57,538 nt of DNA from Promethearchaeota archaeon (lineage in GTDB: Archaea > Asgardarchaeota > Lokiarchaeia > Sigyniarchaeales > SOKP01): positions 1 to 57,538 of the forward strand of contig JBHLPW010000030.1 of the NCBI GenBank assembly GCA_048939015.1, written 5' to 3'. Positions 1-57,538 of the stretch are shown one piece after another; position 1 is the first letter of the stretch, and each line of letters starts with the position of its first letter. Both the position numbers and the translations under genes were made by a program. The notes under the pieces are model-generated. The model saw nothing but the letters and a program-made list of their open reading frames with translations. It searched no databases and was not told the origin of the DNA.

Positions 1-105
1 TCCGGTCCCAGCGTCATCAATTTCTATTGTTCTTCCCTTCCACTCGCTGGGATTATTAGTGGACTGGCACGACACAATGTCGTCTTTTTCCATTTTTGTC
101 TTCAT
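1..105 (-). CDS. 5' part of a CDS running off the window edge; conserved hypothetical, possibly RNase H-like fold
   Basis: ATG at 105 opens MKTKMEKDDIVSCQSTNNPSEWKGRTIEIDDAGTG with no stop before position 1; IEIDDAGTG resembles the first acidic motif of RNase HII-like proteins. Confidence 0.5.
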   Translation of the reverse strand, partial: MKTKMEKDDIVSCQSTNNPSEWKGRTIEIDDAGTG

Positions 106-364
106 TAATAAATTAAATAATTAGAATCATATATAGCTTGGGTTTATTTCTTAAAGTGATTTAAACTAAGTATTATTTATAGAAAAATTGTTTCTCAAGC
201 TCTCTTCTTATCTCGTCTTCTAGCAAGAAAAACTTATAGGATTTATTTGTTATTTTCTTTATACTCTTATTTACTAGGATTATAATATATAGATCTTTAT
301 GTTTCTTTAGCTATGATCTTTAACCTCTAAATTCCTCAAAATTTAATATTTCATCAAATTAAAT

Positions 365-592
365 TTAAAAATTATTAAAAATCCATTTTAATTTACATTG
401 ATGGGAACAAAAAAGTCGTTTTTTTGGGTTTTGACTGATATTAATATGATGATATTGCTTATTCCATTTAGTACCCACAATGTGTTTTCCACAGAATTCG
501 CAACGAAGTATTACTGGTTTCTCCCTTTCTTTAACATTTTTTAAATTTTGCATCAGGTATGAAGTAACTTTTACAATTTCTTTGTTGTTCAA
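365..592 (-). CDS. small Zn-binding protein (TRASH/MYM-like treble clef)
   Basis: CEFCGKHI...LFCSHQC four-Cys pattern; TTG start. Confidence 0.65.
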   Translation of the reverse strand: MNNKEIVKVTSYLMQNLKNVKEREKPVILRCEFCGKHIVGTKWNKQYHHINISQNPKKRLFCSHQCKLKWIFNNF

Positions 593-809
593 AGAATTTT
601 AATTTTAAATAAAAAGACTATGTTTATCTAAATGTTTAAAGCCTTATATATATAAGTTAAAAAAAAGGAACGAAAACTTTAAACAAATCTTAAAAATATT
701 GTTCAGTTATGGGAAAACTGGTTTTAATATAATTAAAATTTAAATCCTTAGTTAATTTATTTCAAAATACAATAAAATTTTATTGACATTAATACAGCAG
801 ACTAAATAT

Positions 810-1652
810 TTACCTTTTTATTATTTTTCGCTCAAAATCCATAGCTTCTAAATCAATTAAAGCACAATTTAGGAAATTTTCATGTTGGTGAGATTGTCCT
901 GGTTGTATACATATAGTCTTCCCTATTTGAGCATACCATTTGCCTGAAACCTCAGGAGATTCATGTATATGGCCATGGAGCGATAATTTTGGCTGATTTT
1001 CCTTAAAAAATAAATATTCTGCTTGTGATCCAACCCTTCTGCCATCATGAGTTACATCTAGATCTATATTGGCCGGAGGGTTGTGAAATACATAAATAGC
1101 GTTGTTCATATCGGATGGTTTTACTAGATTTCTAAGTTCATCTTCAATGGAAGGAAGAGTTTCAATATATGAAACCCAATCTTCAATTTTTTTGAACCCA
1201 TTTGGAGTAGATAGGTATTGTCTGCCAATTTGCCGTGGAAGTTTAAAATCCTTGGTATCTTTGCGTGCTCTGTCTTTTAAACCAAAAGGCAAGTCTGTAA
1301 CCCAATTCATCCCTATAAACTCATATTTACTTCCTTCAATTTGGAACTTGGATTGAGCTATATTAACTACATGTGAATAATTATCACAGGTTTTCTGAAA
1401 TAAGTCGTCAAACACGCCCAAATCATCATTTCCTAATAAAGATAAATAATAAATCTCCATTGACTCAAATTTCGAAAAATAATCCTCAAGAAATCCCGTT
1501 ATAAATTTATCTTGATGCATTAAGTTCCCTTTGAACGTAAGCATATCTCCACCGTTTACTACGGCATTAACTTTTAATTTCTTCGCGATTTCTAGGATTT
1601 TATTGTGTTTCCATTCAATCCCGTGGATATCGGTAACATATAATAATTTCAT
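810..1652 (-). CDS. calcineurin-like metallophosphoesterase (Icc-related)
   Basis: Motifs TDIHG, GGD, GNDD, HNPP, HGHIHE. Confidence 0.9.
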   Translation of the reverse strand: MKLLYVTDIHGIEWKHNKILEIAKKLKVNAVVNGGDMLTFKGNLMHQDKFITGFLEDYFSKFESMEIYYLSLLGNDDLGVFDDLFQKTCDNYSHVVNIAQSKFQIEGSKYEFIGMNWVTDLPFGLKDRARKDTKDFKLPRQIGRQYLSTPNGFKKIEDWVSYIETLPSIEDELRNLVKPSDMNNAIYVFHNPPANIDLDVTHDGRRVGSQAEYLFFKENQPKLSLHGHIHESPEVSGKWYAQIGKTICIQPGQSHQHENFLNCALIDLEAMDFERKIIKR

Positions 1653-1905
1653 AATTCAGTTTTTGAATTGTATTTATAATTAAAACCTTTTAATATAAAA
1701 ACTATAATCCTTCCTAATTGCTTTCTTTTATTTATTAAGATAAACTATAGTTTTCTTCCTTTTAACAATAACAAAAAAAATTTTGGGCTTTTTATTGGAG
1801 TTAAATGACCTATGAATTATTAAAAATATATTTAATAATGATATTGTAATTGAAATTCTAAGAACATATTGAAATTATAAAATATTCTTTAGAAATGGAA
1901 TAATC

Positions 1906-3420
1906 ATGATAGAGGAAATTGAAAAAATCCCAAATTCAATCATAATGAGAGATAATTTGGATTTTAAATATTTTATTGCTGGAAACTGGAAAAAATCAAA
2001 GTCTGGAAAAACAATTGCAGTAAAAAATCCTTATAATAATGAATTAGTAGGAACAGTACCCGCTTGCTCCATTGAAGAGGTTGATCAGGTGATAACTGTT
2101 GCTAAAGAAAATTTAGAATGTTGGAATGAAAAAACTCAAAAAGAACGAGCAGATATATTAAGAAAAGCCGCTATGTTGATGAGGGAATGGGCTAATCCCT
2201 TAGGATATATTTTGATGAAAGAAATCGGTAAACCTCTAAAAAGCGCCAAGTCAGAAATAAACCGAACTGCCGACTTATTTGACGCTACAGCTGAAGCAGG
2301 ATTGCAACAAGAAGGGGAAGCAATTTATGGAGATGCATTTAAAGGTTTCGGTAAAGATAAAATATCAATGACATATCGAGTTCCTTTAGGTGTAATCTTG
2401 TGCATTGGACCATTTAATTATCCATTTAATCTTACAGGATCTAAAATTGCACCAGCTTTAATGGCAGGAAATACCGTTGTAGTTAAACCTCCTTCTCAGG
2501 GTGCAATTACTCCATTATTTTTTGGATTAATTTTAGAAAAAGCAGGAACTCCTCCAGGTGTCGTGAATATAATAACTGGTAAGGGATCTGAAATTGGGGA
2601 TTATTTAGTACAACACCCCTTAGTTAATATGGTAAGTTTTACGGGATCATCGGAAACGGGTAAGCATCTTGCTAATGTTGCTGGAATGAAACCATTGTTA
2701 TTAGAATTAGGAGGAAAAGATGCCGCTATTGTATTAGATGATGCTAATCTAGAAGTAGCAGCAGATGCCATTGTGTCAGGAGCTTTTTCATACAGTGGAC
2801 AAAGATGTACAGCTGTAAAAAGAGTTCTACCTATGCCTGGAATTGCTGATCAATTATTAGAATTAGTTAAAACACAAACAATGAAATTAACTGTAGGAGA
2901 TCCTGAAAAAAATGCCAACATCGGACCATTGATAAGTTTAAAACAATGTGATTATGTTCAGGGACTAATAGATGATGCTTTAGAAAAAGGAAGTACCTTA
3001 GTATGTGGAAATAAAAGGGAAAATAATATTATGTGGCCGACGTTATTGGATAATGTAACTACTGAGATGAGAATAGCCTGGGAAGAACCGTTTGGTCCAG
3101 TATTACCGTTCATAAGGATTCATAGCGCTGAAGAAGCTATAGAAATATCAAACAAATCAGAATATGGTCTCCAAGGTATGATTTTCACAGAAAATCTTGA
3201 TTTAGCATTTAATATTGCACAAGAATTAGAAGTAGGAACAGTTCAAATTAACGGCAAAAGTGAAAGAGGTCCTGATCATTTTCCATTTTTAGGAACAAAA
3301 TCTTCTGGTCTCGGAACCCAAGGAATAAAATATTCGATCGAAGCAATGAGTAGGCCAAAAGTTATGGTTATGAACTTATCTGAAAAAGGGAAGTTAGTAA
3401 AACTTTGTAAATACGATTAA
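1906..3420 (+). CDS. gapN: NADP-dependent non-phosphorylating glyceraldehyde-3-phosphate dehydrogenase (ALDH superfamily)
   Basis: PFNYP, KPPSQG, FTGS, LELGGKDA, GAFSYSGQRCTAVKRV, EEPFGPVLP, RGPDHFPFLG, matching the GAPN subfamily. Confidence 0.85.
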   Translation: MIEEIEKIPNSIIMRDNLDFKYFIAGNWKKSKSGKTIAVKNPYNNELVGTVPACSIEEVDQVITVAKENLECWNEKTQKERADILRKAAMLMREWANPLGYILMKEIGKPLKSAKSEINRTADLFDATAEAGLQQEGEAIYGDAFKGFGKDKISMTYRVPLGVILCIGPFNYPFNLTGSKIAPALMAGNTVVVKPPSQGAITPLFFGLILEKAGTPPGVVNIITGKGSEIGDYLVQHPLVNMVSFTGSSETGKHLANVAGMKPLLLELGGKDAAIVLDDANLEVAADAIVSGAFSYSGQRCTAVKRVLPMPGIADQLLELVKTQTMKLTVGDPEKNANIGPLISLKQCDYVQGLIDDALEKGSTLVCGNKRENNIMWPTLLDNVTTEMRIAWEEPFGPVLPFIRIHSAEEAIEISNKSEYGLQGMIFTENLDLAFNIAQELEVGTVQINGKSERGPDHFPFLGTKSSGLGTQGIKYSIEAMSRPKVMVMNLSEKGKLVKLCKYD

Positions 3421-3453
3421 TAAATTTTTTCCATAAATTATACTATATCATTT

Positions 3454-3723
3454 TTAACCCCAATCACTCTTATATCCAGTACCTCCTAAAGGCCAAGTAA
3501 AAAAAATTGCGTTCTTATTACAAACATACCAACAAGCTGCACACTCCATACATTTTTCCAAACTCTTAACTTTTGCTTTTTTTTCAATAATTTCAAAGCA
3601 TTCTGCAAGACATACTTTTACACAATTTCCGCATCCAATACATTTATCTTCATTAATTTTGATGAAATCTCCTGTTCCTTCAACCCACTCCACACCTGGG
3701 AATTCTTTATAAGTTTTTACCAT
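3454..3723 (-). CDS. 2x[4Fe-4S] ferredoxin (FixX-like)
   Basis: CIGCGNCVKVC and CMECAACWYVC; C-terminal WPLGGTG; lies directly downstream of the flavoprotein gene. Confidence 0.9.
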   Translation of the reverse strand: MVKTYKEFPGVEWVEGTGDFIKINEDKCIGCGNCVKVCLAECFEIIEKKAKVKSLEKCMECAACWYVCNKNAIFFTWPLGGTGYKSDWG

Positions 3724-3740
3724 TTTTGAATCTCTCCTAC

Positions 3741-5402
3741 TTAATTTTGAAAAATGTTTGGATTGGCAGATTTAACAAATTTCAATACTTTTCTACTTAA
3801 CCGATTTGAAATTGGATATAATAATTTTAAAATAATTGAATAAATAGGTTCAAAAATCTTCAAAGACTTTTTCATAATATTATTCAAAGAATCTGAAAGG
3901 GGAACTACTATTATAGAGAGTAATTTTTTTCTTTTTCCTAAGGATTTTAATAGAGAATCTATTAGTCTCAAATACCGCATAAATTTCATTTCCATTTTTC
4001 TAAGCTTTTTAGATGTTATTTTCCTAAATTTTCCTTTCCCAGAGTAATCATACCTCTCATAAATCCAGTTTTGATAATACCTGAAATACATTTTTATCCA
4101 TTTAGTTATTATTGTTGGATCATTATCCAAATAAGAAAGCAGCATTTTAAAAAACGGAGTCATAAAATGAGTCAAGGCTCCTAAACCCCATCCATTATGA
4201 ATATATTTTCTTAATTTTCTTATACTATGCTCCTTCTGGGCACTCCGTAAATCATATCTATTTCTTCCAGAAATTGACCATTGAATTATTGGATGTTCCT
4301 TTATTTTTCTATCATATTTTTCCAAAAATGATTTTGAAGTATTGTTGACTTTAATTGCTTCAATAGCTACCTTAGCAGCTAATTCTGCTGAAAACCAAGC
4401 TGCTGGTACCCCATCACATAACTCTGTACTTTCAAGACCAGCCGCATCTCCTATTAAAATCATTCCATCTGTATGATTAGGCATATTACGAAGTTTCTTA
4501 TTCAAACCAACATATATTTCAAATCCGTCCCACATCCTTGCTCTTAATTTCACCCGAGGTTCTACTAGATTTTTCCACCACGGTAATTTTTGAGTAATAT
4601 TTGTATGATATTCTTTAAAAAGTAAATTTAAGTTGGGTATAAAACCTCCATTTAATTTTAAACACTGATCTTGCATGAAATGTAGACTATTTCGATAAGG
4701 CCATACCATTAATCCATTTCCATGTCCAAGTGGAGGTGCTACCTTCTGTTCATCCCATCCCCAACACATCTTGACAGAATAACCAAAAATTTTATCAATA
4801 TCTTCTTTTGACATCTCGTAGTCGTATGCATCCGCCAAAGAAATCGTTTCAGGAGGGTATCTTTCTCTAATACCTGCCTTTATTGCTAACAATCCTTTTG
4901 ATCCTTCCGCATCAATAATAATCTTACTCCCTATTCGTTCTCCTTTATCTGTAATTATTCCCTTTACATTATTACCCTCTCTTATAATGTTTATCGCCGT
5001 AGTAGAAGTCTTTACTATAACACCAGCATCAACCGCTTTTTTAGCTTCCCATTCACAAAAAGGTTTGCAATACGTGTTATATCCAAAAGCAATTATAGGT
5101 GAGAATGGTTTTGGAACTCTTAGAGAATCATCAATTTCAATATCTCCATTCTCTATATCTTTTATAATATAATTTATTATCCCATCAGAAGGACGTTCAA
5201 TAGGAGGATTACCATCTCGAATAAATTCCGGTCCAAATAAAAATCCATAAAAAGGAATTGTTAATCCAGATATTACTTTATCTCCTACATTCTCAGACCT
5301 TTCGATCATTAACGTTTTCAATCCCGCTTCTGCACATATCTTTGCTGCTATTGGACCTCCAAATCCAGCACCAACTACAATAACGTCAAATTTTTCGTCC
5401 AT
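3741..5402 (-). CDS. FAD-dependent oxidoreductase, geranylgeranyl reductase/FixC family, with a long basic amphipathic C-terminal extension
   Basis: DVIVVGAGFGG, IIDAEG, LIGDAAG motifs. Confidence 0.85.
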   Translation of the reverse strand: MDEKFDVIVVGAGFGGPIAAKICAEAGLKTLMIERSENVGDKVISGLTIPFYGFLFGPEFIRDGNPPIERPSDGIINYIIKDIENGDIEIDDSLRVPKPFSPIIAFGYNTYCKPFCEWEAKKAVDAGVIVKTSTTAINIIREGNNVKGIITDKGERIGSKIIIDAEGSKGLLAIKAGIRERYPPETISLADAYDYEMSKEDIDKIFGYSVKMCWGWDEQKVAPPLGHGNGLMVWPYRNSLHFMQDQCLKLNGGFIPNLNLLFKEYHTNITQKLPWWKNLVEPRVKLRARMWDGFEIYVGLNKKLRNMPNHTDGMILIGDAAGLESTELCDGVPAAWFSAELAAKVAIEAIKVNNTSKSFLEKYDRKIKEHPIIQWSISGRNRYDLRSAQKEHSIRKLRKYIHNGWGLGALTHFMTPFFKMLLSYLDNDPTIITKWIKMYFRYYQNWIYERYDYSGKGKFRKITSKKLRKMEMKFMRYLRLIDSLLKSLGKRKKLLSIIVVPLSDSLNNIMKKSLKIFEPIYSIILKLLYPISNRLSRKVLKFVKSANPNIFQN

Positions 5403-5477
5403 TTCAAAACTCTTTCAAGAATTTTATAAATTTATATTTGATATTATCAGTAATAAACCTAGGTCACATCTATAATA

Positions 5478-6014
5478 TCAAGAATTTACCTTTTGAAGAT
5501 AATATTGCTCAATTAATAAAAAAATAAATGCATATAAACCATAGATAGAAAAAGAAGTTATAAACCATATTGGAAATCCAAAAATGTTTAATGATGGAGG
5601 ATTTTGAAAGAAATAAACTCCTAATGCTGCTGCAGTTGGATCCATTAGGAGTTGAAAAAATATTCCATAAATAGTCACTAAAGCAGAAATAAAGATAATA
5701 TTTTTTATAGATAAGTCAGTTCCTTTAGATTTTTTAAGAGAGTATCTAGCTAACTCAAAAACAACAATAAAAACTGTAAAAATAGTAATAGTATCATTAA
5801 TCAAGAATATAGGTTTTCCTATATCTAGTTCCGTACCCAAATCTGCTATGGAATATGTTCCCGTGAAAATAAGTGCTAAAACCATAGATGATAAACATAA
5901 ATTCGTGAGAATAGTCACTCTTAAGCCATACGTCTTAATACAATAATAATAAACCACTATTAAAATATAAAAATTAATTACAAGATTGAGATAATAATAT
6001 ATTATACCAACCAT
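5478..6014 (-). CDS. integral membrane protein, CruF-like (carotenoid hydratase family) resemblance
   Basis: About 5 TM helices; LMDPTAAALGVYFF...FGFPIW resembles the CruF DP...W...GVP motif. Confidence 0.5.
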   Translation of the reverse strand: MVGIIYYYLNLVINFYILIVVYYYCIKTYGLRVTILTNLCLSSMVLALIFTGTYSIADLGTELDIGKPIFLINDTITIFTVFIVVFELARYSLKKSKGTDLSIKNIIFISALVTIYGIFFQLLMDPTAAALGVYFFQNPPSLNIFGFPIWFITSFSIYGLYAFIFLLIEQYYLQKVNS

Positions 6015-6015
6015 A

Positions 6016-6174
6016 TCAATCCCTCCTCCTTTGAATTAGTGTAATTATTAATGGGATTAAAGCTAATGGTCCTGACACCACCAATATATCAAATCTTTGA
6101 ACTATAATAAGAAATATGAAATCCATTATTAGCGTGGCAGCATAACCAATTATTATCAGATCGATTTTCTTCAT
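6016..6174 (-). CDS. 52-aa two-TM peptide, or the frameshifted N-terminus of 5478..6014 (not in ORF track)
   Basis: MKKIDLIILVYAATLIMDFIFLIIVQRFDILVVSGPLALIPLIITLIQRRRD*; the stop lies 1 nt before the ATG of the next gene. Confidence 0.55.
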   Translation of the reverse strand: MKKIDLIIIGYAATLIMDFIFLIIVQRFDILVVSGPLALIPLIITLIQRRRD

Positions 6175-6201
6175 AATTTAACTTTTATAAATAAAACCAC
6201 C

Positions 6202-6732
6202 TTGATAATAATTATGATAGAAACTTTATTAGATCAACTTGAGAAACATGAGTTAAAAGAACTTCTTGTGAAATGTTGGATGACCCATGATGGTGCATGG
6301 TTTTATAACTGCGGTCGAGAGTTTGGAGTTGATACTGCTAACAAACTCAATAAAGCAGCTATTAAAAACTTGTCTACTATTGAGATGCAAAGAATAAAGA
6401 AGGCAATGGGGTGGGAAAAAGTAAAAATTGAAACGTTTGAACAAATAAAAGAGTTTATTATCAATGGTTTTAGTATTTTAAAGGGAGATTTTATGGATTT
6501 TGAGTATAGCTTCCCTGAAAATAATCGTATGCATTGGGAAATGAATCAATGTTTTGCCTATAAAGGTATGCAGATGTTTGGCTTTAGCAAACAATATGAA
6601 TGTGGTGTAATTTATCGTGTAAGTTGTTGGTTGGATGCTCTGGGTATCAAACATAAAATTGAACCGGAGATCGATAAGTGCTTGCTTAACTCTCGTGAAA
6701 TATGTTCTGGAGATATTATTATAAGCCTCTAA
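6202..6732 (+). CDS. DUF6125-like protein (V4R/ATC-hydrolase-like)
   Basis: CWMTHDGAWF N-terminal motif and conserved Cys in the C-terminal half; true start may be an ATG a few codons downstream. Confidence 0.65.
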   Translation: MIIIMIETLLDQLEKHELKELLVKCWMTHDGAWFYNCGREFGVDTANKLNKAAIKNLSTIEMQRIKKAMGWEKVKIETFEQIKEFIINGFSILKGDFMDFEYSFPENNRMHWEMNQCFAYKGMQMFGFSKQYECGVIYRVSCWLDALGIKHKIEPEIDKCLLNSREICSGDIIISL

Positions 6733-6806
6733 AACTCTAGTAAGCCAAATATAGGTTAAGAATTAAATATCTATTATTTTGAATTTATCTCAAACATAAG
6801 ATTAAA

Positions 6807-7100
6807 TTAGACATTAGTGGAGCCTATTAAGCTAAATAAATCTCTGGCTAGCTTCTTCATAATAGGTACGTGCCCTTCCGTTAGAATTTGCTCGTTAATA
6901 GCGATTGCTGGTGGTAATAAATCCCCATACTTTTTTTTGTTGTCAGGTGAGTAAATATCTTCATAACTCACGTCAATTTTATCATTAAATTCTGGTATTG
7001 ATGAAAACATTCGTTCAATTATGTTTCTTGTTTTACAGCATTTTGCACAATAGTTTTCTTCTTCAGGTTTTAACAAAACATGCAAAATAAGCTTAGAAAT
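6807..7100 (-). CDS. thioredoxin-like small redox protein
   Basis: YCAKCC and PPAIAINE...EGHVP; ORF track starts at TTG 7085, but the frame is open to ATT 7100 ((M)SKLILHVLL). Confidence 0.7.
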   Translation of the reverse strand: MSKLILHVLLKPEEENYCAKCCKTRNIIERMFSSIPEFNDKIDVSYEDIYSPDNKKKYGDLLPPAIAINEQILTEGHVPIMKKLARDLFSLIGSTNV

Positions 7101-7302
7101 TATTAACTCACTTATTTTTTTTTTACTTTTAGTTTAAATCATAAAATATTTTATTTAATTAAGAGTTTTTGAGAAAAATTAGTGTAATAACATACAAATA
7201 TCGATAAAGATTTTACTTTTAATATCCATTTGAGTTTGAGAAATAAACCTTATTTCTTTATTGAATAAACTTATTAAGATTCTTCTAACTCTCTATTATA
7301 TT

Positions 7303-8103
7303 ATGCATGAAATTACAACAACAGACATAAAATCCCTAGTGAAATCAGAAGGTATTGAGATAATTGGAGTATCTCCAATAAAGCCTCTTCTAACTGATAG
7401 TAGATATAAAAAGAATGTTAATCGGATCTGTCCAAATGCAAAATGTGTAATTGTATTTGCGAATATATTTCCTCAATCGATTCTAGACGCTTGCCCAGAA
7501 AACGCTCGATCAGCACGCTTTTCTTTAGAAGCTTTATATTCAGAAGGGGCAGAAATCTGTTTAAAAATATCAAGGTTTCTGGAAAAAAATGGATATCGCG
7601 GTGTAATAATCCCTGCGTATTTGCCAGTCGAAATGAATTATGAGACTTTCGGATTAAAAGGAGACCTTAACTTAAAACATGCTGCTTTTGAAGCAGGTTT
7701 AGGCAGTAGAGGAAAAAGCGATTTGCTTATAACACCCAATTATGTTCCTAGGGTTCGCCTTTTTGGCGTCATTACAGACGCAAATTTAGAACCAACTCCT
7801 AAGAATGATAAAAATTATTGTATAAATTGCAACATTTGTATAAAATCTTGTCCATCTGGAGCATTATCAGAGTCAGGTTGTGACCCAAGAAAATGTGGTC
7901 CTTATGCGATGAAATGGGGTTTACCAAGTATACTAAAATTTATTTCAGAATTACAAGAAGAAACATCTACTAGTAATATCTTTAAGAAATTGCGAGGATT
8001 AAAAGTGTGGAATTTTTGGCAAGCATTATCTACAGGAGCTTATTATGAATGTTTCATGTGCATACAATCATGTCCAGTAGGCAAAATTAAATTCAGTAAG
8101 TAA
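7303..8103 (+). CDS. epoxyqueuosine reductase/reductive dehalogenase-like iron-sulfur protein
   Basis: KHAAFEAGLGSRGKSDLLITP..PRVRL, CINCNICIKSCP, CFMCIQSCP; ATG 7303 preferred over TTG 7261. Confidence 0.8.
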   Translation: MHEITTTDIKSLVKSEGIEIIGVSPIKPLLTDSRYKKNVNRICPNAKCVIVFANIFPQSILDACPENARSARFSLEALYSEGAEICLKISRFLEKNGYRGVIIPAYLPVEMNYETFGLKGDLNLKHAAFEAGLGSRGKSDLLITPNYVPRVRLFGVITDANLEPTPKNDKNYCINCNICIKSCPSGALSESGCDPRKCGPYAMKWGLPSILKFISELQEETSTSNIFKKLRGLKVWNFWQALSTGAYYECFMCIQSCPVGKIKFSK

Positions 8104-8193
8104 AGCAAGTCGTAATATGTCTTTTTATTTTTTTCTTTATAATGATAAATAACTTACTTAGAATCATCACCCTCCCAACTTTATCGAATACTT

Positions 8194-8880
8194 TTACTTC
8201 GAATATTCACTAATAGCATTTTGAATTTCTTCTGCAGCTTTACTGGGATCTTTAGCACGAGTTATTCCTCCTCCTACAATAATAATATCAATTGGAAATT
8301 CCATTATATTAGCAATATCAGTGACTCTTATTCCTCCTGCGATCGCTAATCGTGGATGTTCACGGAGCCTCGCCACGGCTTCCAACTCAAACAATGGAGC
8401 TCGTCGTGAAGCTTGTCGATCTAAACCACTATGAACGAGGGCATAATGTAATTTTGTATTTTCATACTCAAGATCTATAAGACCTGCTAATGTGGTGACT
8501 GGTGATCGAGAAACTATTAAATCTGCCATAATTTCTACGTCAAAATCATGTGCGGCACGTAGAGCCTCTATAATAGTAACTTCATAAGCATCGGCAAGGA
8601 CTGTTATAATGCTTGCTCCTGCTTTAGCCGCCAACTTGACTTCAAGGTATCCAGCATCAGTTGTTTTTAAGTCTGCACATACTATCTTATCCGGGTATGT
8701 ATCTTTCAACTCTTTAATAGCGCACATTCCTGCTGATAATATTAAAGGTGTACCAACTTCGAAAATATCTATAAATGGAGCTACTTCTTTTGCGATTTTT
8801 AATGCATCGTCCAAATTTTCAAAATCTAAAGCTACTTGTAACCTTGCAGCTTTTTGCTTTTCTTGATTTTTTTTTGGCAT
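8194..8880 (-). CDS. hxlA: 3-hexulose-6-phosphate synthase (OMPDC/HUMPS family)
   Basis: LQVALD, EVGTPLI, ADLKTTDAGYLE, AIAGGI, IIVGGGIT. Confidence 0.8.
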   Translation of the reverse strand: MPKKNQEKQKAARLQVALDFENLDDALKIAKEVAPFIDIFEVGTPLILSAGMCAIKELKDTYPDKIVCADLKTTDAGYLEVKLAAKAGASIITVLADAYEVTIIEALRAAHDFDVEIMADLIVSRSPVTTLAGLIDLEYENTKLHYALVHSGLDRQASRRAPLFELEAVARLREHPRLAIAGGIRVTDIANIMEFPIDIIIVGGGITRAKDPSKAAEEIQNAISEYSK

Positions 8881-9069
8881 ATTTATCAATACTCATAGTG
8901 ACATTCTTATAAGTTCTTATTATGAAATTATTATTTAATTAATTTTCTTTGAATTATTTGATTTCTAAACCAAGTTTTTATACAGTTTAAAATAAAAATG
9001 CATGGAGAATTGATAATTTAATGGATTATAATATCAACATTTTTTAAGCAAAATCTACTCCATGATATT

Positions 9070-9444
9070 ATGACACTTGAAAGAAAGAATGCTCCTAAAA
9101 CATTTATTCCATTGTTTATGATTTGGATTTTCCTATGCAATCTAACGGCGATCATCTTAGCAATTATATGGAATATTCAATTTTCCCAGAACTTTTATTT
9201 CAATGCAACAATCTCATTGTATATCATCATTGCGATAAATATTCTTAGCATCATTCTTTTGTATCCATTACTAAGGATGGATCCAATAACACCATTTCTA
9301 AAGGGTGCAATCATCTGGTATATTGTGATATCGGTAATTTATATCATTTTGGGTGCTTATTTTGCACTCATACCTGGGACCATCCAATTGCTAGGAGATC
9401 TTTGGTTTCATTGGAAACGGAATAAAATCATAGGAGAAATCTAA
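9070..9444 (+). CDS. hypothetical membrane protein (3-4 TM)
   Basis: Hydrophobic 124-aa ORF with ATG start. Confidence 0.65.
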   Translation: MTLERKNAPKTFIPLFMIWIFLCNLTAIILAIIWNIQFSQNFYFNATISLYIIIAINILSIILLYPLLRMDPITPFLKGAIIWYIVISVIYIILGAYFALIPGTIQLLGDLWFHWKRNKIIGEI

Positions 9445-9567
9445 GTAAGATTAACGCAACTTAGAAGTGGTATAAAAAAATTAAGAATTTCGACTTAACC
9501 TTAGAGTTTTCTATAAACCTAAAGAGAAAATTTTTTTCTTCTTCATGCTTTCTTTAGAAATTTATTA

Positions 9568-10677
9568 CTAATTTTCCTCTGTTATAACTTTCCTTGGCTT
9601 GTAAATCTTGAAATAGAACACAATTGAAATTACTGTTACTGTCGCTATAACTGCTATAATTATTGTTAAATAAAACAGAAAATCATAATCGCCATTTTGA
9701 GGTGTTTCGCTAACTTCAAGAATTAGTAAACCTCCTGCTTGAGCCACGTACACGTATTCATCATCAACATCTATATCATGTGCAGCACCAACTCCGCTTG
9801 TACGTTGCGCTATTTCAACGATCGAATTAGGATTACTAATATTAAAAATTTCTACACCAGAGTTATCAGCCACATAAAGGTATCCATTTCTTTCAATTAG
9901 CCCTAACTCTTCTCCTCCATCATTATCATCATAAGAATCAAGCATTAATGGTGCAGTTGGATTAGAAATATCAATGACTCTTATTCCCGCTCCCCAACAC
10001 GCTAAAAATAAAGTATCATTTGTGATATGGATATCATTACCTCCACCTGTTTGTGAGACTGTTCTTACAAGTTGAGGAGTACTTGGATTAGAAACACTTA
10101 CTACTTTTAATCCCTGTTCTGCATTTGCATAATAAACAAAATTATCTTTAAATTCTATAGCATCACATCTGGGATCACTATATGCACCAACAAGAACAGG
10201 ATTAGTAGAATCACTAATATTTAAAATTGTAAATCCTCCGTTGAAATCACCTACATAAGCATAGGGGTCTGAAACTGCAATTCTATATGCCCCTCCGCTA
10301 TATTGACCTAATTGGACTGGGTTTGTGGGATTTGATATATCTGCAATAATCATACCATTTGAAACTGAAGCAATATATACTAAATTGCTACTAACATCAA
10401 TTCCAAAGGCACCTCCACATAAGAGCTCGCCTACTTTATTAGGATTACTTGGGTTGGAAACATCAATGACCATCAAACCATCATTATTCGTTACGTAGGC
10501 ATAATTACCATGGACTTGAACATCATATCCAACTTCTATATCACACATACCCACACTATTCAAATATAATGTTTGGGATGTTTGAGCTCTGCAATTTATT
10601 GAAAGAAAAGGAATGGCTAATGTTAAAATTACTATGGAAGTGATAACTAATTTTTTATATCCTAATTTAAATATCAT
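9568..10677 (-). CDS. LVIVD-repeat beta-propeller surface protein with signal peptide and C-terminal TM anchor
   Basis: Repeats such as YAYV...GLMVIDVSNPSNP; hydrophobic N- and C-termini. Confidence 0.9.
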   Translation of the reverse strand: MIFKLGYKKLVITSIVILTLAIPFLSINCRAQTSQTLYLNSVGMCDIEVGYDVQVHGNYAYVTNNDGLMVIDVSNPSNPNKVGELLCGGAFGIDVSSNLVYIASVSNGMIIADISNPTNPVQLGQYSGGAYRIAVSDPYAYVGDFNGGFTILNISDSTNPVLVGAYSDPRCDAIEFKDNFVYYANAEQGLKVVSVSNPSTPQLVRTVSQTGGGNDIHITNDTLFLACWGAGIRVIDISNPTAPLMLDSYDDNDGGEELGLIERNGYLYVADNSGVEIFNISNPNSIVEIAQRTSGVGAAHDIDVDDEYVYVAQAGGLLILEVSETPQNGDYDFLFYLTIIIAVIATVTVISIVFYFKIYKPRKVITEEN

Positions 10678-10954
10678 TATTCTATTCCCATAATTAAAAA
10701 TTTTTTTACTCTTAAACTTTGGACTAAAAATAATATTCAGACATTGGATTAGGATTATATAAAATTTATCTTAGATATGAGTAGTTGTTGAGATAATGAA
10801 ATTAAAAATAATTATTCGAGTGAGTAGGTTCTATTCCAAAAAAAATTAGGTTTAAATTAGTAATTACCCGCCCTATTTTTTTATAGTTTATTAAATTAAA
10901 CTTTAAATTTTGCCTTTTATAAAATCTCATATTAAAATTAAAAAAGATGATAAT

Positions 10955-12025
10955 ATGGAATACGACACAGCAACTAATAATGTTCCAATTGTTAAAAGTT
11001 TGGCATTCAAGGTTTGGATAGGACTTCTTATATTCACAGTAGTAGAAATAATTCTTATTTTTTATCTTGAACCTTTATTGCGGATAAATTTCCCTCCCCT
11101 GAATCCCGATACAGGTCCCGCAGATTATTATTGGAAATTAAATGAACGGGATGTCCTGACTATGATCATTACCTGGACATTTTATGGATTGCATCAACTC
11201 TCTGTCTGGTTAGTGATCTATTGGGCTAATAGAAATTATCGCAGAAAAACACTAGATGAAAAAAAGTTAGTAATATATATAGGGATAATGGCAGTATTAC
11301 TAGTTGGATTTACACTCCTTCATTTAATTCAAACTCAAGTATGGTATGATGGTCTTGCTCAGGATGTTCCTATTATAACAAGTCAAGGAAGTGTAATTGT
11401 AATGCTTTCAATTCTCTTAGTCATGCAAAATCCTAAACGTGGTTTGTTTTTTGGAAGAAAAGAGAAAAAGTTAATGCGACCTGAAGTTGCAAAAACCTTC
11501 ATGACGAGTCATCAAATTATCTTCAGTTGGGCATTAGTGTACACTTTCTGGTTCCATCCAATGGATTCATCTCCAGCCTTGCTCAGTGGTTTCTTCTTCA
11601 TGGGACTCTTGTTTATCCAGATGACCTTAGCATATACACGCATTCATATCAATAAATGGTGGGTATTAGTCGTGGAGTCTTATGTTGTTATCCATGCAAC
11701 TATTGTGGCTATTGCACAATGGCTCGATTTTGGTGCAGACCCACCCATGTGGCCTATGTTCCTACTTGGATTTCTCGCGATGCTTGTGTTCACCTATATT
11801 CATGGTTTAGGTTTGAAAAATTGGTTACGATGGGCTCTAGTTATTGCTTATTTCGTATTTCTAATTTTCATATATGTTCCATTACCTTTTGGTTTTGGGC
11901 GAGAAATCACGTATCTCCTTAGACTCGAGTTTCTCTGGATTCCCATAATATTATACCTTATCGCATTCATTGCTGCTGCTTGTGCTCATGTTTACCTTAT
12001 TATAAAAAAAAGGAAAAGAAGTTAG
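10955..12025 (+). CDS. conserved polytopic membrane protein of unknown function, His-rich
   Basis: About 9-10 TM; YGLHQ, LHLIQTQVWYDGLAQDVP, FWFHP, VIHA motifs; ATG 10955 preferred over TTG 10910. Confidence 0.7.
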   Translation: MEYDTATNNVPIVKSLAFKVWIGLLIFTVVEIILIFYLEPLLRINFPPLNPDTGPADYYWKLNERDVLTMIITWTFYGLHQLSVWLVIYWANRNYRRKTLDEKKLVIYIGIMAVLLVGFTLLHLIQTQVWYDGLAQDVPIITSQGSVIVMLSILLVMQNPKRGLFFGRKEKKLMRPEVAKTFMTSHQIIFSWALVYTFWFHPMDSSPALLSGFFFMGLLFIQMTLAYTRIHINKWWVLVVESYVVIHATIVAIAQWLDFGADPPMWPMFLLGFLAMLVFTYIHGLGLKNWLRWALVIAYFVFLIFIYVPLPFGFGREITYLLRLEFLWIPIILYLIAFIAAACAHVYLIIKKRKRS

Positions 12026-12113
12026 TTATAATTCCTTTTTATAAGGCATTCAGTTCATAGAATAATAATATATTAACAATAGCTACATATGGCTTAGTTA
12101 ATTCCATATTACC

Positions 12114-12716
12114 ATGAATGAAATAAGCAATTTAATTGAACAAGGATATAATAAAATCGCTGAAGATTATTATACTCAGAGAGATTTAAATAAATTTAAT
12201 ACTGAATTAGAAACATTCTCTTCTCTTCTGCCTGAAAATGCTAGTATATTGGATGCGGGATGTGGTGCAGGAATTCCTACCGCGAAATTCTTAGTAGAAA
12301 AAGGATTCAATGTGATAGGTATTGATTTATCTGACAAAATGCTTAGTTTAGCTCGTAAAAATACACCAGATGCTACATTTCTTAAAATGGATATTAATGA
12401 CATCACTTTTAATAAAAACACTTTTGATGGAATTATCAGTGTATACACCCTTTTCCACATTCCGAGAGGAAATCATCAAGAAATATTTCGCAGGTTTTAT
12501 GAAATTTTAAAACCAGGTGGAGTGATAATGCTCAACATAGGAATAGCTGAATCTGAAGGAAAAAGTATCTTTTTTGGAGTTCCAATATTTTGGAGTAACT
12601 ATAATCCAAAAACCACCTTAGATCTTGTAAAAAAAGCAGGATTCTCAATCATCTTCGAAGGTGTATTAGAAAGAGGTGGAGAATTACAATATTGGATTTA
12701 TGGAAAAAAGGATTAA
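12114..12716 (+). CDS. class I SAM-dependent methyltransferase
   Basis: ILDAGCGAG, GIDLS, FDGIIS, LKPGG. Confidence 0.9.
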   Translation: MNEISNLIEQGYNKIAEDYYTQRDLNKFNTELETFSSLLPENASILDAGCGAGIPTAKFLVEKGFNVIGIDLSDKMLSLARKNTPDATFLKMDINDITFNKNTFDGIISVYTLFHIPRGNHQEIFRRFYEILKPGGVIMLNIGIAESEGKSIFFGVPIFWSNYNPKTTLDLVKKAGFSIIFEGVLERGGELQYWIYGKKD

Positions 12717-12741
12717 ATTAAATGAAAATAAGTGTGGAATT

Positions 12742-13002
12742 ATGAGTGAAAAAGAAAATAAAAGATTCATAACTGCTGAAAAAGTCATTTTATCTACTGG
12801 TATTTTACTTTTTATTCTGTCTTTTATAAGCGAATTCAATTTCCATTATTTTCAAGGATTTATGCCAGAATTTGTCGATGAAGATATTTTCTGGAGAGCT
12901 GAGGCGGCTGAGGTTTTCAATTCTATGAGTTTTCTTCTTATAGGGATTGCACTAATTATCATTGCTTTTTTCCTTTCGAAAAAACGTAGAAAATCTTACT
13001 AG
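12742..13002 (+). CDS. small two-TM membrane protein
   Basis: ATG 12742 (MSEKENK) avoids overlap with the previous gene; two hydrophobic helices. Confidence 0.6.
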   Translation: MSEKENKRFITAEKVILSTGILLFILSFISEFNFHYFQGFMPEFVDEDIFWRAEAAEVFNSMSFLLIGIALIIIAFFLSKKRRKSY

Positions 13003-13057
13003 TTTTTAAAAGCAATATTCTTTATTCTAAATATTCATCTAATTTAGGAACATTTTA

Positions 13058-14251
13058 ATGTCATCTGACATCAAACTCCAGAATTGGCGTTTTTGGCCTG
13101 TTATATTAATGGCTTTTTCTTATACTATTAATGGGTCATTAATTATGTTAGGGATTCCACTTTTATTTTATCAAAAGGGAGTTAGTATAGAAATCATAGG
13201 TTTATTATCCGCAGCTCAGATTATCGCTTATTGTTTTTCACCACTACTTTTTAATAAGGTATCTGATAAACTTGGTAGAAAAAGAAGTGTAATACTATCG
13301 ATGGTCGGAGTTAGTATTTGCCAAATTACATATTTATTCATCTTAGAACCGATAGTCTTTTTTATTGTACGATTCACTGAAGGTTTATTTTTAGGGTTCT
13401 TTGCACCAAATTTACAGGCATCAATATCAGACAATCCCAGCTTGGATCATAGTAAATATTTATCAAGATTTAGTCTTTCATTTAATTCAGGAAGTCTAGC
13501 TGGGCTGCTTTTTGGAACGCTCTTCTTATTTTTTATAGATAATATTTTGTTAGTGTTCTATATTGCACCACTAATGATAATAGCTAATTCAGTCATTGCA
13601 ATAATTTTCTTTCAAGAATCTACACAAAAAGATGAAACCAGTTCGATATTAAATAGTATTCCCACATCAAATGAAGTTAAATATCATATTCCAGTAATTA
13701 TACCAATAGTAATTTTATTTGGCTTTTCTTTTGCAACTGGAAGCGTCTATTTTATATATCCAATAAAATCAGAAATTTTAGGATTTCCCCCTTACAGCAC
13801 ATATTTCTTATCTTTTTTCTTCTCGTTAGCTCAAACAATTTCAACATATATGGCAAGTCTTTGGACTACTAAAAGATTAAGATTAATGTCTTTAATTTCA
13901 ATAATTCTTATCTCCCTACTAATAATAGCTTTCGGTATAAATGAATACTTTTTAGGTTTTATTATACTTTTTGTTGTAATTGGACTTTCTGCTGGAGTTT
14001 TGTATGGAAGTGCTTTAAAATTTTTCATGATCCTAAACTTAACTAAGCAGACTTCCAAGTATTCTAGTTTTATGGAAAGTCTAACCGGAATATCTTACTT
14101 TACTACGCAAATTACCGCGGGAATTATTGGTGGATTAGCACTGGAACTTGCCTTTTTTACACTTGCAATAATCCTAATAGGAATTTTTATTTTATATCTC
14201 CTCTGTATAAAAAAAATATATATCATATCTAACAATAAAAAAGATGATTAA
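13058..14251 (+). CDS. MFS transporter
   Basis: About 12 TM; motif A NKVSDKLGRK; VRFTEG. Confidence 0.9.
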   Translation: MSSDIKLQNWRFWPVILMAFSYTINGSLIMLGIPLLFYQKGVSIEIIGLLSAAQIIAYCFSPLLFNKVSDKLGRKRSVILSMVGVSICQITYLFILEPIVFFIVRFTEGLFLGFFAPNLQASISDNPSLDHSKYLSRFSLSFNSGSLAGLLFGTLFLFFIDNILLVFYIAPLMIIANSVIAIIFFQESTQKDETSSILNSIPTSNEVKYHIPVIIPIVILFGFSFATGSVYFIYPIKSEILGFPPYSTYFLSFFFSLAQTISTYMASLWTTKRLRLMSLISIILISLLIIAFGINEYFLGFIILFVVIGLSAGVLYGSALKFFMILNLTKQTSKYSSFMESLTGISYFTTQITAGIIGGLALELAFFTLAIILIGIFILYLLCIKKIYIISNNKKDD

Positions 14252-14253
14252 AT

Positions 14254-15480
14254 TTGAAACGCATTCATTCACTTGATCTATTCAGAGGTTTTGCAATAAT
14301 GATGGTCGTTGTTTTACATAGACTTGTATTTGATTGGACTGGAGCAGCAACATGGTTCGAGGCAAGTAATCCGCTCGTAGAATATCCTTGGTTTTCTATA
14401 ATAATGTTCTTCATTGGGATGGGAGGGATTTTCTCTCTTATAAGCGGGATCGTAACCTCATATTCAACGCATAATAGGTTAACTACCCACCAAAACACTA
14501 TAAAACAGATAATGATTGGATCTCTAATCTCATTCTTGTGGTTAGAATTTTTACATTTTTTGTACGGATTTGTATTTGCTCCATTTGGATTTGGTCCCGA
14601 AACCAGTTATGGATTTTTTATAGCATTGCTTCGAGGTGCTCCATTATCAATTCCTTCTAGAGAAGCTCTCTTATATGCAGGACCCCTTCCTATAATTGGA
14701 ATCTCAGGATTAGTAGTGCCAATTTTAATATATATTGTATTAAGGAAAAAGGGAGTAGAAAAGATTAGACGCAACAAAATCATTATAGGCATCATTGCGA
14801 CCACAATCCTCATCCTATCAATCTTTTTACCTTCACTTTTAGAACCAATCATGTATAATGCTCTTGACAGTTATAATTATCCCTTAGCCATTGGTTTAGG
14901 TATCTTGATTCATCGAGATTTTCCTATCTTTCCAATTCTTAGTTTTGCTATTTATGGTTCAATTTTGGGAGTTTCATTAGTGAGGGGAGAAGATAATCGC
15001 AATATTATAAAACAATGGTTAATATTTGCTTCGATTATTATTACATTTGGAGTTATATTGCTATTTATCTTTCTTTCAAATTCACTTGTCGCTTGGAATT
15101 TTATTAGGTTTATTCAATTGGGAGTATATTTCCTCATAATAATTGTTCTCCTTAACGCAATTGATTTCAAACCTGAAGAAAAACAAGAGAAGATCTTAAG
15201 GAAATCTACCTTAATAATGTGGTTTGGAAGGACTTCTTTAACTATATTGGTACTTGAAGTTCCTCTTGCAGAATTGTTTCGCCTAGTACTCAACTTGATA
15301 TATCCTGGTTGGGTTAATGATTTTATCGCATGCGTTCTATTTGGACTTTTTAATTTGATTATATGGGGAATAATCCTATTCTTTTGGAAGAATAAAAACT
15401 TCAAAGGTTCTTTAGAGTGGATTGGAGCCCAATTAGTAAAAAAGACTTCTGGACGTGCAAAGAAAATTAGAAGTCAATAA
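14254..15480 (+). CDS. membrane acyltransferase-like protein (HGSNAT/DUF1624-like)
   Basis: N-terminal RIHSLDLFRGFAIMMVVVLH; GRTSLTI; GSLEW; TTG start. Confidence 0.75.
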   Translation: MKRIHSLDLFRGFAIMMVVVLHRLVFDWTGAATWFEASNPLVEYPWFSIIMFFIGMGGIFSLISGIVTSYSTHNRLTTHQNTIKQIMIGSLISFLWLEFLHFLYGFVFAPFGFGPETSYGFFIALLRGAPLSIPSREALLYAGPLPIIGISGLVVPILIYIVLRKKGVEKIRRNKIIIGIIATTILILSIFLPSLLEPIMYNALDSYNYPLAIGLGILIHRDFPIFPILSFAIYGSILGVSLVRGEDNRNIIKQWLIFASIIITFGVILLFIFLSNSLVAWNFIRFIQLGVYFLIIIVLLNAIDFKPEEKQEKILRKSTLIMWFGRTSLTILVLEVPLAELFRLVLNLIYPGWVNDFIACVLFGLFNLIIWGIILFFWKNKNFKGSLEWIGAQLVKKTSGRAKKIRSQ

Positions 15481-15712
15481 TTTTTTTCTTTAATTATATT
15501 TAAAATCTGATGTATTCTTACATAATAAGATAGAAAAATTGGATTTAGACTCTTCTTCTCTAATTACTTATATATCCTTAACTGAAAGGTTTTTACCGTA
15601 GTAAGGAGCAAGACTATTAAAGTCAGAATAAAAAACAACATAAAAAGACTGTTAAATATATATGGAAGTTTCTACAATTAAAAATGTATAATTAAAACAT
15701 AAAGGTGTTAAT

Positions 15713-16456
15713 ATGGAATTTGAAACAATTATATATGAAACTATTAAAAAAATTGGCTATATAATCTTAAATCGACCAGAAAAACATAACGCATTGAATT
15801 TTCAACTTCTCGATGAGTTAGACACAGTATTTGATTATGCTGAAGCAGATAATAAAGCTAAAGTAATTGTGTTAAAAGCAAACGGTAAAAGTTTCTGTTC
15901 TGGGTTTGATCTTAAAGAGTCATATTATATGACCGTACCAGAAGGAGGTTGGAAATATAAAAATTCATATGAAATTCTAAATAAAAAGATATATGCAAAA
16001 TATCCGCGTATATTTGATTTTCCGAAACCTACAATTGCCCAAATCCACGGATATTGTACCGATGCAGGATGTTATCTACAACTTCTATGTGATATCTCAG
16101 TTACTGCTGATGATGCTATCTTTGGACATCCTGCCCAGAAATGGGGAGGCGCGGGGAGTATGCCCCTATGGCAGTTCTATTTAGGGGTTAAAAAAGCCCG
16201 ATATTTATTAATGACTGGTCGAACAATAACGGGAAAAGAAGCTGAACAAATAGGGCTCGTTAGCTTAAGTGTGCCACGAGAAAAATTGGAAGAAGAAGTA
16301 AACAAAATTGCTACAGAAATTACTCAAATACCACCCGATGGTTTTTTACATAACAAAATATGTATGAATACTGATTTAAAAATTAGAGGAATTGATGCAT
16401 TATTCGATTATTATGGCCAAATGAATCGCTTTAGTCGATTTGTTTTTGGAAAATAA
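15713..16456 (+). CDS. enoyl-CoA hydratase/isomerase (crotonase) family
   Basis: LNRPEKHNAL, FCSGFDL, PKPTIAQIHGYC, TGRTITGKEAEQIGLV. Confidence 0.9.
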   Translation: MEFETIIYETIKKIGYIILNRPEKHNALNFQLLDELDTVFDYAEADNKAKVIVLKANGKSFCSGFDLKESYYMTVPEGGWKYKNSYEILNKKIYAKYPRIFDFPKPTIAQIHGYCTDAGCYLQLLCDISVTADDAIFGHPAQKWGGAGSMPLWQFYLGVKKARYLLMTGRTITGKEAEQIGLVSLSVPREKLEEEVNKIATEITQIPPDGFLHNKICMNTDLKIRGIDALFDYYGQMNRFSRFVFGK

Positions 16457-16637
16457 TTCTATTGAAAGAAAAGACTGTAAAACATTGGGTTTATTCGTAA
16501 GAAAATTCAGTTTTATTTTTATTAAGTTCTTGATAAATATAATTTATAGATCGAGGACTAATAATCTATATTTGCCAAAATTGTCAAAATATTATATTTC
16601 CCCTAGAATTGAATAGTATATAAGTAATTAGTATAGG

Positions 16638-19600
16638 ATGATAGAAGGCGAAAATTTACAGTCTATTTTAGATCAGGCAGTTAAAGAAGAAAAAGAGTAT
16701 AACTGGATAGCGGCAGCAAACTTATATGAAAATGCATTGAATTTAATGGTTCTAGATGACAATATTAGTAAAAAGGGGGAAATTTGTAAAAGACTTGGAT
16801 ATTCAAGTTCGAGATCTGCTAATCAAGCAGAATCTGCTATACAATATAAAGATTTTATAAATCTTGCTAAAGAAGCTTACGAGAAAGCCGCAGATTGTTT
16901 TCGTGATGCTCAAAAAAAAGCACTCGAATTAGAATGTCGCGCTGAAGTTTACCATAATTCGGCAATTATAGCAAAAACAAAAAAACAGGCGCGAGAGGAA
17001 TTTGAAAAATCCATCGAATTTTTTAAAATGACTAGTGAAGTTTTTTCTGATGACGGTGATCAGTATAGTGTTGCAAGGGTTTTAGCTCGAGCTGCGAGAA
17101 CCTCATGGCTTTTGGTGACGAATTGCAGGCAACACGATGATGTAATACGATATAAAAAATCAGGAATAGCTATATCCGAAAAAGCATTGAAGATTGCTAT
17201 GGAAGTTAAAAACCTTGAAGCAATAGAAGAATCAATCGTAAATTTAGGTTTTATTAAGTATGCTTTTGACCTGTGGACTGGTCCGTTTAGTTTTAATGGG
17301 CAAACAAAATATGAATTTGAAAGTATTTTATTAACTATGGAAGAAATTCTTTTACTTACTGAAGATTGTAATAACTACGAGATCTTGGCAAGAATCTATT
17401 TTATATATGCTAATGCGATATTTCATCTTGCAACAAGGTTTACAGAGGGTGTTAAGGAACAAAAACAATATTTTGACAAAGGCTTTCACTTCGTTGAAAA
17501 ATCTTTAGAATTGGCCAGGACCATAAAAGATAAACTCTTATTAGTAAGAATTATATTTTGGTTGAATTATTTCACTAGTTTAGTAGGAAAATACAAGCTT
17601 ATTCAGAAAAGAATTGTGGGAGATGTCAAAGAAGTAGAAAAAATTGGAGTAATTTTTGAATTTTCAAATACACTTGGGTATTATTATTGTTATTCATTAC
17701 CTGCTATTTATTATGGTACTTTTGCACGTAGAAGCTTTATAAGCTTAGAGCAAAGAAAATTATTTACAATAAAAGGTATGGAATATGTTAAGAAATTGAT
17801 AGATCACGCTTCATTTGGTCCATTTTTATTAATGCATTATCAATTTTTATCGTATTTTTACTCTCAGTTAGTGTTATTCAGTTCAGAAAAGGAAGAACAG
17901 TATAAATTTTCACAAGAAATGCTTAATTTCGCCATAAAAGCGAAGGAAATGGGCGAAAAATACGAAGGGGGTATGGCACGTTCAGCAGGCTATTCTTCAC
18001 TTTATCGAGCATATAAGACCCTAGCAGATATCAGTAAGACTAAAGAAGAAAAAATTAAAATGCTAAGTGCCGCAATAAATGAAGCGGAGAATAATCTTAA
18101 ATTTATCGTAGAATCTCGAAGATTTATAATTACATATCGTATTCGATTGGGACTTCTTTATGAAGAATTAAGTATACTCACCGCAGATAAAGGTATATTA
18201 AACCAAGCAAAAACAATATTTCTTGATTTAATTAAAGAGACTTCAGAATGGGGTTTTCCTTACCATACAGCGAGTATATATGAGTATCTTGCCCATATTG
18301 AAGATAGACTAGGCAATCATTCAATTTCTGCTCAATATTATGAAAAGAGTGAAAAAGCTCATGAAATATCTTTAGAAAAGATAAAATACAAACCATTAAA
18401 ACATAAAATTAGTGACAGAATAGAGTATATCCGTGCATGGAGTTTAATTGAACGAGCTAAGTCCTTTCATAAAATGGAAGATCATATAAAAGCTAAAATG
18501 CATTATGAGCAAGCAAGTCAAAAGTTGGCTGAATTAAAGTCTTTTAGATACGAAGCAAAATACTATATTGCATGGTCTATGCTAGAAGAAGCAGAACTTT
18601 TTAGCAAGAAGGAAGAGCATGAAAAAGCAATTCAATTCTATGAAGAAACTGCAAATAAATTTAATGAAGCTATTGAAGATTTAAAGTTCAATAAGCAAAA
18701 GTCTAAAGATAAAACTCAATTGGATAGGATTGTTGATTTAATAAAAATCGCAAAGTTAAGAATTAGTTATTGCTCAGCTCGTAAAAATCTTGAGGAAGGA
18801 AAGCTATTAGCTAAGACAGGAGATAATTTAATAGCAGCTGATAAATTCTCATCAGCAGCTTCACAGTTTGTATCGATTTGTGAGTCTTTTAAAAATGAAA
18901 AGGAAAAAGCAGAGTTAGAAGCAGTTTATTATTTATGTAAAGCATGGGAGAGTATGGAATTAGCTGAAAAATATCAAGATGCCAAAAGATTTTCCAATTC
19001 CGCTGATCTCTTCAAGAAAGCTGGTGAATTATATACTGAGAGTAAATTGAAACTTCTCGCATCAGGTAATTCTAATATTTGTTTAGCTTTAGAATTCGGA
19101 TGTAATTTCGATCAAACCATAGATCAGACTTTAAGAGCTCAATTGTATCCTAAAATTAAATTAATGCTCCGGAATGCCACAGAGTCCTATAGAAAAGGTG
19201 GTTTTGATAAAGCAGCGGATTGGGCTTTTGCCACCTCTTCATATTTTGATGCTGCTTGGAATATTATTCAAGCAGATATAGAAACTGATCTGCAAAAGAA
19301 AACTCAATTGTTAGATTTGGGTTCAAATCTCTTGAAATCTACTGCAGAATTATTTGCTAAAGCTGGATATATAAGCAAGGAGAAGGAAATACTAATACAT
19401 GTTGAAATGGTTAAAAAAGAGGCACGAATCATTATTTCAGCGTTAAATACTATGAGTAAGCCTGATATTGCGAGAAGCACTACAGGTATCATAGCTCCCG
19501 CATGTCCATTAGAAACCAGTGTATCACCGAATTTAGGAGATATTCGACAAATTAGTGAAGATATTGAGAAAAGCAAAGAGGAAATTGTTAGTAGTGTAAA

Positions 19601-20477
19601 GAAATATCAACTAATTAATAAAGATATTTTACTTGAACATCCTGAACTTCAAAAAAACCAGTTTAAAGTAGGAATTGCTCAAATAGGAATCTCTAAATCA
19701 GGAGATATCATGACTGAACTCTTCGAGGTAAAAAAAAATGGTTTATTAGGAATTAAAAGTCAAAATATTAATGATATAAAGACACAAGTGAAAGATTTAA
19801 TTCAACAAGCAAAAGATGTTGGAATAAGTCTTTTAATATTTCCTGAGATGACTATCGATCTTAATTATAAAAATGTTCTCGATGAACTTTTAGAACTTTC
19901 AAAATCTTATGGAATATATATCGTTCCAGGATCGTATCACGATGAAAGTACAGAAAAGAATATAAGTATAATGATAAGTCCCAAGGGGATTATCTGGTCA
20001 CAAGAAAAACATATTCCTGCAATAATACATTTCGGTAAGGAAAAATTTAAAGAAGCAATTCAAACTGGTTCTCCACCTAGAAAAACTATTGTATGTAATA
20101 CTGAATATGGGCGGATAGCGATTACAATTTGTCGTGATTTTCTTGACATGGATCTTAGAGTAGAACTGAAAAATCACGAACCTCCCGTTGATATCATTAT
20201 CAATCCTGCCTTCACACCGGTTACTGCAGATTTTAAAGCAGCACACTTTGATGCAAGAAGATCAATTTTTGCGTATTGCTTTTTTGCTAATGTAGCAGAA
20301 TATGGCGAATCCTTTATTCATACTCCTGAAAAAGACAGAACTGAAAGAATACTTCCTTCTCAACAAGAAGGATTAATTTATAAAGATATAGATCTTTTCA
20401 AACTGCGATCGGAACGAAAAAAATGGGAAAAAGAACAGTTAAAAGAAAGACAATTCATCCAGAGTACGAGAACGTAA
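16638..20477 (+). CDS. giant TPR/SNAP-like helical-repeat protein with a C-terminal nitrilase (carbon-nitrogen hydrolase) domain
   Basis: About 950 aa of A/Y/E-rich helical repeats, then KVGIAQ, LIFPEMT, IVPGSYH, QEKHIP, ITICRDF, FANVAEYG (intact E-K-C triad). Confidence 0.85.
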   Translation: MIEGENLQSILDQAVKEEKEYNWIAAANLYENALNLMVLDDNISKKGEICKRLGYSSSRSANQAESAIQYKDFINLAKEAYEKAADCFRDAQKKALELECRAEVYHNSAIIAKTKKQAREEFEKSIEFFKMTSEVFSDDGDQYSVARVLARAARTSWLLVTNCRQHDDVIRYKKSGIAISEKALKIAMEVKNLEAIEESIVNLGFIKYAFDLWTGPFSFNGQTKYEFESILLTMEEILLLTEDCNNYEILARIYFIYANAIFHLATRFTEGVKEQKQYFDKGFHFVEKSLELARTIKDKLLLVRIIFWLNYFTSLVGKYKLIQKRIVGDVKEVEKIGVIFEFSNTLGYYYCYSLPAIYYGTFARRSFISLEQRKLFTIKGMEYVKKLIDHASFGPFLLMHYQFLSYFYSQLVLFSSEKEEQYKFSQEMLNFAIKAKEMGEKYEGGMARSAGYSSLYRAYKTLADISKTKEEKIKMLSAAINEAENNLKFIVESRRFIITYRIRLGLLYEELSILTADKGILNQAKTIFLDLIKETSEWGFPYHTASIYEYLAHIEDRLGNHSISAQYYEKSEKAHEISLEKIKYKPLKHKISDRIEYIRAWSLIERAKSFHKMEDHIKAKMHYEQASQKLAELKSFRYEAKYYIAWSMLEEAELFSKKEEHEKAIQFYEETANKFNEAIEDLKFNKQKSKDKTQLDRIVDLIKIAKLRISYCSARKNLEEGKLLAKTGDNLIAADKFSSAASQFVSICESFKNEKEKAELEAVYYLCKAWESMELAEKYQDAKRFSNSADLFKKAGELYTESKLKLLASGNSNICLALEFGCNFDQTIDQTLRAQLYPKIKLMLRNATESYRKGGFDKAADWAFATSSYFDAAWNIIQADIETDLQKKTQLLDLGSNLLKSTAELFAKAGYISKEKEILIHVEMVKKEARIIISALNTMSKPDIARSTTGIIAPACPLETSVSPNLGDIRQISEDIEKSKEEIVSSVKKYQLINKDILLEHPELQKNQFKVGIAQIGISKSGDIMTELFEVKKNGLLGIKSQNINDIKTQVKDLIQQAKDVGISLLIFPEMTIDLNYKNVLDELLELSKSYGIYIVPGSYHDESTEKNISIMISPKGIIWSQEKHIPAIIHFGKEKFKEAIQTGSPPRKTIVCNTEYGRIAITICRDFLDMDLRVELKNHEPPVDIIINPAFTPVTADFKAAHFDARRSIFAYCFFANVAEYGESFIHTPEKDRTERILPSQQEGLIYKDIDLFKLRSERKKWEKEQLKERQFIQSTRT

Positions 20478-20603
20478 GTTAAAAAACCCAGTTTTTATTT
20501 TATGGTATTCGAAAATAAAAACTTAAAAGTAAAAGAAATCTTATATTGAATTTGTCGTAATCCATTTCTTCAATCATAAATATAAAAGGTGAAAAGTTAA
20601 AAA

Positions 20604-21344
20604 ATGGCTGTCAAGATTCTAAATGATTATTATGTTAAGCATAAATCAAAATTGATGAAAGATTTTTCTAAACGTATTAAAATTGCAAGGGATATGTTAA
20701 AAAAGAAATTTAATGAGGCTAAAATCAATGATTTATGCGATCAAATGAAAATAGAATATGAGAAAATAATTCCTGAAATACCCTATATAGGGGGAACTAA
20801 GAATCCTTTTTCCACTCTTCTTGTTGGGGGTTTAGCCGATCTCGCAATGTTTCGAGTCTTAGAAAAAGAGGGTTTTGCACTTCGAGAAATTGGAGAATTT
20901 TATTATGAGTTTCGCGATATAAATAATACTATCAGAAAAAATAGTTTGGAAAAAATCGGAAAGGATCCTGCAAATTATCCATTTGAAGCATCTTATGTTG
21001 AATGGGCTAAAAAACAATGTGAATTATCTAATTCAAAGAAATATGCATACGATTGGGTTGAAGATTTTGTTGAAGGTGATGAAAAAACTTTCGAGTGGGG
21101 CTTTAATTTTCATGAATGTGGAATTCATAAGGCTTGTAAGAAATTGGATGCTGAGAGATTTGTTCCATTTTTCTGTTTAGCTGACTTCTCTGAAGCAAAT
21201 ATTTTAGGATTTGGATTTTTTCGTACTCAAACGCTTGGATTCGGAGCTAGTATGTGTGATCATCGTTATGTAAAAAACTACAAGACTCCTAGAGGATGGC
21301 CTCCTGATGATCTACCAGAATTTAATAAAGATAAAATCCCATAA
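20604..21344 (+). CDS. L-2-amino-thiazoline-4-carboxylic acid hydrolase-like family protein
   Basis: IPYIGG..NP, FHECGI, FCLADF, RTQTLGFGASMCDHRY. Confidence 0.75.
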   Translation: MAVKILNDYYVKHKSKLMKDFSKRIKIARDMLKKKFNEAKINDLCDQMKIEYEKIIPEIPYIGGTKNPFSTLLVGGLADLAMFRVLEKEGFALREIGEFYYEFRDINNTIRKNSLEKIGKDPANYPFEASYVEWAKKQCELSNSKKYAYDWVEDFVEGDEKTFEWGFNFHECGIHKACKKLDAERFVPFFCLADFSEANILGFGFFRTQTLGFGASMCDHRYVKNYKTPRGWPPDDLPEFNKDKIP

Positions 21345-21365
21345 ATAAGGTGGGTGTTCTTTATA

Positions 21366-22142
21366 ATGAGTGAAAGGAAGGAACAAATTATTTTAGAAAA
21401 TCTAAAGAATCTTTTCACACAAATTTACAGAAAAGAAAGAAGTGAATCATATAGAGATCTCTTTCGAGAAGCTTTAAGTGATGATTATCCTGAAGAAGCT
21501 AATCCAGATGGGTTTGTCTCACTTACTGAAATGCAGACTATTGCGAAAAATCTTAATGTAGGACCCGGGAAAACTTTTGTTGATCTAGGATGTGGTAGAG
21601 GTGGACCCGGATTGTGGATAGCACGTGAAACTGGAGCAAATTATATAGGAATTGATTTTGCTGAAACTGCGATAGAAGGAGCTAAGCATCGAGCAAAAAA
21701 CTTCAAAATTCAAGGCACTTTCAAGTTCCAGGTAGGGAATATGGTTTCTCTGAACTTCCTAGAAAATAGTTTTGATGGTGCAATAAGTATTGATGTTATC
21801 TCATTTCTCCCCGATCCTCTTACTGCAATTAAAGAAGTAGCAAGAATTTTACGCTCAAAGACCATTTTTATATTTACTTCGTGGGAACATCGCAAATCAC
21901 GTAGGGTAAATGATTTTCGTCCTCATCTTCTTGATGCTGGATTTGAAATAAAAAGCTACACTGAACAACCAGAATGGAGACAACGTCAACGAGAAGTGTA
22001 TGAGAAAACCTTGGAATTAAAGGATGTATTAATTAAAGACATGGGAAGAGATGGAGCCTTTTCCTATATTATGGAAGCACAGCAATACCTCCCAATGCTC
22101 GATGATTTAAAGCGGATTTTAGTTGTAGCTATGAAAATCTGA
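21366..22142 (+). CDS. class I SAM-dependent methyltransferase
   Basis: VDLGCGRGG, GIDFA, FDGAISID, EVARILR. Confidence 0.9.
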   Translation: MSERKEQIILENLKNLFTQIYRKERSESYRDLFREALSDDYPEEANPDGFVSLTEMQTIAKNLNVGPGKTFVDLGCGRGGPGLWIARETGANYIGIDFAETAIEGAKHRAKNFKIQGTFKFQVGNMVSLNFLENSFDGAISIDVISFLPDPLTAIKEVARILRSKTIFIFTSWEHRKSRRVNDFRPHLLDAGFEIKSYTEQPEWRQRQREVYEKTLELKDVLIKDMGRDGAFSYIMEAQQYLPMLDDLKRILVVAMKI

Positions 22143-22186
22143 AAAACAAGAAACTCACAGAAAAACCCTATCCTAACCTAAATAAT

Positions 22187-23326
22187 TTATCTCCATAAAT
22201 TTAATGTTTCCAACTTAAATTTTATTTTTTTTGACAACCATTTTGGAATAAGATTAGTGTCGTTAAACCAAAGTGATAGGTTCTTCTGAAATTTTGGATT
22301 TTCAAAGATCGTATTCAATTCTACTTGATTCAAAGAATCCAAATAATTCTCTTTTATTAAAAATAAAACCACTGAAGGATATCCGCTTTCAAGTCTCTCT
22401 GCAATCTCTTCTTTAAATACTCTCTTTGCTAGAGGATCTCCGGCATCTATGAGAGCTTTCAGCAATGGAAAAGCTAGATTTCTGTGCAAAAGACGTGTAT
22501 CGTATTTATTTTCATACCATGCTTGTATATTAGAACAATGTCCCCAAAATTCAGTTTCGGGAGAGATATCATATTTACCAAATCGGACCCCATGCATTGA
22601 ATCATCAAGTGCTTCTGCTGCTTCATCGATAGATTCAATTCCATCATACTCATTAAATTTATCTTTAGCTATACTTAATAATAGGTATTTACAATGATTG
22701 AATAGTTTTCCTCCCACATAGATATTAGTCCTATTATTTTCTAATCTGAGAACTAGATGATTATTTACTCTAAATTCAGGCCACGTCTCACTATACGGCT
22801 TTCTTCTTATGTCTAAAGGTTTTGGAACTACAAATATATTAGGTGATATCCCCTCACCTATATTTTCTGCTAGATTTTCAAAGATATTTTCCGCACTGTG
22901 TAGATTTTCTAATCTTTCTTGTCGTGTTTCTTGACCTATTGGATCTTCTACATCATTATCCACACATTTTGTTCCGATGACTATGATTGGAACATTTCCC
23001 GCTTCTCTTCTTATCAATTGAATATTTTCAAGGATATGAGCCAATGAATTTGCATCCTTCACATCATACACTATTAATCCTCCATTTGCGCCTCGACAAT
23101 AATAAGGTGCTAAAAATCGAAATCTTTTCTCTGATCCCACATCCCATATTTGGAATTTAATATTATGTCCAAGGATATTTTGAGTTCGAACAAAAAAATC
23201 AACACCAATCGTTAACTTTGTTTCACTATTAAAGAGATCATAACAAAAATTACGCGCAAAATATGACTTTCCTTCTGACGCTTCACCAATAAGTACTATT
23301 TTATAAGTTAAATCATATCCTACCAT
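22187..23326 (-). CDS. degenerate Rab-like GTPase fused to an EFWGHCSNIQAW domain
   Basis: GEASEGKS, TIGVDF, IWDVGS, G4 reads GTKCV, G5 absent; C-terminal domain aligns with the middle of 40177..42123. Confidence 0.85.
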   Translation of the reverse strand: MVGYDLTYKIVLIGEASEGKSYFARNFCYDLFNSETKLTIGVDFFVRTQNILGHNIKFQIWDVGSEKRFRFLAPYYCRGANGGLIVYDVKDANSLAHILENIQLIRREAGNVPIIVIGTKCVDNDVEDPIGQETRQERLENLHSAENIFENLAENIGEGISPNIFVVPKPLDIRRKPYSETWPEFRVNNHLVLRLENNRTNIYVGGKLFNHCKYLLLSIAKDKFNEYDGIESIDEAAEALDDSMHGVRFGKYDISPETEFWGHCSNIQAWYENKYDTRLLHRNLAFPLLKALIDAGDPLAKRVFKEEIAERLESGYPSVVLFLIKENYLDSLNQVELNTIFENPKFQKNLSLWFNDTNLIPKWLSKKIKFKLETLNLWR

Positions 23327-23514
23327 TTGATATAAAAGCCCACTTTTTTAGGTTAAATCATCAAAATTTCTTTTGGAATCTACACTTTATTATCTATAAA
23401 GTTGAGTAATTAATCTAAATCGTTTAACCCTACATAAGAAAAAGCATTTTTCCCTTATAAATCTCTCAGTTCGCCGTTTTTTCACATGAAATAAAGGAAA
23501 TATTGTATCAATGA

Positions 23515-24063
23515 TTAAGCTTTAATACTTTGGATTTTGGGTATATCATATATCTTTCTATTAGCCATTAATTTTAGTAATCCAGAAAATAATTCATTTA
23601 CATTTTCTCCAGTTTTACTGGAACATTCAATAAATCCACTCATACCAATCGATTTGGCAGTATCAACTCCTTCTTCCCAAGAAATTTCTCTAATCTCATC
23701 TAGATCGTATTTACTTCCTGCTAACACGATTGGAAAATTTTGATCTATCTTTCTTAAAAGAGAAAGCCACTCCTTAATATGATAAAATGAAGTTTTATCA
23801 GTTATATCATATAATAAAATTCCCCCAACTGCCCCATATATATATTCAGGAAACATAAAACGAAATCGCCCTTCACCAGCAAAATCCCCAATTAATAACT
23901 TTATTTCTTTACCACCCAATTCTAAATCCTTGGTTTCAAAATCAACTCCTATAGTCTTACGAAAATCTGAATTAAATTCATCAGTTAAGAATCTTTTTCT
24001 TAATGAGGTTTTCCCAGACCCACTATCTCCGAAAATAACGATTTTACAAATCAAGTCAGACAT
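23515..24063 (-). CDS. Rab-like small GTPase (Ras superfamily)
   Basis: GDSGSGKT, TIGVDF, DFAGE, SKYD, ECSSK; no C-terminal prenylation Cys. Confidence 0.92.
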   Translation of the reverse strand: MSDLICKIVIFGDSGSGKTSLRKRFLTDEFNSDFRKTIGVDFETKDLELGGKEIKLLIGDFAGEGRFRFMFPEYIYGAVGGILLYDITDKTSFYHIKEWLSLLRKIDQNFPIVLAGSKYDLDEIREISWEEGVDTAKSIGMSGFIECSSKTGENVNELFSGLLKLMANRKIYDIPKIQSIKA

Positions 24064-24096
24064 ATCAATCCATTATACTCCACTTTAGTTTACTAA

Positions 24097-24118
24097 TGGT
24101 GGAAGAATTCTTCTACCA
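24097..24118. promoter_or_regulatory. 22-bp near-perfect palindrome upstream of the GTPase gene; candidate operator
   Basis: TGGTGGAAGAATTCTTCTACCA has one mismatched pair and lies 34-55 nt upstream of ATG 24063. Confidence 0.4.
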
Positions 24119-24430
24119 AATCACCTACAACCCATTTCCTAAGAGTTGGCTAGATGCCAAATTCTTGCATTAAATCAATGCAATGCTACACATAATAATA
24201 CTCATATTTAAATCACGTAGCTTGTCATCTTTTTCACAGCAAATAATGGAATTTCATTATCAATATTCTATATAACTTTGACTACAATCAAATTTCATTA
24301 AGACTGCCATAATTATCTGATTAATTTCTTTCTTTCTCTCAAACCTTAAAAAAATTTAAATAATAACTCTTTCATAATAGAGTTAAAAATTAGTTTTTTC
24401 AAAATTAAAATATTTTAAGGGTGAACTTAC

Positions 24431-25390
24431 ATATCAATTATATTTTCGATTATATTTTTTGCAGTTGGAGTTTTAATCTTTATTCTAATCATTAGATATA
24501 TAGTCATTACCACAAGATGTTCTAAGTGGCCAATTGTTGTCGGTGAGGTTATCTCATCAGAAATGAAGCCGAAGTATAAAAAATTGGCTGAATTTGCTGA
24601 AGCGGTCCACACGGTAGCAAGCATTTATCAACCAGAAATAATATATACCTATGAAATTGATGGAGAGAAATACTCTAATAATATGGTAAGACCAGTCGGA
24701 AGAAATGTGTATAAAGATAAACCCTTAGTGCAGCGGGTATTAAATTTGTTTCCAGTAGGCTACAAAGTCTACATTTTCTATAATCCTAAAAATCCTCAGA
24801 ATTCTGTACTTGATCCTTGGATACGTTTTTCTCCAGTCGTTATTACGATTCCTACAGCTTTAATTTTCCTAGGCTTGGGAATCTCATTTAGTGGCTTTAA
24901 TTTTTTAATTCCAATTGGGATTAATTTTATCTCATTTGCATTATACATTGCTTCTGTGTTTATCATTGGACAGGATTTTAGATATTTAGTAAAAGCATCG
25001 AAAAGTAGAAAATGGCTATATGTGGAAGGAGATATCGAAAAAGTGATGGTTCTTAGAAAAAAGGAAGAACAAACAGTCTCTTATAGTGTTGACGTAACTT
25101 ACAACTATGAAGTGGAAGGACGAAAATTCACTAATCATCAGATAAAGCTTGATTTCGTACATGGGACTCGAACATTCGTTCCTAAAATCTTTGCTATGAT
25201 GAAAGTAGAAAAATATCAAGAAGGGAATAAAATTAATGTTTTTTACGATCCTCGTAACCCCAATGAATCTATACTGGAGCGCGGACTAAGCTTATTTTCA
25301 TTCTTTCTGATGTTGATCGTAGGTATTGGATTATTCCTTTTTGGCTTTTTCGTTATTCAGCTTATGATTTACAATCTTTTAATTGGATAA
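24431..25390 (+). CDS. tandem DUF3592-like membrane protein
   Basis: Two TM + SKWP/KW..V.G...Y.YE..G..Y/F...V.Y.P.NP..S.L units; frame is open upstream of ATG 24563 to 24425 and includes the first TM; proposed ATA start at 24431. Confidence 0.75.
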   Translation: MSIIFSIIFFAVGVLIFILIIRYIVITTRCSKWPIVVGEVISSEMKPKYKKLAEFAEAVHTVASIYQPEIIYTYEIDGEKYSNNMVRPVGRNVYKDKPLVQRVLNLFPVGYKVYIFYNPKNPQNSVLDPWIRFSPVVITIPTALIFLGLGISFSGFNFLIPIGINFISFALYIASVFIIGQDFRYLVKASKSRKWLYVEGDIEKVMVLRKKEEQTVSYSVDVTYNYEVEGRKFTNHQIKLDFVHGTRTFVPKIFAMMKVEKYQEGNKINVFYDPRNPNESILERGLSLFSFFLMLIVGIGLFLFGFFVIQLMIYNLLIG

Positions 25391-25536
25391 AATTTATCAC
25401 TGTACCATATTTACCAAGAAAATAATTAATTTCATTTAGAGTAGAGAAACTTAATAGTAGAAGAAATTATAAAAAAAAATTGATTTTTGGTTTTTTAATC
25501 TTTTCAAGGAATATTTAATCAATAGGATTAGGGAAT

Positions 25537-26871
25537 TTAACAAACGTAAGCTAGGATGGTATGAACACCTAAACCAATTCCCCATCCAACCATAGCTATT
25601 GCACTCCATGGAAAACCACCCATCATAATATTAAGAATAATGAGATAAATATTTGTGGAGATATATACTGCGAGATGTAGAGTAAAAGTGCCTTTCCAGA
25701 AACCTTTTATTCTAAGACGGACAATTAAATAAATTGCCCCATGAACAGAGATTCCTATTCCCCATCCCATAATTGGGTGAACAATATTACTTAAATCTAC
25801 AGCTATAATAATCATAGTAATTGCCATCAACAGAATTCCGATAGCATAAATGATTAAATGAGAAAAGAAAGAATACTGCCATAAAACGAGCCTTCGGGCC
25901 TTGGAATGCAATTCATATTCATCTACATCAGTGATATGTTTTTCAACCTTTATTAGTGCCTTTTTTATCCGATTATCGTATTTTAAAGATGCGGATACAT
26001 GGACACGAATTATAATCCCCCATAGAATTAATGAGTAAATTGGCCAAAAATATGCGATATCAGATTTATTCCATTCGTAAATTAGTAAAATATTCGATGC
26101 TACATAGAGAGATATATGAATGATAAGTCCTTTTAAGTTTGGTTTAATGGATTCATTGTAGAAGCGTAGGAAAAAACTAAATATATGGATGACAAGTACT
26201 ACACTCCAATAAATTGTACGATCAATCATATTAATATCTCCGAGATTTACATTGGCCAAGTTAGGAATAACTGTATAAATTAAAATATTGATAATTGCAA
26301 AGTAGGTTATATGTACTACTAAAATCCATAGATTTGAAATTTTGCGGGTCGCTATTTTATTAATTTTTTGAGCCTCATAATTAGGATACTTTCTCATTAT
26401 CTTAGCCCTTTCATTAACCATTAACATATCCCATGTGAAAAATGCGAGCGCATGGAATAAAATCCCTACACCCCACATACTTAATGGCCAGTAAAAGAAA
26501 ACTACTCCTGGAATAAGTAAATCCCCACATAATACAATAAGGTTTACCATTACATAAATAAAGATATGGAAAATAAAGAGTAATCCAAGGGTAGATTGTT
26601 CTTTAATCTTTGTAAGGTATGATACCTTATCGAAATATATCAGGTAGCCAATTAGATGAAGTCCAATACCAATACCCCAACCGAGTATGGGAAATGCAGG
26701 TAAAAAGAACGAGATATCTCCAACTAAAGCCCAAATTAAAATTAATAAAGCCATTACTGCACTATATAAAAAGAGGTGTAATTTAAGAAGAATTTTATGA
26801 GCTGTTGACTTTTTCATATTCTTAGGTTTCTCTGGAGTTGATATTTGTGTTATTACTTCTGGTTTATTCAT
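25537..26871 (-). CDS. membrane protein built from six tandem 2TM-domain repeats
   Basis: Six H..(Y)...(N)...W(G)......H helical hairpins, e.g. WPLSMWGVGILFH and GWGIGLGVH. Confidence 0.8.
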   Translation of the reverse strand: MNKPEVITQISTPEKPKNMKKSTAHKILLKLHLFLYSAVMALLILIWALVGDISFFLPAFPILGWGIGIGLHLIGYLIYFDKVSYLTKIKEQSTLGLLFIFHIFIYVMVNLIVLCGDLLIPGVVFFYWPLSMWGVGILFHALAFFTWDMLMVNERAKIMRKYPNYEAQKINKIATRKISNLWILVVHITYFAIINILIYTVIPNLANVNLGDINMIDRTIYWSVVLVIHIFSFFLRFYNESIKPNLKGLIIHISLYVASNILLIYEWNKSDIAYFWPIYSLILWGIIIRVHVSASLKYDNRIKKALIKVEKHITDVDEYELHSKARRLVLWQYSFFSHLIIYAIGILLMAITMIIIAVDLSNIVHPIMGWGIGISVHGAIYLIVRLRIKGFWKGTFTLHLAVYISTNIYLIILNIMMGGFPWSAIAMVGWGIGLGVHTILAYVC

Positions 26872-27181
26872 AATAATACACTGTTTTTGATTATAATTTA
26901 AATTGATTTAATTAACAAAATCATTTTTTGTAACTACAAATAATTCAGGTATTTAAACCTATTGTTGGATCTACATAGTCATAAACAGGCTGAAATTGTC
27001 TCTATTTAATAATAATATCTAGTGATATAAAAATTATCAAGAGACCAATTTTTCTCCTACTAATCATGTTAAAAAATGGCGAAAAAGGTCATATTAGGCG
27101 AAGAGAAGCAGATAAAGCTCGCAAAGATACAGGTTACTAATTTAGAAAATTTGATACTTATTAAAAAATTCAATTAATTAT

Positions 27182-27670
27182 ATGAATAATATAAAACAAA
27201 AATCTAAATTTTCTCTTATACAATACAGAAAAGACAAGAGAATTTTAGAGCTTGTTAATAAAACTGATAAAAAAACTTTAGCTATATGGGCGATTAATTG
27301 TGCTAAACGTGTTCTACCACATTTTCAGAAGCAATTTCCAATAGACTCTCGTCCTAAAAATGCCATACTAACCCTCCAAGCATGGATAGATACAGGGATA
27401 TTTAAAATGGCAGTCATTCGTAAAGCCTCTCTTGATTCTCATGCTGCAGCCCGTGAAGTAGGTGAGGAAAATGCCTCTCGTTCTGCTGCTCGTGCTGCAG
27501 GTCAAGCTGTTGCAACAATTCATGTTAAAAATCATTCTATTGGTGCTGCAATCTATGCCTTACAAGCTATACATAGAGCTACCAACTCCTCTGATGCCGA
27601 TAATGCTGTAAATGAAGAACGCGAGTGGCAATATCAACTCTTACTTAGGTTGAGACAAAAATGTTCCTAA
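27182..27670 (+). CDS. Imm5-like putative immunity protein
   Basis: LAIWAINCAKRVLP...DSRP..AI and HAAARE...AARAAGQAVATIHV..H. Confidence 0.8.
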   Translation: MNNIKQKSKFSLIQYRKDKRILELVNKTDKKTLAIWAINCAKRVLPHFQKQFPIDSRPKNAILTLQAWIDTGIFKMAVIRKASLDSHAAAREVGEENASRSAARAAGQAVATIHVKNHSIGAAIYALQAIHRATNSSDADNAVNEEREWQYQLLLRLRQKCS

Positions 27671-27857
27671 ATTCTGTAAAATATAAATCAGAATTAGTTA
27701 TGATTGGATTTATCTAGAATTCCAAATACAATATTTATAAAATAGGCTTTCTACAAATTCTGGTTATTATATAGTAAAGTACTCATTTTTAACTATGTAG
27801 ATTCAACAATTATTGGACTACAGATTTTTTTTAATCAACTTTTATCTCAATTCTAGT

Positions 27858-28502
27858 ATGAATGTGAATTATGATTTGGATGGTCTTTTTAAAATAACAC
27901 CGGAGCATGTTAAAGAAGCATGCAAGGTGGCTGGGGAAGCTTTTGTAGATGATCCTGTAATGGTATATTCATTTCCTGATGAAGAAGAAAGAAAAAAGAA
28001 TTCACAATATGGATTTTATATGATCTATAACTATGGAATAAAATATGGACTAACTTATGCTACAACTGAGAACTTTGAAGGAATTACAATTTGGCTCCCC
28101 CCAGATAATGTTTATCCATCTACTTGGCAAATGATGAGATATGGTGGTTTTTATACAATGCGTAGGGTGGGTTTAAAATTAAAAGCAATGAAAAGATCTA
28201 TCATAGTTTTTAAATACGAGGAAGAGAGACATAGAGCACTTGCACCCTTTGACCATTGGTATTTTCAGAATATTGCCGTTAAACCAGAAGAACAAGGAAA
28301 AGGATATGGGAGTTATTTGATAAGTACCATGCTAAAAACAATTGAAAGCGATGGACTACCAGTTTATGTGGAAACTAATACTGAAAAAGCTATGTCCATT
28401 TACCAGAAACATGGATTCGAAGTTCTTGAATATACAATAATTCCTGAAACAGATATCCCTCTGTGGTGTATGTTAAGAAAACCAAATGGCATAAAAAGGT
28501 GA
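27858..28502 (+). CDS. GNAT N-acetyltransferase
   Basis: AFVDDP, HWYFQNIAVKPEEQGKGYG, IYQKHGF. Confidence 0.9.
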   Translation: MNVNYDLDGLFKITPEHVKEACKVAGEAFVDDPVMVYSFPDEEERKKNSQYGFYMIYNYGIKYGLTYATTENFEGITIWLPPDNVYPSTWQMMRYGGFYTMRRVGLKLKAMKRSIIVFKYEEERHRALAPFDHWYFQNIAVKPEEQGKGYGSYLISTMLKTIESDGLPVYVETNTEKAMSIYQKHGFEVLEYTIIPETDIPLWCMLRKPNGIKR

Positions 28503-28510
28503 ATTTAGCT

Positions 28511-29149
28511 ATGTTTAAACTTAATAATTTTTATAGATTAACTAATAAGGATATTGAAGCCGCTTCTGAAGTTTATGCTAGAGCTTACTCTCAAATTACA
28601 CTCTATGAAAAAGCCCTGGAAGGAATAGAAGATAAAAATCTAGTATTGAAAACATTTTTTGAAATAGCAATTCGTTATGGACTAAAATATGGATTTCCTT
28701 ATGCTCCTTCAGAACAATTAGAAGGAATTGCAATTTGGTTACCTTATGAAAAAGATGATATGACTATGTGGAGATTGATTCGATCTGGTGGATTTAAAAA
28801 TAGTCTCAAATTGGTAAAAATTGGCAGAGAATTTCTGGCTTCAGTTAAAGGATTAAGTCAATTAGATAAGGATAGAGCCAAAAACATGGCGGGGAAACGA
28901 TATTTAGATCTAATGAGTATAGCAGTTGATCCTAAATATCAAAGAAAAGGTATTGCTAGTAAATTATTGAAAGCAATGTTTGAAAAAGCAGACAGCTATG
29001 GCTATTATACATATGTAAGCGCTGATATTGACAATGTAGATTTTTATAAGAAACATGGATATAAAGTCATCAAGGAACTTAACATCAAAATCAATGACTA
29101 TGATTTATCCAATTGGGAAATGCTTCGAGCTCCTAATCATGTCATTTAA
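28511..29149 (+). CDS. GNAT N-acetyltransferase (paralogue of the preceding gene)
   Basis: EGIAIWLP, IAVDPKYQRKGIA, FYKKHGY. Confidence 0.9.
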   Translation: MFKLNNFYRLTNKDIEAASEVYARAYSQITLYEKALEGIEDKNLVLKTFFEIAIRYGLKYGFPYAPSEQLEGIAIWLPYEKDDMTMWRLIRSGGFKNSLKLVKIGREFLASVKGLSQLDKDRAKNMAGKRYLDLMSIAVDPKYQRKGIASKLLKAMFEKADSYGYYTYVSADIDNVDFYKKHGYKVIKELNIKINDYDLSNWEMLRAPNHVI

Positions 29150-29333
29150 ATTGATTTATCAATAAGGAAAAATGCCACAATAAATTTATCTAAATTTTCT
29201 TTTTACTTATATTTGAATGAACATGAATGAAGAATCACAAAAAATAGAAATAAAAATTTAGTGAATACATTTTAGCATTGGAGTAGTGGTGAAATAATAA
29301 GCATAATCTGTTATGCTTGAAAATTAAGTCGTA

Positions 29334-30110
29334 ATGACCATATATGAAATGTTAGTTTACCTTTCTTCTATTATAATTATGATAAAAATTGGACTAACAC
29401 AACCTTTTAATGTAGTTAAAAGTGCTTATCATAATATGCTAGAAATTGAAACTCAAAACATAAAATTAAAAAAAACTTCAAATAGAGCCTTAGAAGTTTT
29501 GTCATCAACAACAGGCATCCTTTCTAATCTTTATGGTTTAGAACATGGGATCTTCGAAATTCTTCAGGGTAATACTACACCAGATAGTCCCATAATAGAT
29601 GCTATTGGTCCGGCTAATGAATTTTTTCCAGGAGCTATGGAACCTGCTTTTACAATTATCCCAAATTTCCTAATAACTGGCATAATTGCGGTAATTTTAG
29701 GAGCTATTGGTATCATCTGGTCCATCGCATTTATAAGGAAGAAGTATGGAGGGTTAGGTATGTTTATCATCTCAATTTTACTACTATTAATGGGAGGAGG
29801 AAGTGCCCCCGTATTTTTAGGGCTAGTATCAAGTCTCCTTGCGAGTAAGATAAACAAACCTTTAAACTGGTGGAATACACATCTTTCAACAAAGTCTAAG
29901 AAGTTCCTTGGGAAATTATGGCCTTGGAGTATTATCATTACAGTATCATATTCGCTATTTTCTGTTGAACTTGCGATTTTTGGATGGCCTCTGATCTATC
30001 TCTTGGATTTAGAGGTTTTTTATGTCATTCTATACATCGCCGGGAACATTGGTACTTTACTAATGGTAATATCAATCATTTCAGGAGTGGGATACGACCT
30101 CAAAAATTAA
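29334..30110 (+). CDS. conserved hypothetical membrane protein
   Basis: GLEHGIFEILQGN and EPAFTIIPNFLITG; about 5-6 TM; true start may be ATG 29436. Confidence 0.65.
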   Translation: MTIYEMLVYLSSIIIMIKIGLTQPFNVVKSAYHNMLEIETQNIKLKKTSNRALEVLSSTTGILSNLYGLEHGIFEILQGNTTPDSPIIDAIGPANEFFPGAMEPAFTIIPNFLITGIIAVILGAIGIIWSIAFIRKKYGGLGMFIISILLLLMGGGSAPVFLGLVSSLLASKINKPLNWWNTHLSTKSKKFLGKLWPWSIIITVSYSLFSVELAIFGWPLIYLLDLEVFYVILYIAGNIGTLLMVISIISGVGYDLKN

Positions 30111-30174
30111 ATACTGAAAATTAACTAAAGAAATTTAAAAAATTCAAATAAAAAATATTTATGAGTGAACATTT

Positions 30175-31008
30175 TTGAGTGAAAATTTATTAAAAAAATA
30201 TGAACTTACAATTTACTATATATTATCGTTTGTAGGTATGGGTGTAGGAGCCCTAATATCCTTTTTATTCCGAATTGAACTATTTGGTGTAAATAATATA
30301 AATGTTATTTCACTGATCTTATGGGTGATCATGGCTTTTAGCCCCACCTATTCTGCTATTCTTCTTACAGGTATAAATCATGGAAAAGACGGTCTGAAAA
30401 AGTTATTATCCGGTTATTTTAAGTTAAGAGTATCATGGAAATGGTGGTTAGGGGCATTAGCTCTTTTACTTGTACCATTTTTAGTATGTTTAATCATCGC
30501 ATTAGCTAGTGGAGGGTATTTACTTCCTGTTGAGTTTACAGTCCCTCTTTTACTTATTTCAATCATCTATTATTTCTTCTCAGGTCCTATCGCGGAAGAA
30601 GCTGGTTGGCGAGGTTTTGCGCTTCCCCGAATGTTAGAGAAACACAGTGCTACCTCTGTTACACTCCTTCAAGGTGTAATTTGGATTTTTTGGCATGTAC
30701 CTCTAGTAATTGTTCCAGGATCCTCTCAGGCAACCGCATTTTGGCCAGTTTATGCAACTTTAGTTTTATTAAGTAATATCTTTTTAAACTGGTTATATAT
30801 AAACTCAAAAGGGAGCTTAGCAGTTACAATCCTTGCACATTTCTCTTTCAATTTTAGTAGTGTTGTCATAGTTACTTTGCTCGCTTTGGTTCCATACATG
30901 ACATTTAGTATTGTAGGCTCTGTCCTAGGAGTGGCATATCTCTTGATTATTTATGTCTTTTTTAGTTCGAAGACATATGAACCTCGTTCTAAACAAAATA
31001 AAGAATAA
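30175..31008 (+). CDS. CPBP/Abi (CAAX type II) intramembrane metalloprotease
   Basis: EEAGWRG, WIFWHVP, HFSFN. Confidence 0.9.
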   Translation: MSENLLKKYELTIYYILSFVGMGVGALISFLFRIELFGVNNINVISLILWVIMAFSPTYSAILLTGINHGKDGLKKLLSGYFKLRVSWKWWLGALALLLVPFLVCLIIALASGGYLLPVEFTVPLLLISIIYYFFSGPIAEEAGWRGFALPRMLEKHSATSVTLLQGVIWIFWHVPLVIVPGSSQATAFWPVYATLVLLSNIFLNWLYINSKGSLAVTILAHFSFNFSSVVIVTLLALVPYMTFSIVGSVLGVAYLLIIYVFFSSKTYEPRSKQNKE

Positions 31009-31055
31009 TCTAATTTCTTTTTTTTTTTTAATTCGGAACAAGTGTGAAAAATGGA

Positions 31056-31406
31056 TTAGTTATGTTGAATTAGGGCTATTTTAGCTCCATTTGGATCTTC
31101 TAAGAATGCAAGGGTTCCAACCGTTATTGGCACAGGTTCCATGGTTATTTTGGCACCTTTAGATTTAAGTTCTTTCACTGTGGATTTTACGTCTTCAACT
31201 TCCATTCCCACCGAAAACAAGCCAATTTCATTTTCTGTATTTTTTATAAGTTCTATCATAGCATCTCCTTGGCCTTTCAATAATGTTATTATTACTCCCG
31301 GTAGGGGATTATATTGGCTATCTACTTCAAATCCCATAACTTCTGTATAAAATTTAACAGACTTTTCCATATTCTCAACAATTATAGTTGCGTATTTAAC
31401 TTTCAT
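31056..31406 (-). CDS. VOC/glyoxalase family protein
   Basis: [18 protein letters not shown] and [15 protein letters not shown]. Confidence 0.9.
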
Positions 31407-31549
31407 ATTTAATCTCCTTATGAATAATTTTGTTTATCATTAATTATTTTTATTGTTATTGAAAAGGTAGTCAATTGAGGATTTTAGAATGGAGAGATAA
31501 ATTCAGAGTCTGATTTCAAGGAAATTTTAGTGAAAATTTTAGATAAAGC

Positions 31550-32332
31550 TTACATTCTCTCATAAGAATAATGAGTATTGCGTATTGAAAATCCTATTTT
31601 CTTGTATGTATGGACAGCAGGAGCATTAGCCACCCTTACCGTAATAAAACACTCCTTTTTTTCTTGAAATAATTCTTTTAAGGCTGATGAGATTAGTGAA
31701 CTAGCATAATCTTGGTTCCAGTAATCTGGATGAGTCCCGACGATGGTTACATATCCTATACTTTCATATTTCCATATAGTAACAATACAAATCAAATCTT
31801 TCTGATTAAAAATACCATACCAAGTATTATTTTCATCAATTATGATATCCCCTGGCTTGGGCGAACCCCAGAAAATAGGATCAGCAATTTTCATTAATGA
31901 AATTATCTCTTCTCTATGAGATTCATTTAGTTTTTGGTATGTGTATTTCTCAAAATCCTTTTGATCTCCTTTTCTTAAACCCATAAAATACAACGCAATT
32001 TCTTTATTATAATCTGGAAAGAATTTTGAGATCAATTTTTTATGGATATCAAATCCAGCAATAGATATCGGACTATAATTCTTTCCATTTAGTAAAAATT
32101 CAAGACCTACGACTGTTCCTCTCAAGTGAATTCTGCGATTTTCCCAGATTAAAACCATTCCTTTTACTTTTTCTTCATTATCTAATGCCATATAAATTTC
32201 AGTTCTTTCCGGATATTGACCATAGTCCGCATGAAAAAAAAAGTATTCAGCAAAGTTATTTTTAATATAGTCATAGAAAAAGGCTTCATTATCAGGTGTT
32301 ACTCGAATTGACCTTAATCGATCATGCGTCAT
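31550..32332 (-). CDS. GNAT acetyltransferase (FR47-like C-terminal domain)
   Basis: VGTHPDYWNQDYAS and NAPAVHTYKKIGF. Confidence 0.85.
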   Translation of the reverse strand: MTHDRLRSIRVTPDNEAFFYDYIKNNFAEYFFFHADYGQYPERTEIYMALDNEEKVKGMVLIWENRRIHLRGTVVGLEFLLNGKNYSPISIAGFDIHKKLISKFFPDYNKEIALYFMGLRKGDQKDFEKYTYQKLNESHREEIISLMKIADPIFWGSPKPGDIIIDENNTWYGIFNQKDLICIVTIWKYESIGYVTIVGTHPDYWNQDYASSLISSALKELFQEKKECFITVRVANAPAVHTYKKIGFSIRNTHYSYERM

Positions 32333-32524
32333 AGAATAACCTAATTATTTTAAAACAATAAAAATTTCGATCAAAAAATCCTTCGATAATTATAAGTATA
32401 AAGGAGAACCCTATCATTTCCTACAAACCTGTATATGAAACTCCGAATTTTTCGCTAAGCTCATAATTGATTATTCACATTAAAATAAATATAGTAATTT
32501 TAAAAATTAGATTAATGCAATACT

Positions 32525-34360
32525 ATGAAGGAAAAAATGGTCATAAAAACCCGAAAAGTTAGACAACTAAAGAGATCATGTTATCTAGAAAAGATAAAAC
32601 CAATAATTCCTAAAAATGAAAAAGTTCTTAACATTCAATTTAATATTGAAGCTATTAATCGAGTGGTGGGTTATGTTGTTATCCCTCTCTTTGCCATATT
32701 TCCTCCCAGTGTACTACTCTTCTTAGAAATTACTCCCCCATCTATTACGTATTTCTTAATATCCTCAATTCTGGGGATTATAATCGAACTATCCTTCGTA
32801 CTTGTGAGTAAAAAGGGATATAAAATTAAAATGCTTGTTTTTACTAATGTTGGAATTCACCTGTTTGATAATAAATTTAAGGAAGAATCGGTAAAATTTA
32901 GTGAAATGGAAAACCTATCTTTTCAAGGATACCCATTACACGTTCAATCAACAAAATCTAGCATTAATTTTGATTTATATTTTAAAATGGACTCGTTTTT
33001 GGATTCATTAAAATTCTTGTATTTTATATTGAATTATTATTGCAATCCCAAAGTTCAGATTAAAAATAGATTAATCCATAAAAAAGTGCCAAACGTGGAA
33101 ATTCAACTTCAAAATCTCATCTCGAAATCGAAATTTAAAATCTCAAATGAGAGGCTCACAGATATTCAAAAAAGAAAAGGCAACCTCTTGATCAAATACG
33201 TTATTTATGAGATTCTCACTTTTTTTATTATGTTTTTACTTATTTTCCTTGTCTATAATCTAACGGCTACTAGGGAGGAATGGTTTCTTTTTATTATGGT
33301 TGATATTTTAATATTGATAATAGGAGGTACAATTTTAATCGGGATCCCTATTACTCTGACTTATCTCAATAAATCATTTAAAAGGATGAATTACTTACCT
33401 GATAGTAATTTTAAAGTATGTCCTGATGGCATTAAAGCAATTTCTGATTCAGGAGATATATGGATTCCCTTTGAGGAAAATCTTATTATTGGCGCTTATG
33501 ACACTCTAGAGAAAATCTTCTCGGTTTCCATTCTTGATGGAGTAGGATTTGTACGATATGGTGAAAAAACGAGAATTTCTCAGATAGGGCCAGTAGAAGA
33601 TTATAAGTATTTTAAGGATATTATAATATATCATTATCTGAAATGGTTGGAAGAAAAAGGCTTGCTTCTTAATGAAGATAACATAAAAGAACGATATATT
33701 CTTTCAGATCCAATTAAAAAATCCATTGCAGAAAAAATTATGCTAGAAGAAGAACTAGTTACTCCAGATATATCTACCCTCCCTTCATTTTCAATGGATT
33801 CAGAAAAAGCAATTTTCAAATATCCAAAAGTATTATATCGCCGTTATATCACTGAGGACGAAAAAATTTATCACATTCATCATCAAGCAACCCTTCCACC
33901 TTCGATTAAAAGCAAAATTCTTTTGCAACTCACATTCATTATTATCTTTAGTATTAGTGCATTAATTCTTTATTATCTTCAATATAGTATCCCAAGTCTT
34001 CTATATTTCTATACATTCCTGTTAATACCAGTTGTGTGCTTAGGACTTTATCTACTAAATAACATAATCACTTTTCAAAAGATAAAACGCTTAGAAGTAA
34101 TATTTACGGAATCAAAAATAATTTTTAAGCAGCGAGATTGGTTATATCCATTATCATATCACAATATAAAGATAGTATATAAAATCTCTGAGAATGAAAA
34201 AAAGCGTTATTATAGATATTTAAGTTTTCTTGCAATCAAAAGGTCAAACATCATGACTCTTCATGGCATTAGCTTTGATAGTCCAATAATTCCAATAATA
34301 GAATCCAAATGCAAAGTACAATACAGTGATTATGATGTAAAACTAGTGAAAAGCACTTAG
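32525..34360 (+). CDS. hypothetical membrane protein with three TM-hairpin + beta-rich (PH-like) modules
   Basis: Three TM pairs, each followed by a soluble segment (LVFTNVGIH; VIFTESKIIF). Confidence 0.6.
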   Translation: MKEKMVIKTRKVRQLKRSCYLEKIKPIIPKNEKVLNIQFNIEAINRVVGYVVIPLFAIFPPSVLLFLEITPPSITYFLISSILGIIIELSFVLVSKKGYKIKMLVFTNVGIHLFDNKFKEESVKFSEMENLSFQGYPLHVQSTKSSINFDLYFKMDSFLDSLKFLYFILNYYCNPKVQIKNRLIHKKVPNVEIQLQNLISKSKFKISNERLTDIQKRKGNLLIKYVIYEILTFFIMFLLIFLVYNLTATREEWFLFIMVDILILIIGGTILIGIPITLTYLNKSFKRMNYLPDSNFKVCPDGIKAISDSGDIWIPFEENLIIGAYDTLEKIFSVSILDGVGFVRYGEKTRISQIGPVEDYKYFKDIIIYHYLKWLEEKGLLLNEDNIKERYILSDPIKKSIAEKIMLEEELVTPDISTLPSFSMDSEKAIFKYPKVLYRRYITEDEKIYHIHHQATLPPSIKSKILLQLTFIIIFSISALILYYLQYSIPSLLYFYTFLLIPVVCLGLYLLNNIITFQKIKRLEVIFTESKIIFKQRDWLYPLSYHNIKIVYKISENEKKRYYRYLSFLAIKRSNIMTLHGISFDSPIIPIIESKCKVQYSDYDVKLVKST

Positions 34361-34528
34361 AATTTAAAAAAAGAAAAATAATTATGATTAGAGATTAATT
34401 AATAACCCTAATTGGATGTTGAATTTATAAAGAAACATATACATTTTTAACTCTTAATTTTTTTATAGTATCATACTTAATTTGCAAAATCAATTAATAA
34501 AATTCTTTCGATCTATGCTGTGATTTTT

Positions 34529-36868
34529 ATGAATCGAAATCAAAAATTAATTATTGGAATAGTTCTAATCGTTATTGTCGCATTTTCGGGTAGTTTATTA
34601 GCATGGTTCCTTTTTTTTAGAGACTTTCCAGGAGATGTAGTTTTTTACTATCCAGACTTGACAATATCCGATTATTCTCTTGAAGATGATAATCTTGAGG
34701 CTGAAATTACAAATATAGGAGATTTAAATACCACTGGGGTTATTATTGTCGCGGAAATTGATTCATTGGATCTAACATTATATAATAACTCACAAACTCC
34801 TGTAGATCTTCAGATTAATGAAATGTTCAACTTTTCTGTTGACCTTAGAGATTTTGCATCATTTTTCACTTCTGGAAATACATACACTATTAAAATACAA
34901 GTAGATCCCAATGATGATATCATTGAAGAAAATGAAAACAACAATGAAATCACCGTCGATTATTACTATGTAACATCCCCTTCATTGAGTTTATTCCCTC
35001 CAAATACATATTCCCTGAATTCTACAATAGATACTTTTGGATATGCAATTGTGTTTAATGCTAGCGAAATAATATTAGATGACTCCTTAATAATCACAAA
35101 TGGAACTATTAATGGCTACACTGTGGTAAATTCCACAATTTTGGAGAATACTACTGTTCTTTCTAGTGAGTTCTCAATAACAATAGCTCTTTATAGCGCA
35201 CAAAACTTAACTATTCGAAACATATGGAATTCACGACTTTGTGTAGTTTTATGCGATCAAAGCAAGCTCTCACTTATTAATTGCAGTATTCAACAACTTC
35301 TTATTACCGGTTCTAATAATATTGTTATTTCAAATAGTACTGTAGAATTCATTACTACTATTCAAACTCTAGTGAATTTAGCTTCCTTAAGAATTTTAGA
35401 TAATTCAAAAATTAATTATTGCTTTATTTCCTGTGCTATATCTCTAGATATTGAATTCGCAAATATTCATAATTTTTACATTATAGCGAGTGCGTTCCCC
35501 TATTCTCAACAAAAGGGATATTACATAACTGGAAGTGTAAGGAATTGTACGATCTATGGGATGCAAGTTTATGGTCAGACTATATTAAACATTTACGGCA
35601 CTGACATCTACCAAGTAAATCTCGTAGGTAATACTAAACTAAACCTGATTCAATGTGTCATTGATGAAGTATACGTTTATCAACAGGCCTTCTGTACTTT
35701 TGATAAATCCGAAGTTCTTTCTGAATTAAATTATGGAATTATTGTATCCTCAGGGTCTGTGAATATTACGAATGGGGTAATTCAGGGTACATCCTTTCTA
35801 AATAACACCCTTCTCATTAATTCAAATGTTGCTAAGACAACTTTAATGAGTCTAACCGTTAATAATACTGGAAAAGTGTCAATATACAATTTTTCATGTA
35901 ATATCTTCGTATATGATAATGCCGAATTTATTATTACTGATACTAATCCCACCGAAGCAGATTCAAATGGAGTTTATCTTGAAGGATCATCTAGTTTTAT
36001 CGGAAGTAATTCGAGTTTTGGGTTTGTATATTGTCAAGGAAATGGTGCTTTAAATCTTTCCAAAGAGTGTTCGATTCAAACTCTATTCATTAATAGCACT
36101 AACAATATTCAAATAAATAATTGCTCATGCAACGAAATTGCATGGTTTTCTGAACACCTCGGGGGTTATACCGCTGAAATTATTAATTCTACTGTTGGCG
36201 ACTTCCAAGCTCCTCCTTCATGTCAAGTTGATATTATCAACAGTTCAATCGATCATCTATATGAAGGGATTAAATTTCAATCTGGTATAAATGTTTACAA
36301 CACCTCAGGGATTTTTGGAGGAGGTTCGATATCAAACTATTTGAATATTAGCGGATCCACAATAAATCAGAGAACCTATAAATACATTGAGATTACGGGA
36401 GGGGCTAATGTAGTGATGGAGGATCTGTATAATGAATTTAGTATTACTATTGAATCAGGAGATTTATCAGTAAGAAATTGCACTTTCGATTTATTACAGA
36501 TGAGAAATGACGCAGTTGTATATTTGGATAATTGCACAGCACCGGATAAAGGTTCTTTTGCTTCGTTTATGACCAGCCTGTTTGGCCCTCAAACAATTAT
36601 CTGCTTAGAAGATTCTCAGCTTTATATTAATAACTCAAAATTATTAGATGGGAATCTAATATTTCTCTATAATAACGCTCAAATGAATATAAATGATTCT
36701 ATAGTATTCGCCGTTCAACTTTTTCATGCATCAAGAGCGACTATCGTTAACTCAGATCTCTGGAGTATAACGATCGTAGCGTCGTCTTTAGTTGATTATG
36801 CCCTGAAACTAATAAATTGTACAACCCAAGGTTTACTAACATACTCATGGAATTTTTTTAATCTTTAA
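34529..36868 (+). CDS. membrane-anchored surface protein: CARDB-like Ig domain + right-handed beta-helix
   Basis: N-terminal TM; PDLTIS...TNIG...VDPNDDIIEENENNNE; long I/N/S-periodic repeats. Confidence 0.75.
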   Translation: MNRNQKLIIGIVLIVIVAFSGSLLAWFLFFRDFPGDVVFYYPDLTISDYSLEDDNLEAEITNIGDLNTTGVIIVAEIDSLDLTLYNNSQTPVDLQINEMFNFSVDLRDFASFFTSGNTYTIKIQVDPNDDIIEENENNNEITVDYYYVTSPSLSLFPPNTYSLNSTIDTFGYAIVFNASEIILDDSLIITNGTINGYTVVNSTILENTTVLSSEFSITIALYSAQNLTIRNIWNSRLCVVLCDQSKLSLINCSIQQLLITGSNNIVISNSTVEFITTIQTLVNLASLRILDNSKINYCFISCAISLDIEFANIHNFYIIASAFPYSQQKGYYITGSVRNCTIYGMQVYGQTILNIYGTDIYQVNLVGNTKLNLIQCVIDEVYVYQQAFCTFDKSEVLSELNYGIIVSSGSVNITNGVIQGTSFLNNTLLINSNVAKTTLMSLTVNNTGKVSIYNFSCNIFVYDNAEFIITDTNPTEADSNGVYLEGSSSFIGSNSSFGFVYCQGNGALNLSKECSIQTLFINSTNNIQINNCSCNEIAWFSEHLGGYTAEIINSTVGDFQAPPSCQVDIINSSIDHLYEGIKFQSGINVYNTSGIFGGGSISNYLNISGSTINQRTYKYIEITGGANVVMEDLYNEFSITIESGDLSVRNCTFDLLQMRNDAVVYLDNCTAPDKGSFASFMTSLFGPQTIICLEDSQLYINNSKLLDGNLIFLYNNAQMNINDSIVFAVQLFHASRATIVNSDLWSITIVASSLVDYALKLINCTTQGLLTYSWNFFNL

Positions 36869-36930
36869 TTTTTTTTTTAATTTTTTTAACTTTTGAAGAG
36901 ATTGGTATTATCTATTAAAATTCCACTTTC

Positions 36931-37548
36931 TTATTTAGGAAAACCTTTTGTATCATCCTCCAATTGTACACCTAAAGTATTTAGTGCCATACTTACTAAA
37001 TTGTACTGACCGACAGTAAAAACTAAATCCAAAAGTTGATGTGTATTATACTTTTCGGCAAGTGTCTTCCAAGTAGGATCACTAATGAAAGAGTCATAAT
37101 AAAGCTCATCTACCGCTTTTAGTAGAATTGCATCAAATTTATTCCATCGGTTTGAATCTGGACCATCAATGATTCCTTGAATTTCATCATCAGTAAGCCC
37201 AATTTCCTTTCCAATCTTGACATGTTGACCCCATTCATATTCTGCTTGACAAAGCCAACCGATACGAAGTATAAGAATCTCTCGTTCCCTAGCAGACAGA
37301 GATGACTTACCCAAAATATGTCTAGCAAATACGAGCCATCGTTTAAGGAGTTTTTCATGTCTAGCTAGCGTCGGAAAAATGTTAATAATTCGATCGCTTT
37401 TTTCATCAACCATTGGTTTTAAAAGGGCTTTAACTTCTTCGTTCCACTCTGATTCTTTTAGTGGATAAACTCTGGGTTGTTTAAGCCTTATCCTTTCTCG
37501 ATCAATATCTTTTCTTCCTTTTTGAAATTCATCTATTTTTTTTTTGAT
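36931..37548 (-). CDS. carboxymuconolactone decarboxylase (CMD/AhpD) family protein
   Basis: NIFPTLARH, REREILILR, YEWGQH, VGQYNLVS; frame is open upstream of ATG 37413 through PRVYPLKESEW to 37560; proposed ATC start at 37548. Confidence 0.85.
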   Translation of the reverse strand: MKKKIDEFQKGRKDIDRERIRLKQPRVYPLKESEWNEEVKALLKPMVDEKSDRIINIFPTLARHEKLLKRWLVFARHILGKSSLSAREREILILRIGWLCQAEYEWGQHVKIGKEIGLTDDEIQGIIDGPDSNRWNKFDAILLKAVDELYYDSFISDPTWKTLAEKYNTHQLLDLVFTVGQYNLVSMALNTLGVQLEDDTKGFPK

Positions 37549-37569
37549 TGTTTTTACACCTCAATCTCA

Positions 37570-38370
37570 TTATCCTATTCTTGAACTTTGACCTCCGTCA
37601 ACTGGGAGTATAACTGAAGTAATAAATTTGGCTTCATCTGATGCTAAGAAAAGTGCAGCATAAGCAGTGTCCCAAGCATCTCCCATTCCCCCTTTTAATG
37701 GGACTGCACTATTCCTCTCTTTGATTAAATCTTCTTTGCTTATTCCTCTTGCTCTTGATATTCCCTCAATAGCCATGGGGGTATTCATGTATCCAGGCAT
37801 AATAGCATTGATGCGGATTCCTTTCTTAGCATATTTCATAGCTAGTTGATGAGTTAAAGAATTAACTCCTGATTTTGATATTTTATAAGCTACTAAAGGC
37901 GTAGCACAAATAGATGCAATAGAAGATATGTTGATGACAGAACCACTTTCCTGTTTCTCCATAACAGGCAATACATATTTACATGTGAAAAACATTCCTT
38001 TTAGGTTAGTATTAAAAATTTTATCCCAAACTTCTTCGCTCAAATTTACCGCACTCCGGTCTCCCTCTCCTATACCAACATTATTGACAAGGATATCGAT
38101 TCGACCATATGCATCAACACATTTTTTCGCTATTTGGCGACAATTCTCCTCTTTTACAATATTAGCTTTGAAAGTAAACGATTCTTTGCCTTCCTTATCT
38201 ATCATTAACTTTGTTTCCAAAGCAGAATCAATATTTTGGTCAACAAGCATAACTTTGGCACCCTCACGGGCAAAAAGTAGTGAAATTGCTCTCCCGTTAC
38301 CTATTGTATCTCCTGATTGCTGTCCTGCTCCAATGATTATCGCAACTTTATCCTTCAAACGATCTCCCAT
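37570..38370 (-). CDS. short-chain dehydrogenase/reductase
   Basis: GAG..GDTIGNGRA, NNVGI, YKISK, PGYMNTP, VDGG. Confidence 0.92.
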   Translation of the reverse strand: MGDRLKDKVAIIIGAGQQSGDTIGNGRAISLLFAREGAKVMLVDQNIDSALETKLMIDKEGKESFTFKANIVKEENCRQIAKKCVDAYGRIDILVNNVGIGEGDRSAVNLSEEVWDKIFNTNLKGMFFTCKYVLPVMEKQESGSVINISSIASICATPLVAYKISKSGVNSLTHQLAMKYAKKGIRINAIMPGYMNTPMAIEGISRARGISKEDLIKERNSAVPLKGGMGDAWDTAYAALFLASDEAKFITSVILPVDGGQSSRIG

Positions 38371-38673
38371 TCTATTCCACTCCAATATCTATCTTAATTT
38401 AACTACAATTCTAATTACTTTTGATAATATCTAATAATTTTATTCCTTTACTTATTTTGAAAAATTTTTGGCTTATCACATGTTTTTAAATCTCCTAATC
38501 TTTTGAAATATGTAGTTCATTGCATCGGACCGTTTGAATTTAATCGATTTCTGCTGGAGACAAATGACTATAACAACTTCTGCAATATTCATGAGTTATT
38601 ACTTTAGAATATAGATTTGGATTAATAAAAAAGAATAAAAAAAAAGTTGATTTTACTATAAATTTTTAACTTA

Positions 38674-39267
38674 CTATGATTTTAGCTCCATCACCCAAAG
38701 TGATCTTGTGTTATCATAACCAGGATCAGCAACGCTTAGATAAGTATATTCTGTTGAATCATATAGTGACATCCAATACATCGCTATATTGTACGTCCCT
38801 GCCGATAATGGGCCAGTAAGATACTCAATATTAAGATTATATGTGTATTCTTGCATAATCAACCCTACTGTTGGACGGGGATCATAATGGACGATTGAAA
38901 AACTTCGATTCCCAACGCCTTCTACTACCAAAGATATACTGTAAGCGCTGTAGTTGGCAAAACTATAGCTCAACCATAAATAACTTACGGATGAAAATGA
39001 AACATATAGATGAGAATTCTCTTGAATTGTAATACTTAATTCGGTATCATTCATCTTTTGATAAGCAACGTTATAATCGGTAACCCATGCATCAGTATCC
39101 CATTCTTGATATTTATACTGAAGAACAAGATCGTTCTCCTCAAGTATCGACACTTTGTTTAGCTCTGGAAGTAAAACAGGCCCTATTAAATATAGTAATC
39201 CTGCAGTAATTAATACAGAACAAATAATACTCACTATAATACCAATTATCACAGATTTAGCTGACAT
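38674..39267 (-). CDS. membrane-anchored beta-sandwich hypothetical protein
   Basis: N-terminal TM, beta-rich body, LSAGTYNI; AAGGTGG RBS before ATG 39267. Confidence 0.65.
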   Translation of the reverse strand: MSAKSVIIGIIVSIICSVLITAGLLYLIGPVLLPELNKVSILEENDLVLQYKYQEWDTDAWVTDYNVAYQKMNDTELSITIQENSHLYVSFSSVSYLWLSYSFANYSAYSISLVVEGVGNRSFSIVHYDPRPTVGLIMQEYTYNLNIEYLTGPLSAGTYNIAMYWMSLYDSTEYTYLSVADPGYDNTRSLWVMELKS

Positions 39268-39560
39268 GATTTCCACCTTAAATTAAATTAATTGACTTTT
39301 TTAAAAGAATTTCTTGTCGAAAAAATCGACCAATTTTTCAAATAATTAAGTTAATTGGATATATAAATTTTAGGTATCGCAAGGATTTTACAAACTACAA
39401 GTCTAAATAAGATTGTCAGCACTTATTATTGTAGAGAATCAAAAGAGAACATAATCATTAAACTAAGGATAAAATGAAGATATAAAATCTTTAACTTCAA
39501 AAAAGTCTAAGAAATGAAAATAAAGTTAAAGAGGGATTCAGAATCTATATTTTTTCAATT

Positions 39561-40121
39561 CTAAACCATTTTAGGGATTAGATCATCGGACTTTTTCTTT
39601 TTTGTATGGATTTCCAAAATTTTACGAGTTAGATCTTGGAGAGCTTCCTCTAAAATATCACCCTCTTCTGGTGAGACTTCGATATATACACCTCCTTTCT
39701 TCTCGGCAAATTCCCGAGCCTCCTCTCGAATAAGTTTGTTATTTGTTTGTTTCATTAATTCGATCGTGTTCCCAATTAAAATAAAAGGTATAAAGCCAGT
39801 CGTCTCATTTATCTCGGAAAACCATTCCCTTAATTCCTTATAGGTGAGTTCTTGTGATAAATCAAAAACCAATAACGCTCCTGCTGAACCTTTATAAAAA
39901 TTATCACGTAAAGACTTAAATCGATCTTGGCTTCCCACATCCCATATACTTAATGTAGCAACTTCTCCTCGTTCATATTCAATATCTCTTGTAAGAATAT
40001 CAACTCCAACAGTTAACTTGTAATTTCCAAAAAACCTATTTTTTCCGATTTTTTTAATTAATTTATTCTTACCCTTTGTTTCAGCACCTACCAGCAAAAT
40101 CTTTAACTTGAAGTTTGGCAT
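39561..40121 (-). CDS. degenerate Rab-like small GTPase
   Basis: G1 GAETKGKN, G2 TVGVD, G3 WDVGSQ, G4 GNTIE, G5 EVSP; GGAGG before ATG 40121. Confidence 0.88.
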   Translation of the reverse strand: MPNFKLKILLVGAETKGKNKLIKKIGKNRFFGNYKLTVGVDILTRDIEYERGEVATLSIWDVGSQDRFKSLRDNFYKGSAGALLVFDLSQELTYKELREWFSEINETTGFIPFILIGNTIELMKQTNNKLIREEAREFAEKKGGVYIEVSPEEGDILEEALQDLTRKILEIHTKKKKSDDLIPKMV

Positions 40122-40176
40122 AATGTTTTTTCCCTCCAATTATTGTAGAAAAAAACTTAGTATTTATAATTTGATG

Positions 40177-42123
40177 TTATGTTTGAGATTGGGTCTTAAC
40201 AGTAACAGTTATAGGTTCTTTCATTCGTCCACCACCTCCTCCAGGAGGTTTAAAGATAAATGGATAGGGAAAAAATCCGTCCTCATCATCATCTCTTTTG
40301 TGTCCGCACCATTCACAGGAATCCTTATCTTTCGGAATTTCTTTTCCACAATATGCACACCTAGAAATTACTCTTTTAACCTCATTTAGAAATTTCTTAG
40401 CAAAAATTTGCGCTTCTCCATCTCCTAATGCATTTTCATTAAAAGGATGTCCCATTAAAAATTCCATTCTTTCATTCCGAGATAATCTGGGTATATTGAT
40501 TTCCTGACCGCTAAGTTTCAAATTAATTGCTTGAATGCAATCTACAATATCTAAGGATTTATCTTCATCAGCTACACTCATGAGATTTTCGAGCGTTGTT
40601 TTAAGAGTAAGCAAAAATTTAGGATTGAAAAACTCTAAATGAGGTCGATGAGGGAATATTCTTGCCTTTAATAGAATACTCGAAATAAATATATCTTTAC
40701 CCTTAGGGAGATTTAAAATTTGTGTTATAATATCTGCACTTAACCTTGGAAACTTTGAAACAATAGTTCTAAGGAATTGAGAAAATATCCTCCGGTCAGA
40801 AGATAGATTTTTAATAAGGTCAGATGTCTCTAGAATTAATCTGAATTCTTCTGAATTGAACACATTTAAATAACCTTGAGTAAGGAGGTACTGAACGACA
40901 GAAGGGTAACCACTCTCGAGTCTCAGAGCAATTTCTTCTTTATAGATTCTTTTTGCCTTAGGGTCTCCCGCTATAGTCAACTCCCTTAGCAATGGAAATG
41001 AAATATTACTCATGAGAATCCTTGTATCATAATCATGTTCCACCCAAGCTTGAATATTAGAACAATGGCCCCAAAATTCTTGCTCTGGGGTAATATCATG
41101 GCTTTGATTTAAATCAGGACGTGCCATGGGACCCCTTACAATCCTGTTTTGAAATACATGTTTATTATATACTTTAGCTGCCTCATCGATAGAATCAACC
41201 TCATCATACAATGATATATCGTCTCTTGGAATGTTTAAGATTAAACGAATACACTGTATAAACCTTTTACCATTAACATAGATATGTGTTCTTCCATTTA
41301 TCAATTTGAGGGTGATATATTGATTTATTTCTTCTTCTATCGTTGCTTTTGGTATACTCTTATACTTTAAATTTTGATTCAACCATTCTTCACCAAACAA
41401 TTTCTTTTTTTTAGATTTTTTAAAAAATTTTGTAAAAATCATATCTTCTCGAATTAACATAACTAGTATAAATATGCCGGCTATCCCAAACATACTCCCG
41501 AAGAGTATACCGAAAAAGATTAAACCGTTCAAGAATTGTGGCTTTAATCCAATATAATTTAGTTCGATCCAGGCTATATCATCTTTCCGAGGTGCACCCT
41601 CTTTAGAATATCCTTGAATATATCCATCATTCTCTCCACCTCTTCCATATAAACAAATACTTATACCATCATTTACGATATAGTCAGGTTTCAAAGGAAT
41701 TCTAAAATCAAAACCATCGCATAAAATGTAACCATAAGATATCCCCAATTTCGGCTTATTATTCCAGGTTATAGTCATTTCATCCCACTTTTCATAGATA
41801 AGTTCTCCTCCCACATCAACCATATCCGATCCATAGTCGAAATTTACGATAATTGCTACCGTCCTCCACCCCTTAGGAAGTGAAGAAATGTTAAAGTGAT
41901 AAAACGTGTAAACCCTTCCCAAATCATAATTTCCTACGCGAAGATACTCATCTGCTCCAAAATTTGCTTTAGGATCATACTCTGCCACATAAGCATCTTT
42001 TTCAACCTTGATTGTCCGTTCAAATCCTCGAAAATGAGCCGTTATAAAGATTAAAGTCAAAGCTAAAATTCCAAGAACAATAATAAATATGATCCAAAAC
42101 TGTTTTTTAGTCCTGACTCTCAT
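40177..42123 (-). CDS. receptor-like protein: TM - DNRLRE/CBM96-like domain - TM - EFWGHCSN domain - helical region - zinc ribbon
   Basis: DAYV...NFG...WDEMTITWNNKP...YSKEG; second TM LIFFGILFGSMFGIAGIFILVMLI; EFWGHCSNIQAW; CAYC...CEWC. Confidence 0.8.
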   Translation of the reverse strand: MRVRTKKQFWIIFIIVLGILALTLIFITAHFRGFERTIKVEKDAYVAEYDPKANFGADEYLRVGNYDLGRVYTFYHFNISSLPKGWRTVAIIVNFDYGSDMVDVGGELIYEKWDEMTITWNNKPKLGISYGYILCDGFDFRIPLKPDYIVNDGISICLYGRGGENDGYIQGYSKEGAPRKDDIAWIELNYIGLKPQFLNGLIFFGILFGSMFGIAGIFILVMLIREDMIFTKFFKKSKKKKLFGEEWLNQNLKYKSIPKATIEEEINQYITLKLINGRTHIYVNGKRFIQCIRLILNIPRDDISLYDEVDSIDEAAKVYNKHVFQNRIVRGPMARPDLNQSHDITPEQEFWGHCSNIQAWVEHDYDTRILMSNISFPLLRELTIAGDPKAKRIYKEEIALRLESGYPSVVQYLLTQGYLNVFNSEEFRLILETSDLIKNLSSDRRIFSQFLRTIVSKFPRLSADIITQILNLPKGKDIFISSILLKARIFPHRPHLEFFNPKFLLTLKTTLENLMSVADEDKSLDIVDCIQAINLKLSGQEINIPRLSRNERMEFLMGHPFNENALGDGEAQIFAKKFLNEVKRVISRCAYCGKEIPKDKDSCEWCGHKRDDDEDGFFPYPFIFKPPGGGGGRMKEPITVTVKTQSQT

Positions 42124-42291
42124 TTTTCTCAGATTACACCCTTCTTATCGTTAGGGAATTTAATCTTTTTTCTCTCCCAATATTAATAAAAAACCCTAAC
42201 TATTTATATTTCCTTTTTGATGGTACTGGAAAACTTTTTTTAACAAAACAAATATAGCTGAATGGATTAATAGAGTTAATTTCTTTATATC

Positions 42292-42678
42292 CTAATTATC
42301 TTTTTTTAAAAGTTCTGATATTTCACGTGCAACCCGCTCGCATTCATGAAAGATAAGACCTAATTTCGCTTTTTCAGTAGTAGAAACTGCTAACACCGCA
42401 GTGTCGGCATCAAATACTAATAGATATCCATCAACTCCCTTGATATATAGTTGGTTGAATTCACCAATTTCCATTTCTACCATAGCCATTTCAGATAACG
42501 AGAGCATTGAAGCGACCATAGCCGAAATTCTCGTTTCATTATAACCTTCAGGGATTAGTGAGAGAATTGGGAGCCCTTCAACGGAAGAAATTGTGGCAAT
42601 TGAAATAGTAGAGTTATTCGATAATAATTTTTTTAAAATTCTTTCCAATTCCTTTAGCAAATTATTTTCTCCTTTCAT
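42292..42678 (-). CDS. Roadblock/LC7 (MglB-like) protein
   Basis: SSVEGLPI, ISAMVASMLSLSE, QLYIKGVDGYLL, KAKLGLIF. Confidence 0.92.
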   Translation of the reverse strand: MKGENNLLKELERILKKLLSNNSTISIATISSVEGLPILSLIPEGYNETRISAMVASMLSLSEMAMVEMEIGEFNQLYIKGVDGYLLVFDADTAVLAVSTTEKAKLGLIFHECERVAREISELLKKDN

Positions 42679-42699
42679 ACTTTTTGGTACCTATGTTTC

Positions 42700-42870
42700 T
42701 TAACGAATTTTTTTAGCAATTTCATTTAGTTTAGCTAATTGCTTACGATCTATAGGGATATCCTCATTCGGACTATAAGTTTTAAGAGTTTTTAATAAGT
42801 CTTGACACATCTCTAAAAGAAATTCTATATCTTTCGGTATTCGAATATAGTTATTTTCGATATTGGGCAT
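42700..42870 (-). CDS. 56-aa helical hypothetical protein (not in ORF track)
   Basis: MPNIENNYIRIPKDIEFLLEMCQDLLKTLKTYSPNEDIPIDRKQLAKLNEIAKKIR*; ends 21 nt before the Roadblock start on the same strand. Confidence 0.6.
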   Translation of the reverse strand: MPNIENNYIRIPKDIEFLLEMCQDLLKTLKTYSPNEDIPIDRKQLAKLNEIAKKIR

Positions 42871-42897
42871 CTCAAGTCATTGAATTAGCTATAATAT

Positions 42898-43047
42898 TGT
42901 ATATTAAAGTATATACATCTGTATATTAATTGTATACTTGCATATTTAAATTTTTCTGTTTTAATATCATTTAAATGTTTATCTCCACATATTTATATAT
43001 GATAATATACAATTAATATACAAAGAAAAATATACAAATAATATACA
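42898..43047. promoter_or_regulatory. divergent promoter with an inverted array of AATATACA boxes
   Basis: AATATACA at 43004, 43015, 43029, 43040; its reverse complement TGTATATT at 42898 and 42920, and TGTATACT at 42931; perfect 17-bp inverted repeat 42920-42936 / 43006-43022. Confidence 0.7.
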
Positions 43048-43092
43048 CAATGCAATAAACGCCAATAAAACACCAATAAAAGGTGAGAAATT

Positions 43093-43914
43093 ATCTCTGA
43101 ACTTGAACTGAGCAACAAAGACCGTATTTTGAATCTTCTTAAAACTGATTCATTAACAAGCAATGAAATTGCAAAAAGGCTCAATTTAAGTAGACAAGAT
43201 ACTCGTACTTATCTTCAACGTTTGAAAAAACGAGAAAGGATTAAAACCCTCGGGAAACGAGGAAGGCAATACATCTACACCTATCATATTCCTGAAGAGT
43301 CAGAAAGACCTCAAATTGATACTAATATGCTAGTAGAAGTCTTACGAGATTATATCTCTGAACCCAGTTTTAAAAGCGAAGTTAGAAAGAAAATTATAGA
43401 GCTCGAAGCGAAGCTTAATAGTATAGCCTCGAGAACTGAAGGAGAATATGACGAATTAGCAAAGGAACTTGAAATGCTACAATCCATCGAACCCTCTGAT
43501 AAACAAAAAGCAAGATCCTTAGAATTCTTAACCAGGGAAACATTACAAACCCCTGTTTTAGAAAATATTGATAATACCTTGTTAAATTTAATTGATACCA
43601 TTCCGGAAGTAAGGGCTGCCACTCTCGTTTCCGTTGAAGGAGAAATTATAGCTTCGGCTTTTCCTCAAGATGTAGATGATACAACACTTGCCGTAATGAC
43701 TGCCGCACTTCTTTCACTAGCGGAAAGTGCCATAACATTAATAAAAAGCGGTGAATTTGAACAATTATATATACGGGGAAACAATGGATACCTTCTGGTT
43801 ATACCAGCAGGCCCTAAAGCTGTATTTTCGGTTTCTACAACTCAAGATGTTAAACTTGGACTAATATATCTCGATTGCAAGCGAGCAGTTGAACAAATAA
43901 CAAAATTAATTTAA
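43093..43914 (+). CDS. winged-HTH - coiled coil - Roadblock/LC7 fusion protein
   Basis: KDRILNLLK..LTSNEIAKRLNLSRQDTRTYLQRLKK..I and C-terminal VSVEGEII...AALLSLAE...QLYIRGNNGY...VKLGLIY; proposed ATC start at 43093 (ORF track: TTG 43129). Confidence 0.88.
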   Translation: MSELELSNKDRILNLLKTDSLTSNEIAKRLNLSRQDTRTYLQRLKKRERIKTLGKRGRQYIYTYHIPEESERPQIDTNMLVEVLRDYISEPSFKSEVRKKIIELEAKLNSIASRTEGEYDELAKELEMLQSIEPSDKQKARSLEFLTRETLQTPVLENIDNTLLNLIDTIPEVRAATLVSVEGEIIASAFPQDVDDTTLAVMTAALLSLAESAITLIKSGEFEQLYIRGNNGYLLVIPAGPKAVFSVSTTQDVKLGLIYLDCKRAVEQITKLI

Positions 43915-43983
43915 TACTGTATCTTTCTAATTTGAACATTCTAATAAGCAAGACTAAATTTTTTTACTTTAAAAGAAGTAAGT

Positions 43984-44409
43984 TTAGCTAAGTGAATTAA
44001 TGTGGCTTACATATCCTTTCTCAATTTCCCGCTTTCTTAAGATTTTTGCGATTTTATCCGACGCATTCTTACAATCAAATAAAACTAGCCCCATTTGCGC
44101 TTTTGGTGTAGTTGAAACTGCCAATATGGCTTCCTCTGTTCCAAGAATCAATAAATAACCATCAATTCCCTTGACATATATTTGTTCAAATATCCCTATT
44201 TTCATATCTTCGACAGCCATTTCGGATATAGAACGTATTGAAGCAACCATTGCAGCGATTTTCTGATTATTATATTTTCGGGGTATTAGCGAGAAAATTG
44301 GGATACCTTCTATTGAAATAATTATCGCAAATTTTAATTCTCTATTATTATGTAACAAATCTTTTAATACAGCTTCTAGTTTCTCTGTTGTAGTATTTTC
44401 CTTATTCAT
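43984..44409 (-). CDS. Roadblock/LC7 (MglB-like) protein
   Basis: ISIEGIPI, IAAMVASIRSISE, QIYVKGIDGYLL, AQMGLVL. Confidence 0.92.
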   Translation of the reverse strand: MNKENTTTEKLEAVLKDLLHNNRELKFAIIISIEGIPIFSLIPRKYNNQKIAAMVASIRSISEMAVEDMKIGIFEQIYVKGIDGYLLILGTEEAILAVSTTPKAQMGLVLFDCKNASDKIAKILRKREIEKGYVSHINSLS

Positions 44410-44549
44410 AGGTTTAACATTTTTTTTTTAAATAGAGATCAAGAATGATATAAATTAACTCAATTTTATCTTAGAAACTTTTATCATATTTATCTTTTAT
44501 ATCTTTCTTAATCTTAATAATTACGTACTAATAATATGTGATTAATTAT

Positions 44550-45104
44550 ATGCCACTCACTCCATATCATCTTGGACCTGGTTTATTAATTGGATTATTA
44601 TTTCTTAACTTCATTGATTTCCCCACTTTTCTTATAGCCAGTGTAATAGTAGACATTGAACCAATTCTCGTATTAGCTTTTAATTTAAATTATCCTCTCC
44701 ATGGTTTTTTCCATAGTTTTTTAGGGGGATCGATAATTGCTCTTATCCTTGCAGGGATTATGACAAAAATCAGAAAATATTTCACTCCTATTATGTCATT
44801 CTTCAAAATTGAACAAGAATTCTCTTTTAAAAAGATTTTATTAGCTTCTCTACTTGGAGTTTATATTCATATTTTACTCGATTCTCCAATATATACAGAT
44901 ATCAGACCTTTTTTTCCCCTTGATTTCAATCCTTTCTTTAGAAGTACTAGCTTACCTGGACTACAAGAAACTTTGATATGTGTCTGGTGCTTTATAGCAG
45001 GAATATTCGTATATATAATAAGATTAATTCTATTTATGATAAAAAACCGAAGAAAAAATATTAACTCCAAAGAAAACAATAATCTTATTTTAGAACATAT
45101 ATGA
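44550..45104 (+). CDS. membrane-bound metal-dependent hydrolase-like protein (YdjM/DUF4184-like)
   Basis: MPLTPYH, VDIEP, HGFFHSF, HILLD. Confidence 0.75.
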   Translation: MPLTPYHLGPGLLIGLLFLNFIDFPTFLIASVIVDIEPILVLAFNLNYPLHGFFHSFLGGSIIALILAGIMTKIRKYFTPIMSFFKIEQEFSFKKILLASLLGVYIHILLDSPIYTDIRPFFPLDFNPFFRSTSLPGLQETLICVWCFIAGIFVYIIRLILFMIKNRRKNINSKENNNLILEHI

Positions 45105-45241
45105 TTTCAATTTAGGATATTTTCCATCAAATTCTATTGAATCGACCAATGGGTAATTTTTGATGAAAGGATTATGAATTCTATAATATAAAAAATCAGA
45201 AAGAATAGAGTATTATACAGCAACTTTTAATAGTTGTTATT

Positions 45242-45723
45242 TGTCTGGTGTTTTATAGCAGGAGTAATTGTCTAGACCATCAAAATTGGTAAAAATATAC
45301 CGATTTTGTTTCAAATGATATTATCCACTTTATTTTGATAATTTATTTGTGGTTACAGTCCGATAACCTCTATCCCATCCACTTTAAAAGTTTTTAGGAA
45401 TGCTTTTCCTTTTCTATTCTTTCATTCACTTCCATCGCTTCTCTCAATAAAAAGATCTTTATTTACCCCCTTAACTATGATAATCCATAAGGATAACATT
45501 GAGCAGTTGTGGGTAGGGATCTCTCCTTTTCTTTGTTATCTCATTGAGGTTTGTGAATATAATAGGAGAATACGTAATAAAGAATTAAAACAATAGACAG
45601 TAAGGAATTTCTAAAACCAAAAAAAAATACATTGGTTTTATTAAAATTCAACAAATTGTTAAAACAATAAGATTAATTCTATTTATGATAAAAACTCGAA
45701 GAGAAAAAAAAGTATTAATCTAA
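45242..45723 (+). pseudogene. duplicated 3' end of the 44550..45104 gene, split by a ~388-bp insertion
   Basis: 45242-45263 matches 44981-45002 (21/22); 45666-45694 matches 45017-45045 (29/29); offsets are 261 and 649. Confidence 0.7.
45275..45662. mobile_element. possible non-autonomous element with subterminal hairpins
   Basis: Interrupts the duplicated gene end; hairpins at 45282-45307 and 45612-45640; no transposase; exact ends uncertain by several bases. Confidence 0.35.
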
Positions 45724-45841
45724 ATTTGTGTAATCATCTATTCGCAAAATTGGGCTACTTTTAAAAAAGAAAGTTACTTAATAGTATTGTTGAAGAAATA
45801 CCAATTTTACCTAATTAATACTAAGAGTTAGTGTTTTAATT

Positions 45842-46885
45842 ATGAATGAAAAACTAGAAAAGAAGAAAAAAAAAATATCATTAAAAGATTTTAAGATTTT
45901 CGTTATAATGATCTCTACTTTTTATACAATCGCTATTGTCTTATACCTCGCTCTTGATGCCTTCTTTTATCTTGTGAATTTTATGATTATTGGCACATCC
46001 ATTGGTCTTGGAATGGGTCTCTGGCCTGTTTTTTCAAAGAAAAACAAACATAAAGCAAGAAAGTTATGTCAAGCATTAGTTGGAGGCTATTTATTTTTTG
46101 GTATTGGATGTGGACTGATGTATACTTTATTTGGATATATTCTCCCTGAAAATATGCAATTTGAAGGATTCTGGTTTTGGCTTTTTGCTGGATCATTTGC
46201 AGCAGCTGTACTCCATTACTTTATTGCTAAAATTTTTGGACCATTTTTATTTAATCGAGGGTGGTGCGGATGGGCTTGTTGGACAGCAGCCATTTTAGAC
46301 TATCTTCCTTGGAAGAAAAGCTCCGGAAGAATCAAAAAATTCGGCGTTTTAAGATATATTCATTTTACCTTCATTTTATTGATAAGTATTATTCTTGTTT
46401 TTTTTCTTAGTTACACGCTTCATACCATTGAAGGTATTATTGCTTTACCTGGGGTTGAGTTTACCACAACTATTAACCAGTATAATTTCCTATTTGAGAT
46501 CCCTGAATTTTGGTGGTTCCTCATTGGGAATATTCTTTATTTTTCAAGCGGAATTGTATTAGCTACTGTACTAAAAGACAACCGCGCATTTTGCAAATAT
46601 TTATGTCCAATTACTGTATTTCTAAAGATTGGAGGAAAATTTGCACTAATGAAAATTGAGGGTGATCCTGATAAATGTACTGACTGTAAAGCATGTACAC
46701 GTGCCTGTCCAATGGATATAGATGTCCATGAATATGTTAAAAATGGCATGAGGGTGACTTCAAGTGAGTGTATTCTTTGTATGAATTGCATTAATGTCTG
46801 TCCGGAAAACAACCTCAAAGTAACCACAAAATTAGATAAAAAATATAACAAGTTTTTGCGATATAAAGATGAGAAAATCACTTAG
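45842..46885 (+). CDS. membrane polyferredoxin (NapH/YccM-like 4Fe-4S binding protein)
   Basis: RGWCGWACW, FCKYLCP, CTDCKACTRACP, CILCMNCINVCP. Confidence 0.9.
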   Translation: MNEKLEKKKKKISLKDFKIFVIMISTFYTIAIVLYLALDAFFYLVNFMIIGTSIGLGMGLWPVFSKKNKHKARKLCQALVGGYLFFGIGCGLMYTLFGYILPENMQFEGFWFWLFAGSFAAAVLHYFIAKIFGPFLFNRGWCGWACWTAAILDYLPWKKSSGRIKKFGVLRYIHFTFILLISIILVFFLSYTLHTIEGIIALPGVEFTTTINQYNFLFEIPEFWWFLIGNILYFSSGIVLATVLKDNRAFCKYLCPITVFLKIGGKFALMKIEGDPDKCTDCKACTRACPMDIDVHEYVKNGMRVTSSECILCMNCINVCPENNLKVTTKLDKKYNKFLRYKDEKIT

Positions 46886-46923
46886 ATACTTGTCAGCTTA
46901 ATGAATATAAGATTTTAACTTAA
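46811..46923 (+). repeat. 113-bp direct repeat, copy 1 (contains the 3' end of the polyferredoxin gene)
   Basis: Matches 50598-50710 with 5 mismatches. Confidence 0.95.
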
Positions 46924-46975
46924 AATTCTGATACTATTTGATTGTTTTTAGATAAAGTAGCAATTAATTAAATTG

Positions 46976-47410
46976 TTAATCATCATCATCTAAGAAATTA
47001 AGATCTATAACTCGCTTTTTTTTCGGTGGAACTTTTTTTAAAGTCGTTCCATCTTTCCCTAAATCGTCAATATTATCAAATCTAACCTCAGAAAACATCT
47101 GATTCATGAAATCCACCTCATCTTGAGAACCCTGTTTAAATAAATTTTCGAACTCTTCCAGCGGAGTATTAAAATCTCCTAATTTTTTTGACGTAACCTT
47201 CCCGACAACTTTACCAAATCCATCCATAATTTTATTCATGAATTTTGAACTGCGAACACCTCTTGATTTCTGTCGCCTGCACAATTCATTTTGGATATAG
47301 ACACTCCACTGATCTCGTGGAACTCCCATGAATCTGAGCTCATCCTTCATTTTCCGGATTAATTCTTTTTGTTCTTTTGAAAACGAGTGCTTCGACTTTT
47401 TTTTACTCAT
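46976..47410 (-). CDS. hypothetical protein, highly charged
   Basis: 144-aa ORF with ATG start; no family recognised. Confidence 0.6.
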   Translation of the reverse strand: MSKKKSKHSFSKEQKELIRKMKDELRFMGVPRDQWSVYIQNELCRRQKSRGVRSSKFMNKIMDGFGKVVGKVTSKKLGDFNTPLEEFENLFKQGSQDEVDFMNQMFSEVRFDNIDDLGKDGTTLKKVPPKKKRVIDLNFLDDDD

Positions 47411-47600
47411 AGAATATAGATAACGATTGTAAAGTTATAAAAGCTCATAAAATTGATTTAATTTCTTTGTTCTAAAAAGTGAAGACTAATACTTACTTTT
47501 AATAAAACTAAGGCTTATAAAAAAATAAAAAAAATAAATCATTAATCGATAAGTTAGAAAATAAATTTTTGGTTATAACTAAAACTCAGAAAAAATAGAA

Positions 47601-47768
47601 TTAATATTTTCTATGCTTTTTATAACATTCTCGACAATAAACATCTCTGCCTTCTGCAGGCTTAAATGGAACTTCACACTCGTTTCCGCAATCGGCACAT
47701 GTAGCTTTGTGCATAGTTCTATTGCTATAACCTCTATTAGACCTATTGCCATGACCTCTATTAGACAT
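47601..47768 (-). CDS. CxxC-x17-CxxC zinc-finger protein with an RG-rich N-terminus
   Basis: MHKATCADCGNECEVPFKPAEGRDVYCRECY; SNRG repeats; ATG 47768. Confidence 0.9.
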   Translation of the reverse strand: MSNRGHGNRSNRGYSNRTMHKATCADCGNECEVPFKPAEGRDVYCRECYKKHRKY

Positions 47769-48211
47769 AATTTCACCAAATTTTAATTTTATACTTGTAA
47801 CTTTGAAAATTTTTCTGTTCAAGCATATAAGATATATTTTTAAATCTAATAAACCTTGGCATTATGAAAGATTTAAATCGAAATTTTGTTAGAAAATATT
47901 TTGTATATTTTTTTTTTTACTATGGTTAAATTGAGATATTTTAATAAAAAAAAGTGAATTCTTTTAAAATTTTTGAGAGAAAGGGCTTTTTTCCTATGTG
48001 TTATATCATACTAATTGAAATTAAAATCATGAAAAATATAAGAGATTTTATTTAATAATAATTCTAAACTAAAAAGTTTATATGTTCCTATTTACCTTAT
48101 CTTTTAATTACGTTCACTGTAAAAGTATATTGAAAATTTGAAATTCATGTTAAAAACCACGTGTACTACTACAGAATGGACGTATAAAATATTTTTGAAA
48201 AAAGTGAAAAA

Positions 48212-48418
48212 ATGAAAGTAAAATGTAGGCTATGTGAAAAAGATAAACTAAAAAGGAAGGTTGTAAAAAGAATGCCATTATCTGAAAACGAATTACCTGA
48301 GAAATACAGCGATTACAGGGAATTTATGTGCATGAATGTCATTAGGGAACTTCGTAAAAATAAGCAATGGTATGATAATGTGTGCGAGAATCGTATGCTC
48401 GTATTAAAAAAGAGATAA
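48212..48418 (+). CDS. small putative zinc-ribbon protein
   Basis: VKCRLC...FMC...VCENRM; 68 aa. Confidence 0.55.
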   Translation: MKVKCRLCEKDKLKRKVVKRMPLSENELPEKYSDYREFMCMNVIRELRKNKQWYDNVCENRMLVLKKR

Positions 48419-48649
48419 AATTTTTACTATAATCAAATACTTTGGATTTAGGATTTACTTATTTGTTGAGGAATAGGCTTTAGCTACCATTAGTTAAAGG
48501 ATTGATGTACTCAACTATTTATAAAATTTAAGGAGTAAAATTAAAAAAAAGATAAGATTCGATAACAATCGCAGAACAAAGTTTTACTAATTACTACCTA
48601 CTACTTATTAAATATTATTTTATTTTATTGATTTGTAACAAAAAGAAGC

Positions 48650-48892
48650 TTAATACCGATAGTCTCGAACTTGCGGAGGAGCGGCTTTAGTTACTACTAC
48701 TTTACTCGCAGTAGGACCTTTTTCACCTTGAGTGATCTCAAATTTTACTTTATCACTTTCATTTAATGTAGCATATTCGTCACCCTTCTTAACAATGGCA
48801 CTGTGATGTACGAATATATCTCCATCTTCTTCAGTTGCTATAAATCCATAACCTTTACGGTTATTAAACCATTTAACTGTACCTTCGGTCAA
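48650..48892 (-). CDS. csp: cold-shock domain protein (CspA family)
   Basis: [15 protein letters not shown] (RNP1), DIFVHHSAI (RNP2), GEKGPTA; TTG start at 48892 or 48904. Confidence 0.95.
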
Positions 48893-49060
48893 TTTTAAAA
48901 CCAATTTTCACATAAATTAAATTTTTTTATCAGTTCCTATAGAACTATTTAAGAAAATGAATGATACTGTAAATAGTTTATGTTTTTCACCCTCAAAAAT
49001 TGATATACAAAATTTACATTCTTCTGGTTGATGCGTTTGTTGACATTATTTAAAAATCAT

Positions 49061-49185
49061 AAGGAGATTGTCAAATGGGAAAAAAAGTTCCCTAAATTTG
49101 AGAAATGGGCTCAACAATTAGAATAATCTCCTTTAGAAAAGTCACACCTTTTCAACAAGGAGGCATTAAAATTTTATTCCCTCCT
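49061..49185. ncRNA. candidate structured RNA / 5' leader upstream of csp
   Basis: Complementary stems 49061-69/49125-33, 49077-81/49088-92, 49098-102/49110-14, 49136-41/49148-53, 49158-63/49180-85. Confidence 0.35.
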
Positions 49186-49687
49186 CAATGATAACTTTGA
49201 TTTGAAATAACTTCGCAAAAAAATTGAATTTTTAAGTCTTTCTCATTATAAATTATAATATGATTCGATTTACAGAATCTTGAAGATCTTTTCTTTTAGA
49301 TATTATTCCAGACTACAAATCTAAGTGAAAAGTAGAGAAATTTTTAAAAGATAGGGATTCAGGGAGGTTAAACTTAAAAGAATTTCAGCATTTAAATCTT
49401 AATAAAAAAATAATTTTATGTCTGCTGAGTTATAAGAAATTAGAACAATTTAACATTAAATATAAATATCATTATTACTTTTATTAATACAGACGCAAAA
49501 AAAAATTTCAGATCCTTGAAATTTTTAGGTTTAAGTTTTGTTTTTAAATTTTTTCTCTTTTATCATTGTCATTCTTAATCGTTTCGACAATAAAAGTAGA
49601 CAAATATCTTACAACTTTTTAAAAATAAATCTTAAAATTTGATGGTATTATGAGATTTTCTAATATTTAAAAAGAGGTATAAAATAA

Positions 49688-50599
49688 ATGAAAATACAAA
49701 CAGAAAATTATTCTAATGTTTTGAGAAAATATCCTTTCTCATTATTTGAAATGGATGGTTCATTAGAGATGTGGCAGAAAATATATAGCCCTTACATAGA
49801 TTCAATCGAGAGTAAAATTAATATCTCAAAAAATAATTCAATTAGGATATTTAGAAATCACAATTTTGCATTTGATAATGAATTTCAACAACGAATTGCT
49901 AATTTAATTATAAATGAAGTTGATAAACAGATTTCTAATTCTATTTCAAAAAGTTCAATAAATAATTTTGAACAACGAGAGGAAAAAATTAGAATCGAAG
50001 ATCAATATTCAGATGAAGTAGAAAAAGAAAATAATAATCTAAAAATTACCTTCGTTTTTACAAATAATAAAATACAACCATTAAAATTGATTCAACTGCT
50101 TAAATTAACTGGTGAAGTAAAGAAGTTTACTCAATTACTACATAAAAAAGAGTTTAAACAGTATTCTAAGATAATCCCTCAAATTATCTTTATATCCCTA
50201 TTTGGATTTGAAGCTTCAGTAGGAGACTATCTAAGAGATAATCTTCATGGAAAATCAAATAGAAATATATCAATCTTAGTCGTCCCACCTATTGATAATA
50301 AATTATGGAATAACTATTTTATAAAAAATTCAATGGAAGGTAATAATGATTATAAAAAACACAACTCGGGAATTAATTTCGAAGAATATAATAATTTGAG
50401 AAAGAATGGAGCAGCTAATCAATTACAAGTAAAAAGAATGGAGACTTACTATAACGATTTAAGAGAAACCAAAGAGATCTCAGAACATAATTCTCAAGAG
50501 TTAAATATTTGGGCAGATGTCTTGAGCATTAATAATTCTCCCACACTATTGGATTTAGAAAAGTCAAGAAACAAAATTAAAGAATTATTAATTGAGTAA
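49688..50599 (+). CDS. hypothetical protein
   Basis: 303-aa ORF with GAGGT RBS; its stop codon overlaps the start of direct-repeat copy 2. Confidence 0.7.
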   Translation: MKIQTENYSNVLRKYPFSLFEMDGSLEMWQKIYSPYIDSIESKINISKNNSIRIFRNHNFAFDNEFQQRIANLIINEVDKQISNSISKSSINNFEQREEKIRIEDQYSDEVEKENNNLKITFVFTNNKIQPLKLIQLLKLTGEVKKFTQLLHKKEFKQYSKIIPQIIFISLFGFEASVGDYLRDNLHGKSNRNISILVVPPIDNKLWNNYFIKNSMEGNNDYKKHNSGINFEEYNNLRKNGAANQLQVKRMETYYNDLRETKEISEHNSQELNIWADVLSINNSPTLLDLEKSRNKIKELLIE

Positions 50600-50710
50600 C
50601 CTCAAAGTAACCACAAAATTAGATAAAAAATATACCAAGTTTTTGCGATATAAAGATGAGAAAATCACTTAGATACTTGTCAGCTGAATGATTAAATGAT
50701 TTTAACTTAA
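50598..50710 (+). repeat. 113-bp direct repeat, copy 2
   Basis: Matches 46811-46923. Confidence 0.95.
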
Positions 50711-50758
50711 GATATATGGAAATTAAATTGATAAATTAATTTGAACAGTGTTTAGTTA

Positions 50759-51559
50759 ATGGTTATCCAAAATAATTTTATGAATTGGGATAATCCGGGA
50801 GTAGCATTGATAACTGGAGCCTCTTCAGGAATAGGTGCCGAATTTGCTAGACAATTAGCAAGTCAGGGTTTCGATTTAATTCTAATAGCTAGAAGAAAAG
50901 AGAAATTAGAAGAATTAAGTAAAATGTTGAATGCAAAATATTCCATTACTGCTAATGTTTTAGTCGCAGACTTGTCAAAATTATCTGAAAATGAAAAGAT
51001 AATTTCAAAAATAATAGAATTAAATAATTTAGATATTTTAGTTAATAACGCGGGATTTGGTATTTTTAAATCTTTTCTTCAAATAGAAAGAAGACGATTT
51101 GTTGATATGATTAATCTACACTTCACTAGCCCAGTGACATTTTGTCACGCTGCTATACCTGGAATGATAGAACGAAAAAGAGGTGTTATAATCAATACTT
51201 CATCAATGTCAGCAATTACTAGAGATGCATCATTAATTATGTATACCACCACCAAATCTGCACTTTCTATTTTTTCTGAATTATTACATAAGATTGTTAA
51301 AGGAAAAGGAATTTATATTCAAGCGCTCCATCCAGGTTTTACTTACTCAGAATTTCATGATACAGCAACAATGGAGGGTTTCAATAGAGATACGTTTCCT
51401 GATGAAAGATGGATGGATGCTGAAAAAGTAGTATCACTATCTTTAGCTAATGTTAAAACAAAGAAAGTAATTTTTATTCCTGGAGAAATTAATCAAGAGT
51501 TAGCTGAACAAGATCGAATAAGAAAAAAGAAAAATTACCTTAATTATAACATTTTTTAA
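50759..51559 (+). CDS. short-chain dehydrogenase/reductase
   Basis: TGASSGIG, NNAGFG, YTTTK, PGFTYSEF. Confidence 0.92.
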   Translation: MVIQNNFMNWDNPGVALITGASSGIGAEFARQLASQGFDLILIARRKEKLEELSKMLNAKYSITANVLVADLSKLSENEKIISKIIELNNLDILVNNAGFGIFKSFLQIERRRFVDMINLHFTSPVTFCHAAIPGMIERKRGVIINTSSMSAITRDASLIMYTTTKSALSIFSELLHKIVKGKGIYIQALHPGFTYSEFHDTATMEGFNRDTFPDERWMDAEKVVSLSLANVKTKKVIFIPGEINQELAEQDRIRKKKNYLNYNIF

Positions 51560-51614
51560 GTTAAGTGCAATACCAATCGTATAGCTTCAAAAGATCTTTG
51601 ATGATAACGAATTT

Positions 51615-52520
51615 CTATCCTAACGTTATTTTAAGTCGATTAAGCATTGTTATTATAAATTGAGACGTTTCTTCATGTATATACATAGTATCTCTCACGT
51701 AGTTTTGAAGTAACTCTTTCAATTCTAAATAATAAAGTTCTTTATCAAGAGCTTGGGGATCTTCCTTAATATTTACCTCGTTTAAATGAAGAGACGCCAT
51801 TTCTTGAAAAATTAATTCCATAATTAATTCAATATAGGTTTTTTGCAAAAGTTTTTCGTCTTTCTCATTCAATTCGTAATATTGACTCACTGCTTTTTCT
51901 CGAATTCTAATTAGCTCTATTATATTCTCTTTTATTTCATATGGTATGTATAATGCCCCAATCTTCGTGATTAAGGTGTCTAAATCAACTGAAATATCCA
52001 AGGAAGCAATATATTTCTCAATATAAGATAGAAATCTTATTAAAAACTTAAATGAATCAATCTGAGAATCAACTTTCCATGTTTTATACAAAAATCCCCA
52101 ATCCGGCAGAACTAAATCATCAAAAGCTTCTAATATCTTTTTTTTTAATCGTCCTATTAGGTCCACATTATAATAGTGAGCTTCCTTATAGGGTTTATCA
52201 AGATTATAGAATTTATATTCATAGGGTTTTCCATTTTCTTTGAATTCTCGCAAATGAAAGATGGTTTTCGATTCTTGGCCTAAATGTTCCTTTTTCCCTA
52301 ACTCAGCAGCAAATTTTATAATATATTTGCACTCAGGACACGTTGTGACCCACGATCGACTCACTATATTCTGAGGGTGAACTCCTCCATTTGTTTTCTT
52401 ATATTTAAATTTATTAACTATATGAACTGGAGCACTTACTTCATATTTCAATTTCTCGAGATGAAAAAATCTTGGAATGAACTCATAACTACATAAAGGA
52501 CACTTAATTTTCTTCTTCAT
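51615..52520 (-). CDS. hypothetical protein, N-terminal zinc ribbon + helical C-terminal domain
   Basis: CPLC...CPEC. Confidence 0.65.
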   Translation of the reverse strand: MKKKIKCPLCSYEFIPRFFHLEKLKYEVSAPVHIVNKFKYKKTNGGVHPQNIVSRSWVTTCPECKYIIKFAAELGKKEHLGQESKTIFHLREFKENGKPYEYKFYNLDKPYKEAHYYNVDLIGRLKKKILEAFDDLVLPDWGFLYKTWKVDSQIDSFKFLIRFLSYIEKYIASLDISVDLDTLITKIGALYIPYEIKENIIELIRIREKAVSQYYELNEKDEKLLQKTYIELIMELIFQEMASLHLNEVNIKEDPQALDKELYYLELKELLQNYVRDTMYIHEETSQFIITMLNRLKITLG

Positions 52521-52663
52521 TCTACTAGTTTAAATTATTTTAAATTATTTTAACGCATTCCTTCTCTATATAATTTTAAGTGAACATCTCTTTTAAAAAT
52601 TGAATACTAATTTAGTAATAACAAATAGCAATATTAATTTAATTTTAAATTTCTATAAATAAG

Positions 52664-53821
52664 TTATAAATACTTCTCTTCTCCATCATCTTGTAACTTT
52701 TTAATTTTTTTAGAGAAATTTGGATCAACAAAAGTATCAACTAATCCTAGTATTAGATTACTAACAAGACTTTCTCTTTCAACCTCAAAAGGTCCTCTTG
52801 ATTTTTTAATGTGATAAATCATTTCATCTTGTTTTACTTCACCTTCAAGAATAACATATAGCTTATACTTAAAATTTGGTTTTGGTCCGTTTAGGTTGAC
52901 GCTAGCAACCAATGTCTTACCCACTCTGCAATTTATCGGTTCGGGTAAGTTAAAAATGTAAAAACCTTCGTTTTTTTCATCAAAAACTATTCTTTTACCA
53001 ACGACAAAAGCCTCTAATGGTTCAATATTCACGCCAAATTTAGTTGTTTCGAAAGGTATTTTAGAGTCTGCTTGAATATTGATCATGTATTTTTCCTGCA
53101 CTGCTATAGCTTTATCTTTATACTGTACATCTTTAAATCCGATTTTAATGTCAATTAATTCATTAAACGAAATTGTATCTTTGATTTTTTTGCTATCTGA
53201 AATTTGTTTTACTTCTTTTAAAATCTGTCTATGATCCTCTTGTAATTTATTAAGAGCATTTTCAACTTGTTCTCGAATATTATTTAGATAATCAGGTACC
53301 AATTTGCTTTGAGAAGATATATCATTCAATTCTAATACTAATTTGTCATAATATTCCCGATTTTGGATTTCTAATTTCTTTAAATTAATACTTATGTATG
53401 CGATTGTTTCTATAGGTTTGAAATTAGTAAGATAAACTTTGATATTTGTTTTAATCTTTTCCAATAAATCTAGTTCCTCTGAATTTAAAGGATTATCTTT
53501 ATAAATCGACTCATCCACTTTTAAAATAAAATCAAGATAAGTCTCAACGAGTTCATCGATAAAGTTCTCTATTGCTGTAAAGCTTTTTTTCTCCTTAAAT
53601 GATTTCTTCAATTTTATTAATCGTTTCTTTATCAAATCACCAGAAATTCCTAATCTGTTTAATAATTCATCCAAATTGAAGCCTTCATCTTCGCATGTAT
53701 CACTAATAACTCGTGCTACATGCTTATCTATTTTATGATAACCCCACCACTTCTGAAGCTTTCCCTTTAGAAATAACTTTGAGACTTCTGAGATTCCCTC
53801 TTGAAGGATTGAAAAAAACAT
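52664..53821 (-). CDS. hypothetical protein: helical/coiled-coil N-terminus, beta-rich C-terminus
   Basis: 385-aa ORF with GAAGGT RBS; no family recognised. Confidence 0.65.
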   Translation of the reverse strand: MFFSILQEGISEVSKLFLKGKLQKWWGYHKIDKHVARVISDTCEDEGFNLDELLNRLGISGDLIKKRLIKLKKSFKEKKSFTAIENFIDELVETYLDFILKVDESIYKDNPLNSEELDLLEKIKTNIKVYLTNFKPIETIAYISINLKKLEIQNREYYDKLVLELNDISSQSKLVPDYLNNIREQVENALNKLQEDHRQILKEVKQISDSKKIKDTISFNELIDIKIGFKDVQYKDKAIAVQEKYMINIQADSKIPFETTKFGVNIEPLEAFVVGKRIVFDEKNEGFYIFNLPEPINCRVGKTLVASVNLNGPKPNFKYKLYVILEGEVKQDEMIYHIKKSRGPFEVERESLVSNLILGLVDTFVDPNFSKKIKKLQDDGEEKYL

Positions 53822-54015
53822 TTTTTACCTTCATATAATTATTAATGGAGATTTATAATGTAATCTTCGGAGCATTTATAATTAAAGTTTACTATCCAAT
53901 TATTTATTCAAATTTTCTCCCCTTTTCTTAAGATACGAATTACCTTTAATTTTCAACAGAGAATATAATTAAAAAAAAAGTAAATTTTAAAATTTGATTT
54001 CCAGTAGTAATGCGA

Positions 54016-54351
54016 CTATTCAGGCATCTTTATACCAATCATATCCAAAGCTTCGTGTACTTTAAATCGAACATCCATCTGGTATCTGTATCCTTCAATA
54101 TCATGATAATTTGTCAAAAATCTTTGCTCTATGGCTAAAAATTCTTCCAATTTTCCTTCTTTTATGTCCCAGACACCGATGACCTCAATGCCCGCCGTTG
54201 TCGCTTTTATCGCATTTGGTATTATCTCTTTTCCCTTGTCTCTTAATTGAGACCGAAGATCCTTAAGAGTTTTCACATATATCTCCGCTAATATCTTTGA
54301 TGCATGAGGCGGAAATATCGACGTAACAAACACATATGGCACATGGCTCAC
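54016..54351 (-). CDS. small conserved hypothetical protein (possible dimeric alpha+beta barrel)
   Basis: PYVFVTSIFPP...IKEGKLEE...IEGYRY...EALDMIG; GTG start at 54351 or 54342. Confidence 0.6.
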   Translation of the reverse strand: MSHVPYVFVTSIFPPHASKILAEIYVKTLKDLRSQLRDKGKEIIPNAIKATTAGIEVIGVWDIKEGKLEEFLAIEQRFLTNYHDIEGYRYQMDVRFKVHEALDMIGIKMPE

Positions 54352-54540
54352 CCATTTTTGATTCTACATAAAACCGAAGTTTATGCAATCTTTGAATTAA
54401 TTTGCTTCCATATAAAGCCTTACATTTTTTTTATTAGTAATATGAATGCGGTGATTTATTTCAGGATTAATTTTAAAACATTAGGGAACTTCCCTACAAA
54501 CATAAATAGTTGAAAATCCAAATAAATAATAAGTGATTTT

Positions 54541-57531
54541 ATGCTATTCAATAATTTCGATATATCACAAGTGAAACGAGCGTCAAATGAACATCAAATA
54601 GAACATATTTTTGAAACTCTGTTCGATGAAGCGAATTTGACTTACCAAGAACAACACCGATTATTAAAAGGGAGACCTGATTCCCTAATTGGGGATATCA
54701 TAATAGATTTCAAATTTAATATCTCTGAACGTAAGTTGAGTCAATGGGTTCAATCTATTGGAAAGCAGTACCTGCAGGAATATTACAAGCTCAATGGGAA
54801 AAATGCTTCATTATTAATAGTCATCTCTGAGGAATTTATTGCATATTACGATCAATCATTAGTATTAAGAGAAAAACGAGAGATCAATCTAAAATCCATT
54901 AAATCCTTGATCGAGTGCCTACTTGAACCACGAATGGTGAATTCTGAACAATTTGCCACTTTATTTGGTATTAATTCACCACTCTATATTTTATCATATG
55001 CTCGATTAGAACAGCATTTTGATGATCATAGTGGTGAAAAAACTCCTTGTTTTAGTGAATGGAAGAAACATTTTAGGTTAGCTTATCATGATGATGAGGT
55101 TGGGAAGGAATTATTTCTTAGGCATTCATATCTTAGTATGTTGCTCAAACTTATTCTCTATAAAGAATTCATTAGCCCTCCCCAATATAGTCGTGATACT
55201 TTTAAAGATATGGAAAATTACTTTGAACTCCATGGTATTTCTTTATTTCATTATGACTTCTTCCGATGGGTTATAAATGTTCTAGGATTATGTGATGAAT
55301 TTTTTTCTAAATTAAAAACCATGTCATTCGAAGCAACTGATATTTTCCGTACCATCTATCAAGAAATGATCATTGCTGGAGTACGGCATAAATTAGGCGA
55401 ATATTATACTCCTGAAATTCTATGTAAAAAAATGGTTGAAAAATCATTCAAAGTAGGAGAAAGAGTTTTAGATTCTTCATGTGGTTCAGGTACATTTCTT
55501 ATTGAATGCTGTAAGAAGATTGATACTCATTTTAAAGTAAAACATAATGTAGAGCCCCCGCAGGAATGGTTTAAGGCAGTTAATAACATTATAGGATTTG
55601 ATATTAACCCTATAGCAGTGTTAACATCCAAAGCCAATTTAATTTTGTATTATAAAGAAAGGAAAAATTGGTTGCAGCGAATTTCAGTTAATATTTATTT
55701 ATGCAATTCCATTGAGCCTATTGAATTTGCAGTAAGTGGTGATTTAAAGTTAGGTGCCTACTATACTTTTTGTGTAGATTTAATAGGGTCAGAAAAAAAT
55801 TTAAGAATTCCTGCAGAAGCACTTCAAAGAAAACATATAGAATCCTTTGATAAAGTAATTAAAACTTTTTATAATGTATGGGAAGCTTTTGACACTTTTG
55901 ATTCGGTATGGGAGGCTGTAATCAATGCCCTTTCATCTGATATAAAAATTAACTTTCTAAATATCCACGCAAAAGGGACTGCAGTACCATTAGGAACAAT
56001 TTTAAAGGACTTTTTTTCAGAGTTACATCAACTAAAACTGCAAGATAAAGACCATATTTGGTTATTTTTGCTTAATAATTTGGTAGGGATTCGGTCCATA
56101 TTATTACATCGAAAGATGGATTTAATTATTACGAATCCCCCATGGATTACCTATAAAGATGCAGATGAGCGATTAAAATTAAATATGAAAAAAATTTCAG
56201 ACCAGTTTGACATAAATCCAGGATCAAAGAATATCACTAACATAGAAGAAGCAGTAATATTTCTATACAAAATTCCTGATTTATATTTACGAGAAATGGG
56301 AAAAATTGCTTTTGTTATGCCTCATTCCTTAATAGTTTCCTCACAAAATGAGAAAGCTAGACGGTTTGAATTATTTAATAATATTGAACTATTTGAATTT
56401 GATGACTTGGTTTTTAATATTGATTGTTGTTGTATCTTTGCCACCTATATTGGAAATGATACTATAAAAATTGATATTGAAGAAAAATACCCAATTATGT
56501 GTTACTTCTTAGATCATGAAACCACTGAAGAAATACGTAGATACTCATTACAACCGTTTGCACTTTTTCAACCAGAAAAGAATTCAAAAATATTAGTGAA
56601 AAAATTAATTACTCCTGAAGAGAAAGAGACTATTTTACCCATTTATCTCTCAGATTATATCAATGCATTCATTCAAGGTGCTGATCTGATACCTAAATCT
56701 CTTTTATTATGTGAGATCGAAACAGTCGTACAAGATGGGAAATTAACAGTAATAAAACCTTGGATATCACCATTAGCCAAAGGTATTTGGAAAAAACGTC
56801 ATTATAAGAGTGTAAGAGTAGAAAGTGAAAACATATTTCAAACAACTCTTTCTCGAGGGTTATACCCTTTTTATATTGAACAATATCCAACATTTCTTCC
56901 CTTAGACAAGACATTTAAATATAATCCTGCTAATTTAGGTCCTTTTAGTAAAAAGCACTGGAATAACATCTCAGGAATATTTACTCGGTATAATAAAAAA
57001 GATTTATTCGGAGTAGGGATTAACTATCGCAATAAATTATGCGTAAATAATGTAGTGCGAAAATCTCAGCAAAAGCAAATCAAAGTAGTATTTCCTAACG
57101 CCAAAAATTTGACTTCGGCAGTTATTCATGATCCAGAGGGAAGAATCTACATCGACTCAACGCTTTATTATTATGGAATAGATAATGAAAATGAAGCATA
57201 TTATCTCTGTGGGATGCTAAATGTGAGAAAATTAGCAGAAACAGTAAAATCCATTGCTGATACACGTCATCATCATAAAAGACCCCTTTACTTCAATATA
57301 CCTTATTTTGAAGGGAATGATACCCAAATAAAGATTGCGAATCTTGCAAGGCAATGTGAAGAGATAATCCAAAAATATGTCTCTAGTTCAGAGAATCCAA
57401 AAATAAGTAGGATTTATCAATTAATTGAGAGCCTGTTAAAAGAGATAGAAGAAAAGGGCATAGAAATCCTTACATCAGAAGAAGGTCAAAAAATAGTAAA
57501 GGAATATGAAATTGGAATTGATGAAAAATAG
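54541..57531 (+). CDS. type IIG-like restriction-modification enzyme (PD-(D/E)xK nuclease + N6-adenine methyltransferase + target recognition region)
   Basis: GRPDSLIGDIIIDFK; LGEYYTP; LDSSCGSGTFL; GFDINP; ITNPPW. Confidence 0.85.
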   Translation: MLFNNFDISQVKRASNEHQIEHIFETLFDEANLTYQEQHRLLKGRPDSLIGDIIIDFKFNISERKLSQWVQSIGKQYLQEYYKLNGKNASLLIVISEEFIAYYDQSLVLREKREINLKSIKSLIECLLEPRMVNSEQFATLFGINSPLYILSYARLEQHFDDHSGEKTPCFSEWKKHFRLAYHDDEVGKELFLRHSYLSMLLKLILYKEFISPPQYSRDTFKDMENYFELHGISLFHYDFFRWVINVLGLCDEFFSKLKTMSFEATDIFRTIYQEMIIAGVRHKLGEYYTPEILCKKMVEKSFKVGERVLDSSCGSGTFLIECCKKIDTHFKVKHNVEPPQEWFKAVNNIIGFDINPIAVLTSKANLILYYKERKNWLQRISVNIYLCNSIEPIEFAVSGDLKLGAYYTFCVDLIGSEKNLRIPAEALQRKHIESFDKVIKTFYNVWEAFDTFDSVWEAVINALSSDIKINFLNIHAKGTAVPLGTILKDFFSELHQLKLQDKDHIWLFLLNNLVGIRSILLHRKMDLIITNPPWITYKDADERLKLNMKKISDQFDINPGSKNITNIEEAVIFLYKIPDLYLREMGKIAFVMPHSLIVSSQNEKARRFELFNNIELFEFDDLVFNIDCCCIFATYIGNDTIKIDIEEKYPIMCYFLDHETTEEIRRYSLQPFALFQPEKNSKILVKKLITPEEKETILPIYLSDYINAFIQGADLIPKSLLLCEIETVVQDGKLTVIKPWISPLAKGIWKKRHYKSVRVESENIFQTTLSRGLYPFYIEQYPTFLPLDKTFKYNPANLGPFSKKHWNNISGIFTRYNKKDLFGVGINYRNKLCVNNVVRKSQQKQIKVVFPNAKNLTSAVIHDPEGRIYIDSTLYYYGIDNENEAYYLCGMLNVRKLAETVKSIADTRHHHKRPLYFNIPYFEGNDTQIKIANLARQCEEIIQKYVSSSENPKISRIYQLIESLLKEIEEKGIEILTSEEGQKIVKEYEIGIDEK

Positions 57532-57538
57532 AATTGAA

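Follow-up and report, generated by a model that had tools for sequence, protein, structure and literature searches.

Between positions 39,561 and 44,409 of the 57,538-nt stretch of Promethearchaeota archaeon DNA analysed here (the window) lies a locus which, with about an even chance of being right, we explain as a genus-restricted, self-regulated Roadblock cassette combining autorepression, Roadblock partner binding and an EFWGHCSN scaffold (Table 1). To judge from the sequences, its invariant core is a wHTH-linker-Roadblock gene divergent from an operon for a 56-aa protein and a Roadblock protein, with a common bidirectional promoter, and the CBM96 ectodomain, the pseudo-GTPase and the third Roadblock appear to be lineage-specific, optional additions to the cassette. 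Gene calls and Pfam and NCBIfam searches confirm the reality, identity and position of the genes given in a preliminary description of the locus, but not the co-orientation of the third Roadblock gene with the regulator gene: it is on the minus strand, convergent, and thus outside the regulator gene's transcription unit.

Table 1. Features of the locus, in window positions.
Feature	Position	Strand	Details
Rab-like pseudo-GTPase (predicted)	39561..40121	-	186 aa from ATG 40121; ORF-finder TTG start at 40139
Gap EFWGHCSN gene/GTPase	40122..40176	-	55 bp; read directly from sequence
648-aa membrane protein	40177..42123	-	TM1, CBM96/DNRLRE ectodomain, TM2, EFWGHCSN domain, helical repeat, zinc ribbon, conserved tail
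C-terminal CxxC...CxxC zinc ribbon	40297..40365	-	aa 587-609; weak Pfam zinc-ribbon matches
EFWGHCSN domain	40774..41361	-	aa 255-450; unnamed Asgard domain family
TM2	41449-41529	-	hydrophobic segment, aa ~199-225
CBM96/DNRLRE-like ectodomain core	41743..42015	-	aa 37-127; Pfam and NCBIfam profiles
TM1	42037-42099	-	hydrophobic segment, aa ~9-29
Gap Roadblock-128/EFWGHCSN gene	42124..42291	-	168 bp; read directly from sequence
Roadblock-128, stand-alone Roadblock/LC7 protein	42292..42678	-	128 aa; Robl_LC7 33.4 bits, cut-off 23
56-aa conserved small protein	42700..42870	-	first gene of leftward operon
Leftward promoter	42898..42951	-	TATA-like GCATATTTAAAT (42940-42951), then four boxes
Leftward boxes	42930-37, 42920-27, 42909-16, 42898-905	-	in transcription direction after TATA-like element
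Rightward promoter	42987..43047	+	TATA-like ACATATTTATATATGA (42987-43002), then four AATATACA boxes
Rightward AATATACA boxes	43004, 43015, 43029, 43040	+	after TATA-like ACATATTTATATATGA
Regulator Shine-Dalgarno GGTGA and ATC start (probable)	43082..43095	+	TGA of GGTGA is an in-frame stop
wHTH - helical linker - Roadblock regulator	43093..43914	+	273 aa from ATC; 261 aa from TTG 43129
Third Roadblock/LC7 protein	43984..44409	-	141 aa; Robl_LC7 35.5 bits, cut-off 23; convergent with regulator gene

The arrangement of regulator, boxes, 56-aa gene and Roadblock gene recurs at 16 loci in genomes of different species, all from one Lokiarchaeial genus and hence non-independent. An EFWGHCSN orthologue takes third place at 11 of these loci (11 of the 14 with a readable flank). 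The neighbourhood comparison proposed in the preliminary description, where a lack of conserved synteny was to count against a common pathway, thus found the core conserved and no chance neighbourhood. Among 54 genomes of the genus, full-length regulator orthologues are present in 16 and EFWGHCSN orthologues in 18; eight have both, and the two genes are adjacent in all seven in which they are on one contig (in G009 they fall on two short contigs). The core occurs without the EFWGHCSN gene at three loci (G012, G058, G062) and several EFWGHCSN orthologues occur without the regulator (G008, G006, G049, G056, L033), indicating that the third gene is separable from the core; even in regulator-less loci (G008, G006, G049, G061) a Roadblock gene precedes it. 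Toxin-antitoxin genes are inserted beside several of the loci.

The 258-bp intergenic region (42871-43128) is conserved almost base for base across 9 species. Each TATA box is closely followed by an array of AATATACA boxes, the two arrays being in mirror orientation, and the region holds 6 exact 8-mers where ~0.03 are expected (genome-wide rate 0.1 per kb); the tandem-box pattern has only one other site in the 4.86-Mb genome. Box arrays are present in every locus with the regulator plus the 56-aa gene, and absent from the regulator-less loci G008, G006 and G049 and from beside the solitary regulator in G069. Because the tandem arrays are nearly confined to the locus, and occur only in regulator-holding loci, the wHTH-Roadblock protein is most likely a local autoregulator, the boxes being a candidate operator assigned to it by adjacency and co-occurrence only. 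As this tandem operator is essentially locus-specific, the regulator appears to control its own module and not a downstream regulon. The operator anatomy and co-occurrence suggest that an oligomer of the protein would bind the AATATACA arrays and repress transcription in both directions, of its own gene and of the divergent operon.

The identity of the regulator as a wHTH-Roadblock protein stands (Robl_LC7 67 bits, cut-off 23; HTH_24 23.0 bits from the TTG at 43129, cut-off 21.9), but not the start first assigned to it, as the coding region extends upstream of this TTG. A conserved ATC at 43093, six nt 3′ of a GGTGA Shine-Dalgarno sequence, is the probable non-canonical start: GGTGA-N6-ATC is kept in 8 species and followed by a conserved in-frame peptide (..ELSNKDRIL..), orthologues keep this frame open over 275-291 codons, and the N-terminal extension raises the HTH profile matches (HTH_24 to 24.3 bits). 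Of 64 homologue clusters, 62 extend across the Roadblock part, with identities of 57% or more, and the two weakest match the N-terminal 39% only. Two regulators have no Roadblock domain (G015/G013, with another N-terminal domain, and G043, with wHTH and helical region only), so the Roadblock is not indispensable for the DNA-binding function. Given the roles of Roadblocks in MglB, Ragulator and conservons, this domain may be a partner-binding (sensor) module. Candidate partners would be Roadblock-128, expressed alongside it and acting alone or together with the 56-aa protein, and a Rab-like (pseudo)GTPase; binding of either Roadblock-128 or the (pseudo)GTPase would create a feedback loop. The regulator's domain shares 57-60% identity with a conserved stand-alone Roadblock from outside the locus and 40% with Roadblock-128, which weakens the idea of a heterodimer with the neighbouring Roadblock.

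By its conservation in 9 or more species, with 13 invariant columns, the 56-aa ORF of the preliminary description qualifies as a real gene; its orthologues at 9 aligned loci are 39-66% identical, and the Pfam, NCBIfam and PADLOC searches gave it no family match. Roadblock-128 orthologues (59-77% identical) lie directly 3′ of it in all 15 readable loci. The third Roadblock is 50% identical to Roadblock-128, has no AATATACA boxes in its upstream region and is matched in G023 by a 67%-identical gene in the same convergent position; the genome's four most closely related Roadblock paralogues include all three Roadblock domains of the locus. The 168-bp gap downstream of the Roadblock-128 gene holds T-rich runs, a TATA-like ATATAAATA and a GGGTG Shine-Dalgarno sequence, and the 55-bp gap upstream of the GTPase gene contains TTATAAATA, a T7 run and a GGAGGG Shine-Dalgarno sequence. 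The latter gap would be compatible with either co-transcription of the GTPase gene or a separate promoter for it, and with TATA-like sequences and T-runs inside each of the two gaps the transcription units given here are provisional.

The EFWGHCSN protein had been described as a two-TM protein with a DNRLRE-like domain between the TMs, which is borne out by hydropathy and by profile matches of aa 37-127 above the cut-offs (Pfam CBM96 38.7 bits against 26, spanning profile positions 4-98 of 164 only; NCBIfam DNRLRE 43.2 bits against 34). Hydropathy and charge-bias analysis (net charge +4 before TM1, +5 after TM2) places aa 31-195 outside the cell, as a prediction. In the cytoplasmic part (AF2 model pLDDT 68), the four zinc-ribbon Cys are invariant or nearly so among 51 homologues, and the tail FFPYPFIFKPPGGGGG that comes after the ribbon is nearly invariant. 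A search with this part gave 670 homologues, and among the 120 best-scoring clusters, all at least 49% identical across it, only 47 have the CBM96 ectodomain; ~60% lack the TM-CBM96 ectodomain, begin just past TM2 and are soluble, and these still belong to the same module. In the source genome and in part of the family, to judge from the sequences, a TM-CBM96-TM module tethers the protein to the membrane. At the G006 locus, the Roadblock gene and a soluble EFWGHCSN gene are separated by the gene of another protein, membrane-anchored and with extracellular repeats, which points to a recurrent surface-protein link.

The EFWGHCSN domain itself represents a very large unnamed Asgard domain family, with 2,486 cluster representatives at E<=1e-3, common tandem copies and 15 invariant columns (including C37, E95, C100, S101, N102 and W106). 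It has no Pfam model, and a structural search found no match and no recognisable fold. A Ras-type domain is present in 12 of 82 family representatives, others carrying LRR, TPR or REC domains; 4 of the 8 copies in the source genome have a GTPase fused or within 3 kb (~10% expected), and cassettes of a Roadblock and a GTPase-EFWGHCSN fusion adjoin the module in G010 and G007. Such fusions suggest that the EFWGHCSN/helical-repeat/zinc-ribbon protein, the usual third gene product, may be a scaffold or regulator in small-GTPase signalling.

The GTPase ORF (39561-40139, minus strand) matches Pfam Ras (E 4e-33, 114.6 bits, cut-off 21.6), with Rab11 (Rab11A, 7.5e-28) and Thor-Rab (PDB 7ezb, 1.2e-23) as its closest solved relatives, and most likely starts at ATG 40121 (MPNFKLK, the same in orthologues) rather than at TTG 40139. 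Aligned to Rab11A, its G1 reads GAETKGKN (S to N), G3 DVGSQ (G to S), G4 NTIE and G5 SPE, so that neither the P-loop pattern GxxxxGK[ST] (the 88%-identical orthologue has GADTKGKD) nor DxxG nor [NT]KxD is present; the canonical parent paralogue, found in all 54 genomes of the genus, has GAAAVGKT, DIGGQ, NKAD and SAK. In six degenerate paralogues the P-loop lesions differ, NKxD is absent from every one and switch I/II is invariant. The degenerate Rab-like GTPase reported earlier is on these motifs a genuine pseudo-GTPase, with invariant switch regions and eroded G1/G3/G4/G5, subject to the caveat for the G4-based call that conservon GTPases without the G4 lysine still hydrolyse GTP (PMC4316618). 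Of the ~16 loci whose downstream flank can be read, just 2 have the pseudo-GTPase gene directly behind the EFWGHCSN gene; the other members of its subfamily are located mostly elsewhere, away from the module, and in the closest relative, G046, the module is deleted and the pseudo-GTPase kept.

We regard as unlikely, if a serious candidate, a narrower functional unit made up of regulator, 56-aa protein and Roadblock-128 alone. The EFWGHCSN protein, pseudo-GTPase and third Roadblock would then be mere neighbours in genomes where GTPase and Roadblock genes are dense and locally duplicated. The 68 GTPase-like ORFs counted in the source genome fit such proximity, as do the existence of core and EFWGHCSN orthologue each without the other, the dispersed pseudo-GTPase subfamily and the possible promoters and T-runs in both gaps, and in MK-D1, as reported by Tran et al. 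(PMC10933270), GTPase genes do not as a rule share operons with Roadblock genes. Against it stand the EFWGHCSN orthologue in third place in 11 of 14 readable core loci, its adjacency to the regulator in all seven genomes with both on one contig, and a Roadblock gene before it even in loci where the regulator is missing. Very improbable, in turn, is a conflict- or defence-type variable island in which NLR/ROCO-like proteins use EFWGHCSN as a sensor or effector module and are locally repressed by the wHTH protein. Such an island would be in keeping with the patchy distribution (16-18 of 54 genomes), the replacement of the module in the nearest relative, the adjacent toxin-antitoxin insertions and the tandem arrays and LRR, TPR and GTPase combinations of the EFWGHCSN domain, but the PADLOC matches went no further than a general wHTH resemblance to CasR/Csa3, none of the proteins showed a recognisable effector domain such as a nuclease or protease, and the module is not bounded by integrase or repeats.

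The preliminary description had proposed an outside-in relay in which the DNRLRE-like (here CBM96) ectodomain senses an extracellular, possibly glycan, cue and signals through the EFWGHCSN part and a pseudo-GTPase/Roadblock switch to the wHTH-Roadblock protein and transcription. This agrees with the predicted N-in/ectodomain-out/C-in topology, the ectodomain scores above both curated cut-offs, the recurrence of the membrane form in 47 of the 120 best-scoring clusters, the G006 repeat protein, the promoter common to receptor gene and regulator, and the definition of CBM96 as an alginate-binding module, a function known for the founding member only (PMC9971899). However, most of the best-scoring clusters are soluble yet in the same module, the pseudo-GTPase adjoins it in two loci only and outlasts it in G046, the CBM96 match covers just 95 of 164 profile positions, and with an essentially locus-specific operator the sole visible transcriptional output is the module itself. 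With its three defining parts variable, the relay as proposed is distinctly unlikely. Of the single pathway it implied, the core synteny and the common bidirectional promoter hold, and the CBM96 ectodomain, pseudo-GTPase and third Roadblock drop out as constant members. The direction of signal flow and every protein-protein contact of such a pathway are inferred.

MglB is the GAP of MglA, and Ragulator/LAMTOR is built of Roadblock dimers; like both, the locus encodes members of the Robl_LC7 fold family, which bind small GTPases as dimers in known systems. The NCBIfam MglB equivalog, however, is matched by the regulator's Roadblock domain only, at 12.7 bits against a cut-off of 200, well short of an MglB-type GAP; LAMTOR3 (MAPKK1_Int) scores 15.2 bits against 25. 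The locus GTPase has the Rab-like switch I/II of Thor-Rab and eukaryotic Rab11 but has replaced the G1 Mg2+-coordinating Ser/Thr, the Gly of DxxG, the Lys and Asp of NKxD, and SAK. Likeness to Roc-COR/ROCO GTPases is one of architecture only, the EFWGHCSN domain standing next to a Ras/Roc-type GTPase, LRR and TPR, and no sequence or structural similarity of this domain to COR or any solved fold was detected.

The preliminary description knew of no earlier account of this architecture, but Roadblock dimers act on small GTPases and operons of membrane sensor, Roadblock and GTPase exist (PMC4316618, PMC13343842, PMC10933270), and two related systems were already described. Actinobacterial conservons (CvnA-D; mfp operon) comprise a sensor, a Roadblock, a GEF-like protein and a small GTPase whose G4 motif likewise deviates from NKxD (PMC4316618, PMC13343842). 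Their histidine-kinase-like CvnA and DUF742 CvnC were not found among the six proteins of the locus by Pfam and NCBIfam; their GTPase is MglA-like, whereas that of the locus is Rab-like, degenerate in G1/G3/G4/G5 and rarely present, and the locus, in an archaeal host, has a DNA-binding domain fused to a Roadblock and proposed control of its own operon. The second is proteobacterial MglA group 3 (beta/gamma-proteobacteria), in which MglA and one or two MglB are encoded beside a REC-like/predicted wHTH protein with a proposed role in transcription regulation (PMC4316618, PMC13343842). There the wHTH is on the separate REC-like protein and MglA is always present, whereas the locus has a single polypeptide joining wHTH and Roadblock directly, a degenerate GTPase that is not a constant member, and a promoter in which a putative operator can be read.

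The six open reading frames are present as the preliminary description had them, and the 56-aa frame is a conserved gene. The GTPase most likely starts at the ATG at 40121, and the regulator, a wHTH-linker-Roadblock protein, has a coding region that reaches upstream of its first canonical start. The 648-aa membrane protein, here named for its EFWGHCSN domain (an unnamed Asgard family), is predicted from hydropathy and charge bias to cross the membrane by two TM helices and to expose its CBM96 segment outside the cell.

Features of the locus and related genes of the same genome (G000); positions are those of the window unless a contig is named
Feature	Position	Strand	Assignment or remark
Ras family GTPase (pseudo-GTPase)	39561-40139	-	Pfam/NCBIfam scan, E 4e-33
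648-aa protein, CBM96/DNRLRE segment	aa 37-127	-	CBM96 38.7 bits (Pfam); DNRLRE 43.2 bits (NCBIfam)
648-aa protein, EFWGHCSN domain	40774-41361	-	aa 255-450
648-aa protein, zinc ribbon	aa 587-609	-	weak match (Pfam)
648-aa protein, C-terminal tail	40180-40275	-	aa 617-648
Roadblock-128	42292-42678	-	Robl_LC7 (Pfam)
Regulator	43129-43914	+	HTH_24 + Robl_LC7 (67 bits) (Pfam)
Region upstream of first canonical regulator start	43082-43129	+
Roadblock-141 (third Roadblock)	43984-44409	-	Robl_LC7 (Pfam)
Second cassette	22187-24063		GTPase-EFWGHCSN fusion and GTPase
Canonical 'parent' Rab-like GTPase	contig 17, 18587-19111		in 54/54 genomes of the genus
Conserved stand-alone Roadblock	contig 54, 4240-4626		57% identical to regulator Roadblock domain

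Homologues of the 648-aa protein were sought in 41 related genomes and the sequence around the hits was read, further loci being added afterwards (G and L numbers denote genomes of relatives in one Lokiarchaeial genus and individual loci, respectively). A recurrent unit is found at 16 loci, in which a wHTH-Roadblock gene diverges across an intergenic promoter from the 56-aa gene and a Roadblock, with an EFWGHCSN orthologue as the third gene in 11 of the 16. This orthologue is missing from the unit in G012, G058 and G062, retains the upstream Roadblock alone in G008, G006, G049 and G061, and is solitary in G056 and at L033. Of the genus's 54 genomes, 16 carry the full-length regulator, 18 the EFWGHCSN orthologue and eight both, the two being adjacent in all seven genomes that hold them on one contig (in G009 they lie on two short contigs); these counts are of genomes of one genus and are not independent observations. 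G046, the nearest relative (~87% nucleotide identity), has the gene of an unrelated 301-aa zinc-ribbon protein in place of the stretch that runs from the EFWGHCSN gene through the 5' half of the regulator gene. The replacement (L055 on G046 contig 73, 4081-5192, against window 40172-43660) also takes Roadblock-128, the 56-aa gene and the promoter, leaving a 72-aa 3' regulator fragment and an intact pseudo-GTPase. In G023 (L071, 2029-2430) the slot convergent with the regulator 3' end is taken by an orthologue of Roadblock-141 with 67% identity, and in G012 (L068, 6955-7503) by a canonical small GTPase. At the same promoter in G015 (L021, 2996-3928) and G013 (L028) stands a regulator without the Roadblock domain, in which a ~200-aa N-terminal domain, with a weak Gelsolin match below cut-off (E 8e-4), precedes the wHTH.

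The divergent region, 258 bp long and spanning 42871-43128, is almost base-for-base identical across nine species. Within it AATATACA boxes come after each TATA-like element, in that element's own direction of transcription, with four boxes per side in the window; most relatives have, on the regulator side, two boxes spaced at 11-bp phase. Genome-wide the exact 8-mer has a frequency of 0.1 per kb, and the divergent region alone contains six copies; the tandem pattern recurs at a single further site in the 4.86 Mb genome. Box arrays are present wherever the regulator faces the 56-aa gene, and were found neither at loci lacking the regulator nor at the solitary regulator gene in G069. We infer from this arrangement that the boxes are targets of the adjacent regulator, and their placement between TATA element and expected start site would suit a repressor that keeps the pre-initiation complex from assembling. 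No transcriptional target is visible beyond the cassette itself. The best-supported reading of the locus is an autoregulated Roadblock cassette in which the regulator, Roadblock-128 and the 56-aa protein would be the fixed parts and the EFWGHCSN protein the usual cargo. To this set the present lineage would have added an ectodomain, a pseudo-GTPase and a third Roadblock. The third Roadblock is convergent with the regulator gene, and its position on the opposite strand and its lack of boxes rule out a place downstream in the regulator's operon.

From the in-frame TGA upstream of the regulator gene to the TTG at 43129 there is no ATG, GTG or TTG, and the in-frame peptide encoded here (..ELSNKDRIL..) is conserved despite the lack of a canonical start. 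The TGA sits within a perfect GGTGA Shine-Dalgarno, and an ATC exactly 6 nt after it, at 43093, is kept in eight species. This conserved ATC is probably an AUC start, and the start region is possibly a site of translational control.

In all, 670 homologues could be detected for the EFWGHCSN protein's cytoplasmic part; among the best 120 of these a CBM96 module is present in 47, and the remainder start just past the TM2 position and are soluble. The ~190-aa EFWGHCSN domain matched 2,486 cluster representatives, with frequent tandem copies, and no Pfam or NCBIfam model covers it either in this protein or in 92 family members. In 82 representatives it is accompanied by Ras-type domains (12), LRR (12), TPR (~10) and REC (5). 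AlphaFold models of the whole cytoplasmic part (pLDDT 68) and of the domain alone (pLDDT 73) comprise a small beta-meander with helices, a helical repeat, the zinc ribbon and a disordered tail, FFPYPFIFKPPGGGGG. For the whole cytoplasmic model Foldseek returned nothing at E<=0.001, and the best VIA Z, 8.2 over ~94 helical residues, reflects a common helical arrangement; the domain alone gave a best Z of 3.8 and Foldseek E of at least 0.3, i.e. no convincing structural relative, a null result that with a pLDDT-73 model does not imply a new fold. A complex prediction of the cytoplasmic part with two copies of Roadblock-128 scored 0.00 without controls and speaks neither for nor against binding. 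In the domain C37 and C100 are invariant, and H99, the His beside C100, nearly so, which suggests a metal site or catalytic centre; the C-terminal tail, predicted to be disordered, is nearly invariant across 51 homologues and may be a short linear motif for some partner. In G006 (L026, 7047-8435) the Roadblock is separated from a soluble EFWGHCSN gene by the gene of a 462-aa membrane-anchored extracellular repeat protein, which carries a signal or TM segment at its N-terminus and a TM anchor at its C-terminus, contains roughly eight internal repeats and matches no Pfam family. In the second cassette of the window a 379-aa GTPase-EFWGHCSN fusion adjoins a separate 182-aa GTPase.

Aligned with Rab11A, the pseudo-GTPase reads GAETKGKN at G1, DVGSQ at G3, NTIE at G4 and SPE at G5, and a genus-wide search located in all 54 genomes a ~53%-identical Rab-like GTPase that bears the canonical motifs GAAAVGKT, DIGGQ, NKAD and SAK. 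The window protein groups with derived paralogues in G046, G024, G047, G005 and G054; NKxD and SAK are lost in all, the P-loop lesion differs in each, and neither switch I nor switch II varies. Invariant switches beside eroded motifs are the pattern that would be expected if partner-binding surfaces are kept while nucleotide handling decays, with the caveat that GTP is still hydrolysed by conservon GTPases whose G4 deviates (PMC4316618). Only in G000 and G024 does the pseudo-GTPase come immediately after the EFWGHCSN gene; a general tie of its subfamily to EFWGHCSN and Roadblock genes is ruled out by eight other loci, which have no such neighbours. All three of the locus's Roadblock domains rank within the genome's four closest Roadblock paralogues. 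That of the regulator is 40% identical to Roadblock-128 and 57-60% identical to a stand-alone Roadblock encoded elsewhere, which is retained in 48 of 53 related genomes. These homologies indicate that the regulator's sensor domain and the pseudo-GTPase both derive from broadly conserved 'core' genes. Parent GTPase and stand-alone Roadblock, unlinked in G000, may be a cognate pair.

The preliminary description had proposed an outside-in relay from surface to transcription. Such a relay is possible for the membrane-anchored variants, but the conserved anatomy does not require it. A more novel proposal, which we consider unlikely, is that the regulator is a transcription factor and that a Roadblock partner, or a Rab-like (pseudo)GTPase docked on its Roadblock dimer, directly switches its binding to DNA, with the EFWGHCSN protein as a membrane-proximal or cytosolic input. 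If true, this would be a one-protein link from Ras-superfamily/Roadblock signalling to promoter occupancy in archaeal relatives of eukaryotes.

Asgard archaea have dozens of small GTPases and Roadblock proteins. Which of them work together has been hard to tell because their genes generally lie outside operons; in MK-D1, according to Tran et al. (PMC10933270), small GTPase genes do not as a rule share operons with Roadblock genes. Given this pattern, a conserved operator-bearing Roadblock operon is a useful exception. The cassette is directly testable, having a readable operator, a Roadblock fused to a DNA-binding domain and two candidate partner proteins, and the pseudo-GTPase and its canonical parent in the same genome provide a built-in comparison. 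One of its proteins belongs to a very large Asgard family recurrently fused to Ras, LRR, TPR and REC. Solving the cassette would give a first functional handle on the EFWGHCSN domain and reveal how Roadblock modules are connected in the prokaryotes most closely related to eukaryotes.

A limited search of the open-access literature found no described wHTH-Roadblock transcription factor, and PADLOC returned generic wHTH similarity to CasR/Csa3 and nothing else. The described systems that come nearest are the actinobacterial conservon, which consists of a sensor, a Roadblock, a GEF-like protein and a GTPase, and the neighbourhoods of proteobacterial MglA group 3, which include a wHTH protein (PMC4316618, PMC13343842). 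The cassette has a logic in common with these systems but is built from different components, being without a histidine-kinase-like sensor, a DUF742 protein and an MglA-type GTPase.

Follow-up and report, generated by a model that had tools for sequence, protein, structure and literature searches.

We describe here a gene of an Asgard archaeon in which a winged helix-turn-helix (wHTH), a coiled coil and a Roadblock domain are joined in a single protein. The fusion is probably a lineage-specific one-component regulator, a local autorepressor that carries the Roadblock as a swappable input or dimerisation domain, and it probably represses both its own promoter and a facing signalling operon via a double box found only there. 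The layout of a one-component wHTH autorepressor is known, whereas a Roadblock, a eukaryote-signature domain, is unprecedented as its input domain; our literature search found no description of a wHTH-Roadblock fusion regulator. The gene lies in the window, by which we mean the whole low-GC (about 31%) stretch of 57,538 nucleotides that was analysed, contig C117 of a MAG of 4.86 Mb that is 94.9% complete. The gene and its parts are as follows.

43093-43914, plus strand: wHTH-coiled coil-Roadblock gene, 273 aa; probable start ATC 43093 (ATT 43090 possible), stop TAA 43912-43914
43114-43284, plus strand: winged helix-turn-helix, residues 8-64
43363-43482, plus strand: long heptad helix, a putative coiled-coil dimerisation element, residues 91-130
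43549-43908, plus strand: Roadblock/LC7 domain, residues 153-272

The first-pass annotation had read an N-terminal winged HTH, a central coiled coil and a complete C-terminal Roadblock in this frame, and all three are borne out. In Pfam, HTH_24 covers residues 11-51 with 24.3 bits against a cut-off of 21.9, and Robl_LC7 (PF03259) covers residues 160-247 with 66.9 bits against a cut-off of 23 (E 1.3e-18); the ArsR, TrmB, MarR and HTH_11 models all score slightly under their cut-offs on the wHTH, TrmB (PF01978) reaching 19.5 bits against 25.6. An AF2 model built on an alignment of 56 sequences predicts three helices (residues 8-18, 23-29 and 34-46) followed by a beta-hairpin wing (50-64), at pLDDT about 90-97, and hence a full winged helix over residues 8-64. 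A second AF2 model, of residues 1-132 (pLDDT 84.9), places a helix at 77-89 and then a single long helix of 40 residues at 91-130, preceded by an invariant EPSFK segment. The hydrophobic residues of this helix (F93, V97, I101, L104, L108, I111, T115 as an exception, Y119, L122, L126 and L129) keep a 3-4 heptad rhythm when read from the sequence, and the label coiled coil is thus a reasonable one. Residues 130-152 are modelled as a disordered linker, and residues 153-272 as a canonical Roadblock fold of the order alpha-beta-beta-alpha-beta-beta-beta-alpha (helices 153-169, 196-218 and 258-272; strands 173-180, 185-189, 225-229, 232-238 and 243-249). The ORF is confirmed as a real fusion and not a product of chance, since 78 homologues with 51-76% identity retain the entire architecture; an exhaustive representative library holds about ten proteins at E 1e-30.

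Both ends of the protein have informative relatives. The recognition helix (residues 34-46) is near-invariant among homologues, and residues 1-66 carry a net charge of about +9. In a structure search the nearest folds of the N-terminal half are BlaI/MecI, the MarR-type proteins ZitR, AdcR and MepR, the ArsR-type proteins CzrA and SmtB, and archaeal 1sfx, so that the structural neighbours of the modelled domain are DNA-binding repressors. The fused Roadblock matches 7f8m at E 5e-25 in a PDB profile search, while its top Foldseek matches are the solved Asgard Roadblock homodimers 9jue, 7f8m and 7yh1 together with MglB, at E about 1e-9; the alignment of relatives shows many invariant positions in it.

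The start of the gene is unusual. The upstream frame is closed by the TGA at 43084-43086, which lies inside the Shine-Dalgarno sequence, and the frame of the fusion opens straight after it; no ATG, GTG or TTG occurs in this frame before TTG 43129, and a start there would remove the first helix.

43082-43086, plus strand: Shine-Dalgarno sequence GGTGA, conserved in relatives as AAGGGTGA-GAA-ATA-ATC

A conserved AUC, AUA or AUU codon, the likely start, stands 6 nt behind a conserved GGGTGA Shine-Dalgarno, and the arrangement of AAGGGTGA, GAA, ATA and ATC is kept nearly letter-for-letter in 14 of 15 related loci, the second Ile codon being ATC in 12 loci and ATA or ATT in two. The Shine-Dalgarno and the AUH start are retained even in loci that have an ATG eight codons downstream. 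Translation likely starts at AUC 43093, with AUU 43090 as a possible alternative; the coordinate given in the first-pass annotation was right, and only the nature of the codon, a non-canonical ATC, needed correcting. The Shine-Dalgarno argument draws on general archaeal knowledge and on the SD-like AAGGTG motifs that precede several ordinary genes of the window, a 16S rRNA gene not being found in the 94.9%-complete MAG. Because the start is non-canonical, gene callers truncate the fusion: homologues are called as proteins of 261/262 aa or 196 aa and named merely "roadblock/LC7 domain-containing protein", a label that hides the DNA-binding half. Both domains have nevertheless been noticed by automatic annotation in a few records (the JGI name of P0048 and an ESM Atlas cluster). 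A weak AUC, AUA or AUU start behind a strong Shine-Dalgarno would keep the regulator scarce.

Upstream of the gene, positions 42898-43047 form a mirror-symmetric divergent promoter region with the following elements.

42991-43000, plus strand: TATA-like element of the wHTH-Roadblock promoter, ATTTATATAT, within a near-invariant 42-nt block
43005-43047, plus strand: four ATATACA boxes, at 43005, 43016, 43030 and 43041, forming two exact ATATACA-N4-ATATACA double boxes
42944-42951, minus strand: TATA-like element of the facing operon promoter, ATTTAAAT
42898-42937, minus strand: mirrored boxes, with a double box at 42920-42937 that has 1 mismatch

The near-invariant 42-nt block spans ATCCCC and the TATA element and runs up to the double box. 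All relatives keep the first plus-side double box, which falls between the TATA box and the position expected for the transcription start site. A second exact double box follows at 43030-43047 in the window, where most relatives have one pair. On the minus side, the boxes read along the plus strand as TGTATAT (42898), ATATACA (42911), TGTATAT (42920) and TGTATAC (42931), so that a palindromic pair, TGTATAT at 42898-42904 and ATATACA at 42911-42917, stands beside the double box. In archaea the centre of the TATA box lies about 26-27 bp before the start site, and by this measure one double box on each side falls between TATA and start site. Within a double box the two boxes are 11 bp apart; a symmetric dimer does not usually bind to direct repeats with this spacing.

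These sites are conserved, dense and unique. Pairwise identity across 14 loci averages 82% in the 128-nt intergenic core but 59% at the four-fold degenerate sites of the neighbouring gene, a comparison in which the loci are not independent, all carriers belonging to one GTDB family and mostly to one genus, and in which part of the non-coding conservation reflects kinship. One further copy of the gene was excluded from the promoter analysis: L017:3458-3930 in genome G227 (the same place as L002) is a wHTH-Roadblock copy without promoter, boxes or first helix, with PIN/MazE toxin-antitoxin genes inserted directly upstream, and may be decaying or rewired. The intergenic region has 15-32 boxes per kb, compared with 0-1.4 in other sequence, and the window holds three double boxes where 0.07 are expected. 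In the whole 4.86-Mb genome the exact double box occurs only at the wHTH-Roadblock locus; allowing one mismatch gives seven sites outside the locus, the same number as for the control pattern, and hence no extra regulon sites over control. The possibility that the conserved core is a known RNA was rejected, a scan of 42600-43300 giving no Rfam family match beyond one chance-level hit at E 0.62.

The gene has a narrow range. Its family-specific N-terminal half was found in 20 of 53 genomes of the window's genus, in 1 of 10 and 1 of 42 genomes of two sister genera, and in none of 266 sampled genomes of other Asgard families; the gene is accessory within the genus. NCBI labels of the homologues name Loki-, Thor-, Hod-, Hermod- and Heimdall-archaeota, but a wide phyletic spread was rejected, as the genome search places every carrier in one GTDB family, and the varied phylum labels are therefore no evidence of a wide range. 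The boxes follow the gene closely. Eighteen of 54 genomes of the genus contain the exact double box, always on the contig of the wHTH gene and on its side, and none of the genomes without the wHTH gene contains it; the control pattern is absent from all 54. The 56-aa ORF that opens the facing operon has nearly the same distribution in the genus as the double box. On another contig of the source genome, C72:82828-83070 (plus strand) holds a 112-aa ORF with only a related wHTH, 43% identical to residues 5-89 of the fusion, and possibly a second genomic member of its DNA-binding family.

Domain swaps extend this picture. In genome G203 (and in G214, contig C257), the same operon, made up of the 56-aa ORF, a Roadblock and the two-TM protein, and the same double boxes face a regulator composed of a gelsolin-like domain, the wHTH and the coil, with no Roadblock of its own; this gene (L028:3053-3925, plus strand) has an ordinary ATG start, and its gelsolin-like N-terminal domain scores 19.7 bits, slightly under the cut-off of 21. 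In G263, which belongs to another genus, the genome's only exact double box, accompanied by a mirrored copy with one mismatch, stands upstream of a wHTH-coil-Ras protein (L031:3287-5824, plus strand) of at least 846 aa, with an N-terminal region, the same wHTH and coil, one or more Ras GTPase domains and a zinc ribbon. Its wHTH (62% identity to that of the window) has a recognition helix that is equal at all but one position. The gene divergent from it encodes a 356-aa protein ending in a zinc-ribbon-like CxxC pair. In G173, from a third genus, the only exact double box is again upstream of a wHTH-Roadblock gene. What stays together is thus the wHTH, the coil and the boxes, whereas the attached domain is exchanged, and this holds through three architectures in three genera. 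No stronger evidence is available here that the wHTH recognises the boxes and that the Roadblock is a modular input, not a piece of the DNA-binding core.

The first-pass annotation had suggested a search for architectures that join HTH and Robl_LC7. The ESM Atlas contains a cluster named HTH_24+Robl_LC7 (53 members, a 194-aa representative, label Bathyarchaeota), which may be the family's own cluster or a shorter relative. Among the 150 best relatives of the Roadblock there is no second HTH fusion; the fusions present there are to AAA_22, Ras (with or without a zinc ribbon), DUF4388/PatA_N, receiver, CDC48_N and zinc-ribbon domains.

Around the fusion gene lie the facing operon and a second free Roadblock.

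42700-42870, minus strand: 56-aa ORF of unknown family, first gene of the facing operon, conserved with ten invariant positions
42292-42678, minus strand: free Roadblock "RblUp", 128 aa, Pfam 33.4 bits, of a distinct long-stem Roadblock clade
40177-42123, minus strand: two-TM protein, 648 aa, with a CBM96 ectodomain, a conserved unnamed cytoplasmic domain and a zinc ribbon
39561-40139, minus strand: Ras-family GTPase-like protein, 114.6 bits, with degenerate G1, G3 and G4; a variable operon member
43984-44409, minus strand: second free Roadblock "RblDn", 141 aa, Pfam 35.5 bits, convergent with the fusion gene

The 56-aa ORF and RblUp face the fusion gene in 12-13 of 14 loci, and the two-TM CBM96/zinc-ribbon protein follows in the operon in at least eight. 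The Ras-like protein reads GAETKGKN at G1 (N in place of S/T), DVGSQ at G3 and NTIE at G4, and may, judging from these motifs, be a pseudo-GTPase. In one relative (L014:823-1485, minus strand) a 220-aa protein follows the two-TM protein in place of the Ras-like gene, and its N-terminus looks longin- or Roadblock-like by eye. In two others (L005:4209-4589 and L007:4212-4586, both minus strand) the free Roadblock orthologues have an Ile codon in first position of the alignment, against Met in the rest, which may be a further non-canonical start in the locus.

That the two flanking free Roadblocks resemble each other, as first noted, is correct: both pass Pfam and they are 50% identical. They differ in standing. 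RblDn occurs in 2-3 of 14 loci, is nested within the RblUp clade in the tree and has no ATATACA boxes at its promoter; by its placement it is a recent duplicate, which leaves RblUp as the sole conserved Roadblock neighbour. The fused domain is 40% identical to RblUp and 35% to RblDn, and their clade sits apart from it on a long, fully supported stem. It groups instead with a free 125-aa Roadblock on another contig of the same genome (L026:2998-3375, minus strand, contig C54), with 57% identity and with the last seven residues (EKIAKLI against EQITKLI) shared apart from one K/T difference. The tree thus derives the fused Roadblock from a generic free Roadblock and not from its neighbours, and the one on contig C54 is its likely source and a candidate partner.

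The mechanism that we consider probable brings these observations together. The N-terminal winged helix would bind the ATATACA-N4-ATATACA double boxes, in mirror orientation, at the regulator's own promoter and at the facing promoter, the latter driving an operon of the 56-aa ORF, the free Roadblock, the two-TM receptor-like protein and the Ras-like protein. When bound, the regulator would bar RNA polymerase from either promoter (promoter occlusion), and it would have no further target elsewhere in the genome. It would be a dimer, held together by the heptad helix and probably also by the Roadblock. As an exchangeable input domain, the Roadblock would recognise either a free Roadblock or a small GTPase as its partner, and partner binding would shift the seating of the two winged helices on the DNA so that repression is relieved or tightened. 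The conserved, genome-unique boxes and their co-occurrence with the wHTH lend indirect support to sequence-specific DNA binding. The earlier proposal of a transcription factor is, at the level of sequence and predicted fold, well supported in this form, by a repressor-like wHTH fold and by boxes that lie over both core promoters and persist through the domain swaps. As to what the Roadblock binds, a GTPase, a generic free Roadblock or pure dimerisation appear about equally likely.

A wider reading, possible though tentative, makes one wHTH-coil-operator cassette the family-wide transcriptional output of several inputs: Roadblock, gelsolin-like (G203/G214) or Ras (G263). The cassette would then wire the state of GTPases, Roadblocks and the cytoskeleton to expression, and at the fusion locus the Roadblock would sense a product of the very operon under its repression, either a free Roadblock or a GTPase.

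Alternative readings differ from the preferred autorepressor mainly in what they make of the Roadblock. First of all, the fusion could be active as a homodimer, with the free Roadblocks, chiefly RblUp, heterodimerising with it and breaking the DNA-binding dimer in an anti-repressor feedback. RblUp is well placed for such a part, being a conserved divergent neighbour with 40% identity to the fused domain and a similar alpha2 helix. The comparison of homo- and heterodimer proposed in the first-pass annotation took the form of a competitive prediction in which one RblUp was scored as partner to two copies of the fused Roadblock. RblUp scored 0.52 against 0.19 for the best of three controls (runs agreeing in at least 76% of contacts, partner pLDDT at least 80), a result to be read against a calibration in which 58 of 80 solved complexes passed the mark along with 2 of 110 mismatched pairs, and in which scores of 0.60 or under accounted for 7 of the 80 solved complexes and both passing mismatches. 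The prediction weakly favours RblUp as a partner; Roadblock dimers have already been solved, and the score may reflect memory of, or likeness to, these structures. Against the reading stand the long stem that separates the RblUp/RblDn clade from the fused domain, the closer kinship of that domain to a Roadblock of another contig, and RblDn, which is neither conserved nor equipped with boxes. Moreover, the gelsolin-type regulator of G203 faces the same operon without any Roadblock of its own, and because such relatives keep operon and boxes, pairing between Roadblocks is dispensable for the circuit. The idea of free Roadblocks as heterodimerising anti-regulators, put forward in the first-pass annotation, is doubtful in its general form, and we regard even the version centred on RblUp as unlikely.

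Second, the Roadblock could dock a small GTPase in one nucleotide state, as in MglB-MglA and Ragulator-Rag, and report a Ras-like switch to transcription. Its predicted fold is closest to MglB and to the Asgard Roadblock dimers, Ras-family genes are found within or next to the locus both in the window and at five related loci (L001, L005, L008, L009 and L011), and P0178/G263 has this wHTH joined directly to one or two Ras domains. The GTPase is, however, no fixed member of the locus, and the window's own copy is degenerate in G1, G3 and G4; this reading is rather unlikely as well.

Third, and just as doubtful, the Roadblock could be a constitutive dimerisation domain only, the protein being a plain autorepressor that adjusts how much of the operon is expressed and takes in no signal through the Roadblock. 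Such domains do serve as dimerisation platforms (the solved homodimers 9jue and 7f8m), and the circuit is kept in relatives with other domains or none; as these run the same promoter without a Roadblock, the domain may add nothing to regulation beyond dimerisation. The heptad helix, on the other hand, already offers dimerisation, including in the variants that lack a Roadblock, and the strong conservation of the fused domain suggests a partner surface.

Finally, it is very improbable that the winged helix is a protein-interaction or GEF-like module for a small GTPase and the boxes are bound by another factor: MfpC, the HTH-like DUF742 protein of the mycobacterial conservon, is reported to act as a GEF and not as a DNA binder (PMC11343762), and the gene set of the locus (membrane protein, Roadblock, HTH, Ras-like) parallels the conservon (PMC8510531), but the fusion has no DUF742 match in Pfam at E up to 0.1, its wHTH is strongly basic with repressors as nearest folds, and the boxes, sole exact copies in each genome, follow the wHTH over three architectures and three genera.

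Several known systems share part of the design of the fusion locus. Like the actinobacterial conservons (CvnA-D / MfpB-E), the locus brings together a membrane protein, a Roadblock, an HTH-type protein and a Ras-like GTPase (PMC8510531, PMC11343762), both the Roadblock (42292-42678) and the Ras-like GTPase (39561-40139) being present, the latter degenerate and not conserved. Unlike the conservons, it has neither a HATPase kinase (the 648-aa membrane protein matches CBM96 and zinc ribbon only) nor DUF742; its HTH is fused to a Roadblock, its GTPase is variable, and its genes diverge around an operator-bearing promoter. Like BlaI/MecI, its top structural matches, the N-terminal half of the fusion is a wHTH followed by a helical dimerisation region, a similarity that is weak (E about 3e-4, 14-19% identity); BlaI and MecI are inactivated by proteolysis and have no Roadblock. 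The closest parallels in layout are archaeal. The TrmB family, MDR1, LrpA and Phr are archaeal autoregulatory wHTH repressors, of which MDR1, LrpA and Phr act by promoter occlusion. Similarly to TrmB-type regulators, the fusion has an N-terminal wHTH, an amphipathic dimerisation helix and a C-terminal input domain, and as in the archaeal wHTH repressors its candidate operator lies between TATA box and expected start site at its own and the neighbouring promoter; the proposed mode of repression is drawn by analogy from what is established for these families. The likeness to TrmB is one of layout only, since the input is a Roadblock in place of a sugar-binding domain and the TrmB model scores below its cut-off; in addition, unlike that of TrmB-type repressors, the candidate operator consists of mirrored direct-repeat double boxes at two divergent promoters. 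The Roadblock itself shares its fold, with clear sequence similarity, with the stand-alone Asgard Roadblocks (7f8m from Thorarchaeota; 9jue and 7yh1 from Prometheoarchaeum MK-D1) and MglB. Those are free dimers of 117-160 aa that act on GTPases, whereas the domain of the fusion is tethered to a DNA-binding module, and its resemblance to an MglB-type GAP is one of predicted fold only.

Asgard archaea have many Roadblock, longin and small-GTPase genes. A structural survey of these proteins found that their operons give few clues and that regulation by transcription factors may be used (PMC10933270). The present locus is a compact test case for this, as a Roadblock is here covalently tied to a DNA-binding domain. 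It offers a defined 18-bp candidate operator that is unique in the genome, with a conserved set of candidate partners adjacent to it, and it thereby makes the link between eukaryote-like signalling parts and transcription testable with purified proteins and without culturing.
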